A stretch of DNA of 38,095 nucleotides from a virus (Duplodnaviria > Caudoviricetes). A program made the position numbers and the translations under genes. Positions 1 through 38,095 of this stretch are shown here, in pieces. The stretch is from positions 1 through 38,095 of IMG/VR virus record IMGVR_UViG_3300042355_001092; one strand, written 5' to 3'. The first letter of the stretch is position 1, and each line of letters opens with the position of its first letter. The notes under the pieces were generated by a model. That model was not told where the DNA came from. It saw only the letters and a list, made by a program, of their open reading frames with translations, and did no database searches.

Positions 1-175
1 GATCGTGGAGGAATTCGGAATCGAGAATGTCTCCGACCAAATCAAGAAGTGCTACGAGGAGCAGAAGAACCTCGACCAGAAATTTGAAATCCTCCACGGG
101 GTCTATCCCCGCTCGGAGAAGGAACGAAACCCCAAGAAACTCGACGGGAAAAACAAACCCTTCGCCAGTTGCTAC
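1..175. repeat. Terminal direct repeat / circular assembly overlap, copy 1
   Basis: Identical to 37921-38095 except position 127 (A) vs 38047 (G), a synonymous CGA/CGG change. Confidence 0.97.
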
Positions 176-1162
176 CTTGAATGCCGGTCGAAGAATATCC
201 TTCGCGAGGGCGGGTACGACGAGAAACCTTTCATGGCGACCCGCTACCTCAAGTGGCAACAAGGAGTGTACGGGTGGTCTCCTTCATGGGTCGCACTCCC
301 CGACATCCGCCAACTGAACTTTCTCCAGAAGCAGATGGATGCCCTCGCGGAACTCGCCGCATTCCCTCGCATCCTGGTCCCCGATGGCATGGAGGGAGTG
401 GTCGATCTCCGAGCCGGTGGCATCACCTATTTCAACGCCTCGGACCCGTCCGCGAAGCCACAGGAATGGGCGACCCAAGGTCGCTACGATGTCGGTCTGG
501 AACGAGTGAAGGAAAAGCAGACGCACATCAACGAGGCTTTCTCGGTCCCGCTTTTCCAAATGTTCACGGCGCAAGAATCCTCGACTCCGACCCGCATGAC
601 GGCGACCGAGGTCAACGCTCGAAACGCCGAGCGTCTGGCGAACTTCTCGCCGACCTTCGCCCGACTCACGACCGAACTTCTCATCCCTCTCCTGCAACGG
701 GTCTACGGAATCCTCGCACGGCGAGGGGAACTCCCACCACCTCCCGAGGCACTCATCCAGCAGGATGCCAAAGGAACCCTGTTCGTTCCCGAGCCAAAGG
801 TGGTCTTCAACTCCCGCATCGCCCTTGCCATCCGCGCCATCGAACTCGCCGCCTCCGAGCGTTCGCTTCAACGGGCGGGGATGCTCATGCAAGCCACCGG
901 CGACCCGTCAATCATGGACAATTTCAACCTCGACAAGATTGTCCGCGAAGGTGCGCTTGCCGAGGGAGTCGATGCCGACCACCTCCGCGATATGGGCGAT
1001 ATCGAGCAGATTCGCGCCGGTCGCGCCGAGGCACAGCAAGCCGCGATGGAACAGCAACAGGCGATGGCGATGGCAGAGATGGCGAACAAGGCATCCGCCG
1101 TCAAACAGGACTCCCTGCTCGGGCAGGAAATGATGAACCAGAACGAACTCCCCATCGCATGA
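1..1162 (+). CDS. Portal (head-tail connector) protein, C-terminal part; gene starts at 37337 and crosses the circular join (about 581 aa)
   Basis: Contains YGWSP..ALPDIRQLN, P.LVPD, IN.AF...LF, MTATEV..R..E and F.RL..ELL.PL..R motifs of T7/BPP-1-type connectors. The frame is continuous with 37337-37920. Confidence 0.93.
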   Translation, partial: IVEEFGIENVSDQIKKCYEEQKNLDQKFEILHGVYPRSEKERNPKKLDGKNKPFASCYLECRSKNILREGGYDEKPFMATRYLKWQQGVYGWSPSWVALPDIRQLNFLQKQMDALAELAAFPRILVPDGMEGVVDLRAGGITYFNASDPSAKPQEWATQGRYDVGLERVKEKQTHINEAFSVPLFQMFTAQESSTPTRMTATEVNARNAERLANFSPTFARLTTELLIPLLQRVYGILARRGELPPPPEALIQQDAKGTLFVPEPKVVFNSRIALAIRAIELAASERSLQRAGMLMQATGDPSIMDNFNLDKIVREGALAEGVDADHLRDMGDIEQIRAGRAEAQQAAMEQQQAMAMAEMANKASAVKQDSLLGQEMMNQNELPIA

Positions 1163-1431
1163 GTGACCTCGAAAAAAAAGTCCGCACGGCAAAGACCCTT
1201 CTCGCCTATGGGTGGTTCAACATTCCCGATGGAGACCTTGTCGTTTCCGACCTCGAAAAATCTTTTGGCATTAACTCTCCAGCATTCACTCCCAACGCCG
1301 ATGGTTCTTTCGACCCGATCCGCGCCGCCGTCCGAGACGGGCAACGGCAAGTGATTCTTCACATCAAAGCGATGGCGACAAAAGCGCATGAAACGAGCAA
1401 CGCGCCAAAAACAAAATCCCGCAAAGACTGA
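1159..1431 (+). CDS. Bbp19-like small protein (90 aa)
   Basis: ATG overlaps the portal stop (ATGA). The DG..VVSDL...F...DP...A.RDGQRQVILHI pattern is typical of the gene after the portal in BPP-1-like phages. Confidence 0.75.
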   Translation: MSDLEKKVRTAKTLLAYGWFNIPDGDLVVSDLEKSFGINSPAFTPNADGSFDPIRAAVRDGQRQVILHIKAMATKAHETSNAPKTKSRKD

Positions 1432-1582
1432 CCCTCCGGTCCAAGACCCGCGCCTCGGTGATCTCACGCCCGAGTACATTCTTTGGCACAAGGCGAACCA
1501 CACTTTGCAGGTTCACCGCATTCAGTATTTCGACCGCATCCCGCATGAATACGCCGACCAATTCGGCATCCATCGTGTGTAG
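1388..1582 (+). CDS. Hypothetical protein (64 aa)
   Basis: Fills the gap between the Bbp19-like gene and the scaffold; protein-like composition. Confidence 0.5.
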   Translation: MKRATRQKQNPAKTDPPVQDPRLGDLTPEYILWHKANHTLQVHRIQYFDRIPHEYADQFGIHRV

Positions 1583-1597
1583 GTATGAGTAAAACTT

Positions 1598-2521
1598 ATG
1601 TTCACAAGCGAACCGACCAACGCCGTCACAGACGGAAACGCCGCACTAGCGGCACAGGAAAACAACACCCCCGCACCGAGCGGGACAACCACGCCGACCA
1701 ATGGGACGGCGACGAGTGGTCCCCTTCTCGGGGATGGATCAAGCGGGGCAAGCACCAGTAGCACCGGCTACCTCGACACCGAGGGCAACTTCACCGAGGG
1801 GTGGCTCGACCGGCTACAGGGATTTGATGACTCCAAGCAAATCCTCGGGCAATTCAAAGACCTCAACGGGGTCTTCAAAACACTCGTCTCGCAACAACGA
1901 CTCCTCGGAAAAAAAGCCGATGCTGTCCTCGTTCCGAACGAGAAGTCTTCGCCCGAGGAATGGGCGGAATTCAACAAGCGCATGGGAGTTCCCGAGTCGC
2001 CCGACAAGTATGCCGCCCGACCGGCATCGGTTCCCAAGGACATGGAGTGGGACGAGGGTGCGGCAAAGCAGATAAACGCTACCGCACACAAGCTCGGCGT
2101 AACGCCAAAGCAGATGGAGGCACTCGTCGGAGAGTATGCCAAGTGGGAGATGCAGAAGGGCGAAGCGTCAGCACAAGCAGAGCAAAAGCAGTTGGAGGAC
2201 GCTCGGAAATCCCTTGCCGAGGAATGGGGCGACAAGTTCGACATTAACCTTTCCAAGGCAAAGCGACTTGTCCAACTTGGCGGCGGCGACCTCTCCGATC
2301 CTGGTCTGACTTCGCCTGGAGTTGTCAAAATGCTGTCCCGCATTGCTGATACTTTGAGCGATGACAAGCTCGTCTCCTCGGAATCCGCCGCGACCATGAT
2401 GGTGGGCAAAGCACGGGCGATGGACATTATGAAGAATCCACAAAACCCCCTGCACACCCGATACTCCTCGGGCGACAAGGAAATCGCCGACCTCGTCACA
2501 GACTTGCTAAAGCAGAGATAA
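1598..2521 (+). CDS. Capsid scaffolding/assembly protein
   Basis: Low-complexity N-terminus, LG.PESPDKY motif, L.EEWG.KFD helical region; lies directly before the capsid gene. Confidence 0.8.
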   Translation: MFTSEPTNAVTDGNAALAAQENNTPAPSGTTTPTNGTATSGPLLGDGSSGASTSSTGYLDTEGNFTEGWLDRLQGFDDSKQILGQFKDLNGVFKTLVSQQRLLGKKADAVLVPNEKSSPEEWAEFNKRMGVPESPDKYAARPASVPKDMEWDEGAAKQINATAHKLGVTPKQMEALVGEYAKWEMQKGEASAQAEQKQLEDARKSLAEEWGDKFDINLSKAKRLVQLGGGDLSDPGLTSPGVVKMLSRIADTLSDDKLVSSESAATMMVGKARAMDIMKNPQNPLHTRYSSGDKEIADLVTDLLKQR

Positions 2522-2544
2522 GGGGTTTCGGCTTTAGTACAGAG

Positions 2545-2578
2545 TCCCCGCCTTCCTACGAGGGCGGGGATTTTTTTT
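2545..2578 (+). terminator. Intrinsic terminator after the scaffold gene
   Basis: TCCCCGCCTT/AGGGCGGGGA stem followed by T8. Confidence 0.85.
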
Positions 2579-2599
2579 ATTTGACGCATCCCTTTCACG

Positions 2600-2613
2600 G
2601 GTGTACGCACACC
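2600..2613. promoter_or_regulatory. Operator-like palindrome GGTGT-N4-ACACC upstream of the capsid gene
   Basis: GGTGTACGCACACC, just downstream of TTGACG (2581-2586). An identical copy is at 19693. Confidence 0.7.
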
Positions 2614-2622
2614 TGTAACTTC

Positions 2623-2748
2623 TCTGAAGGACAATCTTTCTTCAGACCCATGTAGGGGAAGTTGACCCGCCGCATCGAATCCCATTCGGGACAATTCGCG
2701 AAAGCGGAACAAGCAGTCAGTCAACTCAACTTCAACTCAACACCTACA
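2623..2748 (+). ncRNA. Candidate structured cis-regulatory leader of the capsid mRNA
   Basis: Nested stems: TCTGAAG/CTTCAGA, TGTAGG/CCTACA, GTTGAC/GTCAAC, CCGC/GCGG and GAA-CCC/GGG-ACAA-TTC. GGACAAT occurs twice. Confidence 0.5.
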
Positions 2749-3678
2749 ATGCCTAATCTCACACAAATTCCCGATCACTTCGTGATCCAATACGAAACCA
2801 ACTGGCAGATGCTTCTGCAACAGTTGGATTCCCGTCTTAAAGAACGCACCAAACTCGTACAAGCAAACGGGGCGGCGGTTCGATTTAACCAAATGGACAC
2901 GGCATCGATGTCCCAAGTCCTCACCCGAAATGGTGCGACTGTTAACAACGACATCACCCTACCTGCTCGGTGGGCTTATCCCGTTCCCTACGACACCTCC
3001 TCATGGTTCGACGAGTTCGACAACACCTTCCTCGGTAGTGTCGTTCTCCCGACCTCCGAGGTCATGCAAGCACAGGCGGCGGCATATGGTCGCACTTGCG
3101 ACTCGGTGCTGATCTCGGCACTCCTCGGCAATGCCACCATCACCAACACGGCAAACACCTCCGCCGGTTTCGGACTGAACAACACCACATCGAGTGTTGC
3201 CCTTCCCGCCGGTCAGAAGGTGGCAGTCAACTATGTTGGCGGCGGCGGAACGGCAACCAACACCGGTCTGACCATCGCGAAGATCCGCGAAGCAAAGCGC
3301 ATCCTCGATGCCAACGAAGCCCCCGCCGAGGACCGCATCCTCGTTGTGTCTTCCAAGGAAATCGCGGATTTGCTCGGAACCCAAGAAGTGACCAATCAAC
3401 TCTACAACTCGGTCCGCGCCCTTGTGGACGGCGAGGTTGATTCGTTCCTCGGATTCAAAGTGGTCCGCACCGAACTTCTGCCCGTTGCAACGAACATCCG
3501 TTCTTGCATCGCCTACCAGAAGAACTCGGCGGTCATGGTCGATGGCGGTCGCAAGACCTACATGGACATCCTGCCAGAAAATCGCCACTCGCTCCAAATC
3601 CGCTCCACGGCGGTCATGGGTGCAACCCGTCTCCTTGAGAAGGGTGTGGTCGAAATTGCGGCGGACACCACCAAGTAA
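2749..3678 (+). CDS. Major capsid protein (BPP-1 Bbp17/T7-like HK97 fold), 309 aa from ATG 2749
   Basis: F..QY......LLQQ..SRL, A.GR..D, GLT..K..EAK.IL, LV.GEVDSFLGFK and MGATR.EEKGVV-like motifs. Confidence 0.92.
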   Translation: MPNLTQIPDHFVIQYETNWQMLLQQLDSRLKERTKLVQANGAAVRFNQMDTASMSQVLTRNGATVNNDITLPARWAYPVPYDTSSWFDEFDNTFLGSVVLPTSEVMQAQAAAYGRTCDSVLISALLGNATITNTANTSAGFGLNNTTSSVALPAGQKVAVNYVGGGGTATNTGLTIAKIREAKRILDANEAPAEDRILVVSSKEIADLLGTQEVTNQLYNSVRALVDGEVDSFLGFKVVRTELLPVATNIRSCIAYQKNSAVMVDGGRKTYMDILPENRHSLQIRSTAVMGATRLLEKGVVEIAADTTK

Positions 3679-3686
3679 CCTCACGG

Positions 3687-3720
3687 GTGGGGGCGACCTC
3701 GTAAGGGGTCGCCCTCACTT
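3687..3720 (+). terminator. Strong GNRA-capped hairpin after the capsid gene (terminator/attenuator or mRNA stabiliser)
   Basis: GTGGGGGCGACCTC-GTAA-GGGGTCGCCCTCAC, followed by only a weak pyrimidine tract. Confidence 0.6.
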
Positions 3721-3732
3721 CCCCTTTCAAAA

Positions 3733-4323
3733 ATGGATTCGACTACAATATGCAACCTAGCCCTCGCTAAAATCGGCAACCAGTCGATCCTATCTCTCGA
3801 TGACCCCTCGCCCGAGGCGCGTTTCTCGAAACTCTTTTACTCTCCCACCGCCCAAGAATGCTTCCGGTTGCACGACTGGAATTGGGCAACCTCGCACTCC
3901 AAACTCTCCCCGATCTCTCCCGAGCCGCAATACGACTGGAAGTATGCATTCGGGTTGCCGACCGATTTCGGTCGCCTTCTCACTTTCAATTCTTTTTCAC
4001 CGGCAATGCAGGTCACGCCGTTCCAGATCGTGGGCAACCAAATTTACACCGACGAGTCCACGGCGGTGATTTCCTACATCAAATCTATCGTTGATGAAAA
4101 TCTGTTCGACCCCCTCTTTGTGGATGTCCTGGTCCTTCGCCTCGCCGCCAAGCTGGCTCGACCACTCGCCGGTTCACTCGACATCGAAAAGTCGATGAAT
4201 GCTCAATTTGAAAAATCCCTTGCCGAGGCAAGGCGCATCGATGCCGGTGAAGGCAAACCCCGCCGCAAGATGCAATGGGTGGACTCTGACTTGGTCAACG
4301 CAAGGTTTTCCGGTGTGGCATGA
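3733..4323 (+). CDS. Tail tubular protein A / head-tail adaptor
   Basis: ICNLALAKIG...I.SL, H.WNWA, Y.F.LP.D and FDPLF...L...LAA.LA motifs. Confidence 0.85.
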   Translation: MDSTTICNLALAKIGNQSILSLDDPSPEARFSKLFYSPTAQECFRLHDWNWATSHSKLSPISPEPQYDWKYAFGLPTDFGRLLTFNSFSPAMQVTPFQIVGNQIYTDESTAVISYIKSIVDENLFDPLFVDVLVLRLAAKLARPLAGSLDIEKSMNAQFEKSLAEARRIDAGEGKPRRKMQWVDSDLVNARFSGVA

Positions 4324-6797
4324 TCAACCAACTTATTTCCAGCTTTAATGCCGGTGAACTGTCTCCTTACCTTGAGTCGCGGACTAACCTCGAAAAATAC
4401 CGAAATGGATGCCGCATCCTTGAGAACTTCCTGCTGACTCCATACGGACCCGCCAATCGACGCGCCGGTCTAGAATACAGAGGCGCGGCAAAACTCCCCA
4501 GCAAGCGTTGCCGCATCCTTGGGTTTAATTTCACCAACCTCGACCGGATCGTTGTCGAACTCGGCGAGGGATACATGAGGTTTTGGAAGGAGGGCGACCT
4601 TATCAAGGTCGATGGAGTGCCGGTGGAAGCAACCGCCGTGGATTGGCAGGGAAATGTCATCTCTCCCGCACCCGCCGCGCAACACCCATACACCGAATCA
4701 CAACTCCGCGAGGTTCGCTTTGTGCAGGTCAACAATGTGGTATTCTTCGCGCATCCCGACCATCCGCCCTACCGGCTTTCAAGGTTCTCGGATACGAACT
4801 GGCAAATGGGCGAAGTGCCGTGGGCATGGTCTCCGACCCTCGACCAGAATGTCACGACCACGACTATCACCCCGAGTGCCACCTCGGGAAACATCACGCT
4901 AACCGCCTCGGTCCCGCTTTTTAAGCCAACCCATGTGGGATCGTTCTGGCAACTCGATCACGCAACCGATAAAGGCATCCTCAATGTTTCCATCGATGGA
5001 AATAAAACTTCTGCCAGTTTTTCCGTTCTAGGGAAGTGGCAAATACAGACTTTTGGAAGATGGACCGCCGATATCCAATTGCAATCGTCCTCGGATAGCG
5101 GGGCAACTTGGGAAACTCGACGCACATATGTTTCCCGAGCCGACTACAATGTTGTTTCTACGGGCGAGGAGTCGCAGGAAACGCTACTTCGTTTTGTGAT
5201 TACAGGGTGGGCAACGACAAGTTCAGACACCACCCCCCGAATCCAGTTGTCCGCCATTGAACCTGTCCTCAAAGGCATCGTCCGCATCACCGAGTTGACT
5301 GGCGCGGAAACGGGCGGCAAATATTTAACCGCAACCGCTACTGTCTTAAAGAACCTCGGGTCCACTACGGCAACTTCGATGTGGTATGAGGGGGCATTTT
5401 CCAATGAGCAGGGATATCCGAATGCGGTAGGCTTGCATGAGTCTCGACTCATTTTTGGCGGGACTGACAAAGCACCCAACACAATTTGGGGATCGGTCTC
5501 CTCTGACTTTCAGAACTTCCGCAAGGGCGCGTTCGATTCGGATTCTTACTCCTTCACTCTCGCTTCCACGACCGGCGGACGCATCAATTGGCTCGTCAGC
5601 AAGTCCGCCTTGCTCATCGGCACTTCATTGGACGAGTGGTCCCTTTCCGCCTCGGACCCGTCTCGCCCTCTCACGGCGACCAATGTCCGAGCACAAAACC
5701 AATCGTCTTACGGATCGACCAGTCTTCCAGCATTGGTAGTCAACGACACGATCCTCTACATCCAACGGATGGCGCGGAAAATTCGCGAACTGATCTACAC
5801 CTGGTCGAGCGAAAGCTGGATTTCAAACGACATCACCGCCCTCGCCGAACACACGACCCGCACCCGTATACAGGAGGTCGCCTACCAACGGGTCCCCGAT
5901 GCGGTCTACTGGTTTGTGACCGGCGATGGGCAACTGGTCTCGATGACCTACGAACGGGAGCAACAGGTGGTGGGGTTTGCGCGTCACAATACGGACGGCG
6001 TGTTTGAATCGGTCGCAACAATCAACGGCGTGGATTCCGATGACGAGGTGTGGTCGGTGGTCCGCCGCACGATCAATTCCCAAGTGGTGCGCTACATCGA
6101 GCGATTCAAAACGGGGCAACGCACCGCCCTCGACACGGCGGACAAACCGGCATGGTTCTACCTCGATGCGGCGGTGCAGAAGTTCCCTGTCACCTCCGGT
6201 GGAATCACCATCCAATCGAACGACGGGCAAACCATCACAACATCGGTCCCGCCGGTCAGCACCACCGAAATCACCGGACTCGACCATCTGGAGGGCAAGG
6301 AGGTCTCGATTTGGGCGGGAGTCTACAACGAAGACGATCAAGAGATCACATTCGGCATCGTCGTTCCCGAACTGGACCCTGTGACAAACAAACCGATGGC
6401 GGTGACCGGCGGAAAAATTACCACGCAAACCGAGGTGTGTGCATGGGTGGTGGGACTTCCCTACACCTCGTTGCTTTGCCCTCAACGGGTAGATCAGCAA
6501 CTCGCGGACGGCACATCGCAGGGGCGGCGGATGCGAATCCCGCGCCTCAATGTGAAACTCTACCAATCTTTCGGCGGCGAGTATTCCTCGGACCAACAGA
6601 CATGGTTCCCGATGGTGGCGCGGAAGGTGCAGGACTTCATGGACGATTCGCCTCCGGTCCTCAACGAATGGACCCGCCTTTACCTTTCCAGCAATTGGGC
6701 GGACGGCGTCGATATCTACATCCGCCAGACCTTGCCGGTCCCACTCACCATCGCGGCAATGGTCCCCGTGTGGGAAGCATCGGAGGGACAAAACTGA
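4320..6797 (+). CDS. Tail tubular protein B / nozzle (T7 gp12, Bbp13-like)
   Basis: SFNAGELSP N-terminus, G...RRAG, GYP.AV..HE.RL.F.G, GFARH and VGLPY motifs. Confidence 0.9.
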   Translation: MINQLISSFNAGELSPYLESRTNLEKYRNGCRILENFLLTPYGPANRRAGLEYRGAAKLPSKRCRILGFNFTNLDRIVVELGEGYMRFWKEGDLIKVDGVPVEATAVDWQGNVISPAPAAQHPYTESQLREVRFVQVNNVVFFAHPDHPPYRLSRFSDTNWQMGEVPWAWSPTLDQNVTTTTITPSATSGNITLTASVPLFKPTHVGSFWQLDHATDKGILNVSIDGNKTSASFSVLGKWQIQTFGRWTADIQLQSSSDSGATWETRRTYVSRADYNVVSTGEESQETLLRFVITGWATTSSDTTPRIQLSAIEPVLKGIVRITELTGAETGGKYLTATATVLKNLGSTTATSMWYEGAFSNEQGYPNAVGLHESRLIFGGTDKAPNTIWGSVSSDFQNFRKGAFDSDSYSFTLASTTGGRINWLVSKSALLIGTSLDEWSLSASDPSRPLTATNVRAQNQSSYGSTSLPALVVNDTILYIQRMARKIRELIYTWSSESWISNDITALAEHTTRTRIQEVAYQRVPDAVYWFVTGDGQLVSMTYEREQQVVGFARHNTDGVFESVATINGVDSDDEVWSVVRRTINSQVVRYIERFKTGQRTALDTADKPAWFYLDAAVQKFPVTSGGITIQSNDGQTITTSVPPVSTTEITGLDHLEGKEVSIWAGVYNEDDQEITFGIVVPELDPVTNKPMAVTGGKITTQTEVCAWVVGLPYTSLLCPQRVDQQLADGTSQGRRMRIPRLNVKLYQSFGGEYSSDQQTWFPMVARKVQDFMDDSPPVLNEWTRLYLSSNWADGVDIYIRQTLPVPLTIAAMVPVWEASEGQN

Positions 6798-7264
6798 TGG
6801 AACGCACCGCCCAACGCCGCGCCACATTCAAGCGCAAGATCGATGCCCTCGAAAGCGCACTCTTTCATCTTGCCAAGGAATTTCCATGCGACATCCCGAC
6901 TTTTCACCGGTTCGCGGATGGCATCTACATCCGCGAAATCCACGCACCGGCTGGAACAATTTTTACATCGGTCACACACAAGACTTGCCACCCTTTTGTT
7001 CTGTCCAAAGGGGTTGCCGACATTTGCGACGAATACGGGGATGTGACTCGTTACTTCGCGCCATTCACCGGCATCACCGAGGTGGGGACACGGCGAGTGT
7101 TTATGGTCATCGAGGACATGATTTGGACAACATTCCACCGCACCGATCTCACCGATCCCGATGAGTGGTTGCGGCAAAATACACATTTAGAAAACAACCT
7201 GCTCCCGTCCACTTTTGAGCCGATGGGATTGGTCAATCGAAAGGATTTACTATGTCAAGCATAG
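6797..7264 (+). CDS. Cupin-like phage protein (155 aa)
   Basis: ATG overlaps the tubular B stop (TGATG). H.FADGIYIRE...PAG, H...H, AP.....GTRR and W.T.H pattern of a double-stranded beta-helix. Confidence 0.7.
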   Translation: MERTAQRRATFKRKIDALESALFHLAKEFPCDIPTFHRFADGIYIREIHAPAGTIFTSVTHKTCHPFVLSKGVADICDEYGDVTRYFAPFTGITEVGTRRVFMVIEDMIWTTFHRTDLTDPDEWLRQNTHLENNLLPSTFEPMGLVNRKDLLCQA

Positions 7265-8031
7265 CAATAGGACTAGGAGTTGCGTCTCTTGTGGTAGCCG
7301 GTGCAGGGGTTGGCGTTTCTGCTTACGGAACCTCGCAATCGGCGGCGGCATCACGGGCGGCGGGGGCGTTAAACGCCAGACAGCAAAAGATGCAAGCACA
7401 GGGAACCGCCGCCGTTCAAAGATTTCAAGCTCGACTCAACTACAAAGTCGCGATGGCACAGGCGAAAGTTTACAACAACAACGCTATTGTTCTCCGTGAC
7501 CAAGCTCGCTCCACCGAGCGGCAAGGGTTTGAAGCGGTCAAGCGCATGATCATGCAGGGAGATTCGGAGCAGTCCGCCGTCCGAGCCGCATACGGGGCAT
7601 CCGGTGTGCAAAGCGACACGGGGTCACCCTTGGTGGTCGAAGCATACAACGCTGGCATGGCGCAACTGGCGCGAATGGATTCCGCCTACAAAACCAATCT
7701 GGAGGCGGGGTCTTTAGATTGGGATGCCCGAATGCAGGACTATCAAGCGGAACTCACCCGTGAAACGGCAAAGCAATACCAATACGCCGAGCAGATGGCG
7801 AATTGGACCGAGCAGACCGGAATCATCGCGGCAAACGCAACGCAAATGGCAGGAAGTCAAATGGCATCCGCGCAACTTGTGAGTGGATACGGAAACGCCG
7901 CATCCAATTTTGCAGGAGCATTGAGCGGGTTCGCAAGCACCTATGCCGCGACTCGACAACCATCCACGGCAAGTAGTCCCGCGCCGGTCACCAATGTCAC
8001 AACCACCGCCGCACCGGCGGCACGACGATAA
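7252..8031 (+). CDS. Internal virion (ejection) protein, T7 gp14-like
   Basis: Hydrophobic Gly/Ala N-terminus, Ala/Gln-rich helices, A.YGASGV...TGSP motif, syntenic position. Confidence 0.7.
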   Translation: MSSIAIGLGVASLVVAGAGVGVSAYGTSQSAAASRAAGALNARQQKMQAQGTAAVQRFQARLNYKVAMAQAKVYNNNAIVLRDQARSTERQGFEAVKRMIMQGDSEQSAVRAAYGASGVQSDTGSPLVVEAYNAGMAQLARMDSAYKTNLEAGSLDWDARMQDYQAELTRETAKQYQYAEQMANWTEQTGIIAANATQMAGSQMASAQLVSGYGNAASNFAGALSGFASTYAATRQPSTASSPAPVTNVTTTAAPAARR

Positions 8032-8037
8032 CTTACA

Positions 8038-10143
8038 ATGGCTCGCATCCCACTAGCAGAAATTCCCAACGCGCCGACCGGCGGCAAACCCGCACTTGCG
8101 AATCCGCAGTTCCCATCTTTTGAAGTAGGGAATCAAGCCATCGCGCAAATCCGCGAAGGCTACCAGTCCAACATGGTGGATGAAAGGGCGGCGGGAGCAA
8201 TGGGTCGCGCCATGCAAAGCGTGGGAGGCGACCTCACGCAAATCGGTTTGGAGGGAATGGATGCGGTGGTTTCCATCTCGCGCATGGCAGAGAAGGAAGC
8301 GACCGGTCAATTCCTCGCCAACCTCACCGAGGTGCAAAGCGAGATGAAAGGTCAGATGGCAGGGGCGGACCCCTCCATGTACCCAGTCATCGTCAAGAAC
8401 ACCTATCGGGACAAGGACGGGAACTTGAATCCGCGCCTTCTGGCGGGAGTCTCGCAATGGGGCATGAAGTATGCCCAAGCAGACGCACTTCGTTCCGAGT
8501 CAAAGGACATGGCGGAATACTCGCTTCAAGCCCACCTCGCCACTCTGGAACAGGACGAGGGACGCAAGCTGGCGGCAATGCAGACTCTGATGACCTCGGG
8601 ACAATTTTCGGATGCCGAGGCGATGAACGAATCCCTCTTTGCAACCCGCCGCATCTCTCCCGACCAGTATGCATCGAACAAGGTCAGTATTGCCGCGAAT
8701 CGAGACAACCAAACTCTATTAGCGTCCATTCAATCCGACCCCGAGGGGATGGCGAAAAAACTCACCACGGCGATGATGGAGGGCAAGCCTATAGACCTTG
8801 TCAAAAACATCTCTCTTGAAAGCTACCCCCGCTACATCAAGGCGGCGGAATACGCCAACACCCTCCAGACCGCCGAAAGACTCACGACTCTCACCGACCT
8901 CATCGACGGCAAATCACTCCTTTCACTCGACGCACTACGCGCCAACCCGATCTTCAAGACGCTCGACCAGGAGAAGCAGTCCGCCCTCACGCGCCGGTTG
9001 ACCAACTCAACGGCGGGAACACCGGCAAGCGAGGTCGCAATCAAAACCTCCTACAACAAACTCGCCTCGTTCCCAAGCACCGACAAACCTTGGGAGGAAT
9101 ACGCCACCTTGGCAACCGAGGCGGCGGCAAATTTGGTGGACCCGTATTTCAGTCCCTTCATGGACAAACTCAACGCACGGGTCGCAGAGATGGCGGAAAA
9201 CGGCGGGGTTCTCGCGCCGAATTCAAAGATCGAAAAGTATGTCGCCGACAAGCTCGACCTGTTTTCGAGCATGGGGATGTTTGGACAGGTTCCAGCAAAG
9301 GAAAGTGGCATGGAGCAGTCTCCCGAGTATGTCCAGCAGACCCTCGCCATCGAGACCCGCAAGATGGAACTCATGCAGGAATTCCGCTCGGCGGGAATTA
9401 AGACGCAAGCGCAAGCCGACGAGTTTTTGAACACGCGCCTCCTACCGGCAGACGCAAAGAATGCGTGGAAAGCCGAGCCAAACACTTTCCAAAAAGTGTG
9501 GCGGTCCATGTTCCCGAGCGCACCGGCAAAACCGGACGGGTCTCCGGTTCCAGCAAAGACTCCTGTGCCGAGGGGAATGGGAATGCCGACCGGCAACGAG
9601 GTTTCCATGTTTGACCCCGATGTCTCCGATCTGACCGGCGGTGCTTACGCTTTCAAAGTTACCGACAAGACTCGGGACGCACTCCCCGCCTCGACTCCTT
9701 CCGCACGGCAAGTCTCCCTCGACTTCAACGATGCGGCATCTCCGACCGCCCGAGGCGTCGAGATTATCATCCCGAACGATGCCACCGAGGAGGAACGGGC
9801 AATCGCGCAAGCGTATGTGGATCGCACCACCGAATGGTTCCGCTCGAAAGGCATCGATGTCCCCAACAGGGGTGTGCGTACAGCAAAAGAAAACGGGCGC
9901 GGGACTCGCGGAAGATTCCACACCGAACCTTTTTTTGTCGCCGACTCGGATGCTCTGGCGGCGGTGCAGAACGATCCCGAGGGCTACGCAAAGGTTCTCG
10001 CCAGCACATTGGGTCGCATCAACGGGGTGACCTTTATTGCACCGCACAAATCCACCGACCCAGGAGCATCTCGCGGCAATGTCAACGAACGAGACTTCGC
10101 CAGACAGGTGATTATTCCCGCCCTTAAAAATCTCGCGACATAA
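8038..10143 (+). CDS. Internal virion protein with C-terminal permuted N-acetylmuramoyl-L-alanine amidase-like domain
   Basis: M.RIP start, helical body, Pro-rich linker, then Amidase_3 motifs in permuted order. Confidence 0.7.
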   Translation: MARIPLAEIPNAPTGGKPALANPQFPSFEVGNQAIAQIREGYQSNMVDERAAGAMGRAMQSVGGDLTQIGLEGMDAVVSISRMAEKEATGQFLANLTEVQSEMKGQMAGADPSMYPVIVKNTYRDKDGNLNPRLLAGVSQWGMKYAQADALRSESKDMAEYSLQAHLATLEQDEGRKLAAMQTLMTSGQFSDAEAMNESLFATRRISPDQYASNKVSIAANRDNQTLLASIQSDPEGMAKKLTTAMMEGKPIDLVKNISLESYPRYIKAAEYANTLQTAERLTTLTDLIDGKSLLSLDALRANPIFKTLDQEKQSALTRRLTNSTAGTPASEVAIKTSYNKLASFPSTDKPWEEYATLATEAAANLVDPYFSPFMDKLNARVAEMAENGGVLAPNSKIEKYVADKLDLFSSMGMFGQVPAKESGMEQSPEYVQQTLAIETRKMELMQEFRSAGIKTQAQADEFLNTRLLPADAKNAWKAEPNTFQKVWRSMFPSAPAKPDGSPVPAKTPVPRGMGMPTGNEVSMFDPDVSDLTGGAYAFKVTDKTRDALPASTPSARQVSLDFNDAASPTARGVEIIIPNDATEEERAIAQAYVDRTTEWFRSKGIDVPNRGVRTAKENGRGTRGRFHTEPFFVADSDALAAVQNDPEGYAKVLASTLGRINGVTFIAPHKSTDPGASRGNVNERDFARQVIIPALKNLAT

Positions 10144-10146
10144 TTC

Positions 10147-13100
10147 ATGGTAACACAAAACGACCTCCTTCCTTCGCCCATGCCCACACCGATCCCGAGG
10201 CAGGACGAGGAGAATCCACTCGGACAAGCAACCCCCGCGCCACTCCCGCCGCCGGTTCCCTCGCCGGTCCCCGCGCCGAGTCCGAAACCACAGGATATGC
10301 CTTTGGATGAGGTCTACGACCGCCGCCGCAATGTTCAGTTCACCGAGACCATCACGGGGCAACCAAACCCGTTTGCCGGTGAACTCGACCGCCAGAAGAC
10401 TTATCGTCAAGAACTCCGCGACTTGAGCGTCATGCTATCCGACCGAGAGACCCTTGGCGGAATCGCGCCCGATGTTGTTGACCTCTCCGAGTCATCTTAC
10501 GATCCGCAACTCTTCAAGGACATGGCGGTCAACTGGAGGGCGACCGCCTTCCTCCTCGACACGCCAGTCGAGCAGTTGAAGGACTCGGACTACACCCTCT
10601 ACAAAAAGTTGGTCGCCGCGAAGCTCGGTAAGAATCCTCCCAAGACCGAGCAGGAATACCACCAGATGCTCGGTGAGCATTTCGGCAAGCAGACCGAAAT
10701 GGACAAAGCAGTCGATGACCTCAACTCGATGGCGGTGATCGATGCCCTCAACTCGACCAACTACGGACAGGATTTTCCGATGGTCCGCGACCAAGGGAGG
10801 TCACTCGCCGCATGGATGGAGAAATACCCCGACCTCGCAACTCCCGACCGGCAATGGTTGCTGGCTCGGAGTGCCGGTGAAATGTATCAGAACACCCTCC
10901 GCGATCTCGCGGATGTCCGCCAATACGCCGCGCCGACTTTCAAAACTCTGGTGGATTTCACCCGAGGCAACGCAACCCCAGAGCAGATCGATGAACTCGG
11001 TCGCAATCTCCGCGACCTCACCCCCGAGCAGTTCACCAAGGTTGGTCAGTATGTGACCCTCGCCGCCGAGACCGAGCAGATCGACCGAGGGGCATGGTCG
11101 CAATTGGCAAAAAACCTCGGGGAATCACTATCCCGAGGGTTCGATTTCATACCACAAGGCGACCTCCAGCTTGGGCAAGCGCAAGCACAGGGGCGATTGG
11201 ATGCGGTCCAGAAGGACGAGGTGTGGGTTCCCGTGGATTCCGAGCGTTTGCCGGTGGGAACCTACCAAGACCCCCGCACCGCACAGGCACTTCCAAAATA
11301 CCTTCAAATGGCGGCATTCGGGGAATCTCCCGACATCGGGCAAGAAGGATCACCGGCATGGCGCAAAGCGACCGGCGAAGAAAAGGAAGCAATCCGCAAA
11401 AACGCCGAGGAGGGAGTAAAAACCATCAACATGGTCCGCAAGCTCCGCAACCTTGCCAAGACCGGCGTGGACCCGATCCGCCCGTTGTCGCAGGGAGGAC
11501 TCATTGGTGCGGTCGAGCGGGGCGCATACGGGCTTGCCGGTAGCATTCCTCTCATGGGTGCGGTTGCCGTCAACCCGTTCCTCGGTGTGCTTGCCTACCA
11601 GTCACAGGAGTTCGACAGGATCATGCTGGAGAACGAAGGCATGGACATCCGAGCCGCACAAGGACTCGCTTTGTTTGAAGGCGGTCTGAACGCCGCAATC
11701 GATGCGTTCCAGATTTCCGCACTCATGGGCAAAGCAAAGATTTTTGGGGGGGTGCTGAAAGGGATGCAGGGGCGCGGGGTCGCGAATTACCTAAAACGGG
11801 CGGGAGTGATCCAACTGGAGCAGTTCACCCAAGAGAACATTCAAGACCTCATCGCGCCGGTCACAGAATACTTCGCCTCGGCACTCCGCGAAGATATGCC
11901 CGACCAGGACTTCGTTGCCGAGATGCGCGAGTATTGGGAGACCCGTCCAGAGGTTTTCTTTGCCGTCCTTCCTCTCGCCCTCATCGGCGGCGGGTTTGCG
12001 TCTTCCTCGGACCTCAAGAACATCACGACCACCATGACCCGCGAACGATTGCGCGGGGCGGGACTCCGCGACGAGAAGATCGACTACATTTTCGCCTCGG
12101 CGGATAAGGCGGAATTCGACGCTCGGTTGCAAGAAGCATGGGGGGCGCGGACCCCCGAGGACATCCAGAGTGGGGTGGACTACCTCAACGAGCAACTCGG
12201 GCAACTCCAGCAGACCAACCTCGACCACAAACTTTCAGTCGATCGCAAAGCAGACGGCACTCCCGAGTGGATCGTCACCGACACGACCGGCGCGGAAGTG
12301 GGACGCTTTGCCGACTACGATGCCGCCGTCGAGGTGGTTTCGCAGAATGTCGCCGCCAACCTTCAGAACGAGAAAGGCACGACCGCCGAACTACTCAACT
12401 TCGCCAGCAAGATTCTACAGAACCCGAGCATCAGCATGGATGAAAAGCCGGTCTCGGTCGCACAGGAGATGGAAAGGATGCAAGGCATCGGCGACGAGAA
12501 GGGTCTCCAGAATCTAATGAACCGGCTCAAATTCGGCGACCTTCAAGGCAAAGACCCGAACAAGTTGTTCATCCTCGGCGAGACCACCATCGAGCAAGTG
12601 AAGGACGGGGTCTATCGGGCAGTCATCAAGCTCAAAGAAAACGCATCGCCCTTGGATGCTCTGGAAGAAATCAACCACGGGTTTTTCAAGACCGCCGTTG
12701 CCAACGGGGTCTACACCTTCGACCAGTACAAGACTTGGTTGGAGCAAACCGAGAAAGCGACCGGCAAGACGCTCAAGCGAGACTCCGAGATGGACATCAT
12801 CGAGTCCCTTTCCCGTGTCACCGAGGACTACATCCTCGGGCGAATCGATGACACATCGATGCCGAAATCCTTTGTCGATTACATCAAGCGCATCGCCCAA
12901 ATCTTCAAGGAGGCGGTGCTTCGCTACCTCAAAATGGAAGAGGCATTCGCGAAAGGCGAGATCGATACCGACTTCAAGACCGCCCTTGAGCAGTCCCTCG
13001 GTATCGACTCACAGGTCCGCCTCGACCGGATTCGCGACGAGACCGCCGCCTCGGTGGACCCGAATCTTTCGGTGCGGGATACCTCGGAGGACCAGGATGA

Positions 13101-16100
13101 TCGAGCGTATGACCCCGCAACAGAATCGGGCGACCCTGCTCCAGATGTCACTCCCGACCAGATCGATCCCGACAAGCAGAAAGGGAAAGAGTGGAAAGAC
13201 ATCCCGTGGACTGACGATTGGAACTATAGCGTCCGAGTCCTTCCCACATCCTTTGTTCCGATGGATGCCAAACTTTTTGCCAAGATCAAAAAGGAATCTG
13301 GTGGGATCATTCGTTCCGTTTTCATCGACCGCATGAAGGCAGGGGGAGAATACCTCGGGATTCCTTTGCAGGGCGGCATGGGATTCCCGACCATCGTGGA
13401 GAATCTCAAAGCCGGTGTGGGATGGGCATTCAATTCAAGGTCAACTGCTCGGGCATTGTACAACCGAGCAATGGATAGTGGTGGATACCTTGCCTTGTCC
13501 ATAATGGTTGAGGGCAATGTTATTGGTAACAAGTCATTTGCCATGATGTGGTTTGAGCAGTTGCGGCAAAACATCGCCGCAGGGAAACTCACAAACGCCA
13601 AAGCACTCGCCGAACTTAACCGAGTGCGTGAAAAGTATGTGACCAAAAAAACGGACGCTACGAGGCATACAGATATTCAGAAAAAAGACAAAAACGGGAA
13701 ACTGAAATTCAACAAGGACGGGTCTCCTGTTTTTGAAAAAGAAAAGATTCAAGCCACCGATGCAGAGGGGAATTTGCTTTTTACCAGAAAAGGAAATCCA
13801 GCATGGGTAAAAACGGACAAGAAATTCACAGGACATTCCACTCCTTGGAAATCACTTGCTGAAGCGGAAAAAGCGATTGTTGGTATGCCTCAAGGCAAAA
13901 GAGGGAGTGCCTATTTCAAAAAGACTTTCAACAAGAAGAAGAATCAAGCGGACTACCAGGAGTTACTTACAAAAACCAACACCAAGGCGGGGTTTCCCGA
14001 TGCCGTGAATATGGTGAAAGATGTCGAGGAACCCTCGTTTGCGGGGCTACCGGCACAAACAATTGTTGGCATCATCAAAATCGAGAAGGTTCCAGAGGGA
14101 ACCGACCCCGCGATGACTGCAAAGCAACTTGGAGTGCCAGAACACAAATCCTACGGATTCATTCTTAAAGGCAAGCCGGTCGCCAGAATGATGAAGTTCC
14201 GCACCCTTGCGGAGGTGAAACCATCCATTGCCAAAGAGATGATGACGCAGGACAACGAGCGTTGGAAAATGGACGATCTCATCGCCTACTCCGTCCGCGA
14301 GACCAAGAAGGACGCCGACGAGATCAAACGAATAGTGTCGAAGATGTCGGCGGACCAGATTCGCACGGCGTTGGAACAAACCAAACTGACCCCGACCCCG
14401 CGCATGGTCGCCATGCTTGGGGAGTTTCCCGAGTATCTGCAACCTATCGTGGAATACATGGTCGCGAAGCGATCCGCCCTAGTGGAGGGCAAGGTCTCGC
14501 CTCGGGATGTGGCAAAAGCCTATTGGATGACCATCGCCAGCATCGGCGCGGATGCGATCAATGTATCCACTATCGCGGCGAAGGCGGCACAACACGGGAT
14601 CGATTTCAACCCATCGCCAATCTTCCTCACGACCGGCGCGGACGGGCAACCACAGATGCGTCCAGAGGAACTCGCCGCCTATTGGCTCGGAACTCCCGAG
14701 GGGCAACGCGCCTTGGACAATGTCGAGAAGGGCAACTTCGATGCCCAGGATTTTGAAAGCGGACTTCTGCTCCGAGACGCTTTTGGAAGGAACGACCTCC
14801 GCGAAAGGTATGTGGTAAGCGGCAAGGCGAAGAAGGGGTCCGAGTTTACCATCGAGGTTGAGGGCAAGGCGGTTGCGGTTGAAGCGACCGACAAAGGCAC
14901 TTGGAGTTTTTCCCTCCCCGCCCTCGACACGCCGGTCACACTTCCCGAGGGAGTCACCGAGGTGCGGCGGACCCACACCTCTGGCGGGGTTGGGATGCCA
15001 AAGCGCAAGAATGTCAACCTCACCAACCTTCTGGAATTCACCAACCGAATCAACGAAAGCAAGGGCGACCCCAAGAAGCTCGAAAAGGCGGTCACCTCGG
15101 CGGTTGGAATTGGCGAGGGTAAGAAGGGATTTATCTCGCACTTCCTTGGATTCGGCGAGTGGTCAACCATCGATGCGGTCGAATTGAACATCTGGCTTGC
15201 CGGTGTGGGAGACACTTCACAGGCAAGCGAGAAGCAGAAGATGATCGCCGCCATTGCCAAGAAGGCATCGGGATCGACGGCGACCAGCAGAGACCTGTTT
15301 GCGCGAATCCGCTCGGCGATCCTCGGGCTACGCACCAAGGCAAAAGGCGGCGACAAAATCCCCGCCGAGGTCGCACCGCACATCATTCACCATTGGATTT
15401 GGGATGCCGCAAAGAACATTCAGACCACCCATGAGGGTCTCTACTATGCGATGCAGAACTACTCTGTCCGCGAGATAACTCCACAACAGGATGCCGACTA
15501 CCTCGCAGCCGTCGAGCGCGGCGACATGGAGACGGCGCAGCGGATGGTGGATGAGGCGGCGAGGGCGGCTGGGTATGGAATTAAAGGCTTCCACGGGACT
15601 CTATCAGAGGAATTGCGAAACAACACTTTTGACGACGAGGACGCTCCCTATCGTGGAGGTCTGGTTGCATTCTTCGCAGAAGATCGAAAGTTTGCAGAAG
15701 AATATGCGAAAAATGGCGGCAAAATAATTGAAGCGCATCTTCGCCTACAAAATCCGTTGGATTTTCGTAACAAGCAATTGATCAAGGAAGCGGTTACTGA
15801 TTTTTATGCACAGACGGGAGGCATTACCGCATCCGAGGATATTCATCGGTTGGAACTTGGAGACGGCAAGGATGTCAATGACGACAACGAGTTTTCTATT
15901 TATCCCGCAGACTTGTTTGAAAAGGCTCTCTTGGAAGGCAGGTGGGATGCGTTTGAGGCTTCCGAGTTTACTGAATGGGTGAACCAGCAGGGACACGATG
16001 GCATCGTGATGAAGGAAAACGACTCCATCACTTTTGCTGTCTACGACCCGACCCAAATCAAATCCGCCGACCCAATCACCCGCGATAAGCAGGGCAATGT

Positions 16101-19100
16101 CATCCCGCTCTCACAGAGGTTCGACCAGACCACGGGGAACATCAACTACTCTGTCCGCGAAACCCCATTCACAAAGCAAAACGCCGTCAAAAATCGGGAA
16201 ATTCTTGCGAAGCGGTTTGAAGGTTTCGCTCCACAAGTGGGAGTCTCGGGTCTTCAGTATGGATGGCAACGACCGAGTGACGGGAAGTTCATTAGGGTCA
16301 GTCAGCACTACTATTTTTGGCGGACTGACGATGGCGAAATCCTCGGCGACCCGAATGGAGTTGGCTACCTTCGCATTGCCAAATCGGGCAATGTTCTCAT
16401 GTACCAAGGGGACGCAAACCCGAGGCAACTAAAAGAACTCAAAGACACGGCGATTGAAGAGGGGTTGGAACTCTTGCGCGATCCTTCCGAAACTTCCTAC
16501 AGCATCCGCGACCAGGAGGAGATCGACCGAGTCGCCGCCGAACTCGACAAGGTGAATCGCGGACCCGAGGGGCGGTTGGCGGTCTACCAGAGGGCGAAGG
16601 CGAGGTTCCTGCAACTCATGCAGGACAACAAGGCGGCACTCGATGCTATCAAGAGTGCGGCGGTTACCGACCCTGCACCGGCAATTGAAAAGCTGGAAGA
16701 AGATCGCGCCGGTCGCCTCGCCGACATAGAGACCGAGCAGATCGCCGAGGTGGAAAGTGCGCTACAGGACAACGCCGTCCAGTTCGCCACCCGCATCGAT
16801 GAGGCAATCGATCCCGAGGACAAGGCACAACTGAAATCGGACGCAAGGGATCGAGCGAAGATTTTGGAAAAGGGAATCCGCGAGAAGTATTCCGAGCGGA
16901 AAAAACTGGTCGAGCAGGAGATCGCCGCCGAGAAGCGCAAAGTCTCCGAGGTCTCCGAGTCGCGCCGTGTCGCATCCAATGCGGTCTACAGGGAGAGGGT
17001 GAAATACGAGAAACTCGCCCAAGCAGTCGCCGAACTTGACGGGTTGCTCAAGGTGCTTCCCAAAGAAGTCATCGGCAAGGTTGGCGGGTTCGCGACACTC
17101 GCCAACATAGGGACCGGCGAGAAGGCACTTGCCGACTTCTTCGTAAAACGAGTCGAGATGGTGGACGCTCAATTGGAGAGATACCTCAACAAAGAATACG
17201 ACCAGGAACTCGACAAAATCTTTGAACGCGCCAAACCGAAAAAAGCCAAGGCGGGAGAAAAGCCCAAAGGCATCGGCGCGGAAATCCAGAACCTCTTTGC
17301 GATCTTGAAAGAGGCGCGTGATTTTAATGCGCGAGAGGTGTCTGCACACCTCGCAGGCATAGATGACAAACTTGCGACCGGAGAACTCACCGCCGAGGAG
17401 GAGGCGGCACTCAAGCAAGAGGCGGCACTCGTCACTTTGGTGGGCAACTGGAAACCGAAATACCAAGGCTACACCGACCCAACCACCGGCAAGACCGGAT
17501 ACACAAAAGTGGACAACGGCGCGGACTCCAACCGCCGCGCCGCCGCCGTAGAGGCACTCCGAGAAACATGGGCGCGTGGATTCGCCGAGTATCGGGCGCG
17601 GGAAATTGCCAAACGCCAGCAACGCGAAGCGGACCAGCAAGAGGCGATCCTTTCGACCGGCAAGAAGGGCGACATCAACAAGCGAAAAGAAAAGCAACTG
17701 GCGGATGCCGGTCTCGGAGCAAAGTTCCGCAACGCACTTTTCAACCTTGTGTCATGGGACCAATTCACCGGCTTGCTTTTCGGCAACAACTCGGCGGTCG
17801 CGAATCGAGTTTCGGACCTGCAACGCCGAGCCGACAACCAGAAGGAGGATGCGATCCAGATCAAAACCGAGGCAATCGAATCCCTGTTCACGCGCCTCGC
17901 CGGTGGCAAGCGTCTGGACGGCGAAAAACTCCGTTGGGAAATGTCGCAGATGAGCATGAAGGTCGATGGTCTTCCCCTCTCCGAATTGGAGGGACTCACC
18001 GCCACAATGATGTGGATGCAAGCGGACGGGAAGCGGCACATGGAGGGACGCTTTGACGAGAACGGCAACCGCACCTCGGCATGGGGCTACACGCAAGCAT
18101 TCATAGACAAGATTGAAGGTGCTTTGAGTAACGAGGCGAAAGAGGTTCGCCAGTTCCTTCTCGACAACTACGACCGAGAGTACCAACGGATCAACGCCGT
18201 TTACCGGCAACTGAACGGCATCGATCTCCCGAGGATTCAGTTTTACTCGCCTCTGCTTGTTGCGCCACAGAACGCGCCACAGGGAATGATCAACGATCCT
18301 GTCACCGGCAATGCCATCTCGGCGGCATCAACATCCCCAGGAGCATTGAGGACTCGCGGCAATGCAATCGCCGAGCCGCAATTCCGAGACGCACTCCAGA
18401 CCTTCATCGCACATACCAAACAGATGGAGCATTGGATGGCATACGCGCCAATCCTCGCCGAGGTCAACGGGGTACTCCGCAATCGCGAGGTGCAGAGTGC
18501 CATCGAAGAAAAGGGCGGCATCGAGGCAAAGAAAGTTCTGAACCTTTGGCTCGATCTTTTCGCTCAAGGCGGAAACAGGGATGCCAGCAACCAACTCGAC
18601 CTGTCACAGCAGATCACCGGCATGGCGGGGCGAGGGGCGCAAATGGCACTCGTTGGTCGCCTCGGGACTTTGCTCATCCAATCGACACAACTCGGCGCGG
18701 CAATCGCCGAGATGCCCACAGGGTCATATGTGGTGCGACTCTCAAAACTTCTCACCGGCAACCTTGGATGGGGAGAGGCACTCAACTCACCCTATGTGCA
18801 ACGCCGCATTCGCGAGATGCCGCCGGTTGTCCAACAAGCATTGGAGGGACTCGCCGCCACACAACCGAACCGCCTCAAGTACGAGGTGGCGCGGATCGGG
18901 CGACTCATTTCGGGGGCAGATGGTTTGATGACCGCCGGTACTTTCGCCATCGTTTTTGATTACCACTTCGCGCAAGCAAAGAAGATGGGATTCGGCGAAG
19001 CAGACGCTCGGGCGTATGCGCGGAATGTTGCCGAACGCGCCACCGACCGAATCGCGCAACCGACCCGCATGGGTGCAAGGTCCATCTTTGAACTGACCCA

Positions 19101-19656
19101 AACCAACGCATACGCGAAAGTGGGATGGGCATTCGCTTCCGAGGCGCGGAAAAACCTCGCCCTTGCCGCATATGGGGTCGCCAATCGACCGGCGGGAGAT
19201 GCCGCCAGAACCATCGGCGGATTGATTGTCCTCAACATTCTTTTCGGGTCATTGATCCGCAACGCATGGCGGGACGCTCGGGACGAGGAAGACGATGAGT
19301 GGTTCGATGACCGCAACTGGTCAGGCAAGCGACTGCTCCTTTCCGCTTTTACCGAACCTTTCTACGGATTGCCGTTCATCGGAGCGGCAATCGAGGAAGG
19401 CGCGTATGCCGCCGCCGGTGAATACAACATGGCGGGAAATGTCCTGTCTCCCGTCCGAGCGATCCGCGCCTTGCGGAACCTGCCCGAGACCTTGAGCGGA
19501 GAACGCGAAATCGAAGACATGATGAAAGACCTCAACGGACTCATGTGGGTCATGGGTCTTTTCAACCAAAACATCGCCGCCGCAACCTCGCTTTCCAACA
19601 TTGCCGTGGACGCTTTTAGCCTCGGCAAGAACACCCAAAAAGAACTTGAAGAATAA
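10147..19656 (+). CDS. Giant polyvalent internal virion/ejection protein (3169 aa) with zincin-like, HhH-glycosylase-like and ART-PolyVal-like modules
   Basis: Single long ORF in the last-ejection-protein slot before the tail fibre. The ART motif set is clear; modules are separated by YS(V/I)R repeats. Confidence 0.85.
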   Translation: MVTQNDLLPSPMPTPIPRQDEENPLGQATPAPLPPPVPSPVPAPSPKPQDMPLDEVYDRRRNVQFTETITGQPNPFAGELDRQKTYRQELRDLSVMLSDRETLGGIAPDVVDLSESSYDPQLFKDMAVNWRATAFLLDTPVEQLKDSDYTLYKKLVAAKLGKNPPKTEQEYHQMLGEHFGKQTEMDKAVDDLNSMAVIDALNSTNYGQDFPMVRDQGRSLAAWMEKYPDLATPDRQWLLARSAGEMYQNTLRDLADVRQYAAPTFKTLVDFTRGNATPEQIDELGRNLRDLTPEQFTKVGQYVTLAAETEQIDRGAWSQLAKNLGESLSRGFDFIPQGDLQLGQAQAQGRLDAVQKDEVWVPVDSERLPVGTYQDPRTAQALPKYLQMAAFGESPDIGQEGSPAWRKATGEEKEAIRKNAEEGVKTINMVRKLRNLAKTGVDPIRPLSQGGLIGAVERGAYGLAGSIPLMGAVAVNPFLGVLAYQSQEFDRIMLENEGMDIRAAQGLALFEGGLNAAIDAFQISALMGKAKIFGGVLKGMQGRGVANYLKRAGVIQLEQFTQENIQDLIAPVTEYFASALREDMPDQDFVAEMREYWETRPEVFFAVLPLALIGGGFASSSDLKNITTTMTRERLRGAGLRDEKIDYIFASADKAEFDARLQEAWGARTPEDIQSGVDYLNEQLGQLQQTNLDHKLSVDRKADGTPEWIVTDTTGAEVGRFADYDAAVEVVSQNVAANLQNEKGTTAELLNFASKILQNPSISMDEKPVSVAQEMERMQGIGDEKGLQNLMNRLKFGDLQGKDPNKLFILGETTIEQVKDGVYRAVIKLKENASPLDALEEINHGFFKTAVANGVYTFDQYKTWLEQTEKATGKTLKRDSEMDIIESLSRVTEDYILGRIDDTSMPKSFVDYIKRIAQIFKEAVLRYLKMEEAFAKGEIDTDFKTALEQSLGIDSQVRLDRIRDETAASVDPNLSVRDTSEDQDDRAYDPATESGDPAPDVTPDQIDPDKQKGKEWKDIPWTDDWNYSVRVLPTSFVPMDAKLFAKIKKESGGIIRSVFIDRMKAGGEYLGIPLQGGMGFPTIVENLKAGVGWAFNSRSTARALYNRAMDSGGYLALSIMVEGNVIGNKSFAMMWFEQLRQNIAAGKLTNAKALAELNRVREKYVTKKTDATRHTDIQKKDKNGKLKFNKDGSPVFEKEKIQATDAEGNLLFTRKGNPAWVKTDKKFTGHSTPWKSLAEAEKAIVGMPQGKRGSAYFKKTFNKKKNQADYQELLTKTNTKAGFPDAVNMVKDVEEPSFAGLPAQTIVGIIKIEKVPEGTDPAMTAKQLGVPEHKSYGFILKGKPVARMMKFRTLAEVKPSIAKEMMTQDNERWKMDDLIAYSVRETKKDADEIKRIVSKMSADQIRTALEQTKLTPTPRMVAMLGEFPEYLQPIVEYMVAKRSALVEGKVSPRDVAKAYWMTIASIGADAINVSTIAAKAAQHGIDFNPSPIFLTTGADGQPQMRPEELAAYWLGTPEGQRALDNVEKGNFDAQDFESGLLLRDAFGRNDLRERYVVSGKAKKGSEFTIEVEGKAVAVEATDKGTWSFSLPALDTPVTLPEGVTEVRRTHTSGGVGMPKRKNVNLTNLLEFTNRINESKGDPKKLEKAVTSAVGIGEGKKGFISHFLGFGEWSTIDAVELNIWLAGVGDTSQASEKQKMIAAIAKKASGSTATSRDLFARIRSAILGLRTKAKGGDKIPAEVAPHIIHHWIWDAAKNIQTTHEGLYYAMQNYSVREITPQQDADYLAAVERGDMETAQRMVDEAARAAGYGIKGFHGTLSEELRNNTFDDEDAPYRGGLVAFFAEDRKFAEEYAKNGGKIIEAHLRLQNPLDFRNKQLIKEAVTDFYAQTGGITASEDIHRLELGDGKDVNDDNEFSIYPADLFEKALLEGRWDAFEASEFTEWVNQQGHDGIVMKENDSITFAVYDPTQIKSADPITRDKQGNVIPLSQRFDQTTGNINYSVRETPFTKQNAVKNREILAKRFEGFAPQVGVSGLQYGWQRPSDGKFIRVSQHYYFWRTDDGEILGDPNGVGYLRIAKSGNVLMYQGDANPRQLKELKDTAIEEGLELLRDPSETSYSIRDQEEIDRVAAELDKVNRGPEGRLAVYQRAKARFLQLMQDNKAALDAIKSAAVTDPAPAIEKLEEDRAGRLADIETEQIAEVESALQDNAVQFATRIDEAIDPEDKAQLKSDARDRAKILEKGIREKYSERKKLVEQEIAAEKRKVSEVSESRRVASNAVYRERVKYEKLAQAVAELDGLLKVLPKEVIGKVGGFATLANIGTGEKALADFFVKRVEMVDAQLERYLNKEYDQELDKIFERAKPKKAKAGEKPKGIGAEIQNLFAILKEARDFNAREVSAHLAGIDDKLATGELTAEEEAALKQEAALVTLVGNWKPKYQGYTDPTTGKTGYTKVDNGADSNRRAAAVEALRETWARGFAEYRAREIAKRQQREADQQEAILSTGKKGDINKRKEKQLADAGLGAKFRNALFNLVSWDQFTGLLFGNNSAVANRVSDLQRRADNQKEDAIQIKTEAIESLFTRLAGGKRLDGEKLRWEMSQMSMKVDGLPLSELEGLTATMMWMQADGKRHMEGRFDENGNRTSAWGYTQAFIDKIEGALSNEAKEVRQFLLDNYDREYQRINAVYRQLNGIDLPRIQFYSPLLVAPQNAPQGMINDPVTGNAISAASTSPGALRTRGNAIAEPQFRDALQTFIAHTKQMEHWMAYAPILAEVNGVLRNREVQSAIEEKGGIEAKKVLNLWLDLFAQGGNRDASNQLDLSQQITGMAGRGAQMALVGRLGTLLIQSTQLGAAIAEMPTGSYVVRLSKLLTGNLGWGEALNSPYVQRRIREMPPVVQQALEGLAATQPNRLKYEVARIGRLISGADGLMTAGTFAIVFDYHFAQAKKMGFGEADARAYARNVAERATDRIAQPTRMGARSIFELTQTNAYAKVGWAFASEARKNLALAAYGVANRPAGDAARTIGGLIVLNILFGSLIRNAWRDARDEEDDEWFDDRNWSGKRLLLSAFTEPFYGLPFIGAAIEEGAYAAAGEYNMAGNVLSPVRAIRALRNLPETLSGEREIEDMMKDLNGLMWVMGLFNQNIAAATSLSNIAVDAFSLGKNTQKELEE

Positions 19657-19692
19657 CCAAAATAACCTTTGCGCCTTGCTCGTTTTGGGCTA

Positions 19693-19706
19693 GGTGTACG
19701 CACACC
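19693..19706. promoter_or_regulatory. Operator-like palindrome GGTGT-N4-ACACC upstream of the tail fibre gene
   Basis: GGTGTACGCACACC, 5 nt before ATG 19712, identical to 2600-2613. Confidence 0.7.
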
Positions 19707-19711
19707 CACTA

Positions 19712-21910
19712 ATGGCAGTCGCGACCACCACTTCCACGATCTCTTACACCGGAACCAACACGGGCAACCAGTCATGCCCGATTCCGTTTATATTCTACAA
19801 CGAGACAGACATCGTTGTTGAACTGATACCCGCTACGGGAACCGCATCAACACTCGTGCTGAACACCAACTATGTTCTGACAGGAACCGGCAATCCCTCG
19901 GGCGGAACGGCGGTGATTGTGTCGCCTGTGCCGGTGACTACGAAGATCGTCATTTCGCGGAGCGTCCCTGCCACTCAAGAGACTTCGTTTCAGACCGGCG
20001 ACCGATTCCCCGCCTCGGTGATGGAACGCGCCCTCGACAAACTCACGATGCTCGTCCAGCAGTTCCTCCGCGCAAGCAACCGGACCCTTCGTTTCGGACC
20101 CGCATCTCCCGAGCAAGCAGAACTAGCTCCAATTCCTCTATCCGGTCAATATGTCCTTGGCGTTTCACAAGGAAACCTTGGGTGGCAAACCCCGCCAACT
20201 GTTGTGCTAGCAGACGGGGCGGTCACTAACGCCAAAATCGCCGATGGCGCGATCACCTCGGCGAAGATCGCGGCGGGAGTCAGTCTTGTTCCCGATGGGT
20301 CCATCACTAACATAAAACTCGCGCCCAACTCGGTCACCTCGGCGAACATTGCACCAGGCACAATCGTGGACACCGATGTCGCCGATAACTCGGTGACCGA
20401 TGCAAAGCTATCCAACTCGGGCGCGACTGCTGGATCATACCCGCTTTCGACCGACATCAATCGCATTCCGAGGCTAACCATCAACACCAAAGGGCGCGTG
20501 ACCGCCGCCACAACAGATGAGGTTCGTCAATATGTGAGGGTTGAATCCTTCGCCGATGCTAATACCGGTGAAGTGGGATACCAGCCATTCCTTAACGGGT
20601 CTATTTTTCTCGACTCAAAAGGCAATCTCCGAGCCGCAGGGGTCAACACAAGTTCCCGCATGGGCGTGGGAGTTGACAACCTTGCGACCAATGGACCCTG
20701 CTTTGTCACCATTCCCTTTGCGCCAACCGATGCCGGTGAGGTGATCAGTAAATTTTGGGTCACCGAGAACAATATATTTGTGCTTTCCAGCACCGGCAAA
20801 CTCTATGGGTGCGGAGTAAATGGCAGAGGGCAATTAGGAGTTGGGGATGTGCTGGCAAGGAGTGTGCTGACTCGGATTGGCACTCTGGCAAGCATTGTTG
20901 ATTTTTCAGTCTCTCAAGCATCGGCGGATGACACGATTCATTGCCTCGCCGTGACTAGCTCCGGTCAATTGTGGGCATGGGGATACAATGGCTATGGGGG
21001 ACTCGGGAACGGAAACACCACACAACAAAACTCACCCGTTCAAATCACGACCAATTTGAGCGGCAGAACAATTTCTAAATGCTATGCATTCGGCGGCGAA
21101 GCGGCATTCAGTTTTATCATCGATTCGACCGGTGATGTCTTTTCTTCTGGATACAACGGATTCGGTCAACTCGGTCTTGGAGACAACACCAACCGCAACA
21201 CTTTTACTCAAGTCCCCACCCTCAAAGGGGATCGCATCTACGGAGTTGGGGGAGTAAATGCCGCCGTTAACGCATATAGGCGAGGGTCTGTATTCATTGT
21301 GCGAAATGGCTCGGTGTGGGCAACCGGAAGCAATGTTGCTGGAACTCTCGGATACGGGGACACCACCGACAAAAACGGATTTGTCCAGTTGTCGATTAGT
21401 AATGTCGTGTCGATTGCGGCAAGTTGCGAATATGCCGCGAATGGTAGTGGCGTTTGCGCCCTGCTTTCAAACGGGTCGATTCGCGTGTGGGGCAACAATA
21501 GTGCTGGCATGATCGGCATGGGCGCGGCGGCGAGTCAATTGACCCCTGTGCAACCGAGTGAAACCACCGGCATCACTTTTTCCAAAGCGCAATTCATCGG
21601 GTCTCAAAATACTGGCGGCAACCTCGCTTTGCTGGATACCTCGGGGCGCATTTGGGTGACCGGTTACAGAGGCAGAATTCTTGGTCAAGGAGGGGCAATA
21701 GGAGTTGACCAACTTACTCTTCAACGGGTCAGAGCATCTGGCGTTTCCTTTAACGATTTCCGCATCTACGGAGTTGGAGGAGCAACCGGACCAACCATTC
21801 TTGCCAAAACCACGACCGGAGAACTTTGGGCGTGGGGCAACAACAGTAATTTCCAATGCGGTATCGGCGCAGGGGCAAACATTTCCGTTCCGCAACTGAT
21901 TACAATATGA
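19712..21910 (+). CDS. Tail fibre: T7-type N-terminal anchor, DGAVT.AKIA repeats, C-terminal RCC1/BLIP-II-like beta-propeller
   Basis: F.F....DI.V and ERALDKLTM..QQ anchor motifs; repeated GxLWAWGxNxxGQLGxG units. Confidence 0.85.
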   Translation: MAVATTTSTISYTGTNTGNQSCPIPFIFYNETDIVVELIPATGTASTLVLNTNYVLTGTGNPSGGTAVIVSPVPVTTKIVISRSVPATQETSFQTGDRFPASVMERALDKLTMLVQQFLRASNRTLRFGPASPEQAELAPIPLSGQYVLGVSQGNLGWQTPPTVVLADGAVTNAKIADGAITSAKIAAGVSLVPDGSITNIKLAPNSVTSANIAPGTIVDTDVADNSVTDAKLSNSGATAGSYPLSTDINRIPRLTINTKGRVTAATTDEVRQYVRVESFADANTGEVGYQPFLNGSIFLDSKGNLRAAGVNTSSRMGVGVDNLATNGPCFVTIPFAPTDAGEVISKFWVTENNIFVLSSTGKLYGCGVNGRGQLGVGDVLARSVLTRIGTLASIVDFSVSQASADDTIHCLAVTSSGQLWAWGYNGYGGLGNGNTTQQNSPVQITTNLSGRTISKCYAFGGEAAFSFIIDSTGDVFSSGYNGFGQLGLGDNTNRNTFTQVPTLKGDRIYGVGGVNAAVNAYRRGSVFIVRNGSVWATGSNVAGTLGYGDTTDKNGFVQLSISNVVSIAASCEYAANGSGVCALLSNGSIRVWGNNSAGMIGMGAAASQLTPVQPSETTGITFSKAQFIGSQNTGGNLALLDTSGRIWVTGYRGRILGQGGAIGVDQLTLQRVRASGVSFNDFRIYGVGGATGPTILAKTTTGELWAWGNNSNFQCGIGAGANISVPQLITI

Positions 21911-22047
21911 CCCTCGAAACCACCAGATCGGTCACCGGCACGATGCGTTGCGACACTCGACTCGAAATGGTGGCGCAACCTGTGCCGACCCTTTGGGCGC
22001 GGATCAAGACTTTCATTGTTTCAACCTTCACCACTAAACGCAAATGA
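21907..22047 (+). CDS. Small hypothetical protein (46 aa)
   Basis: ATG overlaps the tail fibre stop (ATGA). Confidence 0.35.
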   Translation: MTLETTRSVTGTMRCDTRLEMVAQPVPTLWARIKTFIVSTFTTKRK

Positions 22048-22144
22048 CCATCTCCACCTTTTTCCAAGGCACTCAAAACACCAACCTCACAACCCGTGAC
22101 CAGAGGGGCAACCTCTCTGATACCACCCAACGATCCTCCTAATT

Positions 22145-22444
22145 ATGCCCGTCTTTTCCGAAAACTCCGCGCCGGTCACACCGGCGACAACTCTCACCAT
22201 CACGGCGGCGAACGCCTCCCAACAGGTCTTCGCCAACCAGAAGCGTAGCTACCTGCTCGTCCAAAACAACTCGGACACCGATATGTGGCTCGGCATTGGT
22301 TCGACCCCATTGGTTGGAACCGGCATTCGCCTTCTCGCCAATGGCGGCGGGTATGTAGCCGAGGACGGGTTCATCCCGAGCGGGGAGGTCAACATCATTT
22401 GCTCGGTCGCGGGGAAATCTTTTTACGCACTTCAAGGAGGCTAA
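22145..22444 (+). CDS. Small beta-rich virion/decoration-type protein
   Basis: AN..RSYLLVQNNS...MW.G pattern of small beta-sandwich phage proteins. Confidence 0.6.
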   Translation: MPVFSENSAPVTPATTLTITAANASQQVFANQKRSYLLVQNNSDTDMWLGIGSTPLVGTGIRLLANGGGYVAEDGFIPSGEVNIICSVAGKSFYALQGG

Positions 22445-22447
22445 TTT

Positions 22448-23413
22448 ATGGGACTATTTGGACCTACAGGAGGAGGCGGTGGTGCAAATGCTGAACAAAC
22501 CACCAACAAAAATCAACCCAATGGGTATGCAGGGCTTGACGCTAACACTCTAGTCGCGCCTGCCCAATTGCCTCTCGCAACGACATCGACTCGCGGAGCA
22601 ATGTCTGGGGTAGATAAATCCAATCTTAACCAATACGGCACGACAGCAGGACCGGTTACCATACAAAGTTGGTCAATTGTAAACGCGTTGCTGACTATAA
22701 ACACCGGATTGGTTGCTCATCAACTTGTTCCAGGCAATCATTTTGAAGTGCAAGGTGGAGGATTGACTGGATCGTATATTGTTTCCTCGACTCCAACAGT
22801 CTCGCAAATTCTAGTGGCGTTTGTTCCATTGTCAAACAATACCGGTACGGGCGGAACTATTTTTCGGGGTGGAAGAATGCCAAGTGACTACACTCGCAAA
22901 TTGACCGGCATACAAGAAGGGGCGCAGGTCAATGTTAAACCCGACTGGAACGCCGCGAGCGGATCGGAGACCGAAATTCTAAACAAACCCGCCTTCCCAT
23001 TGTCGCCTATACTTCTTGGGCATGGGGCATTCAGTTATGCGGCGGGAGGCAATACGCGATTTTTCGCGCAAATTTTTGATTTGTCCGCCGTTACAACGGC
23101 GGTCGAAAGAAATTTTCGAGTGCCACAAGGTTGCACGATTCGGGCGGCAATTTTTGCTTCTTACATCGGAGGAACTGCTTCCGCAGGTCACTCTGGCGGA
23201 ACTTTGCGGATAAGGAATAAAACCACAAACACCACGCAAGACATTTTGACTTACGATTTAGACGGCATTTTGTCGGGAGAACTCGGGACTTTTACGACAA
23301 ACAGCATATCGATCAATCTTTTTGCGGGGAGTGATTATGTAATCGAAATGGAAACCGGAACTTTTACAACTGCTCCAACATCCGTTCGCCAAATGCTGAC
23401 CATTTACTACTGA
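22448..23413 (+). CDS. Second fibre/receptor-binding-like structural protein
   Basis: KNQPNGYAGLD, LATT...GAMS..DK and KL.GIQEGAQVNV.PDWNA.SG...ILNKP fibre repeats; AT-richer DNA. Confidence 0.7.
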   Translation: MGLFGPTGGGGGANAEQTTNKNQPNGYAGLDANTLVAPAQLPLATTSTRGAMSGVDKSNLNQYGTTAGPVTIQSWSIVNALLTINTGLVAHQLVPGNHFEVQGGGLTGSYIVSSTPTVSQILVAFVPLSNNTGTGGTIFRGGRMPSDYTRKLTGIQEGAQVNVKPDWNAASGSETEILNKPAFPLSPILLGHGAFSYAAGGNTRFFAQIFDLSAVTTAVERNFRVPQGCTIRAAIFASYIGGTASAGHSGGTLRIRNKTTNTTQDILTYDLDGILSGELGTFTTNSISINLFAGSDYVIEMETGTFTTAPTSVRQMLTIYY

Positions 23414-23416
23414 CCA

Positions 23417-23782
23417 ATGAAAATCATCGAGGAATATACCTTTTTCAACTCTGTCACCGACCAGGAGCAGACGCAAAAACGCATCGTCACAATCGGACCC
23501 AATGGAGAACGATTGGATGAAGAGGATTTCAATGGTTGCACCGCCGAGGAGTGGCTCGGCATCGAAGGCTACACGGCGATCCGCCTTGTCGCCCTTCTGG
23601 ATTTGGAAGGCAAACTTGCCGCCGCCGGTAAGACCTCGGCGAAACTTGCCGCCGTCCGGTTATGGATGAATGGAGTGCTTGCCACTTATGTGACTGATCC
23701 CAACCCGAAATCCGATTGGACCCCTGCTCCTTTTGGTTTCGAGGAAACATCCGCCGAGGCATTCGCCGCACTCGCTACATGA
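23417..23782 (+). CDS. Hypothetical protein, possible fibre chaperone
   Basis: Tightly packed after the fibre-like gene. Confidence 0.6.
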   Translation: MKIIEEYTFFNSVTDQEQTQKRIVTIGPNGERLDEEDFNGCTAEEWLGIEGYTAIRLVALLDLEGKLAAAGKTSAKLAAVRLWMNGVLATYVTDPNPKSDWTPAPFGFEETSAEAFAALAT

Positions 23783-24063
23783 ACGAAGAGGTTCTGAACT
23801 CCATTTCCTATGCGGCGCAACAATCAGATCGATGGATGTTTGTTGCCCTGCTGTTCATCGGGGTTGCTTTTTCAACCTTTTTGTTCCGCTACTTTGCGTC
23901 CGAGGTGAAAAGCATCCGAGGTGAAATGCGCGACCAGAACGAAGAATTTATTGCCCACTTGAAACTCGCGAACAAAGAAATCACCGAGTTGGTCAAAACG
24001 GCACATGAAACCATTTCGAGAAATTCTGTGGTTATGGAACGGGTCGAAAGGAAACTTCAATGA
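23779..24063 (+). CDS. Membrane protein with one TM helix and a coiled coil (holin-like or i-spanin-like)
   Basis: ATGA overlap with the upstream gene; WMFVALLFIGVAFSTFLFRYF TM segment followed by heptads. Confidence 0.65.
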   Translation: MNEEVLNSISYAAQQSDRWMFVALLFIGVAFSTFLFRYFASEVKSIRGEMRDQNEEFIAHLKLANKEITELVKTAHETISRNSVVMERVERKLQ

Positions 24064-24227
24064 AACCCAAGAAGATCGCCGCATTTCTCGTTACTTTAGT
24101 TTTCGCCGTCCTCGGCACACTTCTGCTTTCTTCATGCGCGGGTGTGGGTACACCCCGCCTCACGCTCGAAACCCAATATGGGCGGTTCTCCTACGAACTC
24201 CCCGAAATGAAAGGACTCAAAAAATGA
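24060..24227 (+). CDS. Small lipoprotein (55 aa), o-spanin candidate; absent from the ORF track
   Basis: MKPKKIAAFLVTLVFAVLGTLLLSS-C signal peptide with lipobox; ATGA overlaps at both ends. Confidence 0.7.
   Translation: MKPKKIAAFLVTLVFAVLGTLLLSSCAGVGTPRLTLETQYGRFSYELPEMKGLKK
24141..24154. promoter_or_regulatory. Operator-like palindrome GGTGT-N4-ACACC in the lysis cassette
   Basis: GGTGTGGGTACACC, about 70 nt upstream of the holin ATG. Confidence 0.55.
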
Positions 24228-24388
24228 ACTGGAAAACTACCACCCTCGGCATCCTCACCATCCTCGGAAGTGTAGCTTCAATCGGCAAAGGCATCCTTGC
24301 CGGTGAACCCGTGGACTTCGCGTTCCACCTCGCCGCCATCACCGCCGGTCTTGGTTTGGTTGTAGCTCGGGATGCTTCCTCCAAATAG
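24224..24388 (+). CDS. Holin (two TM helices, 54 aa)
   Basis: MNWKTT.LG...GLGL..ARD pattern, directly upstream of the endolysin. Confidence 0.75.
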   Translation: MNWKTTTLGILTILGSVASIGKGILAGEPVDFAFHLAAITAGLGLVVARDASSK

Positions 24389-24911
24389 ACCTCGCCTCGC
24401 CTCATCCGAGGTCGAGAAGATCATCCGCCGCCACAAGGTCGCCGCGCCGGTGGTGGTGGTTGGGATTCGCGGGTATTACCGCACGACTATGGGCGATCCG
24501 ACCAAGAACGACCGAGGCATCTACGACGATGCTATTTTTGTCTGGTCCCTCTCGCCGGTAGTCGCGGCATTCAACGGGAACACCGACCCGAGCCGGTTCC
24601 GCACCGGCGTTGCTACCCTTGTCGAAGGCATCCACAACTACCGGCGCGGGATGCACGGGATTTCGCGAGGAACCCCGTATCCTGCTTTTCGACCGGCTAC
24701 CAAGGGCGAAGCCTTGCCGGTGCGTCGAGACGGGCAGGAAGGGCTTTCTGACGGCATAGCCATAAACATCCATCGCGGCGGTCGCGGCTCGACTTCCTCG
24801 GAAGGATGCCAGACGATCCCCCCCGCCCAATGGGACGCTTTCTATAGCCTCCTTGACGGCGAGATGAAGCGGCACAAGGTCACGACCTTTCCCTACATTT
24901 TGACCTCGTAG
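24372..24911 (+). CDS. Endolysin, L,D-transpeptidase (YkuD)-like
   Basis: VGIRGYY, YDDA, TDP, INIH.GG...SSEGCQ (His...SxGC catalytic motif). Confidence 0.8.
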   Translation: MLPPNRPRLASSEVEKIIRRHKVAAPVVVVGIRGYYRTTMGDPTKNDRGIYDDAIFVWSLSPVVAAFNGNTDPSRFRTGVATLVEGIHNYRRGMHGISRGTPYPAFRPATKGEALPVRRDGQEGLSDGIAINIHRGGRGSTSSEGCQTIPPAQWDAFYSLLDGEMKRHKVTTFPYILTS

Positions 24912-24940
24912 TCCCCTCGGATTCGTACTTTTTCAAAGGG

Positions 24941-25150
24941 AAGTGTCACCACGGGGATTTCCGGTGACATTTTAACTCTGTCCAGAGGTGGGTTCAAATC
25001 CCACCAGCCCGACCACTTTTTGGCATTCGCCAGAGTGACCCGCGAGACCCGCGAACCCGCATGAATACAGAGACGGCGGGGTTCCGCCATGCTCTGGCGC
25101 GACATGGCGCGAATTGACAAAAACTGGCAAAGTGTCACCATCGTGTCACC
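24941..25150. repeat. Integrase arm-type site candidates (TGTCACC)
   Basis: AAGTGTCACCA at 24941-24951 and 25130-25140, GTGTCACC at 25143-25150, inverted GGTGACAT at 24963-24970; two copies on each side of the att core. Confidence 0.65.
24988..25015 (+). other. attP core = 3' end of a tRNA-Pro (T arm, acceptor 3' strand, CCA)
   Basis: GTGGG-TTCAAAT-CCCAC-CAGCCCG-A-CCA. The CCG-A-CCA end is characteristic of bacterial tRNA-Pro. Lies about 140 nt upstream of the integrase. Confidence 0.85.
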
Positions 25151-25153
25151 GCC

Positions 25154-26164
25154 ATGAGTACCCTCCCCAAGTACCGACTGCTCTCCCCAAAATTCGACAA
25201 CGGCAAAGACCGGTGGGTGGTGGACATTCCTCGGTCCCTCCACGGGAAAAGATCGCGAAGATTTTTCCGCACCGAGGCGGAAGCACTCCGCGCCTCGGGC
25301 GAGATCGCCATCGCCCATTCCCTTGGGGGCGACATGACCGGCAAACGGCGCGGAGACACGCTACGAGACTATGCCGCCGAGTTTCTCGCCGAGAAAAAAT
25401 CGGATGTGAAGAAGGACACATACCGGCAACTCGCATGGGGAACGGCGTTGCTGGTCGAGCGATTCGGGGGGATCGCGCCGGTCGAGCTTACCGAGCAGAT
25501 CGCCCGACGATGGATCGACACGCTCGATCTCTCCACCCGTGGGAAGTTCAATGTCTTCGCCGTCTGCAAATCCTTTTACCGGTGGCACGGCATTCGGGGC
25601 GTTTGCCGCGACAATCCTTTTTACTCCGCACCGGCACGGGAGGACGAGGACTACAGGGTCGCGATCCTCACTCCCGAGCAGATGGCACTCCTGCTCAAAG
25701 CGGAGTTCCCTCAATGGTTCCGCACCTACCTTGTGTGCGGCGGGTTCGCCGGTCTCCGCACCATCGAAATGATTCGCATGGGTCACTCGGCGGTGGATTG
25801 GCAGTATAACGAAATCTTGGTCCGCAAAGCGGACGCAAAACAGGGAGAGGCGGCGAGACCTCGGAGTGTTCACATTCTCCCTGCTTTCGAGCGGCACATG
25901 ATCCGAGACGCATCGGGACTGCTTCTGGAGGGCTACACCGAGAAACGAATGAGGAAGTGCCTGGGCATCGCTTGCAAAATTTTGAAGGTGGACCGGTGGC
26001 TCAAGAACTCTCTCCGACACTCATTCGCAAGCTACCACCTCGCGCATTTTCGCGATGCCGCGAAGACCGCATTTGAACTCGGGCATGAGTCGCCGAAACT
26101 GCTCTACAAAACCTACGCGAATCTCGTCTCCCGCCGTGATGCGGAAAAGTGGTGGAACCTGTAG
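25154..26164 (+). CDS. int: Tyrosine integrase
   Basis: AGLR..E, K, N.LRHSFASYH, LGH and catalytic Y (KTYAN); N-terminal arm-binding beta domain. Confidence 0.95.
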   Translation: MSTLPKYRLLSPKFDNGKDRWVVDIPRSLHGKRSRRFFRTEAEALRASGEIAIAHSLGGDMTGKRRGDTLRDYAAEFLAEKKSDVKKDTYRQLAWGTALLVERFGGIAPVELTEQIARRWIDTLDLSTRGKFNVFAVCKSFYRWHGIRGVCRDNPFYSAPAREDEDYRVAILTPEQMALLLKAEFPQWFRTYLVCGGFAGLRTIEMIRMGHSAVDWQYNEILVRKADAKQGEAARPRSVHILPAFERHMIRDASGLLLEGYTEKRMRKCLGIACKILKVDRWLKNSLRHSFASYHLAHFRDAAKTAFELGHESPKLLYKTYANLVSRRDAEKWWNL

Positions 26165-26194
26165 ACCCGCATGAATACTGGTTCCGCGACCCGC

Positions 26195-26244
26195 AAAAAT
26201 AATTTGAAAAAAAGCATTGACGATATTCAAGTGTGCTGTAGATT
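26195..26244 (+). promoter_or_regulatory. Sigma70-type early promoter candidate
   Basis: A-tract UP element, TTGACG (26217-26222), 16-nt spacer, TAGATT (26239-26244). Confidence 0.6.
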
Positions 26245-26289
26245 GGTCGCAGATTCGGAATGAATCCGAGTCGAAACCAAACCAACAAA

Positions 26290-26499
26290 ATGAAAATCCA
26301 AATGCTCAACCTGACCCCATCAAAACCCAAAACCACACTCTACGCCGTGTTCTCTGACGGGACTCGCGTTTCCATGAAACTGAACAAATTTTCCAAAAGC
26401 TACCGGTATAGCAAAGACAGCACCCAGTCCGCCTACCCGCTTGCTTACGCGAAAGAACGCGCCGTGGAGGAAGGTGCGGTTCGTTTTGAAAGAATCTGA
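26290..26499 (+). CDS. Early hypothetical protein
   Basis: First ORF after the promoter, with an A/C-rich initiation region. Confidence 0.6.
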   Translation: MKIQMLNLTPSKPKTTLYAVFSDGTRVSMKLNKFSKSYRYSKDSTQSAYPLAYAKERAVEEGAVRFERI

Positions 26500-26517
26500 A
26501 TTCAAAAAAACGCGACC

Positions 26518-26706
26518 ATGAAAACTCTCTATGTCGAATACCTCAAACCCGCCACCGGCGAGGAAATCTTCACGCTCGGCGGCACTCGCTGGCAGTTCTG
26601 CTGGTGCAAATATCCGACCGGCAAAATCGATCTCGGCGTTTACTCGTTTGCCGGTGACCTCTGCTATTCCTACGAGCATTTCCGTTCCGCCTTCAACCTC
26701 AACTGA
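26518..26706 (+). CDS. Early hypothetical protein
   Basis: Operon packing; aromatic-rich small domain. Confidence 0.6.
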   Translation: MKTLYVEYLKPATGEEIFTLGGTRWQFCWCKYPTGKIDLGVYSFAGDLCYSYEHFRSAFNLN

Positions 26707-26707
26707 C

Positions 26708-26905
26708 ATGGAACTCACCGGCAAAACACCAGCAGGACGCGCCGTTCGCTTAATCAACCGCCCTCTCCCGTGGACCGGCGAGAGGGTCTGGACTCTGGCG
26801 CAAAACAATGTCATCTGGCTCAACGGAACCTACGAGGAATGCCTCGCGAAGTTCCGCGAGGTCACCCAACATGGACTCCAATTGAGCAACGGGGAGGTTC
26901 TGTGA
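26708..26905 (+). CDS. Early hypothetical protein
   Basis: ATG 1 nt after the previous stop; overlaps the next GTG. Confidence 0.55.
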   Translation: MELTGKTPAGRAVRLINRPLPWTGERVWTLAQNNVIWLNGTYEECLAKFREVTQHGLQLSNGEVL

Positions 26906-27081
26906 AAAAGAAAACGAACAAGCACGGCGGTGCGCGGAAAGGTGCTGGTCGCCCTGTTGGGACCGGCACGGGGCGCAAGGCGATCACCAAGTCAGTCACC
27001 ATGCCGCATTCAGCATGGGACCGCCTGGACGCACGGCGCGGAGACAAAACGAGGGGCGCGTACATCGCGGCAAAAATCTGA
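26902..27081 (+). CDS. RHH DNA-binding protein 1 with HGGAR.GAGRP basic arm
   Basis: GGGAGG upstream of GTG; KSVTM-PHSAWDRLDARRG-TRGAYIAAKI beta-alpha-alpha pattern. Confidence 0.7.
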   Translation: MKKKTNKHGGARKGAGRPVGTGTGRKAITKSVTMPHSAWDRLDARRGDKTRGAYIAAKI

Positions 27082-27245
27082 TGGCGAACCAACGCAACCC
27101 GAGGAAGACCCGTGTCTCCGTTTGGCTATTGCCAGAGGAGAGAAAAGCCCTCGCCAAAATGGCGCGGGAGCAAGGCACAAACATGAGTGAGGTGATCAAA
27201 ACTCACCTCGCAAAATACAAAATCAAGTATGCATCCAAAAAATAA
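27081..27245 (+). CDS. RHH (CopG-like) DNA-binding protein 2
   Basis: RVSVWL-LPEERKALAKMAREQG-TNMSEVIK. Confidence 0.75.
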   Translation: MANQRNPRKTRVSVWLLPEERKALAKMAREQGTNMSEVIKTHLAKYKIKYASKK

Positions 27246-27317
27246 ATTCACCCGCCGAGCGAGTGTTCATGCGGGTTTCCGAGCGACTGATAATCCTGTT
27301 GCAAATTTTTGCTTGCA

Positions 27318-27330
27318 GGTTTTAGCAACC
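27318..27330. promoter_or_regulatory. Operator-like palindrome GGTT-N5-AACC before RHH3
   Basis: GGTTTTAGCAACC; related copies at 27651, 28857 and 28887. Confidence 0.6.
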
Positions 27331-27347
27331 CAATATTGACTTCCGCC

Positions 27348-27608
27348 ATGCCCAACCAACATCATCCCGACAAGGAAGTGCTGGGCTTTTACCTCGACCG
27401 GCGACTCGCGCAAAAATTGCGCCGAGCCGCAAGGACAAGGAGCATTCCGATCACCGAGTATCTAAAAGAAGTATTAACAAATGCCACATCGAACATCGAA
27501 CTCACCGAGGCGGATCGCCGCGAAATCGCGGATCGAAAGGCGAGAAAACTTTGCCGTCCGTTTACCCGCAAAACTCGTCCAAAAGCTACGCAAGGTCGCA
27601 AGGACTGA
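27348..27608 (+). CDS. RHH DNA-binding protein 3 with C-terminal extension (repressor candidate)
   Basis: VLGFYL-DRRLAQKLRRAARTRS-IPITEYLKEVL. Confidence 0.7.
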   Translation: MPNQHHPDKEVLGFYLDRRLAQKLRRAARTRSIPITEYLKEVLTNATSNIELTEADRREIADRKARKLCRPFTRKTRPKATQGRKD

Positions 27609-27669
27609 ACGGCGTAGCATCTCGAAACAGGTAGAAAAAATTCTGGATGAGGTTTTAGTAACCCCGTGA
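27481..27669 (+). CDS. Arc-like RHH protein 4, overlapping RHH3 in another frame
   Basis: NFAVRLP-AKLVQKLRKVARTERRS-ISKQVEKIL closely matches the Arc repressor pattern. Confidence 0.7.
   Translation: MPHRTSNSPRRIAAKSRIERRENFAVRLPAKLVQKLRKVARTERRSISKQVEKILDEVLVTP
27651..27663. promoter_or_regulatory. Operator-like palindrome GGTT-N5-AACC before RHH5/xis
   Basis: GGTTTTAGTAACC, 2 nt upstream of GTG 27666. Confidence 0.6.
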
Positions 27670-27794
27670 AAAAATGCCGAACCCCACTCTCCATTCGACT
27701 CGACCGGAACCTCGCCTCCTGGGCAAAGCGGGAGGCAAAGCGGATGGGCGTGAGTCTCTCGGAGTTCATTCGCCGAGCGGTCCTTCGCCGATGA
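27666..27794 (+). CDS. RHH protein 5 (42 aa); absent from the ORF track
   Basis: Translated by hand: MKKCRTPLSIRLDRNLASWAKREAKRMGVSLSEFIRRAVLRR; GTGA and ATGA overlaps at its ends. Confidence 0.7.
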   Translation: MKKCRTPLSIRLDRNLASWAKREAKRMGVSLSEFIRRAVLRR

Positions 27795-27958
27795 AACCGG
27801 CATACCTTCGACCCGAGGATGCCGCCGCCTACGCATCCATCGGGGTCCGCACCCTCTACCGGTGGATCACCACCGGCAAAATCAAACCCTCAAAAATCGG
27901 GAGGGTCCGCCTCATTAAAATCGCCGACCTCGACCGCCTCATCGCCTCCCACCAATGA
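27791..27958 (+). CDS. Excisionase-like HTH_17 protein
   Basis: YLRPEDAAAY.SIG.RTLYRWI..GKI...KIG...LI...DLD. Confidence 0.8.
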   Translation: MKPAYLRPEDAAAYASIGVRTLYRWITTGKIKPSKIGRVRLIKIADLDRLIASHQ

Positions 27959-28049
27959 AAAAAATCTTCCTCGCCGTGTGCCTCTGGTTCCGCTTGCGGC
28001 GTGTCACCTCGGAACCATTCAGCAAGTACAACCCAATCATCAAAAAAAT

Positions 28050-28187
28050 ATGACCGACCCCTTCCTCGCCAAACTGACAATCACCGGCATTTGCCTCGCG
28101 GCTTGCCTCGTCTCTTTCCTTCTCGGGCGTTTGTCCACATGGGCATTCGACCAAACCGAGCAAGAAAAAAACGAGGAGCAGGACTGA
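28050..28187 (+). CDS. Small single-pass membrane protein
   Basis: LTITGICLAACLVSFLLG TM segment and an acidic tail. Confidence 0.5.
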   Translation: MTDPFLAKLTITGICLAACLVSFLLGRLSTWAFDQTEQEKNEEQD

Positions 28188-28230
28188 CCCTGCTCCTCGT
28201 CGCCATACAACAATAAGCTAAATACCAAAT

Positions 28231-28935
28231 ATGACACCTAACGAAAATCAACTCGCAGTCAAGCCGCAACAAAAAGCATCCGCACTCGCCCTCATGGCAA
28301 GCCGGTTGTCCGTTGACCCAACTAAACTCCTCGACACGCTCAAAGCAACAGTCTTCAAGGGCGCGTCGAACGAGGAACTCCTCGCACTCGTCGCCGTGTC
28401 GAACCGCTACGGACTCGACCCCCTCACCAAGCAAATCTATGCGTTCCCGAGCAAGGGCGGGATCACGCCGGTTGTCTCGGTTGACGGGTGGTTGCACATC
28501 CTCAACACGCAACCCCAATTTGACGGGGTGGAGTTCATCTACACCGACGATTCCGATGGCAACCCGCACTCGGTCACGGCGGTCATCCACCGCAAGGACC
28601 GCCAGCACCCGACCAAAGTCACCGAGTATTTCTCGGAGTGCGCGAGGAACACCGAACCTTGGAAGCAGTTCCCGAGGCGGATGCTTCGCCACAAGGTGGT
28701 GAAGGAGGCGGTGCGTGTCGCATTCGGAATCTCGGGCGTGACCGACGAGGATGAGGCGCGGGACATTGCAAAGAACGCAATCGTCGCCGAGCCGGTCGCG
28801 CCGGTCGCCGCGAAGCCGATTTTCCGCAAGAAGAAGGTCGAGGAAATCGCCGCCGAGGTTTCAGTAACCTCCGACATTGCGCCAGAGGTTTCAGTAACCG
28901 CCGTGGAACTCAACCTTGAGGAGGACAGCAAGTGA
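28231..28935 (+). CDS. bet: Single-strand annealing recombinase, Bet/RecT family
   Basis: YGLDPLTKQIYAFP..GGI.PVVSVDGW, EY.SEC and PW.QFP.RMLRHK motifs. Confidence 0.9.
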   Translation: MTPNENQLAVKPQQKASALALMASRLSVDPTKLLDTLKATVFKGASNEELLALVAVSNRYGLDPLTKQIYAFPSKGGITPVVSVDGWLHILNTQPQFDGVEFIYTDDSDGNPHSVTAVIHRKDRQHPTKVTEYFSECARNTEPWKQFPRRMLRHKVVKEAVRVAFGISGVTDEDEARDIAKNAIVAEPVAPVAAKPIFRKKKVEEIAAEVSVTSDIAPEVSVTAVELNLEEDSK

Positions 28936-30014
28936 TCACTCCCGACATCCAATTCCCCGCATCGCAGGATCGCGGCGACAAACCCTCCTGCTCCTCCTTT
29001 GGTCGCTACTCGCTTTGTGCGGGTAGCTTCCAGATCGGACTCTTGGTCCCTCGCGATGAGGGAGGACCGGAGGCACAACTCGGAACGGATGTTCACCTTG
29101 CCCTCTCGGGGGCAAAGGTCGAACTCACCGAGGAAGGAGAGGGAATCTACAACTTGTGCCGGTATCACCTCGAAAAATTGCAGGACGAGGTGATCGGCAA
29201 AGAGGTCACATTCCAATCCTTGGTCGAGCAGAGACTCTGGTGGAAGGGCGAGTGGTCCGGTCAAGCGGACCGAATTGACATCTTTGAGGATGCCGCCCTT
29301 GTCATCGATTACAAAACCGGTCGCGGCGAAGTGACCCCCGCTGACCGCAATATGCAGTTGCGTGGACTCGCGGTGCTGGTCAAACGCCGGTTCCCGACCC
29401 TCAAGAAAATCTATGTGGCGATCATCGCGCCTCGGAGCATCGGGACCACCCTTGCCTGTTACGACGAGGAAGGTCTCGCCGCCGCCACCGAGGAGGTTCT
29501 GGAACTGGTCTCCGAGATCAGCAAAGAACACGCGCCTCGCACTCCCGCGCCTAGTGCTTGCAAATATTGCCCTGCGAAATCGGTTTGTCCCGAGGTTGCC
29601 GAAAAGGCACTCACCCTTCCCGATTCACCCGCGCCGACCACCCTAACTTCCGAGAAACTCTCCGAGTTGCTGGTGATCGCCGAGTATGTCGAGGACTACA
29701 TCATGGCGATCCGCATGGAGGCGAAGTCTCGCCTCGCGCTAGGTGTGCCGCTCAAAGGTTGGTACATGAAAGACGGCGCGAAGAAACGCGCCATCGAGAA
29801 CCCCACCGCCGCCTACAACATTCTCGCCGACAAAATGTCGCCCGAGGATTTCGCGGGGGCTTGTTCGGTTTCGGTCACCAGTCTGGAAAAGGCATACGCG
29901 AAATCCACCGGCTTAAAAGGCAAGGCGGCGAAGGAGGCGTTTGATTCAGAACTCGCGCCGGTCATCACCACCAAGCAGAACGCATCCTCACTCACTCGGG
30001 AGGTCGCACAATGA
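28932..30014 (+). CDS. PD-(D/E)XK exonuclease, DUF2800/Cas4-like
   Basis: C.GS, GT..H, EQR, G.AD, IDYKTG, N.QL and CKYCPAK..CP motifs. Confidence 0.85.
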   Translation: MITPDIQFPASQDRGDKPSCSSFGRYSLCAGSFQIGLLVPRDEGGPEAQLGTDVHLALSGAKVELTEEGEGIYNLCRYHLEKLQDEVIGKEVTFQSLVEQRLWWKGEWSGQADRIDIFEDAALVIDYKTGRGEVTPADRNMQLRGLAVLVKRRFPTLKKIYVAIIAPRSIGTTLACYDEEGLAAATEEVLELVSEISKEHAPRTPAPSACKYCPAKSVCPEVAEKALTLPDSPAPTTLTSEKLSELLVIAEYVEDYIMAIRMEAKSRLALGVPLKGWYMKDGAKKRAIENPTAAYNILADKMSPEDFAGACSVSVTSLEKAYAKSTGLKGKAAKEAFDSELAPVITTKQNASSLTREVAQ

Positions 30015-30373
30015 TCGCCGAGCAAACCGAAATGTGGGGGGGGCTTGAATGCCCTCCCCAAACCCTCGGGGAGGATAATTCACTACCGGCGAGGTTCGAC
30101 CGGTTCGATGCCGCGAACCCGCAAGTCTACGAGGCACTCGTAGGATTGGCTCGGAGCATTCGGAGCAAGCGACCCGATAGCACCATAGGCATCGGGATGC
30201 TCTACGAGGTTCTCCGGTGGAACTGCTACATGGAGACCGACTCGGATGAACCCTACCGGTTGTCGAACGATTTCCGAGCGTTCTATGCCCGAAAAATTAT
30301 GCGCGAAGAGCAGGATTTGGACGGCATTTTCCAAACCAAAAAATCAGTCGCCGACAAGGAGGGCGAGATATGA
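30011..30373 (+). CDS. Conserved phage hypothetical protein
   Basis: NP.VY, IGI..L.EVLRW and N..RAFYAR.IM pattern; GGAGG upstream. Confidence 0.7.
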   Translation: MIAEQTEMWGGLECPPQTLGEDNSLPARFDRFDAANPQVYEALVGLARSIRSKRPDSTIGIGMLYEVLRWNCYMETDSDEPYRLSNDFRAFYARKIMREEQDLDGIFQTKKSVADKEGEI

Positions 30374-30585
30374 CCGATTGGATTGAAAATTTCCTGTGCG
30401 GAGAGTTCCTCGGGTTTCCGTTGGCACAGACTCCCGCCGGTTCAGACGATTGCCTTCGATACGACTACCATCTGAAAATTGATGGGGTCTGGTATGAGAT
30501 TTGCACCGAGTGCCTTTCGTTCAGCAAGAAGGAAGCGTTTCACACCCTGCACCACATCTTTCGCAAACTTTCGGAGGTGGCATGA
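30370..30585 (+). CDS. Hypothetical protein
   Basis: ATGA overlaps on both sides. Confidence 0.55.
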   Translation: MTDWIENFLCGEFLGFPLAQTPAGSDDCLRYDYHLKIDGVWYEICTECLSFSKKEAFHTLHHIFRKLSEVA

Positions 30586-31304
30586 TGCCGACTGCACAAA
30601 TTTTACATGGCGACTGCCATGAACTTCTCAAAAGGTTGCCAGATAATAGTGTAGACATGGTTTTGCTTGATCCTCCACACGATGAATGGGCATCCGCCGC
30701 AAGCGTTTTTGATCAAGTGCCGAGATTATGTCAGACGGGATTTGTGGTTTGTTTTTGTAGGGTATTAGATATACCGCATCTTCTGGAAATAGCACGATTT
30801 AAAAGGTTTCCGTTGTTTGATTCTTATGTTTGGCATGATCCTCAACCATCTTTCGTTCATACATCTCGCGCCCTTAAAACACATGAGCATATTTTAGTGT
30901 TTAAATGCGGGAAACCCAAGTTGCCCTTTTTAAAGATTGGACAACGAAACAAAGACACAACGCCAATTCATAAAGGCAAATCCTCATTAGGAAAATGGAG
31001 TGGGGGGAAAAGGATGTATGCGCCATCAGAATTCAAGCATCTTACGAGTGTTCTTACTTTTCCGAGACCTTTGAATGGTTTGCTTGGAAGATGGCAGAAA
31101 CCTTGCGAACTCATTCGCCTCATGGTGACTGCGTATTGTCCTCGCGGCGGAACGATTCTCGATCCGTTTGCTGGTAGCGGAACGACTGCACAGGTTGCAG
31201 AGGAGGAAGGCAGAGAGTCTGTCTTAATTGAAATCAATCCCAAGTATGCCTCGGCAATAGCCGAAAGGATGTCGCGGGTTCAACCAAGATTTAACCTCGT
31301 ATGA
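30582..31304 (+). CDS. Amino-DNA methyltransferase (N6A/N4C, beta class) with DPPH motif
   Basis: GDC.ELL..LPD.SVD...DPPH, KP.EL, ILDPFAGSGTT and IEINP.Y. Confidence 0.88.
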   Translation: MMPTAQILHGDCHELLKRLPDNSVDMVLLDPPHDEWASAASVFDQVPRLCQTGFVVCFCRVLDIPHLLEIARFKRFPLFDSYVWHDPQPSFVHTSRALKTHEHILVFKCGKPKLPFLKIGQRNKDTTPIHKGKSSLGKWSGGKRMYAPSEFKHLTSVLTFPRPLNGLLGRWQKPCELIRLMVTAYCPRGGTILDPFAGSGTTAQVAEEEGRESVLIEINPKYASAIAERMSRVQPRFNLV

Positions 31305-31723
31305 CCCCCGTCCTGCCACAACGGATCATCGACATCATGGACCCCAAGGACCGAGCCAAACTCGGACCCGCCGGTCGCACCTCGGCGGAAATCCTCCGAG
31401 TGGTCGAGGAACGATCCGAGAAAGAACTTCACCGCGACATTGTCCGGTATCTGAATGTTTTTGGTCTCCCCTTCTGCCATGCGCGGATGGACAAGAAGTC
31501 CAGCATCGCGGAAGGCTACCCCGACTTCTCGTTCCCGTATCGGGGACGCTTTGTCGCATGGGAGGCGAAGACCGCCACCGGCAAGCTATCCCACGCCCAA
31601 CAGGTCACCCGCGAGATGATTGAGCGGAACGGCGGATTCTTCAAAGTGATCCGCGAACTGGAAGACGCGAAGAACCATCTCCGCGAGATCGATGCGATCT
31701 TGGAACCCAAAGTGACCCTGTGA
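31301..31723 (+). CDS. VRR-NUC-like endonuclease / resolvase
   Basis: E..L...I, G.PD, E.K...GKLS.AQ. Confidence 0.8.
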   Translation: MTPVLPQRIIDIMDPKDRAKLGPAGRTSAEILRVVEERSEKELHRDIVRYLNVFGLPFCHARMDKKSSIAEGYPDFSFPYRGRFVAWEAKTATGKLSHAQQVTREMIERNGGFFKVIRELEDAKNHLREIDAILEPKVTL

Positions 31724-32370
31724 TGCACTACTACACTTTTCACCAAAAGGATTACACGGCGGCGACCGCACACCTCTCCAACGAGGAGGACTTGATTTAC
31801 CGGCGACTCATCGACCTCGCATACGATGTCGAGGGACCAATTGCCGGTGACGCAACCGCCATCGCTCGGCGCGTTCGTGCAGATGCAATGCAAGTGCAAT
31901 GCATCCTTACCGAGTTCTGGTTGGAGACCCCCTCGGGATGGGTCAACAACAGGGTCATGCGCGAACTGGAACGCCACAAAGACCACATCGAGGCGAAGAA
32001 AAACGCCGCAAAAACCCGATGGAACAAAGCTCGGGGCAAAGGGTTAACCCCTCCCGATGCAGGTGCATTGCAGGTGCAATCCAAATGCAATGCATCTGGT
32101 ATGCTACCCATTACCCAATACCCAATAGTAAATATATCTATAGAGGAGGCGGAAAAATTCGCCCGTGGACAAGGTCTCCCGACTGATTCTATTCCCGAGT
32201 GGCATTCACACCGGTCTTCCCAAAATTGGGAGAAGACCTCGGGAGTCAAAATCGCCAACTGGCAGTCCGACCTCAAATCGTGGATATACCGCAACGCCCG
32301 TCAAGCACCCCGCCAGAACGGAACAAAACCTAAATCACTAGAACAATCCAAATATGCTGACCACTTCTGA
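31723..32370 (+). CDS. DUF1376/YdaU-type replication initiator
   Basis: MHYY.FH..DY...T.HLS.EE..IY.RL.D..Y, W.N.R...E and a C-terminal NW.......NW domain. Confidence 0.8.
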   Translation: MHYYTFHQKDYTAATAHLSNEEDLIYRRLIDLAYDVEGPIAGDATAIARRVRADAMQVQCILTEFWLETPSGWVNNRVMRELERHKDHIEAKKNAAKTRWNKARGKGLTPPDAGALQVQSKCNASGMLPITQYPIVNISIEEAEKFARGQGLPTDSIPEWHSHRSSQNWEKTSGVKIANWQSDLKSWIYRNARQAPRQNGTKPKSLEQSKYADHF

Positions 32371-33058
32371 CCACCACATCGTGATCTGCAAAAGGTGTGC
32401 CAACACCTTTGAATATCAACCCGTTGTCTACCACGGCAAAGAACTCTTCACCCCGCAATGGTGTGAGGAATGCGTCGAGGTGCTGACCGCCGAGCGTGAC
32501 CAGCATGAACGCGAATCGCGCCAGAACGCCCGTTTAGAAGCGTTTCTTGAATCTGTGCCGCCGGTATATCGGGATACCGATCCCGCGAAGATACACGCCA
32601 ACCTCGCGCAAATGGCGGGGGCGTATCGCTACGGACCAAAGGGTCTCGGCATCATGGGACGATCCGGTGAGGGCAAAACCCGAGCCGCATTCCTGGTCGC
32701 CATGCGGATGGTCGCCGAGGGACGCAAGGTCTATTGGATCGCCGCGACCGATCTTGCCGCCGCCGCCGCAAACCTCTTCGCCGACGATCCCGAGGTGAAA
32801 AGCCGGTCGAATGAAAAAATCCGCCGGTCGATGACCGCCGAGGTTCTGGTTCTCGATGACCTCGGGAAAGGCAAGTTCACCGACCGATCAGAGTCCATGC
32901 TCTACGACCTGTTTGAAACCCGCACCGGCAACCTTCGCCCAACCATCTGGACATCCAACTCCAATGCCAAGCAACTCCACTCGATGATGTCGCCCGACCG
33001 AGCGGACGCACTCATCCGCCGCATGGGGTCTGAATTCCACACAATTGTCAGAATATGA
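32354..33058 (+). CDS. DnaC/IstB-like AAA+ helicase loader
   Basis: Zn-finger C..C/C..C, Walker A GRSGEGKT, Walker B VLVLDDLG, TIWTSN. Confidence 0.88.
   Translation: MLTTSDHHIVICKRCANTFEYQPVVYHGKELFTPQWCEECVEVLTAERDQHERESRQNARLEAFLESVPPVYRDTDPAKIHANLAQMAGAYRYGPKGLGIMGRSGEGKTRAAFLVAMRMVAEGRKVYWIAATDLAAAAANLFADDPEVKSRSNEKIRRSMTAEVLVLDDLGKGKFTDRSESMLYDLFETRTGNLRPTIWTSNSNAKQLHSMMSPDRADALIRRMGSEFHTIVRI
32391..32410. promoter_or_regulatory. Extended operator-like palindrome AAAGGTGT-GCCA-ACACCTTT
   Basis: 8-bp perfect arms; the 14-bp core is identical to 36970-36983. Confidence 0.6.
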
Positions 33059-33477
33059 AAGAGAAACCGAAAACACTTCCCCGAGGCAACCGCAACGGAG
33101 ATGCCGAAATTGAAAAGCGTGTCGCCCGTGTCGCGGAACTGCTTCTCAACGGGTTAACCAATCGCCAGATCGTGGACATTTGTGGACAGGAATTCAAAGC
33201 ATCCCGCACAACTGCTGTCCGCTACATTTCACAGGCAAACGAAAAGATCGCCGCCGAGTTCGACCTCAACCGAAAAGCCGAGGTCTCCAAGGCGGTCGAG
33301 CGTCTCCTGCGAATGCAACAGGAATGCCTCGCCCGTTTCGACTACAAGACCGCCGCGACAATCGAGGGGCAACTCGCCAAAATCTACGGGTTGGAAAAAC
33401 AACAGGTCGAGGTCACGCACTCGGTCGAAGACCCTTGGGTGAAACTCATGCGGGAGATTCGGGAGGGCGCGAAATGA
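33055..33477 (+). CDS. HTH protein, probable terminase small subunit
   Basis: N-terminal HTH (G.TNRQI....F..S.TT..RYI), helical hairpin ending AKIYGL, V.H tail. Confidence 0.6.
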   Translation: MKEKPKTLPRGNRNGDAEIEKRVARVAELLLNGLTNRQIVDICGQEFKASRTTAVRYISQANEKIAAEFDLNRKAEVSKAVERLLRMQQECLARFDYKTAATIEGQLAKIYGLEKQQVEVTHSVEDPWVKLMREIREGAK

Positions 33478-33776
33478 GCGACACATCTGATCTCACCGAA
33501 AACCTCGTCCGCATGGCGGATTGGTACAAGGGGCAAGCGCATTACTACATGGATCAAGCGGCAAAAGCCGAGCGCGAGCGCGACGAGGCGCGGGACATAG
33601 TGGAGAAGTTGACCGGACAAGGACTCGACCTCATGGACGCAAATCGAACCCTAAAGCGTGAACGAGACGAGGCGCGGGAGTTAGTGCAACAGATGTCCGA
33701 GTCCAGCCAAGTGATCCTTGCCGACCTTCGCCACTACCGAGAGGAATGGAAGAAGCTCAAGGAGGGCGCGGCGTGA
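33474..33776 (+). CDS. Coiled-coil protein with RERDEAR repeats
   Basis: RERDEAR occurs twice; GGAG upstream. Confidence 0.65.
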   Translation: MSDTSDLTENLVRMADWYKGQAHYYMDQAAKAERERDEARDIVEKLTGQGLDLMDANRTLKRERDEARELVQQMSESSQVILADLRHYREEWKKLKEGAA

Positions 33777-34054
33777 CCGACTATTGGAACGATCCGCCCG
33801 AAGGCGAAGAGGTTCCCGAGTGTTGTGGAGAGGTAATGCTGGTGAGGTATGACGGCGTGTGCGTGTGCGAGTATTGCAATCGCAAGATCGAACCCGCGCC
33901 AGACCCCGATCCTGGTCCGCCGGTCGAGTTGGACGATTGTGTGCCGGTCGCCGGTCCATGTCCGCACGGCAACCTCGGACCCTGCGACAAGTGCGACTAT
34001 CTCGCCGATCTCGCTTTCGATGCCGCCCGAGAACAACGACTGTGCCGCCGATGA
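33773..34054 (+). CDS. Cys-rich putative Zn-binding protein
   Basis: CCG...C.C..C and CPHG....C..C; AGGAGG upstream. Confidence 0.6.
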   Translation: MTDYWNDPPEGEEVPECCGEVMLVRYDGVCVCEYCNRKIEPAPDPDPGPPVELDDCVPVAGPCPHGNLGPCDKCDYLADLAFDAAREQRLCRR

Positions 34055-34221
34055 AGAACCAACTGGAACTCTACCTTGAAAAGCACCGCATCTCCGAGAC
34101 CCGCGCCATGAACGCCCTCCAGAACCACGGGGTCATCTCGGATAATTGCGTCACCGCCGCCGAGGTAGGCGACACCGGCAAGGCGATCATGTGGCTCAAC
34201 CTGCACCCCGACGATGTGTGA
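34051..34221 (+). CDS. Small hypothetical protein (MN.LQ..G.ISDNCV type)
   Basis: ATGA overlap; globular-looking 56 aa. Confidence 0.6.
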   Translation: MKNQLELYLEKHRISETRAMNALQNHGVISDNCVTAAEVGDTGKAIMWLNLHPDDV

Positions 34222-35053
34222 ACTCCCTGTGATCCGCTTCACCGATGAGGAACTCGACTTGTTCGCCTGTGGTGGCGCGAAACGCGCCGTCAAATGCATC
34301 ACCAAAAAACGCACACCCGCCGAGGGCGCGGGGCATTTCAACGATTGGCAGTACACCATCGAGGGCGCGTTGACCGAGGCGGCACTTGCCAAGCACCTCG
34401 GGGTTTACCCGACCGGATTCACCAGCATCGGCGCAAGCGACTGCTCGGGGCATGAGGTGCGATCCTCGCCGCACCACGATGCTCCTCTCCGAATGATGGA
34501 GAAGGACAAGGACAATGTCCCTTACTGGCACATCACCGGAGTCAACGGAAGCTACACCATACGAGGATGGATATACGGGCGGGACGCAAAGCGGGACGAG
34601 TGGTGGGGTGTGTGGAAGCGTCCAGAGCATCCTTGCTATTGGGTTCCCCAATCCGCACTCAATTCTCCCCATGAACGACCAACCATCACGCCGACCGGTC
34701 CCGAGGACTGCGAGGCACAACCAGAAAAAGAAACAGAACCAATGATCACACTATCCATCGATGTCTCGAAACTCGACAAATCCCGATTCAAGCGGGTCAC
34801 CAAGAAGAACGGCGACCTTGCCATCTACTGCGAACTCATCCTCCTCGACACGCCCAACGGGCAATACGGGGACTACATGGTGAAGCAGGGACTGACCAAG
34901 GCGGAACGGGACGAGGGAATCCAAATGCCGATCCTTGGCAACGGGAAGGATGTGGTCTCGACACATCGGGTCCGCGATGCCGTCCGCGAACCCGCGCCGG
35001 TCAACCGGCAAGTGGAGATCGCAACCTCCGAGGACGAGGACATTCCATTTTGA
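34214..35053 (+). CDS. PD-(D/E)XK-like domain in frame with a C-terminal SSB-like domain (internal ATG 34742)
   Basis: N-terminal G...E.A.AK, D...EVR, GW..G and Y.VPQ..L motifs; C-terminal SIDV.K.DK, PILGN and acidic EDEDIPF tail. Confidence 0.7.
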   Translation: MCELPVIRFTDEELDLFACGGAKRAVKCITKKRTPAEGAGHFNDWQYTIEGALTEAALAKHLGVYPTGFTSIGASDCSGHEVRSSPHHDAPLRMMEKDKDNVPYWHITGVNGSYTIRGWIYGRDAKRDEWWGVWKRPEHPCYWVPQSALNSPHERPTITPTGPEDCEAQPEKETEPMITLSIDVSKLDKSRFKRVTKKNGDLAIYCELILLDTPNGQYGDYMVKQGLTKAERDEGIQMPILGNGKDVVSTHRVRDAVREPAPVNRQVEIATSEDEDIPF

Positions 35054-36609
35054 AAGACCAGATCACCGACCCTCGGTGGAGACTGGCGAACCTGTATTCC
35101 ATCAAGCAGGAGGATACCGGCAAGCGTCTCCGATTCACGCCGCGACCGGAGCAGGGCGAGGTCATCTCGCACCTGCTCGACCGCCCGACCGAGCCACTCT
35201 ACATCATCAAGAGTCGCCGCCTCGGGATGTCCACGACCATCGGGTTGTTCATGGCGGATCACGCCGCATTTAACTCGGGGTTCAAGGGATCGCTCATCGA
35301 CCAGACGCAAGCGGATGCCCACCGGAAGATGGCGGACATCATGCGATTTGGCATCTCGTCTCTCCCACCGGCGATCCTCGACACGATGGAATTCCCAAAG
35401 CGGAATGACGGCGAGATGACGATCCTCACCAAGGGACAGGAGGAAACCTCGACCTCGACCCTGTATGCGGGAATGAACGCCCGAGGCGGCACGGCGAATA
35501 TGCTCTGGATTTCCGAGTGGGGACCGATTGCCGCAACCGACTTCACTCGGTCGCGGGAGATTCGCACCGGCGCGTTGCCATCCGCCCGAGCCGGTCGCCG
35601 CATTGTGGAAACCACATGGTACGGGGGCAAGGGCGGCGACCTGTGGGAACTGATACGACCCATCCTTGAGCATGATCCGAATGCCGAGGGGCGCGTGTTG
35701 TTTTTCCCTTGGCACTCTGACCCGTCATGCTTCCGACTCACCGGCGAACTCACCTCGGACATCGAGGGCTATTTCCGAGACCTCGGGGATCGCCTCGGAA
35801 GGACATTCTCTCGCGAGCAGAAACTCTGGTACGCCGCACGGCGATTGGAGCAGGGGATTTTCATCAAACGCGAATATCCCTCGACCCTTGAAGAGGCGAT
35901 GTCCGCGCCGGTCGAGGGCGCGATCTACGGGGATGCGATCACAGCACTCCGAGACCGAGGACGCATCAAGCCGAGCGAAGTGGATCACTCGGCACTCGTC
36001 CACACCTTTTGGGACTTGGGATCACCCGAGAACACCATCGTCTGGTATGCCCAACTCGTCGCGGACGAGATAAGACTCATCGACATCGACTACGGGTTCG
36101 ATGGCGACCTGGTGCAACGCATCTCGCATATGCAAAGCAAAGGCTACCCGCTCGGCACTCACTACCTTCCGCACGATGCCGCCGCGACCAAGACCTCGGG
36201 GCGGTCATTTCAAGCAGAACTCCGCGATGCCGGTCTCGCCAACACCCGCATCGTTCCTCGGACGCAAAACATTTGGGTGGGCATCAATCGTCTCCTTCAA
36301 ATGTTCCCGCGCCTCACCTTCCGAACACCGGCTTGCGAACGAGGGGTGGAGGCATTGGAGAACTACCGCACCCGACCCGTCAACCAAGGGGCGGTCAGCA
36401 TGGATGAACCGGTCCACGATTGGTCATCCCATGCTTCCGATGCTCTGCGAATGCTGGCGGAAGCAGTCATGCATGGTCTGGTCGAGGGCGGAAGCAGGGA
36501 CGCAACGCTCGGGCGGCGGATGATGCGGAACGCCGGTCAGCAAGTGCTGATGGGCTTTCGCGGGGATGACCCTCCAAAGCAACGCCGGTCCGTTGTCATC
36601 CAAGCATGA
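35050..36609 (+). CDS. terL: Terminase large subunit
   Basis: WRL.NLY.I, KSRRLGMST (Walker A-like), LWISEWG (Walker B), FFPW, EYP, WDLG and HDWSSHASDALR. Confidence 0.93.
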   Translation: MKDQITDPRWRLANLYSIKQEDTGKRLRFTPRPEQGEVISHLLDRPTEPLYIIKSRRLGMSTTIGLFMADHAAFNSGFKGSLIDQTQADAHRKMADIMRFGISSLPPAILDTMEFPKRNDGEMTILTKGQEETSTSTLYAGMNARGGTANMLWISEWGPIAATDFTRSREIRTGALPSARAGRRIVETTWYGGKGGDLWELIRPILEHDPNAEGRVLFFPWHSDPSCFRLTGELTSDIEGYFRDLGDRLGRTFSREQKLWYAARRLEQGIFIKREYPSTLEEAMSAPVEGAIYGDAITALRDRGRIKPSEVDHSALVHTFWDLGSPENTIVWYAQLVADEIRLIDIDYGFDGDLVQRISHMQSKGYPLGTHYLPHDAAATKTSGRSFQAELRDAGLANTRIVPRTQNIWVGINRLLQMFPRLTFRTPACERGVEALENYRTRPVNQGAVSMDEPVHDWSSHASDALRMLAEAVMHGLVEGGSRDATLGRRMMRNAGQQVLMGFRGDDPPKQRRSVVIQA

Positions 36610-36998
36610 CTCCGGTCGAACTCGCCGCCGCCGTTTACGAGCAGGAGGAATGCGCCCGATCATTTCGCGAGGATTTGGAGGCACACCTCCTGCACGGGTA
36701 TGTCTACTCGCATCCCGAGGCATTTGTCATGGGGAGACCGGTGCGGAAAGACGCGCCTCGCGAGGACATAGTTAACCCTTGGGTGAACTTCACCGATCCC
36801 GACTGCTGGCATCTCTACCTCTTCGCCGGTCCATTCCATGCCGCATTCGCCGCGCCTCCATTTCAACTCCCGTGGGTTTCATACGAACGAAAAAACAAGT
36901 TGCGGTTCTATCGGTGGAGTGATATCGAGCGTCAATGCACGAAATTCCATTCCTCTCAATCGTCTCACGGGTGTGCCAACACCTCGTCCGCTCTTTGA
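36606..36998 (+). CDS. Conserved hypothetical protein, possibly acyltransferase-like
   Basis: GYV.S....F.M.RPV, DCW..YL.AG and LPW..YER pattern. Confidence 0.6.
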   Translation: MTPVELAAAVYEQEECARSFREDLEAHLLHGYVYSHPEAFVMGRPVRKDAPREDIVNPWVNFTDPDCWHLYLFAGPFHAAFAAPPFQLPWVSYERKNKLRFYRWSDIERQCTKFHSSQSSHGCANTSSAL

Positions 36999-37324
36999 CT
37001 CCAGAACTTGCCCTTGCCGGTGGAATGCAAATCCCTGTTGAAGCACCCATCGAAAAGCCGGTGCTGGAACTTTTCAAGGGCGGGAAAAGCAAGCCAGCAC
37101 CACCACCACCTCCTCCTGCACCTCCCGTCATTAACATTCCTCCCCCGCCACCACCACCGCCACCACCGCCGCCACCTCCCGCCGCCTCTTCCGCCGATGT
37201 AACCATGGAACAGCAAGAGACGCTCAAGAATCGCGCCAAGGGATTTGGCTACAAGGCGACCTTGCTGAACAATAATTCGGCGACCAACTCCGCGACCGGC
37301 TCGGGATCACTCCTCGGGTCTTAA
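36935..37324 (+). CDS. Pro-rich small virion protein preceding the portal
   Basis: KGGKSK-P(n), basic G...T.L segment and terminal SLLG typical of this slot; start uncertain (36935 or 37025). Confidence 0.7.
   Translation: MHEIPFLSIVSRVCQHLVRSLTPELALAGGMQIPVEAPIEKPVLELFKGGKSKPAPPPPPPAPPVINIPPPPPPPPPPPPPPAASSADVTMEQQETLKNRAKGFGYKATLLNNNSATNSATGSGSLLGS
36970..36983. promoter_or_regulatory. Operator-like palindrome GGTGT-N4-ACACC
   Basis: GGTGTGCCAACACC. Confidence 0.6.
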
Positions 37325-37333
37325 CGCGCCACC

Positions 37334-37347
37334 GGTGTGCCTACACC
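37334..37347. promoter_or_regulatory. Operator-like palindrome overlapping the portal start codon
   Basis: GGTGTGCCTACACC contains GTG 37337. Confidence 0.6.
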
Positions 37348-38095
37348 CACTCCCACACTAGAAAAGTACGAGAAGACCGGCGGGTCCGAGGAACTGGCGA
37401 AAGCTATCCTCTCCCGCTATTCCCGTTTGGAGCAGGATCGCGCCTACTGGATGTCGATGTGGCAATCCATTTCCGATCTGGTGATGCCGCGCAAAAGTTA
37501 CATCCTCACCCAACAAATCTCGCCGACCACCGACAAGGAACAACGACTCTTCGACTCCACCGCCGTCCGCGCCAACATGGTGCTTGCCGCCGGTTGCATG
37601 AGTTACATCACACCGGCGGATTCGCGTTGGTGCAGTTTTGAAGCACCGGAAGGGATCGAGGACGGCGAGGGTGTGCAGGAGTATTTTGCCGAGGTCACCG
37701 AGGCGGTGCTGGAGGCACTTTCCCGATCCAACTTCCACTCGGCGATCCATGAACTTTACCTCGACCGAGGATGTTTCGGAACGGCGGTTATCTTCGCCGA
37801 GGCGGGGGAAACCACTCCAATCATCTTTCGCAACATCGATGTCGGCACATTCGTTCTCTCGGAGAACCATGAGGGAGTGGTGGACACTTGCTTCCGCAAG
37901 TTTGAGATGACCGCCCGTCAGATCGTGGAGGAATTCGGAATCGAGAATGTCTCCGACCAAATCAAGAAGTGCTACGAGGAGCAGAAGAACCTCGACCAGA
38001 AATTTGAAATCCTCCACGGGGTCTATCCCCGCTCGGAGAAGGAACGGAACCCCAAGAAACTCGACGGGAAAAACAAACCCTTCGCCAGTTGCTAC
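37337..38095 (+). CDS. Portal protein, N-terminal part (continues at the window start)
   Basis: Hand translation gives R...W...W..I.D..MP, FDSTA, W, SNF...IHE.YLD...FGTA and G.VDT..R.F.MTARQIV.EFG; open to the end of the window. Confidence 0.9.
   Translation, partial: MPTPTPTLEKYEKTGGSEELAKAILSRYSRLEQDRAYWMSMWQSISDLVMPRKSYILTQQISPTTDKEQRLFDSTAVRANMVLAAGCMSYITPADSRWCSFEAPEGIEDGEGVQEYFAEVTEAVLEALSRSNFHSAIHELYLDRGCFGTAVIFAEAGETTPIIFRNIDVGTFVLSENHEGVVDTCFRKFEMTARQIVEEFGIENVSDQIKKCYEEQKNLDQKFEILHGVYPRSEKERNPKKLDGKNKPFASCY
37921..38095. repeat. Terminal direct repeat / circular assembly overlap, copy 2
   Basis: Matches 1-175 with one mismatch. Confidence 0.97.

Follow-up and report, generated by a model that had tools for sequence, protein, structure and literature searches.

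Polyvalent proteins that carry a zincin-like MPTase domain are, in the portions of Iyer et al. 2017 (PMC5512222) on which we draw here, very large proteins of the virion module in which unrelated enzymes are joined and a zincin-like domain is embedded, and autoproteolysis of such proteins was predicted (section 8 of that paper). The 3169-aa giant protein of an uncultured lake phage, encoded in the window (the whole 38,095-nucleotide stretch analyzed), likewise combines unrelated domains, lies in a virion-module locus, and has an architecture that varies among its homologues. These portions of Iyer et al. name no junction or cleavage motif, and the metal sites described in them are HExxH and HExxxH, not the EExxH or RDxxQ found in the family studied here. 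In addition, the C-terminal scaffold of the lake phage protein has no match in Pfam or NCBIfam. In the literature searched, there was no description of the short repeated peptides (tags) reported below, no site named for the predicted self-processing, and no mention of an EExxH motif.

Other systems share single features with this protein. The crAss-like phage gp65-66-67 fusion is also a virion polyprotein with a zincin proposed as its processor, but the part of that preprint used here (bioRxiv 2020.03.07.982082) describes RNA polymerase cargo and no repeated site. The ejection proteins of T7-like phages (gp14/15/16; gp26-29 of cyanopodophage A4, PMC12002296) have a similar gene position, after the tail tube A/B and internal virion protein genes, but in the part of that paper used here they carry peptidoglycan hydrolases and lack swappable, tagged cargo. 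In this comparison the C-terminal scaffold has no sequence match other than a weak one to a Vibrio phage. Under the reading that we consider best, eukaryotic RNA virus polyproteins are alike in having one ORF, an embedded protease, and a repeated short site; here, however, the genome is that of a dsDNA phage, the domain is of the metalloprotease type, modules are exchanged between genomes at the site, and cutting is predicted only. Polymorphic toxin cassettes resemble this system in that recombination exchanges their effector modules in frame, whereas the lake phage protein has several modules, all of them internal, in place of a single C-terminal toxin, and its conserved element is a four-residue peptide rather than a long DNA homology.

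Layout of the giant protein and its cargo

The giant ORF is surrounded by virion-module genes (portal, capsid, tail tube, internal virion protein, and fibre), with a capsid protein that is HTVC010P-like and with the tail tube A/B and internal virion protein genes preceding it. From this gene position, we infer that the giant protein is packaged and ejected with the DNA. The product of 1598-2521, which has a phrog "protease" match, lacks HExxH and resembles a scaffold.

A first-pass annotation had proposed that a motif, (N)YS(V/I)R, occurs six times in this protein at domain borders. All six copies are where it had placed them (Table 1), and the predicted folded domains (the OGG2-like glycosylase and the ADP-ribosyltransferase, ART) fall between tags, leaving inter-tag segments of 53, 354, 391, 229, and 117 aa. 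The strict form YS[VI]R is present in 5 copies in the ORF, and the six-frame translation of the window contains no further copy; of 5000 shuffles, 4883 had none, 117 had one, and none had more. Five junctions are spanned by contigs from other runs that match with 0 differing letters, which excludes mis-assembly as the source of the layout. Together with the roughly 100-fold enrichment of tags in homologues (below), the shuffles and these contigs already refute the extremely improbable explanation that the tags are chance motifs or products of chimeric assembly.

Table 1. Positions of the giant ORF, its tags and modules, and associated features in the window
Feature	Position	Strand	Remarks
Giant ORF, polyvalent protein of virion module	10147..19656	+	3' of tail tube and internal-virion-protein genes
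Conserved N-terminal block, aa 1-972	10147..13062	+	exchanged among relatives as one block
Zincin-like domain, aa ~770-960	12454..13026	+	helix, sheet, EEINH helix (aa 840-844), Glu886 helix; weak zincin matches
EEINH metal-site motif	12664..12678	+	HExxH, xExx[ED], or RDxxQ in relatives
Tag 1, NLSVR (degenerate), aa 973	13063..13077	+	opens disordered acidic spacer
Acidic spacer, 48 aa	13078..13221	+	
Tag 2, NYSVR, aa 1026	13222..13236	+	
Module A (cluster M5), ~350 aa	13237..14283	+	GC 0.476; without family or structure match
Tag 3, AYSVR, aa 1380	14284..14298	+	swap point in L003, L007, run X8
Module B (M10)	14299..15456	+	HhH DNA-glycosylase fold like archaeal OGG2, inserted beta domain
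Tag 4, NYSVR, aa 1771, with 17-mer copy 1	15457..15473	+	swap point in L002, X8
Module C (M3)	15472..16143	+	ART-PolyVal ADP-ribosyltransferase within conserved DADY...IPLSQRF clamp
Tag 5, NYSVR, aa 2000, with 17-mer copy 2	16144..16160	+	
Module D (M18), ~113 aa	16159..16494	+	poorly modelled
Tag 6, SYSIR, aa 2117	16495..16509	+	first residues of conserved C-terminal scaffold
Conserved C-terminal scaffold, ~1050 aa	16510..19656	+	
RecT/Bet-like annealing protein and exonuclease	28231..30014	+	candidate swap machinery
Identical contigs spanning junctions, run X2	12462-13236, 15193-15506, 15978-17500		
Identical contigs spanning junctions, runs X3 and X5	13851-14342 (X3); 12833-13680 (X5)		

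The cargo modules differ in how far they can be assigned. The suggestion that module B is HhH-like was backed by a fold match to archaeal OGG2: against 3knt, Z was 14.0 with an rmsd of 3.3 and 199/205 residues aligned, and the archaeal OGG2 matches had Z 14.0 and 13.4. Residues K275 and D292 of this module are nearly invariant among 17 rows, and we take a conserved Lys and Asp to have a catalytic role in OGG2-like HhH glycosylases. The proposed ART module of about 230 aa does contain ART-PolyVal, at aa 1812-1975. Module A had no match in Pfam, NCBIfam, PDB, or ESM Atlas, and no distant homologues were found for module D. Among the homologues of the giant protein, precomputed Pfam assignments also include the LPD, GNAT, and ParB families.

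Parts of the modules had been described as AT-richer than the flanks. Taken module by module, this is the case for three of the four, module A, the ART module (GC 0.514), and module D (GC 0.513), compared with the N-terminal block (0.584) and the C-terminal block (0.576), but not for the glycosylase-like module (0.582).

Module exchange and conservation of the tag

The proposal that swap breakpoints map to the motif was tested by aligning homologues, and it was borne out in the survey set of 75/120 proteins (those with both anchors): alignment ends cluster on tags, modules are exchanged, and their order is shuffled. In these 75 homologues, the tag has the consensus [YF][SA][IV]x and is found 263 times in 59.7 kaa of variable middle versus 6 times in 142 kaa of flanks, and it bounds 209 modules that fall into 50 clusters and occur in many orders. 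Protein alignments end within 10 aa of a tag in 98/167 cases and start there in 57/134 (null, 7.7%), and DNA homology ends within 30 nt of a tag in 38/109 cases and starts there in 68/120 (null, 10%).

The tag varies by lineage. For modules M1, M3, M5, M11, and M12, the tags are of the R/K kind in one lineage and of the G/A kind in another, a given module adopting the tag flavour of whichever lineage carries it. Unrelated giants bound the same ART module with private tags, and the tags of giants with other scaffolds are very different (RFQP, RYMP, FMARE, YHPG, and EQAA). Among 77 giants whose scaffolds are unrelated, the flanks on either side of an ART module are more alike (16.6) than flanks taken from different proteins (10.7), a value reached in 0/10,000 permutations. 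When this test was repeated with the glycosylase module, the effect was weak (12.9 vs 11.7, n=117), which counts against the self-cleavage reading given below. In other virion proteins, tag density is near background (0-0.3 per kaa), and the tag was therefore rejected as a prohead-protease site.

The first-pass annotation had also raised the possibility that the motif is a recombination handle, and it had reported an identical 17-mer, AACTACTCTGTCCGCGA, at two junctions and CTACTCCGTCCGCGAGA at a third; the former is present at 15457 and 16144 and the latter at 14286. Within genes, 8/333 tag pairs share at least 17 nt (0.1% in simulations), the window's 17-mer being among them, and linker tails such as PVSTDTN recur in front of the tags of unrelated modules. 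Together with a silent-site identity of tag DNA of 0.487 (0.399 expected) and the presence of RecT and exonuclease genes, these repeats would fit a tag that is a mere footprint of DNA recombination, in which short repeats are duplicated or homogenised with each cassette insertion and have no protein function. Against this, the tag Ser codons at 225 sites are TCC (87), AGC (77), TCG (30), TCA (16), TCT (10), and AGT (5), with TCN and AGY mixed in 33/59 genes; over 198 distinct sites TCN:AGY is 129:69, with third positions that resemble background. In addition, the orthologous C-scaffold tag Ser is encoded by TCC, TCT, or AGC, and the mean tract shared between tags is only 6.2 nt versus 5.2 nt simulated. 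An integron-like conserved DNA site was not found at the borders, where silent sites vary and both TCN and AGY are used. From these results, we conclude that the tag is conserved at the protein level and not at the DNA level, and that the footprint explanation, which we consider very unlikely, is largely refuted already by silent-site divergence. The occasional long DNA identities suggest that recombination sometimes uses the tag, so the handle proposal stands for the small excess of long identical tracts, as a side effect only, and not for the tags at large. A joined form expected from deletion of the ART module between the 17-mers was not found in contigs of 8 runs, but contigs drop rare variants and cannot establish its absence.

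The zincin-like domain and its proposed reading of the tag

The conserved N-terminal block contains a zincin-like domain that the first-pass annotation had overlooked. An AF2 model of this domain (pLDDT 83.8; H784-796, a short strand, E811-819, E822-829, H835-852, and H881-896, protein numbering) has the zincin layout of N-helix, three-stranded sheet, motif helix, and Glu helix. The fold comparison (VIA) was weak, with a best Z of 4.6 and the longest alignments to the zincins PPEP-2 (126 residues) and PPEP-3 (120); an HMM search of PDB with the domain gave no match, and Foldseek with the model had no match in PDB, while its matches in BFVD were all uncharacterised phage giants. The protein of the window has EEINH rather than the canonical HExxH, which is present in 31/150 homologous domains; the general-base Glu is kept in 122/150, and Glu886, the downstream third-ligand Glu, in 150/150.

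This domain is the likely reader of the tag. Because it ends just before the first tag, we regard self-cleavage as the best reading, and with about even confidence we predict from the sequences that the tag is a cut site for the protein's own zincin-like domain. A tag lies within 60 aa after the zincin in 52/58 EExxH members and in 23/29 HExxH members. Zincins commonly prefer a hydrophobic P1' residue, so the simplest guess for the bond cut would be that between [SA] and [IV] in [YF]-[SA]-[IV]. Cutting at the tags between modules, probably after ejection into the host, would free the glycosylase-fold enzyme, the ADP-ribosyltransferase, and modules A and D. Swaps could be made by the phage RecT and exonuclease on short homology at or near a tag, with selection retaining only products whose modules are still tag-bounded.

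Several observations count against self-cleavage. The protein of the window has EExxH instead of HExxH, its fold match to zincins is weak, the metal site reads xExx[ED] in 26/138 homologues, tag 4 adjoins the last glycosylase helix (pLDDT ~82), and the zincin tree and the C-scaffold tree explain tag flavour equally well, with 14 changes each. In a further 24/138 homologues, RDxxQ replaces the metal site; these form a monophyletic clade (24/24, support 100) that is old (identity down to 43%, dN/dS about 0.1-0.4). Its tags are undiminished, both in density (4.88 per kaa vs 4.64 in the rest) and at homology-defined junctions, where they are intact in 77/94 cases versus 165/208 in other members, and this makes it less likely that the protein's own zincin does the cutting. 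No second zincin of the same family was found near RDxxQ genes in the fetched loci and flanks.

The intact tags of a clade whose domain is under purifying selection are among the reasons to weigh a docking peptide, which the helical scaffold or the zincin-fold domain, in many cases a pseudo-enzyme, would bind to stack, package, or thread cargo in the course of assembly and ejection while the protein stays whole. The drift of the metal site among HExxH, EExxH, xExx[ED], and RDxxQ, with only Glu886 invariant, points the same way, as do substituted zincin sites recorded elsewhere (in part of PMC3650047) and N4 vRNAP, which, as far as the portions of PMC5512222 go, requires its MPTase region for encapsidation and is packaged uncut. 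On the other hand, the general-base Glu is retained in most domains; RDxxQ N-blocks, found dispersed in a C-scaffold tree of 84 leaves, recombine freely with scaffolds and modules from EExxH phages and could renew their tags in this way; and enzymes as unrelated as a glycosylase and an ART would presumably profit little from remaining joined. We consider docking rather unlikely.

Cutting of the tag in trans, whether by an enzyme of the host or by a different protein of the phage, would also account for the intact tags of RDxxQ members. It is improbable: the tags of other scaffolds are so different that a phage reader evolving along with them is a better fit than conserved host proteases, other virion proteins show no enrichment of the tag, and the protein with the phrog match noted above looks like a scaffold and has no HExxH.

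Returning to the protein's own domain as reader, we propose, tentatively and with more doubt than confidence, that giant ejection proteins of phages generally share a peptide code of lineage-private four-residue tags, in which each scaffold's tag is read by that scaffold's zincin-fold domain and a captured enzyme, once tagged, becomes plug-and-play cargo, and that the RDxxQ clade reads this code without a canonical metal site, via either new catalytic chemistry or pure docking. RDxxQ and EExxH N-blocks on the same scaffolds provide a natural negative control for cleavage. The family supplies exact candidate bonds and a candidate enzyme for the predicted self-processing of polyvalent proteins and, if cleavage is real, a sequence-specific protease paired with its tag. 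The tags also parse dark sequence into domains automatically, and the resulting 50 module families, for the most part lacking a Pfam name, amount to a catalogue of likely anti-host or anti-defence proteins of early infection.

Exchange of modules at the junction tags

The first-pass annotation had described the middle of the 3169-aa giant protein as a series of modules bounded by a repeated pentapeptide, and that description held for the six motifs, the pair of 17-mers, and the lengths of the modules. YS[VI]R occurs five times in the giant, with a maximum of one across 5,000 shuffles, and contigs from other sequencing runs bridge the junctions with zero differences. The proposed AT-richness relative to the flanks held for three of the four modules and failed for the glycosylase-like one.

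Positions of features in the window
Feature	Position	Detail
Terminal direct repeat	1-175; 37921-38095	175 nt, 99% identical
ORF preceding the giant	8038-10143	701 aa
Giant	10147-19656 (+)	3169 aa
Tags 1-6	13063, 13222, 14284, 15457, 16144, 16495	NLSVR, NYSVR, AYSVR, NYSVR, NYSVR, SYSIR
Modelled middle segment	14179-16620	aa 1345-2158
Beta-rich insert	~14800-14980	
ART clamp	15490-15580; 16050-16140	DADYLAAV...GD; IPLSQRF
Tail fibre	19694-21910	
Integrase-like gene	25154-26164	

A search with the C-terminal scaffold gave 275 matches, of which the best 120 were taken; 75 of these 120 proteins contained both anchors. In the 75, the middle regions (59.7 kaa) contain 263 copies of [YF]S[IV][RKGA] and the flanks (142 kaa) 6, and the top de novo 3-mer was YSI. 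As had been predicted, swap breakpoints in aligned homologues clustered at tags: no more than 10 aa separated a tag from 98 of 167 ends of alignments and from 57 of 134 starts (null 7.7%). In this statistic, a tag shared by two proteins extends their alignment by a few of its residues, and the events, coming from related proteins, are not independent.

Close relatives preserve the two ends and differ in the middle, where the changes fall at tags. Among homologous loci, L002 has ART and module D replaced, L003 lacks the glycosylase module and has others added, and L007 is replaced from module A onward; in strain contigs of sequencing run X8, the match begins at 14293, stops at 15473, and resumes at 16494, which are three tag positions. 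Cutting the 75 proteins at tags yielded 209 modules (none from five proteins), which group into 50 clusters and stand next to one another in many combinations. Several homology-defined junctions missed by the pattern read [YF]A[IV][RK], so the consensus becomes [YF][SA][IV]x; such tags are sparse or absent in some distant family members.

Tag-bounded segments shorter than 60 aa make up 32 of the 209 (homologues P0014-P0075), and some of only 8-11 aa are double tags resembling swap remnants. At L003:7907-7945, the crossover seems to lie ~20 nt past tag 3, within an Asp-Ala-Asp stretch that is shared, and the module would thus start as a hybrid. The ART module sits inside a conserved clamp, whose interiors span 102-413 aa; an ART-like xHG motif opens 107 of 181 clamps. 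DNA of the module is common to many unrelated contigs (a depth spike), which makes this a second, inner level of swapping.

The predicted structure of the middle segment (pLDDT 77) bore out the expected domain boundaries. Between the tags, aa 1420-1766 are modelled as an OGG2-like HhH glycosylase fold (Z 14.0, rmsd 3.3, 199 aligned) and aa 1786-1975 as an ART fold (Z about 7); tags 3, 5, and 6 are placed inside or bordering stretches of pLDDT <50, and tag 4 in a short coil straight after the last glycosylase helix. The second Foldseek row was the anti-CRISPR protein 6kyf (E 0.13, probability 0.98), which we take to be the ART AcrIF11. The top row (E 0.014, rmsd 26) was a chain of the pre-ejectosome of cyanophage A4; it was unconfirmed on a second structural comparison and is probably spurious. 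The beta-rich insert within the glycosylase fold is missing in some homologues and weakly matches a Ca-stabilised adhesin repeat.

Tag flavour and codon usage

Lineages differ in tag flavour (YS[IV][RK], [YF]SI[GA], FS[VI][IL], and FSL[GA]), and modules common to several lineages bear the flavour of their carrier. An ART-module search found 2,471 giants, and of the best 120 taken, 101 of 119 new ones were without the C-scaffold of the window's giant. In the 77 scoreable giants, flank-to-flank resemblance around the ART module was 16.6 within the same protein versus 10.7 between different proteins, the best of 10,000 permutations reaching 12.0; private tags in other-scaffold giants include RFQP, RYMP, YHPG, and FSRE. 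A replicate with the glycosylase module, the start of which is poorly defined, was significant and weak (12.9 versus 11.7, n=117). On these sequence comparisons, the tag belongs to the scaffold, not the module.

Were the tag a DNA scar, which we consider very improbable, its codons should bear on the matter. DNA was available for 82 distinct ORFs among the 121 found, and at their 225 tag sites Ser codons were near background (TCC 87, AGC 77, TCG 30, TCA 16, TCT 10, AGT 5), and TCN and AGY were mixed in 33 of the 59 genes having at least two sites; the sites were chosen by protein pattern, under which AGY codons need not arise. These counts argue against a scar, whereas within-gene silent identity at tags (0.487 versus 0.399) and the 8 of 333 within-gene tag pairs sharing at least 17 nt (0.1% simulated) speak for one. 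DNA alignments began within 30 nt of tags in 68 of 120 cases and ended there in 38 of 109 (null 10%). We read this as a modest DNA signal, in which recombination would sometimes use tag DNA and selection would act on the peptide. The recombination handle suggested earlier is upheld as a by-product, seen in the occasional long shared tracts, and the codon evidence speaks against it as the tag's main role.

Genome setting and host

The 38-kb virus record is rated 'complete', and its terminal repeat apparently marks a circularly assembled, complete podophage genome of 37.9 kb. Gene order is T7-like (portal, capsid, tail tube A/B, internal virion protein, 701-aa ORF, giant, tail fibre), and RecT and an exonuclease are also encoded. 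The 701-aa ORF has a weak amidase/endolysin match near its C-terminal end, which fits the expectation for a middle ejection protein; the tail fibre contains an RCC1-like propeller. The closest capsid-protein relatives are HTVC010P-type pelagiphages (33-37%), and the best-matching sequencing runs are lake and freshwater metagenomes. Because Terrimicrobium genomes, among the C-scaffold matches listed, hold homologues and 10 of 11 genome matches are labelled Verrucomicrobia, the host probably belongs to that phylum. The integrase-like gene and the homologues on large Terrimicrobium contigs suggest a temperate group.

The zincin-like domain and the function of the tags

The model of aa 700-990 (pLDDT 84) has a predicted zincin topology: EEINH lies in the motif helix, Glu886 in a helix further along the chain, and tag 1 where a disordered tail begins; structural matches were weak (Z ≤4.6), the longest alignments being zincins. 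The metal-site motif in 150 such domains was EExxH in 61, HExxH in 31, RxxxQ in 29, and xExx[ED] in 27; Glu886 was invariant, and the general-base Glu was retained in 122. We put at about an even chance the proposal that this domain recognises [YF][SA][IV]x and cuts there; cutting by some other protease appears unlikely.

That estimate was lowered, and the reading in which tags serve docking without cutting was raised to a tentative possibility, because RxxxQ members keep their tags as dense and intact despite the lost metal site: 4.88 versus 4.64 tags per kaa (24 members; 138 de-duplicated proteins), the first tag retained in 21 of 24 versus 52 of 58 EExxH members, and 77 of 94 versus 165 of 208 homology-defined junctions intact. 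These RDxxQ domains form one old, monophyletic clade under purifying selection, an estimate in which dS nears saturation in distant pairs. Against docking, the members are dispersed across the C-scaffold tree, which implies a gene pool common with EExxH phages that could refresh their tags. Clade members (L093, L026, L023, L044, L035, L073, L075, L079, L080, and L082) have conserved polar residues around the lost site, and their N-block is swapped whole onto differing C-scaffolds.

The polyvalent protein class was defined, and its autoproteolysis predicted, by Iyer 2017 (PMC5512222), in whose consulted passages no site motif for this cleavage was found. By architecture the giant is a member of the class. 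Junction tags of this kind were not found in the literature searched, which included few subscription papers, and the code is apparently undescribed.

In the likeliest reading, the giant would enter the virion as an ejection protein, and recombination near the tags, where swap points are observed, would bring in new modules through machinery that we infer. The junction code is well supported as a module boundary and is an evenly balanced candidate as a cut site, at which cutting would free modules that, from their folds, may act on host DNA or proteins.
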